Source: a virus | Taxonomy: Duplodnaviria; Heunggongvirae; Uroviricota; Caudoviricetes | IMG/VR virus record: IMGVR_UViG_2579778652_000004 | Reading direction: 5' to 3' (one strand) | DNA length: 5,648 nt | In this document: in pieces, positions 1-5,648 of the stretch | Layout of the letters: the number at the start of each line of letters is the position of its first letter | Position numbering within the stretch: position 1 is the stretch's first letter | Notes under the pieces: model-generated | Told to the model about the DNA's origin: nothing | The model's database searches: none | Seen by the model: only the letters and a program-made list of their open reading frames with translations | Made by a program: the position numbers and the translations under genes

Positions 1-1
1 T

Positions 2-352
2 CGCAATGTCCGGGCAAAATCAGGTTTAAACCGTTCGATACTGGATCAGGGCTGGTATGAAATGCGCCGCCAGCTTGAGTACAAGCAGCTCTGGCGTGGC
101 GGTCAGGTGCTTGCTGTTCCGCCAGCGTACACAAGCCAGCGTTGCGCGTGCTGTGGTCATACAGCGAAAGAAAATCGCCTGTCACAAAGTAAATTCAGAT
201 GCCAGGTATGTGGATATACAGCGAACGCCGATGTAAACGGCGCTCGTAACATTTTAGCGGCGGGGCACGCCGTACTTGCCTGTGGAGGGATGGTGCAGTC
301 AGGCCGCCCGTTGAAGCAGGAACCCACCGAAATGATTCAGGCGACAGCCTGA
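2..352 (+). CDS. tnpB: IS200/IS605-family TnpB (OrfB) RNA-guided nuclease, C-terminal ~117 aa; 5' end lies outside the window
   Basis: The frame is open from the window edge: [20 protein letters not shown] precedes the Met at 62, so the 96-aa ORF in the track is the tail of a longer protein. It carries the TnpB C-terminal signature: 'SILDQGW...RRQLEYK', a CxxC...CxxC zinc ribbon (CACCGHT ... CQVCGYT) and the RuvC-III-like '[10 protein letters not shown]' motif with the Asp retained. Stop TGA at 350-352. Confidence 0.85.
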
Positions 353-410
353 ACGTAGCAGGAATCCACGCCCTTCGGGGCGTGGAGGATGTCACACTGC
401 CTCTTTAATG
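230..410 (+). ncRNA. Candidate TnpB-associated guide RNA (omega RNA / reRNA) overlapping the tnpB 3' end and IS right end; coordinates approximate
   Basis: Established knowledge for IS200/IS605 TnpB: the guide RNA scaffold is encoded by the 3' end of tnpB plus the right end, with about 16 nt of guide copied from DNA just outside the IS. The UUCG hairpin at 365-386 on the tnpB-sense strand fits a terminal scaffold stem. No RNA ends can be determined from sequence alone. Confidence 0.25.
365..386. repeat. Hairpin: 9-bp stem (365-373 / 378-386) with TTCG loop, immediately 3' of tnpB
   Basis: Read directly: tccacgccc-ttcg-gggcgtgga. In plus-sense RNA this is a C(UUCG)G tetraloop hairpin. It is part of a 30-nt motif repeated at 4118-4147. 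Confidence 0.75.
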
Positions 411-757
411 TTGGCGGCTATCCATGCCGCCGTGTGCTGTTTAACCTGGTCCAGGTCGATGTATGTGCCAACATATTGACTCAAGTCCTGTAACGTACCG
501 ATAAATGCATCAGTGCTCTGATCGACGAATTTATCAGCCAGGAAATCAGCAACCAGTTTTGGCACACCATCATGTTCCGAAGGTTGTTTTTCCTCGCCAC
601 TACCACCGCCGGACGCGCCGTACCCCATCTGTTGCATGATCTGGTCAATTTCATCGCTGATATCCAGCAACTCCATACCACTCGCGATAGCCGCTTTGGA
701 CATCAGAGCATCCAACTTATCGCTGAGATCCATTAACTCAATAGCTGATAGTGTCAT
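392..757 (-). CDS. ddrA: Small, strongly acidic protein (121 aa), DdrA-like member of a P1-type Dar anti-restriction operon
   Basis: Its ATG at 755-757 overlaps the darA-like stop (ATGA overlap at 754-757), with a G-rich SD-like stretch upstream. The protein has about 21 Asp/Glu against 7 Lys and no Arg. Position immediately downstream of the darA-like gene matches P1 gene order as I recall it. The stop TGA (392-394) lies inside the repeated hairpin motif. Confidence 0.45.
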   Translation of the reverse strand: MTLSAIELMDLSDKLDALMSKAAIASGMELLDISDEIDQIMQQMGYGASGGGSGEEKQPSEHDGVPKLVADFLADKFVDQSTDAFIGTLQDLSQYVGTYIDLDQVKQHTAAWIAANIKEAV

Positions 758-2673
758 GCCGCTACCCCCGCTTTCTGGATTGCTACCAGCAGATCAGCCA
801 GGTGGCGAGCAGCGCCATTAACCAGCTCTTCGTTTTCCTCAAAACGCCCGGCAGCCTGAAGGGCTGCAATCGCTTCCCGGACATTGCCCCGGGCGTTACG
901 GATCTCCGCCATGTCAGTGCTTTGCATATCCATCACGTTATTGAGATATTCAATGGCTTTATTAGCCTCTGCATCTGCTTCGCTAACCGTTTCATCAGGC
1001 TGTGCCGGGACCGGTTCTGGTTGAGTAATCTCACCGACTTCGGCCTGCAATGCCTTGATCATGCTCTGCACCATTTTCTCGGTGCCAGCGCCCCCAGGAA
1101 ACGCAATATTGGGGAAAGTTTTTTGAAACTGAGTTTTCAGCATTACGCGGAACTCGTCTGGTGAGCTGGTGGCCAGCTCCAGAGCTTTTTGTGCATATTT
1201 GCCAAACGGACCATTAGTAAGTGTCTTCGCCAGGAAGTCGAAAGAATCCTCGCGAGGCAATAACTTCAGGTCGTACTCACTCATTTGCTGATCAGAAAGC
1301 GGGGTATCGTAAGTAGCAATGCCGTAGCGTGCATATTCATAATACGGGTCACCTTCATCAGGGCGCGGCAGAATTGCTTTGTTACCTTCAGGTATTGCGC
1401 CAGGGGCCGCCGGACGCATTTGCAGGGCATATCGATATGCACCTACAGAGACTTCTGGTTCAGGCGAAGAGCTACCGGTATCCTCCGCTGGTTCAGGTTC
1501 GACGTTTTCCGGTTTATGTTCTTCTGGTTGGACCAGGTATTCCGATACATTACCCGCTTTATAGGCTTTAAACAGCTTGCCGATCGCATCTGCCATGTCC
1601 ACACCCTGTATGGATTTAGCCTTGATCATGTATACGCTGCCATCCGGATCGGTTAACTGGATATACCCTTCGCCATCCCCAATGAATTGCTTCATTGATG
1701 CACCATTACTGAGCGTCGCTTCCCCGTCCATATGCATACGATTTTTGATACTGGCAAGGCGATCCGTCAGCGCGCGAGAGTACCCACCAGTCATCCCCGC
1801 AGGAGCAATGGTATCGCGCCCACCAGTGCGATTGAGCTGATCAATCTCCGTCTGCAAACGCTCATTCTCTTCATAAAGAGAATCCGCTTCCGATGCAACA
1901 GCGTTAATTTTCTGCTCCAGATCTGCCTTCTGCCCTTCTACCGCTGCCACCTGATCCGCGAGGTCGCTCATGGCATCCTCTTTCTGGTCACTGTCAGCCT
2001 GTAGTTGGGTTATTTCATCAACAAGGGCTTTTTTCTTCTTCTGCGCACGCTGGAATTTTGCCGAGTTTTTCTCTGCAAGGTTGGCAAGTTTCATGGTGAC
2101 CTGCGCCAGCGTCATATCACGTCCACTCATCGGAGCAACGGTGTGAGTAACGTCTTTTTTATTCAGTAAGAACTGGAAAGCAACCAGCGTATCGCTATTG
2201 GTGATCCGGTTTTCCGCTGTCGGGCTATGAAACAGAATGCTGATAGTCTGACCATCACTGAGCGGAATAATGGCTGGCAGGACCGGCAGCCCGTTAACGT
2301 TACGTGCCCGACCAATTTCAGCGCCGCCGATCGCGCGCGCGCCGCTCTGGGCCACATCGCCCGTTTTATCACTCCCCGCAGAGATTCCGGTACCATTCAG
2401 CTTCTGGTTCAATGCCCGGACAAATGCCTGCATGGTCCGGTGTAACTGCAAACGAGTAGAACTAATCGCCTCCAGTAAATCCGTAGCACACCAGTGGATC
2501 GGCGTGTCATAGAAGAACGTAGCCTCGATTTCCTCCAGGGTGTTGGATTCCGTCATCAGATAGCGGTCCTCACCGGCCATTAATGCGCGATATTCATCAT
2601 CAGTCACTGGCGGGGGAAGCGCGTCAAGCCCAGGTTTGATCGTCACCCCTTTATTGATATTGAACTGTTCCAT
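754..2673 (-). CDS. darA: DarA-like protein (639 aa), large component of the phage P1-type 'defence against restriction' system
   Basis: Long uninterrupted ORF with ATG at 2671-2673 and an AGGAAA SD about 8 nt upstream. Size and position (after the holin/antiholin pair and an hdf-like gene) match the P1 darA operon. Residues about 135-215 are paralogous to the upstream 200-aa ORF (shared 'KNSAKFQ'), matching the definition of Hdf as a homologue of a DarA fragment. Contains a coiled-coil-like heptad region (about residues 210-275) and Pro/Glu-rich linkers. Confidence 0.6.
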   Translation of the reverse strand: MEQFNINKGVTIKPGLDALPPPVTDDEYRALMAGEDRYLMTESNTLEEIEATFFYDTPIHWCATDLLEAISSTRLQLHRTMQAFVRALNQKLNGTGISAGSDKTGDVAQSGARAIGGAEIGRARNVNGLPVLPAIIPLSDGQTISILFHSPTAENRITNSDTLVAFQFLLNKKDVTHTVAPMSGRDMTLAQVTMKLANLAEKNSAKFQRAQKKKKALVDEITQLQADSDQKEDAMSDLADQVAAVEGQKADLEQKINAVASEADSLYEENERLQTEIDQLNRTGGRDTIAPAGMTGGYSRALTDRLASIKNRMHMDGEATLSNGASMKQFIGDGEGYIQLTDPDGSVYMIKAKSIQGVDMADAIGKLFKAYKAGNVSEYLVQPEEHKPENVEPEPAEDTGSSSPEPEVSVGAYRYALQMRPAAPGAIPEGNKAILPRPDEGDPYYEYARYGIATYDTPLSDQQMSEYDLKLLPREDSFDFLAKTLTNGPFGKYAQKALELATSSPDEFRVMLKTQFQKTFPNIAFPGGAGTEKMVQSMIKALQAEVGEITQPEPVPAQPDETVSEADAEANKAIEYLNNVMDMQSTDMAEIRNARGNVREAIAALQAAGRFEENEELVNGAARHLADLLVAIQKAGVAA

Positions 2674-2674
2674 G

Positions 2675-3277
2675 TTAATTTCCTGCTTTCAGTTGCTTAA
2701 GACGGCGTTTGAGTTCGCCATTTCGGGCCTTTTCGTTATTGAGTCGGCCTGTCTCCTTATCCAGCTTCGCCCGCAAATCAGTGATCTGCTGTTGATTGAA
2801 AGACACCGAGTTCTGCGCTGATTTATAAGCGGCAACCACCTGAACATTCCGCTGTTTTGCCTCTTGCAGGCGCTGAAAGTTGGATTTTACTGCCGGTTTC
2901 TTGTCTACCGGATTGGCAACACGTTTCGCTTTGGCGATCAGTGATTTCTGGAATTTTGCGGAGTTTTTGCGGGCCGCTTGCCCCATGACGGTACCAAGCG
3001 TCTTGATATCCGGCGACTGAGCGTTAGGAATAGCTTTTCCATTCAGCCTCACAGACGATATATCGCCAGTATCGTTTACCTGTATGGCAAGAATTTGTCC
3101 GTCGTTAAGAACCAGCTTTGCGGTTTTAACTTTAACGCCATCTTTCGTTGTTGCGCGGTTGCTGGAGTCAACCTCAATTACCGTAACACCGGTTTTATTG
3201 ATCGCCGCGATAAGGGATTTCAGCCCCTTTTCATTAACCTGGTCAAAATCGACCGTTGCATACTTATTTTTCGTCAT
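2675..3277 (-). CDS. hdf: Hdf-like protein (about 200 aa; homologue of DarA fragment), Dar system component
   Basis: Shares a roughly 70-aa segment with the DarA-like protein, including 'ARKNSAKFQK' against 'EKNSAKFQR' and 'LNDGQ' against 'LSDGQ', and has a coiled-coil-like C-terminus. The ATG at 3275-3277 (MTKNKY...) is preferred because AGGA sits 8 nt upstream; the track start at 3286 (MCQ...) has the AGGA directly abutting the ATG. Stop TAA at 2675-2677, 1 nt before the darA start. Confidence 0.55.
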   Translation of the reverse strand: MTKNKYATVDFDQVNEKGLKSLIAAINKTGVTVIEVDSSNRATTKDGVKVKTAKLVLNDGQILAIQVNDTGDISSVRLNGKAIPNAQSPDIKTLGTVMGQAARKNSAKFQKSLIAKAKRVANPVDKKPAVKSNFQRLQEAKQRNVQVVAAYKSAQNSVSFNQQQITDLRAKLDKETGRLNNEKARNGELKRRLKQLKAGN

Positions 3278-3707
3278 CTGACACATCCTGTGCGAGATTT
3301 ATTACGTAACTTCTGCGGATTTGCTGAGTAACAGGGAAAATCCGATACAACGGGTTAATGAACGAGTCGCCATGCGTAACCATGACGTTGAAATGCCACA
3401 GCCGTTCTCCTTTACCCATATATTCAGTGGGTATGTACAACCATTCACTGTTTTCGCCCTGTTCAGCCGACGTCAGACAACGTTGTTCGCCTTCAATCAC
3501 AGTCGTCGGCTTCTGAACATCGCGGATCCAATATCTGACCGTTGCGCCGCGCAAAAACGGGAATTTAGACCGGTATTTGAACGGCACCCGGATGAAACCC
3601 GGTTTAATTTCCACATCACCAAGTTCTAAATGCGTGATGTCCTTGCGTTTTAGCAAATAGCGATCGGCTAAGGCTAACGCAAGAACGCATACACCCCAGC
3701 CAATCAT
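3264..3707 (-). CDS. lydB: LydB-like protein (147 aa), putative antiholin / lysis regulator
   Basis: ATG at 3705-3707 overlaps the holin stop (ATGA), with a GGGAGG SD 7 nt upstream. Hydrophobic N-terminus (MIGWGVCVLALALA). Size and position directly after the holin match the P1 lydA-lydB arrangement as I recall it. Confidence 0.5.
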   Translation of the reverse strand: MIGWGVCVLALALADRYLLKRKDITHLELGDVEIKPGFIRVPFKYRSKFPFLRGATVRYWIRDVQKPTTVIEGEQRCLTSAEQGENSEWLYIPTEYMGKGERLWHFNVMVTHGDSFINPLYRIFPVTQQIRRSYVINLAQDVSDDEK

Positions 3708-4033
3708 TTCCCGCCTCCCTTTTTCACCAAACTTGTAAGAACATTCAGAATGCTATCGATATTCACTCGTTTCATCCCTGAAATCACCTCATGACCGTTA
3801 TTGCTGGCTATCGTTACCATTAAGTACGTAATTGATAACTCCCAGCCCTCGTGTTGCCCCAATAGGTACGCCACCGCGCCAGCTGTCACTGCAACAAAGA
3901 TCTCCGTAACCAATCCCAACAAATTGCCAGACTGGCGACCGTCTCGGACATCCATCAGGAACGTGCCTATCCCACCAATTACTGAAAGCAGGAGCGCAAT
4001 AGCAACTGGAGCTAATTCCTGTGTGTCAAGCAC
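3704..4033 (-). CDS. lydA: Holin (LydA-like, 109 aa), GTG start
   Basis: Small protein with 2-3 predicted transmembrane helices (LAPVAIALLLSVIGGIGTFLM; LVTEIFVAVTAGAVAYLL; SITYLMVTIA) and a charged C-terminus (KKGGGK), the classic holin architecture. A perfect AGGAGG SD lies 6 nt upstream of the GTG at 4031-4033. Confidence 0.6.
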   Translation of the reverse strand: MLDTQELAPVAIALLLSVIGGIGTFLMDVRDGRQSGNLLGLVTEIFVAVTAGAVAYLLGQHEGWELSITYLMVTIASNNGHEVISGMKRVNIDSILNVLTSLVKKGGGK

Positions 4034-4039
4034 AAGTTT

Positions 4040-4059
4040 CCTCCTACGTTGTCAGGAGG
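4040..4059 (-). promoter_or_regulatory. Potential SD-sequestering stem-loop in the holin 5' leader (CCUCCU-8 nt-AGGAGG on the mRNA strand)
   Basis: Read directly: plus-strand cctcct (4040-4045) and aggagg (4054-4059) are inverted repeats. On the minus-sense mRNA the lydA-like SD (AGGAGG) can pair with an upstream CCUCCU. Only a 6-bp stem, so stability is modest. Confidence 0.3.
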
Positions 4060-4108
4060 TAATGGTATGCAAAGTAACTTCTTCTCTGATTAAGTTATGT
4101 AATGCGCC

Positions 4109-4148
4109 TTGACATCCTCCACGTCCTTCAGGGCGTGGAGGATGTCAA
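4109..4148. repeat. 40-nt near-perfect palindrome (18-bp stem with one G·T, TTCA loop) overlapping the stop codon and last codons of the DUF1353-like gene; second copy of the motif seen at the IS junction
   Basis: Read directly: ttgacatcctccacgtcc-ttca-gggcgtggaggatgtcaa. Positions 4118-4147 match 365-394 at 28 of 30 nt. The DUF1353-like TGA stop (4128-4130) lies in the loop. Confidence 0.75.
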
Positions 4149-4541
4149 CTGGTATTTTCCTCTTCCAAAAAGTCTGACCGCACAATACATCAGCATCCTG
4201 CGCCAGCGGGGAACACCCAGTACACACATCGCATCAAGAAATATCTTGTCCGCTTCGTGCTTTGTCCGCAGCGCGTTGTCGTACAGCCAGTCGTGAATAA
4301 TCGCCGCTTTGGCGTAACGACCGTGTGGCGGAAATACCGACCAGAGAATGCGCGGTACGCTGGCAAGGTCTGTGACATACCCCGCAGGAACCGCAATCAC
4401 ATCCACGGGGTTATCCGTCAGCCAGAACTCAAACGGCTCAACCAGTCGCCAGCGGTAATCATCGAGCATTTCCAGCACGGCAGGAGTGGTGAATTTACTC
4501 ATCGCCCCATCCCACAACATAACGGCGAACGGCGTCGGCAC
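4128..4541 (-). CDS. Conserved phage protein of unknown function, DUF1353-like (about 124-137 aa depending on start)
   Basis: ORF with 'TDLASVPRILW...HDWLYD' motifs, which I recognise as DUF1353-type. Start is ambiguous: GTG at 4541 (AGGA 7 nt upstream, 47-nt overlap with the upstream gene), or ATG at 4520 or 4502. Confidence 0.5.
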   Translation of the reverse strand: MPTPFAVMLWDGAMSKFTTPAVLEMLDDYRWRLVEPFEFWLTDNPVDVIAVPAGYVTDLASVPRILWSVFPPHGRYAKAAIIHDWLYDNALRTKHEADKIFLDAMCVLGVPRWRRMLMYCAVRLFGRGKYQLTSSTP

Positions 4542-5070
4542 TGTCCAGTCCTGCCACGTCCTCTTTCATCTGCCGCTGGCGTTCGTGTATCTGAAAACCA
4601 CGGATAACCATCGCCTGCAACATGGCAGCGTCCAGCTGTACCAGCTCTTCCGGCGTGAGGGTGACGTCCTGGTTATCCGCGTCAGTCCAGAAAAAGCCCG
4701 CCGGAAGCGCACCCGCCTGTGCCACAGCAATCACCGGTGCCAGGCGGCTTCGTGAAATTTTTCCACCGTCCCAGCGGTGGCCATTCCACTCAAAAATAAT
4801 TCCGGCGTTTTCCTGGTCATCACGCCAGCGACTGATTTCATCATGCTTACTCTGACGGATGCGCTCCAGCTGCGCTTCTGTCATCACAAACGGTGCAATT
4901 TCTCCGGCAAGGCCATCCTGAAGCGCCTGCCAGACGGCCCGGCCTGTTGCTGCGGTATCTGTGGCGGTTGCGGTGTATGGGATAAACTCTGTTTCCCCTT
5001 CAAACAACACCTGACAACTGATCGCGTCATGAGATATGTAAACCGGATTTTTAATTGACAAAATATTCAT
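4495..5070 (-). CDS. Tail-fibre assembly / chaperone-like protein (191 aa)
   Basis: ATG at 5068-5070 with an AAGGTGG SD about 8 nt upstream. It lies immediately downstream of a probable tail-fibre C-terminus and has typical Tfa size. The C-terminal region 'FFWTDADNQDVTLTPEELVQL' resembles tail-fibre-assembly/DUF4376-like proteins; the assignment is by context and motif memory only. Confidence 0.45.
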   Translation of the reverse strand: MNILSIKNPVYISHDAISCQVLFEGETEFIPYTATATDTAATGRAVWQALQDGLAGEIAPFVMTEAQLERIRQSKHDEISRWRDDQENAGIIFEWNGHRWDGGKISRSRLAPVIAVAQAGALPAGFFWTDADNQDVTLTPEELVQLDAAMLQAMVIRGFQIHERQRQMKEDVAGLDSADAVRRYVVGWGDE

Positions 5071-5090
5071 CTATCTAACCACCTTTTTCA

Positions 5091-5648
5091 TTATGCGAAT
5101 CTGATAAAGAGGCCAATTTCGTATCCGGTTATTGCACCTATATATCCGTACAGTGCAGCGTAACTGCCAGGGAATGAGCTTGTACCAATATCATCAACAT
5201 TAAATATCAGCGTTTTCATGTCGGGCTTTAATTCAATATTAATATCCCTTAAATAACGACCATCTACCATGCGGCCACGGGCTGTCATAGTGAAATCATC
5301 TGCTGGCCTCATATATGCGGCAAGAAATACATTACCAACATCAGGTTCAAAGGTCGCACTATGCGATCTGATTCGCCTTGCTATTAGATCAGGCGTCACC
5401 AGAAATTCCTGCATGGAATAGAGTGTATCGAGCGAAATAAACTGTCTGGCAATTTCTGAAATGCTTGCCAGACTAATCTTTTTATCCGCGTCAAAATACG
5501 GAAATGCATTTCCGGCAGGCATTAATTTACTTAGTGCCGTCAGCATGTCATTCAGTGGTTGTTTTTTATCAAGAGCAGCTTTAATCGCCTTAACCGCCTT
5601 TGGTGTGGCAGCTTCCGTTTCGCTTTCACTGTCAGTATCGCTACTTAA
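5091..5648 (-). CDS. 3' part of a gene whose frame is open to the right window edge; probably the C-terminal (distal, receptor-binding) part of a tail-fibre protein
   Basis: The minus-strand frame stays open upstream of the Met at 5546 through to 5648 (…SDTDSESETEAATPKAVKAIKAALDKK…). Stop TAA at 5091-5093, 20 nt before the Tfa-like start. AT-rich (about 40% GC against about 55-60% in the Dar genes). Function is inferred from position upstream of the tfa-like gene. Confidence 0.35.
   Translation of the reverse strand, partial: LSSDTDSESETEAATPKAVKAIKAALDKKQPLNDMLTALSKLMPAGNAFPYFDADKKISLASISEIARQFISLDTLYSMQEFLVTPDLIARRIRSHSATFEPDVGNVFLAAYMRPADDFTMTARGRMVDGRYLRDINIELKPDMKTLIFNVDDIGTSSFPGSYAALYGYIGAITGYEIGLFIRFA

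Follow-up and report, generated by a model that had tools for sequence, protein, structure and literature searches.

Does an insertion sequence (IS) lying directly against the 3' end of ddrA disable the anti-restriction module of a P1-like phage-plasmid, or does it leave that module whole? The question is raised by a stretch of 5,648 nucleotides, referred to here as the window, in which a tnpB gene on the plus strand and ddrA on the minus strand converge (positions 1 to 757). The preliminary description of this DNA had placed a TnpB-type IS against the 3' end of ddrA with tnpB in convergent orientation, and both the open reading frames and the protein motifs bear this out. A look-up with the exact DdrA protein identified the window as the entire 5,648-bp draft contig AYQO01000195.1 of assembly GCA_000503355.1, and also returned a 95.9-kb contig, JADPVP010000021.1, which agrees with the window at 5,648 of 5,648 positions. 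In the phage, plasmid, and E. coli collections, by comparison, the best match reaches 98.6%. The window stops within tnpB because the draft contig broke at a multicopy repeat, and not because of a biological truncation. Our results indicate that the IS is very probably a complete, tnpA-less, non-autonomous element of 1,335 bp from the IS609 family, located 3' of TTAT, with ddrB intact but displaced, an omega-RNA guide predicted from the flank, and little or no effect on the host.

The remainder of the locus is the late lysis/Dar operon of P1. Positions 397 to 4082 are 98 to 99% identical to P1, P7, and many P1-like phage-plasmids, and the gene order is that of the P1 late operon, lydA-lydB-hdf-darA-ddrA-ddrB. 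The complete Dar module, hdf-darA-ddrA-ddrB behind lydA-lydB, is present, with ddrB located past the IS in JADPVP010000021.1. In P1, ddrA and ddrB are adjacent, whereas here the IS lies between them. The genes and the visible part of the IS are as follows.

3704-4033, minus strand: lydA, P1 late lysis/Dar operon
3264-3707, minus strand: lydB, same operon
2675-3286, minus strand: hdf, same operon
754-2673, minus strand: darA, same operon
392-757, minus strand: ddrA, 121 amino acids (aa), residue 121 Val versus Ala in P1
1-395, plus strand: right-hand 395 nt of the 1,335-bp IS, the rest lying beyond the contig end; identical to the RCS47 copy
2-352, plus strand: 3' part of tnpB, the last 116 codons plus TGA, with the zinc ribbon and the RuvC-III Asp

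To the right of lydA, where P1 carries lydC-cin, the window harbors a different tail-fibre module, and positions 4083 to 5648 depart from the lydC-cin-C segment of P1. This region encodes a DUF1353 protein (4128-4541), a DUF4376 protein (4495-5070), a 151-aa open reading frame without a Pfam match (5091-5546), and, in the frame running inward from 5648, the C-terminal end of a Phage_fiber_2 tail-fibre gene that is called in JADPVP010000021.1. The arrangement is shared by only three PLSDB records and by only three in the E. coli collection.

Boundaries and identity of the inserted element

The ends of the IS were fixed by comparison with the empty site of P1, which reads ...ACGCCTTAT|GCTGCCTC with the core TTAT|GCTGCC. 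The P1 ddrB-ddrA junction is ...CAT CCGTGTTACGCC TTAT|GCTGCCTCTTTAATG, and only 12 nt separate the ddrA stop codon from the ddrB start, so the order of ddrA followed by ddrB, given for P1 in the preliminary description, is right. The filled site of RCS47 (NC_042128) reads TTAT|CCAATGTGCC...GGATGTCAC|GCTGCC, with 1,335 bp inserted; in a longer form, its right boundary is ...GGAGGATGTCAC|GCTGCC. Salmonella phage SJ46 and RCS47 share the site, the orientation, and the 1,335-bp length of the insertion. When the sequence is extended leftward in JADPVP010000021.1, the junctions are those of RCS47: the left end of the IS stands next to TTAT, intact ddrB follows, and the 1,335-bp IS shows 0 differences from the RCS47 copy, the window carrying one private substitution, G396A, in the flank. 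The empty TTAT|GCTGCC becomes TTAT|IS|GCTGCC without target duplication, a trait of the IS200/IS605 family.

Measured against the unoccupied junction of P1, the last base of the IS is 395 and the first base of the flank is 396. An end at 394 with a guide flank of 395-410, as first proposed, was one base off; the flank is 396-411. The other end considered at the outset, 364, which would make the hairpin itself the flank, is excluded, as a 9-bp hairpin at 365-373/378-386 and the trailing GGAGGATGTCA belong to the IS itself: both are conserved across about 50 copies, which come from Enterobacterales and other taxa. Conservation in about 50 copies also holds for the right terminus, GGAGGATGTCAA. 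In IS200/IS605 elements, a sub-terminal hairpin at the right end is the structure recognized by TnpA. Two features lie at this boundary.

365-386, unstranded: sub-terminal right-end hairpin, DNA fold z = -3.3; also the last stem of the predicted omega-RNA, with covariation
392-394, minus strand: TGA stop codon of ddrA, supplied by the right end of the IS (gTCAc)

IS positions 100 to 1334 are about 95% identical to insQ of E. coli K-12, which we take to belong to IS609, related copies being present in 5,015 of the 5,426 complete genomes of E. coli. The identity extends across tnpB and the right end. Also shared with IS609 are the TTAT target, the right-end hairpin followed by GGAGGATGTCA, the lack of a target duplication, and a homologous left end. 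This left end is a diverged homologue of the chromosomal one; it aligns to the IS609 left end, which has a CCCC...GGGG stem, and the fold of its hairpin is not better than that of shuffled sequences (z = -1.1). About 17 independent sites were compared; about 12 of them have TTAT as their left flank, and about 5 have TTAC. The right end is TCAA nearly everywhere and TCAC in the P1-borne copies, so that the last base is C in the latter versus A in IS609. The two also differ in gene content: full IS609 has a divergent tnpA within about 500 nt before tnpB, whereas in the P1-borne element the tnpB ATG follows the left boundary after only 83 nt, an interval with no second open reading frame and no tnpA (Y1/HUH transposase). 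Judging from this gene content, we are dealing with a tnpB-only derivative that is not autonomous; others of this type are found in Citrobacter and Kluyvera.

IS609, with the cleavage sites TTAT (left) and TCAA (right), has been described in the P1-like plasmid pJIE250-3, and a 1.3-kb IS609-like sequence has been reported in pSvP1 (Venturini 2019, PMC6906374). From the published coordinates, we infer that the latter occupies the same ddrB/ddrA position. The insertion is therefore already known in kind: it is real but ordinary, a tnpB-only element of the IS609 type at a site of P1-like phage-plasmids where polymorphism is known.

Consequences of the insertion for ddrA and ddrB

The stop codon of ddrA (TCA on the plus strand) starts 6 nt past the hairpin stem. 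The closeness of stop and hairpin noted earlier thus stands; the notion that the stop lies beside the IS does not, as the stop lies within it. The insertion interrupts ddrA within its last sense codon, and the end of the gene reads GCA GC|A TAA in P1 and GCA GC|G TGA in IS-bearing genomes. The third base of codon 121 and the entire stop codon are therefore IS derived in these genomes, the TAA of P1 being replaced by TGA. DdrA nonetheless stays 121 aa long, because the right end of the IS (...GGATGTCAC) provides G plus TGA. Comparison with P1 DdrA confirmed that this is the native length, also found in IS-free relatives. Residues 1 to 120 match P1 DdrA at 117 of 120 positions. Residue 121 also differs, since base 396 is A in the window and codon 121 is consequently GTG (Val), versus Ala in P1.

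The same exchange is seen on chromosomes, where IS609 copies sit on the stop codons of the convergent genes ydcO (K-12) and yedK (strain E8). Compared with the corresponding empty sites, both genes are one codon longer in the IS-bearing strains (by Tyr and Cys, respectively) and end at the TGA of the IS right end. One stop is swapped for another because TTAT complements A-TAA, while TCAA/TCAC complements T/G-TGA in the same phase. Among 50 distinct insertion sites, 12 have a long convergent open reading frame that is open to the boundary, and the right-end TGA closes 7 of these 12 at once (binomial p of about 0.07 against an expected one third). This is suggestive at most of IS609 right ends closing convergent genes generally. 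A reading of the phase bias as adaptation was set aside, as survivorship would give the same pattern and p is only about 0.07.

A further trace of IS609 lies elsewhere in the window. Positions 4109 to 4148 form a 40-nt palindrome, TTGACATCCTCCACGTCC-TTCA-GGGCGTGGAGGATGTCAA, made up of the hairpin and tail of the IS609 right end plus an inverted copy of that tail on the 5' side. Before it stand TTAT (4094-4097) and 10 nt resembling the start of the left end. The palindrome is situated just past the end of P1 homology (4082), at the beginning of the different tail-fibre module, and its loop contains the stop codon (4128-4130) of the DUF1353 open reading frame. The same palindrome is found in other plasmids with different flanks (three loci). 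Its origin may be a right end left behind on its own, or else a miniature IS609 derivative, at a junction where modules were exchanged. In pM121-2 and NZ_CP136027, a second, unrelated tnpB-only IS (391-aa TnpB, minus strand) is inserted between lydA and the palindrome, at the equivalent of window position 4092/4093 (coordinates 9080-10420 of the plasmid locus examined). Because of this second tnpB-only IS, the intergenic stretch between lydA and the palindrome appears as one hit repeatedly by IS200/IS605 elements.

As for ddrB, two outcomes had been proposed, truncation of the anti-restriction module or displacement of ddrB to the far side of the IS, and the results clearly favor the second. 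In JADPVP010000021.1, the start codon of an intact ddrB (995 aa, PF18763) is found 16 nt past the left end of the IS. The gene is also full length beyond the IS in RCS47, pMUB-MIN10-2, and pM121-2, and intact in 10 of the 10 IS-bearing loci having enough sequence, which refutes truncation. The insertion moves ddrB 1,335 bp further downstream from ddrA. An intact ddrB past the IS, together with a ddrA of equal length in IS-free relatives, is what a neutral insertion between genes leaves behind. As far as gene content can tell, the insertion is essentially neutral for Dar coding capacity, and it would have little or no effect on the host, because all Dar genes are retained.

A broader form of the same idea is that the IS truncates or silences the module, with ddrB either lost or left unexpressed because it is cut off from the late promoter LPdar. 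The geometry lends this some appeal: ddrB normally follows ddrA by 12 nt within a single late operon, the 1.3-kb insert between ddrB and LPdar is antisense to the late transcript, and one terminator-like site is found on the minus strand within the IS, although the count of such sites is not above chance. Loss is contradicted by the full-length ddrB of all the loci listed above. Silencing fits poorly with the age of the insertion, since divergence among the IS copies located here reaches 4.3%, and a silenced gene of 3 kb would be expected to decay meanwhile. In addition, an AAGG Shine-Dalgarno-like motif upstream of ddrB remains with that gene, because TTAT stays on the ddrB side. When the IS and its junctions were scanned for promoters and terminators, the counts did not exceed those expected from shuffled sequences. 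We consider truncation or silencing quite unlikely, and retain the reading in which ddrB is intact but displaced; the 1.3-kb antisense insert may exert some polarity on ddrB.

TnpB and its predicted omega-RNA

The TnpB part in the window (2-352, plus strand) is the C-terminal 116 aa of the protein, in which the RuvC-III motif (ADVNGA) and a zinc ribbon of the form CxxC...CxxC can be recognized; the product is annotated with PF07282. The full TnpB in JADPVP010000021.1 is intact, with 402 aa, and its Pfam matches are HTH_OrfB_IS605, OrfB_IS605, and the TNB zinc ribbon. It matches ISDra2 TnpB (8EXA) with E = 9e-52, with the same domain order and with the catalytic motifs GLDAG, IEDL, and ADVNGA aligned. 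The RuvC D-E-D triad and the zinc ribbon are thus present, only the third motif and the ribbon lying inside the window. All 12 complete copies at the ddrA/ddrB site retain the 402-aa open reading frame. The most diverged of them differ from the RCS47 copy by about 25 synonymous and 13 non-synonymous codon changes, which indicates that TnpB is under purifying selection.

An alignment was made of the terminal 230 nt from 49 distinct copies; the TnpB proteins encoded by these copies share 52 to 93% identity with the query protein. The consensus structure has 7 helices and 36 pairs, with 95% of cells paired versus about 44% when partners are slid. Compensatory changes are found in 16 pairs, and in this 49-sequence alignment 0 of 500 shuffles reach the observed values; in helix 7, the hairpin, 5 of 7 pairs carry such changes. 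The structure spans 249-392, and the long-range helix 249-255/386-392 closes it just before the IS end. An Rfam scan of the whole window gave no hit at the gathering score and only weak hits to HgcC, sot0042, and RAGATH-18 over 225-408. The conserved structure looks like an omega-RNA scaffold, and the predicted elements are as follows.

249-395, plus strand: predicted omega-RNA scaffold (last ~147 nt of the IS), from covariation among 49 sequences
249-255/386-392, 257-262/268-273, and 279-283/316-320, plus strand: helices of the predicted scaffold
288-294/303-308, 338-342/347-351, and 367-373/378-384, plus strand: further helices of the predicted scaffold
396-411, plus strand: predicted guide, 16 nt, ACTGCCTCTTTAATGT, antisense to the last ddrA codons

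A structured RNA that overlaps the tnpB 3' end and the right end is a feature of ISDra2, as it is predicted to be here. In ISDra2, the TAM is also the transposon target site, and the same is predicted for the P1-borne element, with TTAT as the TAM instead of the TTGAT of ISDra2. The 16-nt guide length is taken from ISDra2 TnpB (PMC8612924), and the guide is accordingly predicted to be 396-411. ISDra2 has its own tnpA, whereas the P1-borne element does not.

The window has A at base 396, where all other copies and all empty sites examined have G. The G396A change affects both DdrA (A121V) and the first base of the predicted guide. A396 was found in 0 of the 76 junction-bearing PLSDB plasmids, in 0 of 18 fetched IS-bearing loci, and in no IMG/VR contig in either filled or empty context; it is seen only in contigs encoding the exact DdrA of the window. 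Because 396 is A here and G in the empty sites, the predicted guide mismatches its natural target at the TAM-proximal position. Directly after the predicted guide, in antisense ddrA sequence, the plus strand carries a terminator-like hairpin (412-432), TGGCGGCTATCCATGCCGCCG followed by TGTGCTGTTT. It might set the 3' end of read-out transcripts, the regional count of such sites being not above chance.

Two other readings of the tnpB sequence were weighed against that of an ordinary IS. In the first, TnpB would be a domesticated, nuclease-dead, TldR-like regulator that the phage has recruited to control ddrA/ddrB. The predicted guide would indeed pair with the 3' end of ddrA, and domestication of TnpB in prophages is documented (PMC10705468). 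The element, however, retains what TldR systems have lost, namely, both transposon ends and the TTAT target, and its RuvC D-E-D motifs and zinc ribbon are conserved. It is also about 95% identical to the IS609 copies that are spread over E. coli chromosomes, and it is missing from about 80% of P1-like elements. Recruitment as a regulator is, in our judgment, very improbable. The second, a dead tnpB fragment or relic without a left end, as the 116 codons visible in the window might suggest, is hardly tenable, since the window is a whole draft contig, the identical longer contig holds the entire 1,335-bp element with its left end, its TTAT, and the 402-aa TnpB, and none of the 12 complete copies at this site departs from 1,335 bp or has a broken open reading frame.

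Distribution and possible working of the element

The IS-ddrA junction is present in 75 plasmids of PLSDB, versus 357 with the empty site, and in 15 IMG/VR sequences, versus 60 with the empty site. About 17 to 20% of P1-like elements thus carry the IS at the ddrA/ddrB site. Flank diversity is 0.0139 within IS-bearing genomes, 0.0157 within IS-free genomes, and 0.0156 between the two groups. Because it is equal within and between groups, the IS-bearing genomes are not a clade and their flanks are intermixed with those of IS-free genomes. Between IS copies at this site, the mean difference is 2.0%, and the largest is 58 of 1,335 bases. Since they differ by up to about 4%, the polymorphism must be old, and these diversity data describe an old, stable polymorphism. 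A recent homing sweep was rejected on the same grounds, that is, intermixed flanks and diverged IS copies. Recombination, precise excision, and homing would all be compatible with the diversity of flanks and IS copies, which does not distinguish among them.

Three IMG/VR copies at the same site differ from the RCS47 type at 46 to 51 of 1,335 bases, with 8 to 9 changes in the 126 non-coding end bases. Their divergence exceeds the typical flank divergence (about 1.5%), a hint that these copies either underwent gene conversion with other IS609 elements or arrived independently.

By analogy with the mechanisms established for the family (Karvelis 2021, PMC8612924; Meers 2023, 10.1101/2023.03.14.532601), the element might work as follows. 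TnpA supplied in trans would excise it, leaving TTAT-GCTGCC.... TnpB would bind an omega-RNA whose scaffold derives from about 249-395 and whose guide derives from the flank, 396-411. This complex would recognize the TTAT TAM together with a guide match and cut the vacant ddrA/ddrB junction, and recombinational repair from an IS-bearing copy would then restore the element. The vacant target would arise by TnpA-mediated excision or would already exist in a P1 relative that lacks the IS; for the element to reach new sites, TnpA in trans would be required. Excision, as a source of the TnpB target, depends on a helper because the element lacks tnpA, and the chromosomal IS609 tnpA copies examined (K-12 and strain E8) are pseudogenes. 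The TCAC right end, in place of the near-universal TCAA, may moreover impair cleavage by TnpA.

The natural target, TTAT plus GCTGCCTCTTTAATGT, would be the ddrA/ddrB junction of every IS-free P1-like phage-plasmid, because the predicted guide is copied from the last codons of ddrA. This raises the possibility, which we regard as speculative and unlikely, that a resident IS-bearing P1-like plasmid cuts incoming or co-resident IS-free relatives at this target, the IS acting as a homing drive or in exclusion. If true, the element would be an RNA-guided weapon in the competition between P1-like elements, and this could help explain why about one-fifth of them carry the IS at the exact site, on backbones that do not form a clade.

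For the biology of P1 itself, the insertion carries little weight, as the anti-restriction genes are all intact. Windows that end inside an IS are often draft contigs broken at repeats and not biological truncations. The locus presents a clean case of an IS200/IS605-family element harmlessly seated on the stop codon of a gene, and it provides base-exact IS boundaries, a TAM (TTAT), and a predicted guide for a TnpB frequently found in the phage-plasmids of clinical E. coli.

Follow-up and report, generated by a model that had tools for sequence, protein, structure and literature searches.

REP and REPIN sequences are short, dispersed, hairpin-forming repeats related to the ends of IS200/IS605 elements and mobilised by RAYT (TnpA-like) transposases; REPINs are symmetric doublets, which are thought to be the spreading unit. 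The terminal-only PATEs of Haloquadratum, IS605 remnants of ~52 bp, are gene-less, carry IS605-type end hairpins, stem from deletions between left-end and right-end hairpins, and lie behind the target motif without target duplication (PMC3119063). IS609 is present in P1-like plasmids, its cleavage sites being TTAT (left) and TCAA (right) (PMC6906374). In the window, i.e., the whole stretch of 5,648 nt analysed here, a hairpin motif occurs twice (Table 1). Our account, to which we assign a probability of about 0.75, is that the proximal copy represents the right end (RE) of an IS609-type element and the distal copy the remnant of a second IS609-type insertion. What the proximal copy is, and that the distal copy stems from an IS end, we regard as close to certain; that the distal copy is an in-situ remnant of an insertion we rate slightly better than even.

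Table 1. Coordinates of features associated with the two hairpin copies
Feature	Position	Strand	Basis or remark
tnpB (insQ), 3' part	1-352	+	Stop codon 350-352; Pfam PF07282, Cas12f1-like TNB domain, 88.4 bits
Probable 3' portion of TnpB omega RNA scaffold	279-395	+	Overlaps tnpB 3' end, extends to IS end
GAAT, putative DNA guide for right-end cleavage	362-365	+	Analogy with IS608
RE subterminal hairpin, 9-bp stem, TTCG loop	365-386	+	Fold; common to all IS copies
Right-end tail GGATGTCAC	387-395	+	IS end at 395; P1 empty site versus RCS47 filled site
ddrA homologue, 121 aa	392-757	-	Stop codon TGA 392-394 from IS end
Right flank, predicted omega RNA guide segment; ddrA 3' end	396-415	+	P1 comparison
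Homologue of P1 late promoter LPdar (-10 and -22 boxes), before lydA	4062-4080	-	P1 annotation (L001, 9166-9184) and sequence comparison
TTAT, IS609 target motif, 10 nt left of palindrome	4095-4098	+	Sequence
GTAATGCGCC, resembling first 10 nt of IS609-type left ends	4099-4108	+	Left-end comparison
Solo mirror-RE palindrome: TTGACATCCT, hairpin CCACGTCC-TTCA-GGGCGTGG, AGGATGTCAA	4109-4148		4118-4148 corresponds to K-12-type RE
DUF1353 gene	4128-4541	-	Pfam PF07087, 111.9 bits

As a preliminary description of the locus had noted, positions 365-394 (TCCACGCCCTTCGGGGCGTGGAGGATGTCA) and 4118-4147 (TCCACGTCCTTCAGGGCGTGGAGGATGTCA) agree at 28 of 30 nt, with two mismatches. When the window was searched for this 30-mer with up to three mismatches allowed, these two sites were the sole matches, and a second match occurred in none of 200 dinucleotide-shuffled windows. 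The proximal hairpin folds into a perfect 9-bp stem (365-373 with 378-386); the stem length stands as described, but the view that its left arm had been replaced or truncated does not, since 9 bp is the native right-end form. The inverted repeat at 4109-4148 was confirmed (95% complementary), albeit not as the perfect palindrome it had been taken for: t4124 faces g4133, forming a T:G pair on the plus strand and an A:C mismatch on the minus strand, and the stem comprises 17 Watson-Crick pairs and this one wobble. Folded as single-stranded DNA, it reaches -19.5 kcal/mol (z = -7.2). Both copies include the stop codon of a minus-strand gene, as reported earlier; that of the ddrA homologue closes the proximal motif, and the TGA of the DUF1353 gene (4128-4130) lies in the distal loop (4127-4130). 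The palindrome encodes the last six DUF1353 codons (LTSSTP) besides the stop codon; DUF1353 homologues have ...FGRG.Y in common and diverge in the tails beyond.

The tnpB gene of the window is 97-99.8% identical to genes annotated as InsQ/TnpB. A total of 5,058 E. coli records contain at least 80% of window positions 1-460, and among the matches listed the IS alignments end at 394 or 397, in unrelated contexts. The motif is complete to the final base in IS609-type copies beside yedK, ydcO, yfeD, a TetR gene and ytfB; junctions (slash) to the flank read ...GGATGTCAA/TATCGG in K-12 and ...GGATGTCAA/CATATC in L011. P1, P7 and other IS-less relatives, which align with the window from 397 onward, read ...CGCCTTAT/GCTGCCTC and have no hairpin; the empty site of phi456 lacks it as well. 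At the insertion point, the empty site of P1 is CGCCTTAT/GCTGCC (TTAT/GCTGCC), and RCS47, which is filled at this site, reads TTAT/CCAATG...GGATGTCAC/GCTGCC, with the motif inside the inserted segment and without target duplication. Since the IS copies align to 394-397 and the P1 empty site is hairpin-less, a tnpB-only IS609-type element ends with the 31 nt at 365-395, namely the subterminal right-end hairpin and a tail with the cleavage motif; the alignments place the right boundary of the IS at 395/396, not near 364/365 as had been proposed. The resident element is a 1.3-kb, tnpB-only member of the IS200/IS605 family on the plus strand, inserted 3' of TTAT at the ddrA-ddrB junction of a P1-like phage-plasmid. 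The window contains the last 395 bases of the element, and its gene content, including the absence of tnpA, is taken from the same insertion in RCS47. The right flank in P1, TTAT/GCTGCCTCTTTAATGTTGGC, differs from that of the window, ACTGCCTCTTTAATGTTGGC, by one mismatch at the first base, and the end of P1 ddrA at the target site reads ...GCAGCATAA; by this comparison, the ddrA stop codon is supplied by the IS.

By analogy with IS608, the Y1 transposase TnpA would bind the RE hairpin on single-stranded DNA. In K-12, L011, L152, L137 and many further right ends, the hairpin is directly preceded by GAAT or GGAT; the role of GAAT at 362-365 as cleavage guide is presumed from IS608 biology. The motif 365-395 probably doubles as the 3' terminus of the TnpB guide RNA. 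Rfam matches in the window were sub-threshold (RAGATH-18 at 279-322, 28.1 bits; HgcC at 285-408, 22.6 bits), and HgcC also matched the corresponding stretch after tnpB in L152 (37.8 bits, E = 3.5e-5) and L137 (29.3 bits), all matches being below the gathering score (22.6-37.8 versus 50 bits). From the published TnpB literature we take 279-395 to be a probable part of the omega RNA; when transcribed, 365-395 would then probably form the 3' end of the guide-RNA scaffold, with ddrA sequence from 396 onward acting as the guide.

The distal copy belongs to another subtype. Its 31 nt at 4118-4148 show 100% identity to the canonical K-12 IS609 right end, which is present in thousands of chromosomes; the two positions at which the resident IS end departs from them are precisely those that tell the subtypes apart. 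Because of this identity, the distal copy does not derive from the resident IS; going beyond the preliminary description, which had suggested a solo IS-end-derived palindrome as one of two models and was right in this, sequence identity identifies it as a gene-less IS609 right end of the K-12 subtype. Its 10-nt right-end tail is mirrored, i.e., inverted, on the left of the hairpin. The palindrome lies behind a TTAT target motif and 10 bases which, as recognised post hoc, resemble left ends of Erwinia (CAGATGCGCC), RCS47 (CCAATGTGCC) and K-12 (CCGGTGCGCC), and it is for this arrangement that we read it as a terminal-only, PATE-like remnant. In pHNBY4G-2 (L168) TTAT directly adjoins the palindrome and the left-end-like 10-mer is absent; other enterobacterial copies (P1-like type B, Providencia, Stx phage) lack TTAT at the left edge. 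A search for an empty site of the distal element found none, so that its insertion at TTAT is deduced solely from the anatomy. We propose that 4099-4148 could be the leftover of a second, independent IS609-type insertion that lost its core, comparable to a terminal-only PATE, and that its left side would have been reshaped into the mirror image of the tail, yielding the 40-nt palindrome. Ordinary deletion between left end and right end leads to elements such as the 46-nt mini-element of O157:H7 (L005), a true left-end/right-end fusion, and not to mirror palindromes, so that an extra step is needed.

Mirror-symmetric relics of this kind form a very widespread family, to which the window copy belongs; the preliminary description had noted neither this family nor the different subtype and the TTAT of the distal copy. 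Searches located the full mirror palindrome at a minimum of 120 genome loci and at 18 viral loci, scattered through many bacteria, archaea and phages; the literature searched contained no description of the mirror form. Complementarity ends at the cleavage site, with zero extension in 97 of 135 loci (101 expected by chance), and the flanks have no information content and no overall target motif. The six inner pairs covary (115 double-change cells versus 39 in shuffles, none of 500 shuffles being as high as observed), and T:G wobbles favour one strand, in the same sense as in the right-end top strand (44 versus 12). Ordinary right ends in the same loci share the hairpin of the palindrome at a mean of 13.6 of 16 bases, as compared to 10.2 when permuted, a value as high as the observed one occurring in none of 5,000 permutations.

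The other model offered by the preliminary description, which takes the palindrome for a phage element recurring at gene ends, has the IS insert into one copy's left arm and makes 365-394 phage DNA, would be in line with the overlap of both copies with 3' ends of minus-strand phage genes and with the full palindrome at the distal site. However, reference IS right ends include the motif, which refutes it: the motif moves with the IS into unrelated chromosomal sites, the uninterrupted ddrA regions of P1, P7 and phi456 have no hairpin, and the inserted segment of RCS47 encloses the motif; we regard this model as practically eliminated. The 40-nt palindrome might instead be a mobile one-hairpin unit, mobilised in trans by an IS200/IS605 TnpA or through an unknown reaction, which is possible but rather unlikely. 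Several copies per assembly (five each in an Oxalobacter MAG and in Cyanobacteria MH1_Bin12, three each in Desulfovibrio Dsv1 and a chlamydial MAG) have the same inner stem in unrelated flanks, the edges are sharp at the TnpA cleavage position on both strands, TTAT adjoins the palindrome in L168, and Dyall-Smith et al. suspected 52-bp terminal-only PATEs to be mobile (PMC3119063). Mobility is less compatible with the overall lack of a target motif in the flanks, with ~920 Klebsiella-type plasmids sharing one single palindrome locus, and with the search for clean-edged presence/absence polymorphisms, which found none, L150 being a 46-bp deletion at GTC microhomology. Moreover, the four bases 5' of the palindrome hairpin are TCCT, not GAAT or GGAT, and under what we take to be the IS608 rule TCAA should then not be recognised.

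Retention for phage use, whatever the origin of the palindrome, as an RNA 3'-end hairpin or terminator of the tail-fibre operon or as a module-exchange joint by the lydA late promoter, is unlikely in our view, despite a suggestive position: the DUF4376-DUF1353 operon has this very stable stem at its 3' end, and the LPdar -22 box follows 29 nt downstream; one group of P1-like plasmids loses homology to the window exactly at 4148 or 4145, another group at 4082-4091; and in L169, L170 and L008 the palindrome sits exactly at the P1-homology break, where a different tail-fibre module starts. Yet the transcribed minus strand has no following U-tract and an A:C mismatch in the stem, the sole terminator-like prediction is on the plus strand, the palindrome of the Klebsiella plasmids is upstream of fecI and not at a gene end, and family members have no consistent position relative to ORFs (81 intergenic, 20 with an ORF stop inside, 38 within open frames, by crude ORF calling). 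Finally, mirror palindromes could result from deletion between the hairpins of two head-to-head IS copies; since the hairpin differs little from its reverse complement, this would leave both outward right-end tails around a hybrid hairpin, explaining the two transposon-end edges and the motif-less flanks without extra assumptions. Core deletion mediated by end-hairpin repeats is documented for IS605 (PMC3119063) and seen here in L005, and the linkage of wobble and loop orientation is compatible with it. Nevertheless, we consider this origin quite improbable, as two inverted copies are needed each time, which is hard to fit to five copies per genome, the loci examined contain no head-to-head intermediate, and this origin does not account for TTAT and the left-end-like bases on the left side of the window copy.

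Compared with known systems, the resident end is of the IS609/IS608 type, which belongs to the IS200/IS605 family with its peel-and-paste single-strand transposition. Shared features are a subterminal hairpin, no terminal inverted repeats, insertion without target duplication on the 3' side of a tetranucleotide (TTAT), GAAT 5' of the hairpin, a TCAA-type terminal motif 10 nt 3' of it, and tnpB immediately upstream. Unlike IS609, the window copy lacks tnpA and terminates with TCAC in place of the canonical TCAA, and its perfect hairpin with a TTCG loop contrasts with the T:G pair and TTCA loop of K-12-type IS609. Like TnpB omega RNA, HgcC (RF00062) and RAGATH-18 (RF03064), the predicted RNA overlaps the tnpB 3' end and stops at the transposon end, and the terminal hairpin with GGAGGAUGUCA resembles the HgcC consensus ...CCcCGcccUUuAgggCGggGAGGAGGUCAG; in contrast to HgcC and RAGATH-18, the window and its relatives score below the gathering thresholds. 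PATEs have an exact IS609-type counterpart in L005 of O157:H7. The window element differs from them: it has only ~10 left-end-like bases, and the left-end guide region is replaced by the right-end tail in reverse complement, so that both strands of the palindrome read as a right end. From REP and REPIN sequences the palindromes are set apart by the absence of the GTAG tetranucleotide and of a linked RAYT, by one hairpin per palindrome instead of a doublet, and by 24 outer bases that are not species-specific but the same across phyla.

Both 30-nt hairpin motifs of the preliminary description were recovered, differing from each other at 2 of 30 nt, and a search of the window for the 30-mer with up to 3 mismatches yielded only these 2 copies (2 matches in 0 of 200 dinucleotide-preserving shuffles). 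The 40-nt inverted repeat around the distal copy was likewise confirmed, but the perfection ascribed to it was not borne out, as t4124 stands opposite g4133, which gives a T:G wobble when the + strand folds and a mismatched A:C when the - strand does. As single-stranded DNA, this palindrome has a folding energy of -19.5 kcal/mol (z = -7.2). In the proximal copy, positions 365-373 pair perfectly with 378-386, giving a stem of 9 bp closed by the loop TTCG. Translation of the - strand placed the ddrA-like stop codon in the last 3 nt of the proximal motif and the DUF1353-like stop codon in the distal loop, as had been claimed. The ddrA-to-lydA region shows 96.5-99% identity to P1, P7, RCS47, SJ46, and many P1-like plasmids. 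Copies of a 21-nt direct repeat (20/21 identical) are located in darA and the hdf-like gene; judging from the encoded proteins, which share the DarA_N domain and the peptide NSAKFQ, the repeat reflects paralogy and not a mobile element.

Features of the window, and compared loci in which the palindrome is interrupted by an intron
Feature	Position	Strand	Basis
TnpB C-terminal domain	2-349	+	Pfam PF07282, 88.4 bits (cut-off 26.3)
Proximal copy of the hairpin motif	365-394		30-mer search
ddrA-like ORF	392-757 (stop 392-394)	-	ORF
21-nt direct repeat	2050-2070; 2948-2968		20/21 identical
Palindrome	4109-4148		inverted repeat
Distal copy of the hairpin motif	4118-4147		30-mer search
DUF1353-like ORF	4128-4541	-	ORF
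DarA, Hdf-like DarA_N protein, LydB, LydA holin, DUF1353, DUF4376		-	Pfam
Intron-interrupted palindromes	L008 2600-3000; L170 8090-8300; L153-L155, L158, L159, L161		

Two explanations had been proposed for the shared motif, namely that the insertion sequence (IS) entered the left arm of a pre-existing phage palindrome, or that the hairpin belongs to the right end (RE) of the IS and the distal palindrome derives from a solo IS end. The IS boundary was sought by comparing window positions 1-460 with 5,426 complete E. coli genomes, which gave matches in 5,704 records. Among the matches listed, alignments in unrelated contexts (yedK, ydcO, yfeD, a TetR gene) stop at window 394-397; the IS609 copy of K-12 ends with ...GGAGGATGTCAA/TATCGG and another IS609 copy (L011) with ...GGAGGATGTCAA/CATATC, the flanks diverging past GTCAA (slashes denote junctions). 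In the IS-less phages P1, P7, phi456, JL22, and others, the alignment begins at window 397, and the ddrA-ddrB junction of P1 reads ...GTTACGCCTTAT/GCTGCCTCTTTAATG, without a hairpin. The empty site of P1, comprising target motif and flank, is TTAT followed by GCTGCCTCTTTAATGTTGGC, from which the window version differs by one mismatch. RCS47, with the same insertion as the window, reads ...CGCCTTAT/CCAATGTGCC...GGAGGATGTCAC/GCTGCC, so that TTAT/GCTGCC of P1 compares with TTAT/IS/GCTGCC of RCS47, with insertion 3' of TTAT and no target duplication. The empty and the filled site therefore show that the inserted segment reaches window position 395 (boundary 395/396), and the entire 30-mer 365-394 is thus transposon DNA. 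The idea of a phage palindrome entered by the IS fails by the test that was proposed with it, since the end of the motif is constant in independent insertions and IS-less P1 lacks the hairpin. The alternative is right: the distal 31 nt are an IS609 RE, and the proximal copy is ordinary IS609 anatomy.

For IS609 in P1-like plasmids, TTAT (left) and TCAA (right) have been described as cleavage sites (PMC6906374); the terminal motif of the resident IS is TCAC, not TCAA. The left end (LE) and RE termini are unrelated in sequence orientation, i.e., the element is devoid of terminal inverted repeats. The hairpins of K-12 IS609 resemble each other (CCCCATCC-TTCA-GGGCGGGG at the LE and CCACGTCC-TTCA-GGGCGTGG at the RE); the LE hairpin is degenerate in the subtype represented by RCS47 and the window. 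The RCS47 copy of the insertion comprises about 1,335 bp and contains insQ/tnpB only; as tnpA is absent, the element is non-autonomous. Terminus, target, hairpins, and adjacent TnpB correspond to a RE of the IS200/IS605 family (IS609 type), a TnpA being the one component lacking. The annotation of K-12 IS609 lists tnpA (L007 1347-1772) as a pseudogene containing an internal stop; plasmid-borne copies lack any tnpA.

In IS608-type elements, TnpA binds a subterminal top-strand hairpin and cuts after a tetranucleotide located a few bases 3', for whose recognition the four bases on the 5' side of the hairpin are responsible. The order in the window is GAAT (362-365), hairpin, GGATGTCAC, and in K-12 it is GGAT, hairpin, AGGATGTCAA. 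Rfam searches of the window returned sub-threshold matches to RAGATH-18 (279-322) and HgcC (285-408; 22.6 bits). Matches to HgcC also occur behind tnpB in a Pseudomonas plasmid (L152; 37.8 bits, E = 3.5e-5) and a viral contig (L137; 29.3 bits, E = 0.007), and the E-values of the latter two suggest a real but distant similarity, all three scores lying below the gathering score of 50. Given these matches here and behind tnpB in relatives, together with the literature, the RE motif very probably doubles as the predicted 3' terminus of the guide-RNA scaffold of TnpB. The general TAM/TEM and DNA-guide logic is set out in PMC10055086.

The flank from position 396 onward would then be the guide of the omega RNA. 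This predicted guide (window 396-415; P1 locus L001 5496-5520) equals the P1 empty-site sequence behind TTAT, exactly so in RCS47 and with a single mismatch, at the first base, in the window. IS-free P1 genomes contain TTAT followed by the guide-matching GCTGCCTCTTTAATG, a configuration reportedly cut by TnpB. If the prediction is true, a P1-like plasmid harbouring the IS may attack incoming P1 relatives free of it, cutting at TTAT + GCTGCC. The ddrA stop codon of P1 is TAA, forms part of the TTAT target, and is left on the LE side of the IS after insertion; the last bases of the IS provide an in-frame TGA (window 392-397; L001 5489-5510), so that DdrA keeps 121 residues, with the C-terminus ...IKEAV in the window as compared to ...IKEAA in P1 and RCS47. 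Beyond fixing the IS boundary, the result thus shows an IS-supplied ddrA stop and designates the 3' end of ddrA as predicted TnpB guide. In P1, the ddrB start codon lies 12 nt past the ddrA stop; the two genes are now separated by the IS by 1.3 kb.

Window positions 4118-4148 are 100% identical to the canonical IS609 RE found beside ydcO, a TetR gene, and at other sites. As the two mismatches to 365-394 are those that distinguish two IS609 subtypes, the resident IS was not the source of the distal copy. Left of the distal hairpin, TTGACATCCT replaces the usual GGAT/GAAT and tnpB-proximal sequence. Once reverse-complemented, it matches the tail AGGATGTCAA exactly, so that each strand of the palindrome reads as RE. 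TTAT occurs at 4095-4098, ten bases left of the palindrome, and between the two lies GTAATGCGCC, which is similar to the initial ten bases of the IS609-type LEs CAGATGCGCC, CCAATGTGCC, and CCGGTGCGCC, a likeness noticed post hoc (7/10 matches to the Erwinia and RCS47 LEs). At the same site, plasmid pHNBY4G-2 (L168) reads TTAT/TTGACATCC... and is devoid of the ten LE-like bases. Most likely, the segment 4099-4148 is what remains of a second IS609-type insertion, its left side having been remodelled. The distal copy is an IS605-end remnant in mirror-symmetric form and is reclassified as transposon debris, not a phage regulatory palindrome. An Rfam search with the palindrome itself returned nothing beyond weak HgcC, miRNA, and frameshift-element noise. 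Plasmid pHNBY4G-2 carries a different IS605-family tnpB element (L168 5584-6930), 16 nt left of the palindrome between LPdar and TTAT, with the RE GGGAAT-CCTCGCCC-GACA-GGGCGGGG-AGCAGTCACA; according to the hit table, this second element is also present in NZ_CP083587.

The palindrome is located 29 nt upstream of the -22 box of LPdar, at the end of the tail-fibre/DUF4376/DUF1353 operon. On the - strand, which carries the genes, the hairpin is followed by GGCGCATTAC without a U-tract and does not represent a canonical rho-independent terminator; the only terminator-like call at the palindrome is on the + strand, with CTGGTATTTT. The backbone shared by P1-like plasmids stops before the palindrome (4082-4091) or exactly at its right edge (4145-4148), and in a second P1-like group the palindrome coincides exactly with the break in P1 homology, with another tail-fibre module beyond; it is therefore a candidate for a recombination joint or for the marker of one. 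Plasmid pSA186_4 is homologous to window 1-4082 only and has a P1-type lydC-cin region. A group II intron (Rfam group-II-D1D4-3, 96.9 bits) interrupts the palindrome of several P1-like plasmids and IMG/VR contigs at ...GGAGGATGT/GTGCGCCC, three bases ahead of the palindrome's end, a position which recalls introns that home to stem-loops. Palindromes at tail-fibre module joints and as homing sites of group II introns suggest that they shape phage mosaicism.

Very similar palindromes occur in about 900 Klebsiella-type plasmids, where the stems are perfect and show compensatory changes when compared with the window; further ones come from a Providencia plasmid, from Stx2a phages (degenerate), and from P1-like plasmids, there in a second context. 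With the pattern TTGACATCCTCC-N12-20-GGAGGATGTCAA, which excludes ordinary REs, one-genome-per-species contigs gave at least 120 loci, and 18 viral contigs matched as well. Among the matches listed, the hosts include Streptomyces, Frankia, cyanobacteria, Chlamydiae, Desulfovibrio, Halorubrum, Natrinema, and a Methanomassiliicoccales MAG. The six inner pairs covary (115 double-change cells vs a shuffled value of 39; none of 500 shuffles reached the observed number), and paired cells make up 96.5%. Once the units are oriented by the T-rich loop, wobbles are strand-biased (44 T:G vs 12 C:A), like the top strand of the RE. Several assemblies contain 2-5 copies with unrelated flanks, the multi-copy ones including CAZRQR01 (Oxalobacter), JAALKG01 (a cyanobacterium), APFI01 (Desulfovibrio), and CAMAVL01 (a chlamydial MAG), and the flanks of 134 palindromes did not contain a target motif, information content being about 0 at each position. 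At orthologous phage sites of two related viral contigs (L147 2535-2574 and L148 8092-8131), the asymmetric centre is inverted (CCCCCGAC-TTCA-GGCGGGGG vs CCCCCGCC-TGAA-GTCGGGGG) with arms and flanks unchanged, indicating flip-flop behaviour. For 13 ordinary REs in palindrome loci, the hairpins match the local palindrome at a mean of 13.6 of 16 bases vs 10.2 when permuted (0 of 5000 permutations as high). In viral contigs, there are more than 6 ordinary REs sharing the tail for each palindrome, and mirror palindromes of another RE type, the IS2 tail of L168, were not found there; the GGAGGAGGTCAA variant was observed at one locus. A tblastn search with RCS47 TnpB near solo palindromes gave 8 matches in 7 of 138 loci, mostly not adjacent. 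In the viral contig L137 (10954-11100), an ordinary tnpB RE, GGAAT-CCCCGCCC-TTTA-GGGCGGGG-AGGATGTCAA, is followed after 70 nt by a solo mirror palindrome that shares its hairpin but has the loop in the opposite orientation.

As to the origin of the mirror arm, gradual quasipalindrome extension or correction was rejected. A seven-base left-arm query detected no shortened left arms, only point variants, ordinary REs, and intron-interrupted copies, and there is no excess extension into the flanks: complementarity ends exactly at TTGAC/GTCAA, with zero extension in 97 of 135 loci vs 101 by chance. On either strand, the edges fall at the transposon end, and intermediate arm lengths are lacking; this argues against gradual correction and for a discrete event, which could be a TnpA side reaction, a break-repair product at a cleaved RE, or a deletion between the hairpins of two head-to-head copies. 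The sharp edges, defined by the cleavage site, suggest that a side reaction occurs in peel-and-paste transposition or its repair. By the IS608 rule, the palindrome, which is devoid of a GAAT-type guide, may no longer be a substrate of TnpA. A clean empty site was not found for the Klebsiella-plasmid, Stx-phage, or window copies. The only variant without the Klebsiella-type palindrome is an Enterobacter plasmid (L150 1680-1700, compared to L009 2985-3050), in which a 46-bp deletion between GTC microhomologies also removed 8-11 non-palindromic bases, so that it is uninformative on insertion; it looks like a palindrome-stimulated deletion. Every relative spanning the junction of the Stx-phage copy keeps the palindrome. 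None of the DUF1353 homologues ends with the predicted ...GKYQIT, and in the closest allele (P0001, in L171) the similarity is lost about 20 nt short of the palindrome.

Tentatively, with a probability of roughly one in three, we propose for the 40-nt palindrome membership in a pan-prokaryotic class, so far undescribed, of mirror-RE units of exactly 36-43 nt, mostly 40, in which a RE hairpin of the HgcC-type TnpB/IS605 kind is enclosed by the RE tail and cleavage motif (TTGACATCCTCC...GGAGGATGTCAA) on both strands, and which, generated or moved by an unknown single-strand transposition reaction, reaches several copies per genome, flips its centre, attracts group II introns and other IS, and marks phage module joints. 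Mirror-RE palindromes are an inexpensive and highly specific sequence marker of TnpB/IS605 activity, past or present, in bacteria, archaea, and phages. Literature searches with the exact palindrome strings yielded only unrelated primer matches, and a keyword search retrieved PATEs (gene-less IS605-type terminal remnants) but no mirror form, the broad distribution not being described in the searchable literature.

Terminal-only PATEs are known from Haloquadratum (PMC3119063). They correspond to a 46-nt mini-element in an O157:H7 prophage (L005 2470-2545), TTAT/CCGGTGCGCTGTAAAA-CCCCGTCC-TTCA-GGGCGTGG-AGGATGTCAA, which by its sequence is an IS609 LE and RE fused through one hairpin, i.e., a terminal-only PATE. 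In Erwinia (L129, L139), a similar mini-element lies about 300 nt from a solo palindrome. The distal unit of the window resembles PATEs in its length of 40-50 nt, the absence of coding capacity, the IS605-type hairpin, and a terminus identical to the IS609 RE, but differs in that a mirror image of the RE tail stands in place of the LE guide region. In contrast to REP/RAYT systems, the palindrome is devoid of the tetranucleotide GTAG conserved at the 5' end of such repeats, and its outer arms are not species-specific but identical from Streptomyces to haloarchaea.

Follow-up and report, generated by a model that had tools for sequence, protein, structure and literature searches.

A P1-type hdf-darA-ddrA block between an insertion-element end and an IS-end-like palindrome, with an exchanged tail-fibre module, in a P1-like phage-plasmid

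The closest described counterpart of the locus analysed here is the darA operon of phage P1 (lydA-lydB-hdf-darA-ddrA-ddrB; AJ000741, NC_005856 27542-31230), which is expressed late and for whose mechanism PMC12810830 and PMC9024508 (Table) are the sources. The basic P1 protein Hdf pairs with DarA via parallel α-helices of complementary charge, and the pairs, 55 to a head, sit on the inner capsid surface at the penton-hexon junctions (PMC12810830). The P1 prohead protease cuts ~70 N-terminal residues off DarA. The Hdf-DarA pair steers head size towards the large T=13 form and away from the small T=7 one (PMC12810830, PMC9024508), and DarA and Hdf are absent from T=7 heads (bioRxiv 10.1101/2025.11.26.689930). 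According to PMC12810830, virions made without DarA or without Hdf lack DdrA, DdrB, DarB and Ulx altogether. Cryo-EM places the positively charged face of the pair in contact with the packaged DNA, with which the proteins exit the head (PMC12810830). PMC12707154 describes Dar protection as working in cis only, on DNA from the same virion, and work on P1 makes protection against the type I systems EcoA and StySA dependent on DarA/DdrA and that against EcoB and EcoK dependent on DarB/Ulx/DdrB. Dar resembles T4 IPI, T7 Ocr and ArdA in that a protein arriving with the DNA, or right after it, neutralises restriction. Ocr, IPI and ArdA bind the restriction enzyme, whereas P1 Dar is a six-protein set on a capsid platform that, unlike them, is confined to action in cis and also controls head size; no sequence relationship between Dar and IPI, Ocr or ArdA was seen here.

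We compared the window, that is, the whole 5,648-nt stretch of DNA analysed, with P1 and its relatives. Positions 397-4082 aligned with P1 at 98.4% DNA identity (megablast, E = 0), and the interval 392-3286 is almost certainly the hdf-darA-ddrA portion of a Punavirus darA operon, carried by a P1-like phage-plasmid. It holds three co-directional minus-strand ORFs: hdf (2675-3286; 203 aa, basic, pI 10.3), darA (754-2673; 639 aa) and ddrA (392-757; 121 aa, acidic, pI 4.07), whose products are 98.0%, 98.4% and 96.7% identical to P1 Hdf, DarA and DdrA, with 4, 10 and 4 residue differences, respectively. The first-pass annotation had recognised these three ORFs at 392-3277 and had assigned them to the P1 operon by gene size, order and the internal Hdf/DarA paralogy, all of which the alignments bear out. 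Its end at 3277 is an alternative ATG of hdf giving a 200-aa product; AJ000741, the original record of the P1 darA operon, lists both starts, and RefSeq carries the 200-aa form. Searches of PHROGs returned the DdrA-like family for DdrA (PHROG 1855, 'DdrA-like anti-restriction protein', 1.5e-56), the Hdf-like family for Hdf (PHROG 1620, 2.1e-79) and the DarA family. DarA carries the Pfam domains DarA_N (PF18788, 3.8e-42) and DarA_C (PF18789, 5.8e-17), and Hdf has DarA_N alone (1.5e-21). The occurrence of DarA_N in both proteins indicates that the Hdf/DarA paralogy suggested earlier is real, and BLASTP aligned Hdf 29-115 with DarA 107-210 (29% identity, E = 9e-4). DarA corresponds end to end to chain I of PDB 9UKM ('Defense against restriction protein A') and Hdf to chain H ('Hdf'), and both also match chains of PDB 9VZ0 at full length. 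The dN/dS relative to P1 is ~0.16 (range 0.12-0.18; ddrA 0.12, darA 0.18), so the genes are under purifying selection. On these comparisons hdf, darA and ddrA are intact and orthologous to the P1 genes.

Directly upstream on the same strand are two lysis genes, in agreement with the earlier placement of the block downstream of such genes. The gene for the LydA-holin antagonist, lydB (3264-3707), encodes a product with a strong Pfam LydB match (8.1e-104) and 98.6% identity to P1 LydB, and the holin gene lydA (3704-4033) has a GTG start after AGGAGG and encodes a Phage_holin_3_3 (Pfam) protein 100% identical to P1 LydA. None of the five ORFs, from lydA to ddrA, is truncated, and their starts and stops are P1-like. 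Successive genes overlap or abut, with ATGA at the lydA/lydB and darA/ddrA junctions, TAAcATG at hdf/darA and a 23-nt overlap between lydB and hdf, suggesting that their translation is coupled. The late promoter LPdar lies on the minus strand at 4062-4080, and its -22 box, AAGTTACTT (4080-4072), and -10 element, TACCAT (4067-4062), have the same sequence as the P1 LPdar annotated in AF234172 and AJ000741. The dar genes are thus placed behind lydA-lydB under a predicted, Lpa-dependent late promoter; homology to P1 stops at 4082, 2 bp upstream of it. A scan of the window for promoters and terminators gave counts no higher than in shuffled sequence (6 terminators versus 5.5), with no canonical terminator on the minus strand after ddrA. 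The only striking site in the terminator scan, at 4109-4148, scored on the plus strand, antisense to the operon.

The P1 gene order, which had also been claimed for the locus, is kept for hdf-darA-ddrA and does not extend to ddrB. In P1, ddrB is co-directional and starts 12 bp downstream of ddrA, whereas here the end of a tnpB-only element of the IS200/IS605 family occupies the place directly after ddrA. The plus-strand 3' end of its tnpB gene ('insQ') lies at 1-352 and comprises the final 117 codons including the stop (Pfam Cas12f1-like_TNB, 2.2e-23); at the same position pMUB-MIN10-2 has a gene annotated as RNA-guided endonuclease TnpB and RCS47 one annotated as insQ. A plus-strand hairpin at 365-395, TCCACGCCC-TTCG-GGGCGTGGA followed by GGATGTCAC, forms the right end of the element, which finishes at 395 (RNA fold -28.2 kcal/mol, z = -3.2). 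Comparison of the junction with P1 and RCS47 showed that the insertion is precise, after P1 GCCTTAT^GCTGCC. The third base of codon 121 of ddrA and its stop codon come from the IS end, so that the insertion regenerates the stop and DdrA is still 121 aa long. In RCS47 and in three relatives containing the full window, a 1.35-kb tnpB element in opposite orientation sits between ddrA/LPdar and ddrB. The insertion changes the arrangement and leaves the identity of hdf, darA and ddrA unaffected; as it splits ddrB from ddrA and LPdar, the supply of DdrB, and hence the DarB branch, might differ.

The same insertion, at the identical nucleotide, is present in the Punavirus genomes RCS47 and SJ46, which are 99.1% and 98.2% identical to the window over 1-4082. 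DdrA ends in Ala-Ala in RCS47 and in Ala-Val in the window because of a G-to-A change at position 396. Upstream of lydA, RCS47 retains lydC, a disrupted cin and the S/U/U' tail-fibre genes, which the window does not have. The arrangement of the whole window was found only in pMUB-MIN10-2 (NZ_CP069679.1), pHNBY4G-2 and the ECNB21-M121 plasmid (98.6%, 98.1% and 98.1% identity), and no record in the three collections searched exceeded 98.6% over its full length. In the latter two plasmids a second tnpB element is inserted upstream of LPdar, at a distance of 3 bp from the -22 box. Of the complete replicons, pMUB-MIN10-2, an E. coli plasmid of 98 kb, comes closest; the match takes in all 5,648 bases, and the plasmid's tail-fibre gene is annotated in two pieces. 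The first-pass annotation had pointed to darB, ulx, ddrB and P1 hallmark genes as a check on the full replicon. In pMUB-MIN10-2, DarB, Ulx, DdrB and Cre are 98.8%, 98.6%, 98.8% and 100% identical to their P1 counterparts; Prt, Pro and Lyz are encoded; C1 repressor, Lpa, terminase, Phd/Doc and a RepB-family replication initiator are annotated; and the partition genes are of ParA/ParB type, annotated as ParB and an AAA ATPase.

Beyond LPdar the window and P1 diverge. In P1 this place is taken by lydC-cin and the invertible C segment, whereas the window has a module of DUF1353, DUF4376 and tail-fibre genes; the lydC-cin-invertible segment has been swapped for the tail-fibre module of a P2-like prophage. 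The junction between the P1 backbone and this foreign module is a near-perfect 40-nt palindrome at 4109-4148, with no strand assigned, that resembles the IS right end (93% to 365-394; RNA fold -30.3 kcal/mol, z = -6.3). Three minus-strand genes follow: a DUF1353 gene at 4128-4541 (Pfam 1.1e-32; PHROG 1158, 'tail assembly chaperone'), with a RefSeq start at 4502 and its final 7 codons inside the palindrome, whose product is tail-assembly-chaperone-like; a DUF4376 gene for a tail-fibre-associated protein at 4495-5070 (Pfam 3.5e-20; PHROG 1141, 'tail fiber protein', 5.8e-77); and the C-terminal 185 codons of a tail-fibre gene at 5091-5648, which runs past the window edge and was assigned from its open frame, the annotation of relatives and a weak PHROG 2636 match. 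Neither lydC nor cin occurs upstream of LPdar in the window, and tblastn did not find Cin, U or U' in pMUB-MIN10-2; the Cin-invertible C segment with its S/U and S'/U' alternatives is a Punavirus feature absent here. In the phage collection, the palindrome was the only part of 4083-5648 with a DNA match. Rfam searches returned sub-threshold hits only (RAGATH-18, 28 bits against a cut-off of 44.9; HgcC, 22 against 50), which is no evidence of an RNA gene. IS-end-like features occur at both borders of the P1-derived block, the element end at 395 and the palindrome at 4109-4148, and relatives show a second tnpB insertion site after 4083. That IS200/IS605-type ends at module borders drive the exchange of modules in P1-like elements, and that tnpB could uncouple DdrB from late transcription, is a distinctly improbable proposal. 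If true, a Cin-invertible tail-fibre switch would have been exchanged for a fixed P2-type fibre, and uncoupling of DdrB would alter which restriction systems the phage escapes.

These border features bear on whether the block is still a working module. With the tnpB gene and its element end (1-395) on one side, the IS-end-like palindrome on the other and the neighbouring lydC-cin-C-segment of P1 replaced, it could be what is left of a decaying module in a defective plasmid derived from P1, no longer serving as an anti-restriction or capsid module. We consider this very unlikely: the five undamaged reading frames, the low dN/dS, the unchanged LPdar and the ddrA stop restored by the insertion itself all speak against decay. 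The IS-bearing arrangement is moreover common to RCS47 and SJ46, both deposited as phage genomes, and the closest replicon retains head, portal, protease, tail, lysis and late-activator genes. There is next to no chance that the genes are host-chromosomal, or belong to an unrelated mobile element resembling P1 in gene sizes only. Thirteen of the 489 places in E. coli that match the block are chromosomal, and a chromosomal P2-like prophage shares 99.6% identity with the right-hand 1.5 kb of the window; that match, however, begins only at 4152 and is without dar genes. The other 476 places are on plasmids, of ~90-117 kb among the matches listed, consistent with the earlier reading of the block as phage cargo rather than host chromosome, and the three records that span the window from end to end are all P1-like plasmids (94.6, 98.1 and 101.6 kb). 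A chromosomal or unrelated origin of the dar block is refuted by its sequence identity to P1.

Given 97-98% protein identity to P1, the proteins of the window probably do the same as their P1 counterparts. LPdar would drive late transcription of lydA-lydB-hdf-darA-ddrA; Hdf and DarA would pair, dock inside the capsid and bias assembly towards T=13 heads; the Hdf-DarA platform would bring DdrA, DdrB, DarB and Ulx into the virion; and the Dar proteins would leave the head with the DNA and protect DNA of the same virion from type I restriction. The high pI of Hdf and the net negative charge of DarA residues 221-300 fit the helix pairing by complementary charge seen in P1. The role proposed earlier, virion proteins injected with the DNA that protect it from type I restriction, is upheld with the refinement that the P1 Hdf-DarA pair also sets head size and loads the other Dar proteins. 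Hdf and DarA might instead themselves be the shield, using their positively charged face to coat or occlude incoming DNA and thereby blocking type I enzymes directly; DdrA, DarB and the rest would then be accessory. The cryo-EM observations of a positively charged DarA-Hdf surface touching DNA and of the complex departing with it agree with such a shield, as do the restriction of Dar to same-virion DNA and earlier literature in which DarA and DarB bind transferred DNA. Yet 55 pairs per ~94-kb genome are too few for DNA coverage, and loss of DarA or Hdf strips the other Dar proteins from the particle, so that the restriction phenotype can be indirect; we regard the shield as unlikely and favour the Hdf-DarA pair as a loading platform. 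On that platform, DdrA would be the factor specific for the EcoA family. It is a small, acidic protein, helical and in part disordered. Its AlphaFold2 model (mean pLDDT 55, pTM 0.37, from an 11-sequence alignment) shows five helices, with residues 47-68 as a disordered linker, and is too poor to inform. No Pfam family and no solved structural relative was found for DdrA, and its homologues form only 30 clusters, several of them frameshifted gene calls. Every cluster comes from P1-like elements in Enterobacteriaceae, and identities are 49% or higher; the set is shallow and therefore unfit for remote-homology work. The pI of 4.07 alone hints, speculatively, at a DNA mimic.

Of 5426 complete E. 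coli genomes, 472 contain the dar block, nearly always on a plasmid. The dar genes are well known from P1-like phage-plasmids and unremarkable there; nothing in them is new, and, the block being so common, another copy adds nothing on Dar. In practice the block is of value for anchoring annotation: in many RefSeq records these genes still go under 'hypothetical protein' or 'odaE'. The P1 copies of the proteins now have solved in-situ structures. Together, these results establish that the window belongs to a P1-like phage-plasmid and carries a textbook anti-restriction and capsid-size module, and the block marks a P1-like lineage with an exchanged host-range module.

The first-pass annotation had recognised a P1-type Dar anti-restriction block, hdf-darA-ddrA, from the match of gene sizes, gene order and internal paralogy to the P1 darA operon. 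The coordinates and sizes of its three ORFs proved correct, the end at 3277 being the start of the 200-aa Hdf of RefSeq. The P1 reference and the PDB chain have a 203-aa form, and both starts are annotated in AJ000741, the original record of the P1 darA operon. Compared with their P1 counterparts, DdrA, DarA and Hdf were 96.7%, 98.4% and 98.0% identical, which supports the P1 reading, and the adjacent LydB and LydA were 98.6% and 100% identical. By megablast, 397-4082 was 98.4% identical to P1 (NC_005856 27547-31232) and 1-4082 was 99.1% identical to the P1-like phage RCS47. Over their full lengths, DarA and Hdf also matched the chains of PDB 9UKM, the solved P1 capsid. The proposed Hdf/DarA paralogy is real; it is weak pairwise (29% identity over 105 residues, E = 9e-4) and clear at the profile level, where Pfam DarA_N is found in both proteins and DarA_C in DarA alone. 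In agreement, the DarA-N domain was defined by Iyer et al. (2017) on the N-terminal part of DarA and on Hdf, of which it is the only domain. The observation is thus confirmed and its interpretation supported. The block itself is already known and well characterised, and mildly unusual aspects are found only at its borders.

Among the ORFs of the window, every sizeable gene but one lies on the minus strand, the exception being the 3' end of a tnpB gene (1-352, plus). In transcriptional order, the minus strand begins with the last 185 codons of a tail-fibre gene (5648-5091), whose 5' part lies beyond the window edge, followed by a DUF4376 gene (5070-4495), a DUF1353 gene (start at 4541 or 4502, end at 4128), lydA (4033-3704), lydB (3707-3264), hdf (3286-2675, alternative start 3277), darA (2673-754) and ddrA (757-392). 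Matches in Pfam and PHROGs bear out these names, DdrA being matched by PHROGs and by no Pfam family. The late promoter of the darA operon, LPdar, is base-for-base that of P1, with its -22 box AAGTTACTT at 4080-4072 and its -10 box TACCAT at 4067-4062. lydA starts with GTG preceded by AGGAGG, and translational coupling of the other operon genes is indicated by how they meet: in ATGA overlaps, at a TAAcATG and in a 23-nt overlap. Relative to P1, synonymous changes outnumber non-synonymous ones, with dN/dS of 0.12 for ddrA, 0.18 for darA, 0.13 for hdf; for the entire block, with lydA and lydB counted in, it is 0.16. The genes of the block are under purifying selection and are not in decay.

Public annotation of the block is inconsistent. 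In RefSeq/PLSDB records matching 392-3286, darA is often a 'hypothetical protein', hdf is labelled 'odaE', 'hypothetical protein' or 'defense against restriction DarA-related protein', and one record applies 'internal head protein' to darA and a neighbouring gene.

The best match to the whole window (98.6% identity) was pMUB-MIN10-2, a circular E. coli plasmid of 98,084 bp. This closest replicon carries darB, ulx and ddrB, and is annotated with P1 hallmarks that had been proposed as a check, such as C1 and ParB. Using tblastn with P1 proteins, we found DarB (98.8%), Ulx (98.6%), DdrB (98.8%), Cre and Lxc (both 100%), and Prt, Pro and Lyz (about 99%). The plasmid's annotation adds a C1 repressor, a late-promoter-activating protein, terminase, Phd/Doc, ParB with an AAA ATPase and a RepB-family initiator. 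The same search found neither Res, Cin, U nor U', and LydC gave only a paralogue match to lydA (31%), with no orthologue. The ref-lxc interval (plasmid stretch L004, 26870-28400) contains genes for a hypothetical protein and a GNAT acetyltransferase instead of one for Res, the type III restriction enzyme EcoP1I. Taken alone, the dar block was present in 472 of 5426 complete E. coli genomes; 476 of its places were on plasmids and 13 on chromosomes.

At the left border, a tnpB-only IS200/IS605-family element, ending at 395, separates ddrA from ddrB, as it does in the P1-like phages RCS47 and SJ46. Comparison with P1 revealed that the element had inserted cleanly after GCCTTAT^GCTGCC, in the last sense codon of ddrA, with no duplication of the target. 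Its final bases, GTCAC, complete codon 121 with a third base and bring a new TGA stop, which keeps DdrA at 121 aa; the A121V difference results from a separate G-to-A change at 396. With the element opposing the operon and ddrB displaced from ddrA by about 1.35 kb, ddrB may be subject to a polar effect. A terminator scan of the window found no canonical terminator 3' of ddrA on the minus strand. Rfam matches, all below gathering scores, were seen on the plus strand at 279-408, over the tnpB 3' end and its hairpin (RAGATH-18, 28.1 bits; HgcC, 22.6 bits), and at 4076-4161, over a second palindrome (HgcC, 21.7 bits). TnpB guide (omega/re) RNAs come from the 3'-end part of such elements, and the matches at 279-408 may therefore reflect one.

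At the right border, P1 homology continues for two bases upstream of the LPdar -22 box and ends at 4082. Plasmid pHNBY4G-2 has a further tnpB element, different from the first and 1329 bp long, with a 1176-bp tnpB (L006 7084-8412); it is inserted after the equivalent of 4083, 3 bp upstream of this box, and judging by match length the ECNB21-M121 plasmid has the same element. That it sits where P1 homology ends suggests a recurrent insertion or recombination site at 4079-4083. Just upstream of LPdar lies a 40-nt near-perfect palindrome (4109-4148) that folds strongly (z = -6.3). It contains the final seven DUF1353 codons and shares 93% identity with the hairpin at the right end of the left-border tnpB element (365-394). 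In pMUB-MIN10-2 its 13-nt core occurs only at the equivalents of these two places. The palindrome is likewise found at this junction in a P1-like plasmid that has another tail-fibre module (L007 8099-8139), and Stx2a-converting phages have it in stretches that lack annotation.

Where P1 has lydC, cin and the invertible C segment, the window has the DUF1353 gene, the DUF4376 gene and the tail-fibre C-terminus (4083-5648). From 4152 to its end, the window is 99.6% identical to a chromosomal P2-like prophage (L009 5001-6497), closer than to any P1-like plasmid copy (97.7%); one such prophage resides in the strain hosting pMUB-MIN10-2. The lineage therefore exchanged the lydC-cin-invertible segment of P1 for a fixed P2-type fibre tip and two accessory genes. 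This module was found beside the dar block in only three P1-like plasmids in the collections searched. The last 62 nt of the window (5587-5648), inside the tail-fibre gene, have three further copies (82-89% identity) deeper in the pMUB-MIN10-2 gene (L002 11719-12042), indicating an internal repeat of the fibre shaft. The plasmid annotation splits that gene into two overlapping pieces.

DdrA is the least understood Dar member. Pfam and structure searches returned no family and no solved relative, and a homologue search showed a narrow family restricted to P1-like elements. The protein is strongly acidic (pI 4.07; 21 D+E versus 7 K+R). Residues 1-44 comprise two similar 22-residue segments, MTLSAIELMDLSDKLDALMSKA and AIASGMELLDISDEIDQIMQQM, an internal duplication followed by a Gly/Ser/Glu-rich linker predicted to be disordered. 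A structure model was set aside as too uncertain (pLDDT 55).

In P1, Dar proteins leave with the DNA, which they shield in cis from BREX and from restriction-modification systems of type I (PMC12810830, PMC12707154). Deletion of DarA or Hdf yields particles without every other Dar protein, and cryo-EM (PDB 9UKM) resolves 55 DarA-Hdf pairs bound to the inside of the capsid at penton-hexon junctions (PMC12810830). Parallel helices of complementary charge join the partners, and a positively charged face contacts DNA; DarA residues 1-69 are missing, consistent with Pro cleavage, and the pairs are gone from heads after complete DNA ejection (PMC12810830). A preprint reports DarA and Hdf in T=13 heads and their absence from T=7 heads (bioRxiv 10.1101/2025.11.26.689930). 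A table in PMC9024508 describes DdrA as 'antagonist of EcoA endonuclease' and has DarB inhibiting EcoK and EcoB, with Ulx and DdrB assisting the loading of DarB. Hdf of the window is basic (pI 10.3) and DarA residues 221-300 are net acidic; with these charges and their full-length 9UKM matches, both proteins fit the P1 structural picture. By analogy with P1, the best reading is that Hdf-DarA would serve as a platform bound to the capsid, would help to determine head size and would be ejected along with the DNA, with DdrA as an EcoA-family factor carried on this platform.

Follow-up and report, generated by a model that had tools for sequence, protein, structure and literature searches.

Bacteriophage P1 (NC_005856) carries its tail-fibre and lysis genes in the order R-S-U-[U'-Sv']-cixL-cin-lydC-LPdar-lydA, with cin on the opposite strand, and P7 and RCS47 are arranged as P1 is, the cin of RCS47 being a pseudogene. 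The P1 record agrees with the order given for P1 in an earlier note on the DNA described here, in which the C segment and cin precede the lydA-darA operon. The lydC-cin-Sv'-U'-U-S block constitutes one of eight hypervariable regions of the P1-like phage-plasmids ("region 3"; PMC9603915), and is also the RD-3 hot spot; P1-like plasmids whose cin is truncated or missing and which lack a full C segment are on record (PMC6906374). Among the PLSDB records that match the P1 lydA-lydC-cin stretch, only 143 of 556 cover at least 80% of it. Because loss or alteration of lydC, cin and the C segment in P1-like plasmids has already been published, the novelty of a further instance is low. The arrangement analysed here is an ordinary tail-fibre swap in a known hypervariable region, mosaic fibres being well documented; it is a clean example with a clearly identifiable donor, and not a discovery.

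The locus lies in a window of 5,648 nucleotides, the whole stretch of DNA that was analysed, across which the order on the minus strand is S end, DUF4376, DUF1353, palindrome, LPdar and lydA-lydB-hdf-darA-ddrA. The 3′ part of the tail-fibre gene S, encoding the receptor-binding tip, spans 5091..5648 on this strand and is open at the window edge, off which it runs; the listed 151-aa open reading frame is merely the last portion of this reading frame. Its translation contains the fibre motif SSDTDSESETEAATPKAVKA, matches PHROG tail-fibre families, and is continuous with the 752-aa S of plasmid pM121-2. Two further minus-strand genes follow, one for a putative tail-fibre assembly chaperone (DUF4376, Pfam PF14301; 4495..5070, 191 aa) and one for a phospholipase-A2-like protein of the TtaP family (DUF1353, Pfam PF07087; 4128..4502, 124 aa). 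At the right junction of this cassette lies a near-perfect palindrome of 40 nt (4109..4148, with arms at 4109-4127 and 4130-4148), which alignment with P1 shows to be separated from the late promoter LPdar by a 26-nt spacer of non-P1 origin (4083..4108). LPdar itself (4062..4080, minus strand), mapped from the P1 annotation via the alignment, is intact, with its −10 element at 4062-4067 and a −22 box at 4072-4080, AAGTTACTT, that matches P1 exactly. The lydA holin gene (3704..4033, minus strand; Pfam LydA holin, Phage_holin_3_3), 98-99% identical to its counterparts in P1, P7, and RCS47, is the first of the lysis/Dar operon, which extends to 392. The 3′ end of an IS609-like TnpB element occupies positions 1-396 on the plus strand, opposite to the phage genes. 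As the earlier note had proposed, the tail-fibre module is therefore joined directly to the lysis/Dar module without cin, the 40-nt palindrome stands between the DUF1353-like gene and the holin gene, and the joint is free of any recombinase, no recombinase reading frame being present anywhere in the window. Comparison of synteny with P1 and P7 found that P1 does not have this gene order.

The limits of the P1 backbone can be placed precisely. Positions 397-4082 are 98.4-98.8% identical to P1 and P7, and RCS47 matches at 98-99% from position 1 up to 4082; homology to all three stops there, 2 nt upstream of the −22 box of LPdar. Beyond the cassette, as seen in complete relatives, P1 homology restarts only at P1 37,095, within the repeats of the constant part of S (Sc). 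This point lies inside the Sc repeats about 600 nt from cixR, and entry of the cassette by recombination at cixR was rejected on that ground. The P1 stretch of about 5.9 kb that was replaced (31,233 to ~37,095) comprises lydC, cin, cixL, cixR, Sv', U', U, Sv, and the distal Sc repeats, and 2.3 kb stands in its place.

The whole window is carried by only three complete plasmids in PLSDB, at 98.1-98.6% identity, and all three are P1-like phage-plasmids; the junction is rare compared with about 38 plasmids of another palindrome-bearing type, described below, and the 143 of full P1 type. The best match, pMUB-MIN10-2 (98,084 bp), was examined in full and encodes c1, cre, a repA-type gene, parAB, phd/doc, lpa, and tail and head genes; R, gene 16, and bplA are also present in the complete relatives. 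Judged by the identity of its lysis/Dar genes and by synteny, the window is part of a P1-like (Punavirus) phage-plasmid. In common with the tail-fibre/lysis region of P1 and P7, this type retains R, proximal Sc, LPdar, lydA, lydB, hdf, darA, and ddrA at 96-99% identity, together with the same late promoters and direction of transcription. Unlike P1 and P7, it is without cin, the cix sites, a second inverted fibre end, and lydC; its distal S and its chaperone are unrelated to Sv and U; and its joint has acquired an extra DUF1353 gene and an IS-derived palindrome.

Whether the switch might reside elsewhere in the replicon, as the earlier note had left open, can be answered for the near-identical pMUB-MIN10-2. 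With P1 Cin as a tblastn query, nothing better than an E value of 0.2 was obtained in the window and nothing better than 3 in all 98,084 bp of the plasmid. Neither sequence contains a site resembling cixL or cixR within 5 mismatches of 20, and Cre is the only annotated recombinase in the complete relatives. A P1 LydC query matches only the paralogue LydA in pMUB-MIN10-2, and a search for a second fibre set found a sole fibre tip and a sole chaperone, with no inverted alternative end. By these searches the invertible switch is missing and has not moved elsewhere, at least in pMUB-MIN10-2. With its P1-like backbone and no Cin homologue or cix site in that plasmid, the locus supports the suggestion that this is a P1 relative whose host-range cassette is fixed.

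The origin of the cassette is readily traced. Prophages in the chromosomes of several E. coli strains match positions 4152-5648 at 99.6% identity, differing at 6 of 1,497 nt. In strain MIN10 the counterpart is a P2-like prophage with portal, terminase, P2-family capsid and lysis genes, V-W-J-I, H, DUF4376, and DUF1353, toward the last of which a sheath-tube-tape-measure operon is convergent. The fibre end of this Peduovirus-type prophage (H, a chaperone in the G position, and a variable slot before the next tail operon) has the same gene order as the cassette and an identical 8-nt overlap of DUF4376 and DUF1353, and it represents the donor. The DUF4376 proteins of prophage and window agree at 191/191 residues, and the DUF1353 proteins agree over their first 115 residues, after which the window reads GRGKYQLTSSTP and the prophage GRGNYFREKITHL, each up to its stop codon. 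The window differs from the prophage in two respects: the module sits on a P1 fibre shaft, and the last approximately nine DUF1353 codons are replaced by codons of the palindrome.

P1, P2, and Mu classically come by their mosaic fibres through recombination between fibre repeats that they have in common. In pM121-2 the chimeric S is intact (752 aa): its N-terminus is that of P1 Sc, a P2-type tip closes it, and between them the motif SSxTxSxSExxAATPKAVKAAYDLAxGKYTAQDATTxQKGIVQL is repeated several times. Because prophage H and the chimeric S share this motif, the left crossover is best explained by homologous recombination within fibre repeats common to P1 S and P2-type H. The right junction lies inside the last nine or so DUF1353 codons, at the IS609-type-derived palindrome, 26 nt upstream of the intact LPdar. 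Taken together, it is very probable that a P1-like phage-plasmid has had a host-range block of about 5.9 kb swapped for a one-way 2.3-kb cassette of fibre tip, DUF4376, and DUF1353 from a P2-like prophage. The cassette of the window shares 99.6% identity with the prophage copies but only 97.7% and 95.3% with those on plasmids, and MIN10 harbours both a P1-like plasmid with the cassette and the P2-like prophage. These relationships suggest a repeated, recent, or ongoing exchange of host-range modules between phage-plasmids and integrated prophages.

It could be argued that the junction is instead a degenerate remnant, left in a defective P1-like plasmid that has lost cin and the C segment by deletion, forms no infective particles, and derives no function from the arrangement. 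The S gene of pMUB-MIN10-2 is indeed frameshifted, and impairment is often presumed for published P1-like plasmids in which cin or the C segment is altered (PMC6906374). What took place is, however, a replacement rather than a deletion; the window has each of the three cassette genes intact, as it has LPdar and the entire lysis/Dar operon, S is intact in pM121-2, and the 99.6% identity to prophage copies indicates that the cassette is recent or maintained. We regard such decay as very unlikely. The incoming cassette of the preferred reading, a fibre-tip module from a P2-like prophage, shares its hot spot and the replacement of the host-range block with the published cin-less or C-segment-altered P1-like plasmids (PMC9603915; PMC6906374; the JL22 type), and differs from them in its content of P2-type tip, DUF4376, and DUF1353.

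The palindrome at the right junction merits separate consideration. Its 19-nt arms are 95% complementary, and it is predicted to fold at −30.3 kcal/mol (z −6.3) as minus-strand RNA and at −37.5 kcal/mol (z −8.1) as plus-strand RNA, with 0/200 shuffled controls folding as well. The stop codon and the last six codons of DUF1353 fall within it, and the C-terminal tail of DUF1353 varies freely across the family. Positions 4118-4148 agree at 31/31 nt with the right end of the IS609 (insQ) copy that neighbours ydcO in E. coli K-12, and this sequence recurs in 4,383 of 5,426 E. coli genomes; the IS609-like right end at 365-394 of the window matches them at 93%. The left arm, TTGACATCC, repeats the tip of the IS609 right end in inverted orientation. 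Relative to IS609 (IS200/IS605 family, TnpB), the palindrome has retained the hairpin and the terminal GGATGTCAA; it is without transposase, TnpB, or left end, and inverted duplication of the 9-nt tip has turned it into a palindrome of 40 nt. At the junction, a search for a complete IS recovered only the terminal 31 nt of a right end (4118-4148), which falls short of a complete IS200/IS605 element, and there is no IS-type reading frame between 4034 and 4127.

Several other identities of this element were examined and rejected. It bears no resemblance to cixL or cixR and is therefore not a cix-like site. Nor is it the end of the unrelated TnpB IS that pM121-2 has inserted at the equivalent of 4083-4086, exactly at the end of P1 homology, since the ends differ and the palindrome persists beside that IS. 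On the minus strand the hairpin is followed by GGCGCAUUACAU, and only the plus strand scores as terminator-like (CTGGTATTTT); because the coding strand has no U-tract, the palindrome is no canonical intrinsic terminator of the fibre operon, and the stable hairpin would at most attenuate read-through. Rfam returned nothing but sub-threshold matches at the palindrome (HgcC, htlv_FSE, mir-764), the weak HgcC match recurring at the IS609-like right end of the window.

The same palindrome, with one loop difference, adjoins LPdar in P1-like plasmids of the JL22, FDAARGOS_497, or L003 type (e.g., NZ_CP033848.1), where both flanks differ from those of the window: P1 sequence up to the lydC stop on one side and, on the other, a different cassette of fibre, macro-domain protein, tfa, and serine acetyltransferase. 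About 38 plasmids share that junction. A sister palindrome with compensatory stem changes occurs in about 900 Klebsiella plasmids, alone and with no TnpB alongside. As far as these sequence comparisons reach, the right junction is a site repeatedly visited by IS200/IS605-type elements. A stronger proposal is that such elements brought the cassette or keep it exchangeable; the IS609 palindrome would then be the scar or active site of an IS-driven event (by TnpA or guided by TnpB) linking various fibre cassettes to the LPdar-lydA backbone, and so a portable junction instead of a passive leftover. Its appeal lies in the proximity of the palindrome end (4148) to the start of prophage homology (4152), within 3 nt, in the wholly different cassette that the palindrome abuts in the other plasmids, in the TnpB insertion at 4083-4086 of pM121-2, and in the IS609-like copy 3.7 kb away in the same window. 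Yet the junction has no IS body, left end, or TnpA; the palindrome family, whose members in Klebsiella plasmids are solitary and outside any phage setting, may be a dispersed small repeat; two types of cassette are too few to make a hot spot; and at the left crossover homologous recombination between fibre repeats is plain to see. An IS-driven origin of the cassette is accordingly unlikely in our estimation.

Of the two small genes in the cassette, the one for DUF4376 (PF14301, E 3.5e-20; PHROG 1141, tail category) begins 20 nt after the S stop codon, in the position of P2 gene G and P1 gene U, with an SD-like AAGGTGG 8 nt upstream of its ATG. Its product is not similar to P1 U (BLASTP E 4.2) and has no Pfam match to Caudo_TAP, the family of P1 U, P2 G, and lambda Tfa, while in Alteromonas phages V22 and A5 the tail-fibre chaperones are given as DUF4376 proteins (PMC10579305). 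Hence its earlier description as "tfa-like" stands by position and by this chaperone literature and falls as a statement of homology to P1 U. The DUF4376 protein is most likely the cognate, if still putative, fibre chaperone. NCBIfam contains no model that matches any of the three cassette proteins.

The second small gene had been noted as a 137-aa DUF1353-like reading frame overlapping the tfa-like gene and possibly coupled to it in translation. An HMM search of Pfam substantiated the family assignment with a full-length match to PF07087 (profile 1-91/91, E 1.1e-32, 111.9 bits against a cut-off of 22.5). The start of the 137-aa frame, GTG 4541, is probably an over-extension: homologues are 124-126 aa long and begin with MSKF or MSRF, and the plasmid copy in RefSeq starts at the equivalent of ATG 4502 and measures 375 bp. 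ATG 4502 overlaps the DUF4376 stop codon by 8 nt (ATGAGTAA), and the same −8 overlap is seen in seven of the closest IMG/VR loci (L019-L025). The gene most likely starts at ATG 4502 and encodes 124 aa, so that translational coupling is plausible through this start and not through GTG 4541.

The only characterised DUF1353 protein is TtaP, from the typhoid-toxin islet of S. Typhi, which has been shown experimentally to be a phospholipase A2 and is distantly related to the group XIV secreted enzymes (SvPLA2 1LWB, TbSP1 4AUP; PMC11525133). Counted from ATG 4502, the window protein has H70, D71, and D85, exactly the catalytic positions reported for TtaP, whose length is 125 aa (124 in the window) and whose Pfam family is the same. 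All three residues are invariant in 17 close homologues; in a set of 74 diverse members of the family, which comprises 11,618 clusters at 50% identity, neither H70 nor D71 varies, and conservation of D85 reaches at least 90%. In an independent test that reproduced the profile match to group XIV PLA2, a profile of the 74 sequences, aligned by hhalign with four solved enzymes of that group, yields 90.8% probability (E 1.2e-6) and places H70/D71/D85 on H64/D65/D85 of SvPLA2 (the sequence used being 122/122 identical to 1FAZ/1LWB), with a C-terminal Y-x-AVR-x-FG motif matching as well. The shallow 17-sequence profile was uninformative in hhalign (2.3%), comparison of the DUF1353 profile with the PDB by sequence gave nothing meaningful, and Foldseek against the PDB gave nothing. 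No signal peptide is evident by eye in the N-terminus. Unlike TtaP in its toxin islet, the window protein is encoded in a phage tail-fibre operon. It is likely, given the conserved residues and profile alignment, that the DUF1353 protein works as a small His/Asp PLA2 made late with the fibres.

DUF1353 genes are widely distributed among phages, and their linkage to fibre modules is both ancient and broad. Homologues are encoded by 298 cultured phage genomes, including Campylobacter, Helicobacter, Fusobacterium, and jumbo phages, and occur in P2-like and Mu-like phages. Francisella phage KIRK has the order J, I, fibre, DUF4376, DUF1353; Yersinia and Salmonella P2-like prophages carry the DUF4376/DUF1353 pair, in Salmonella with an opposite-strand acyltransferase between the two; and another lineage has fibre, a Gp38-like gene, small genes, and then DUF1353. 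PHROGs files the family as "tail assembly chaperone", apparently by position, and our literature search found no role assigned to phage DUF1353 proteins. The homologue of phage Arash has tRNA genes for neighbours and is remote from the fibres. Its label as a "structural protein" is weak, coming from a permissive particle proteome that flagged 116 of 272 proteins.

How the gene came to accompany the fibre genes admits of more than one explanation. Rather than fibre machinery, DUF1353 could be moron or lysogenic-conversion cargo in a slot of the P2 Z/fun type, swept along because of its nearness to the fibre genes, or a lysis accessory acting on membrane lipids beside lydA. Cargo status would suit its place in P2-like prophages at the end of the operon, in the slot that follows the chaperone gene and precedes the next tail operon, the intervening acyltransferase in Salmonella, where DUF1353 has its own upstream gap of ~50-130 nt, the remoteness of the Arash homologue from the fibre genes, and the activity of TtaP in a toxin islet without a phage particle. 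It sits less comfortably with the order fibre-chaperone-DUF1353 that is kept from Francisella to enterobacteria and with the reading frame directly upstream, which encodes a chaperone-type protein in 31 of 48 distinct IMG/VR loci (DUF4376 in 27, Caudo_TAP in 4). Moreover, start/stop overlaps of −8, −4, or −1 nt in the closest relatives point to late co-expression rather than expression in the lysogen. As for a role in lysis, adjacency to lydA is accidental to the junction, the lysis genes of the donor prophage lying about 6 kb away. We therefore deem the cargo or lysis explanation possible but doubtful, and our best guess is that DUF1353 is a late enzyme belonging functionally to the adsorption or fibre module. 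A bolder extension, to which we give little credence at present, would see in the family widespread fibre-module-linked PLA2s that act with the fibre or virion at the outer membrane during adsorption or entry, or in fibre maturation, and that move with receptor-binding tips as a single exchangeable unit.

In the resulting arrangement, the late promoter LPs would transcribe R-S-DUF4376-DUF1353, translation of the two small genes would be sequential, with DUF1353 coupled through its overlap with DUF4376, and LPdar would still drive the lysis/Dar operon. The virion would make one type of fibre only, with no Cin-driven switching of host range. P1-like phage-plasmids are important carriers of resistance genes, and the fibre cassette sets the hosts to which the particle can adsorb; with a fixed tip of P2 type and no switching by Cin, a host range both narrower than and different from that of P1 is predicted. 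The single lead opened by this locus is the question of why a PLA2-like DUF1353 protein travels with fibre and chaperone genes. Were the family to consist of fibre-linked PLA2s, these would form a lipid-attacking counterpart of the tail-associated depolymerases, and the P1-like plasmid described here would be a natural transplant experiment for them.

The cassette that takes the place of the P1 cin/C segment (window 4152-5648) is itself a compositional mosaic, because its GC content of 56-59% over the DUF1353 and DUF4376 genes (window 4200-4950) falls to 40-44% over the fibre tip (4950-5648). Its mismatches to the P2-like prophage sequence are concentrated mostly within the first ~30 nt on the palindrome side (window 4152-4180; about 5 in 28 nt), and near-identity prevails beyond. 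This clustering suggests that the junction is patchy or that the 3′ end of the DUF1353 gene derives from another donor allele.

In related loci, DUF1353 is accompanied by genes that modify the cell envelope. In the Salmonella P2-like prophages (L010-L013, 3816-4949), DUF4376 and DUF1353 are separated by an inserted Acyl_transf_3 gene that runs on the opposite strand, and a gene for LpxR, a lipid A deacylase, lies directly downstream of DUF1353 in a Yersinia locus (L014, 1415-2374). These neighbours could hint at a theme of lipids or LPS, or be a coincidence.

A different cin-less cassette occupies the equivalent junction in about 38 P1-like plasmids, as exemplified by NZ_CP033848.1 (14139-19520), and carries genes for a tail fibre, a macro-domain protein, a tail-fibre assembly protein and, on the opposite strand, a serine acetyltransferase. 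The tail-fibre gene S is intact in pM121-2 (752 aa); in pMUB-MIN10-2, the closest complete plasmid, a frameshift within repeated motifs (17842-17903) breaks it into two ORFs that overlap, and it is either a pseudogene or the product of an assembly error in the repeats.

At the other end of the window, positions 1-396 (+ strand) are the 3′ end of an insQ/TnpB element of IS609 type, whose insertion point coincides exactly with the stop codon of ddrA (junction at 392-397). DdrA here ends in V instead of A, and its TGA stop comes from the right end of the IS. The insertion at this position is shared with RCS47 and SJ46. Weak Rfam matches to RAGATH-18 (279-322) and HgcC (285-408) in this region are consistent with an omega-RNA-like 3′ region.

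A second, unrelated TnpB-only IS resides in pM121-2 (10083-11411, equivalent to window 4083-4086), inserted between the late promoter LPdar and the palindrome, precisely where P1 homology ends, and bears hairpins of its own, CCCCGCCC...GGGCGAGG. The 40-nt palindrome of the window (4109-4148) has a family member, TTGACATCCTCCCCGCCCTTTAGGGCGGGGAGGATGTCAA, likewise 40 nt long, that stands alone close to fecI with no adjoining TnpB in the Klebsiella plasmid NZ_CP033758.1 (2501-2540) and in about 900 other Klebsiella plasmids. The stem differences between the Klebsiella and window copies are compensatory changes. The Klebsiella palindrome looks like a dispersed small repeat that originated in an IS200/IS605 right end.
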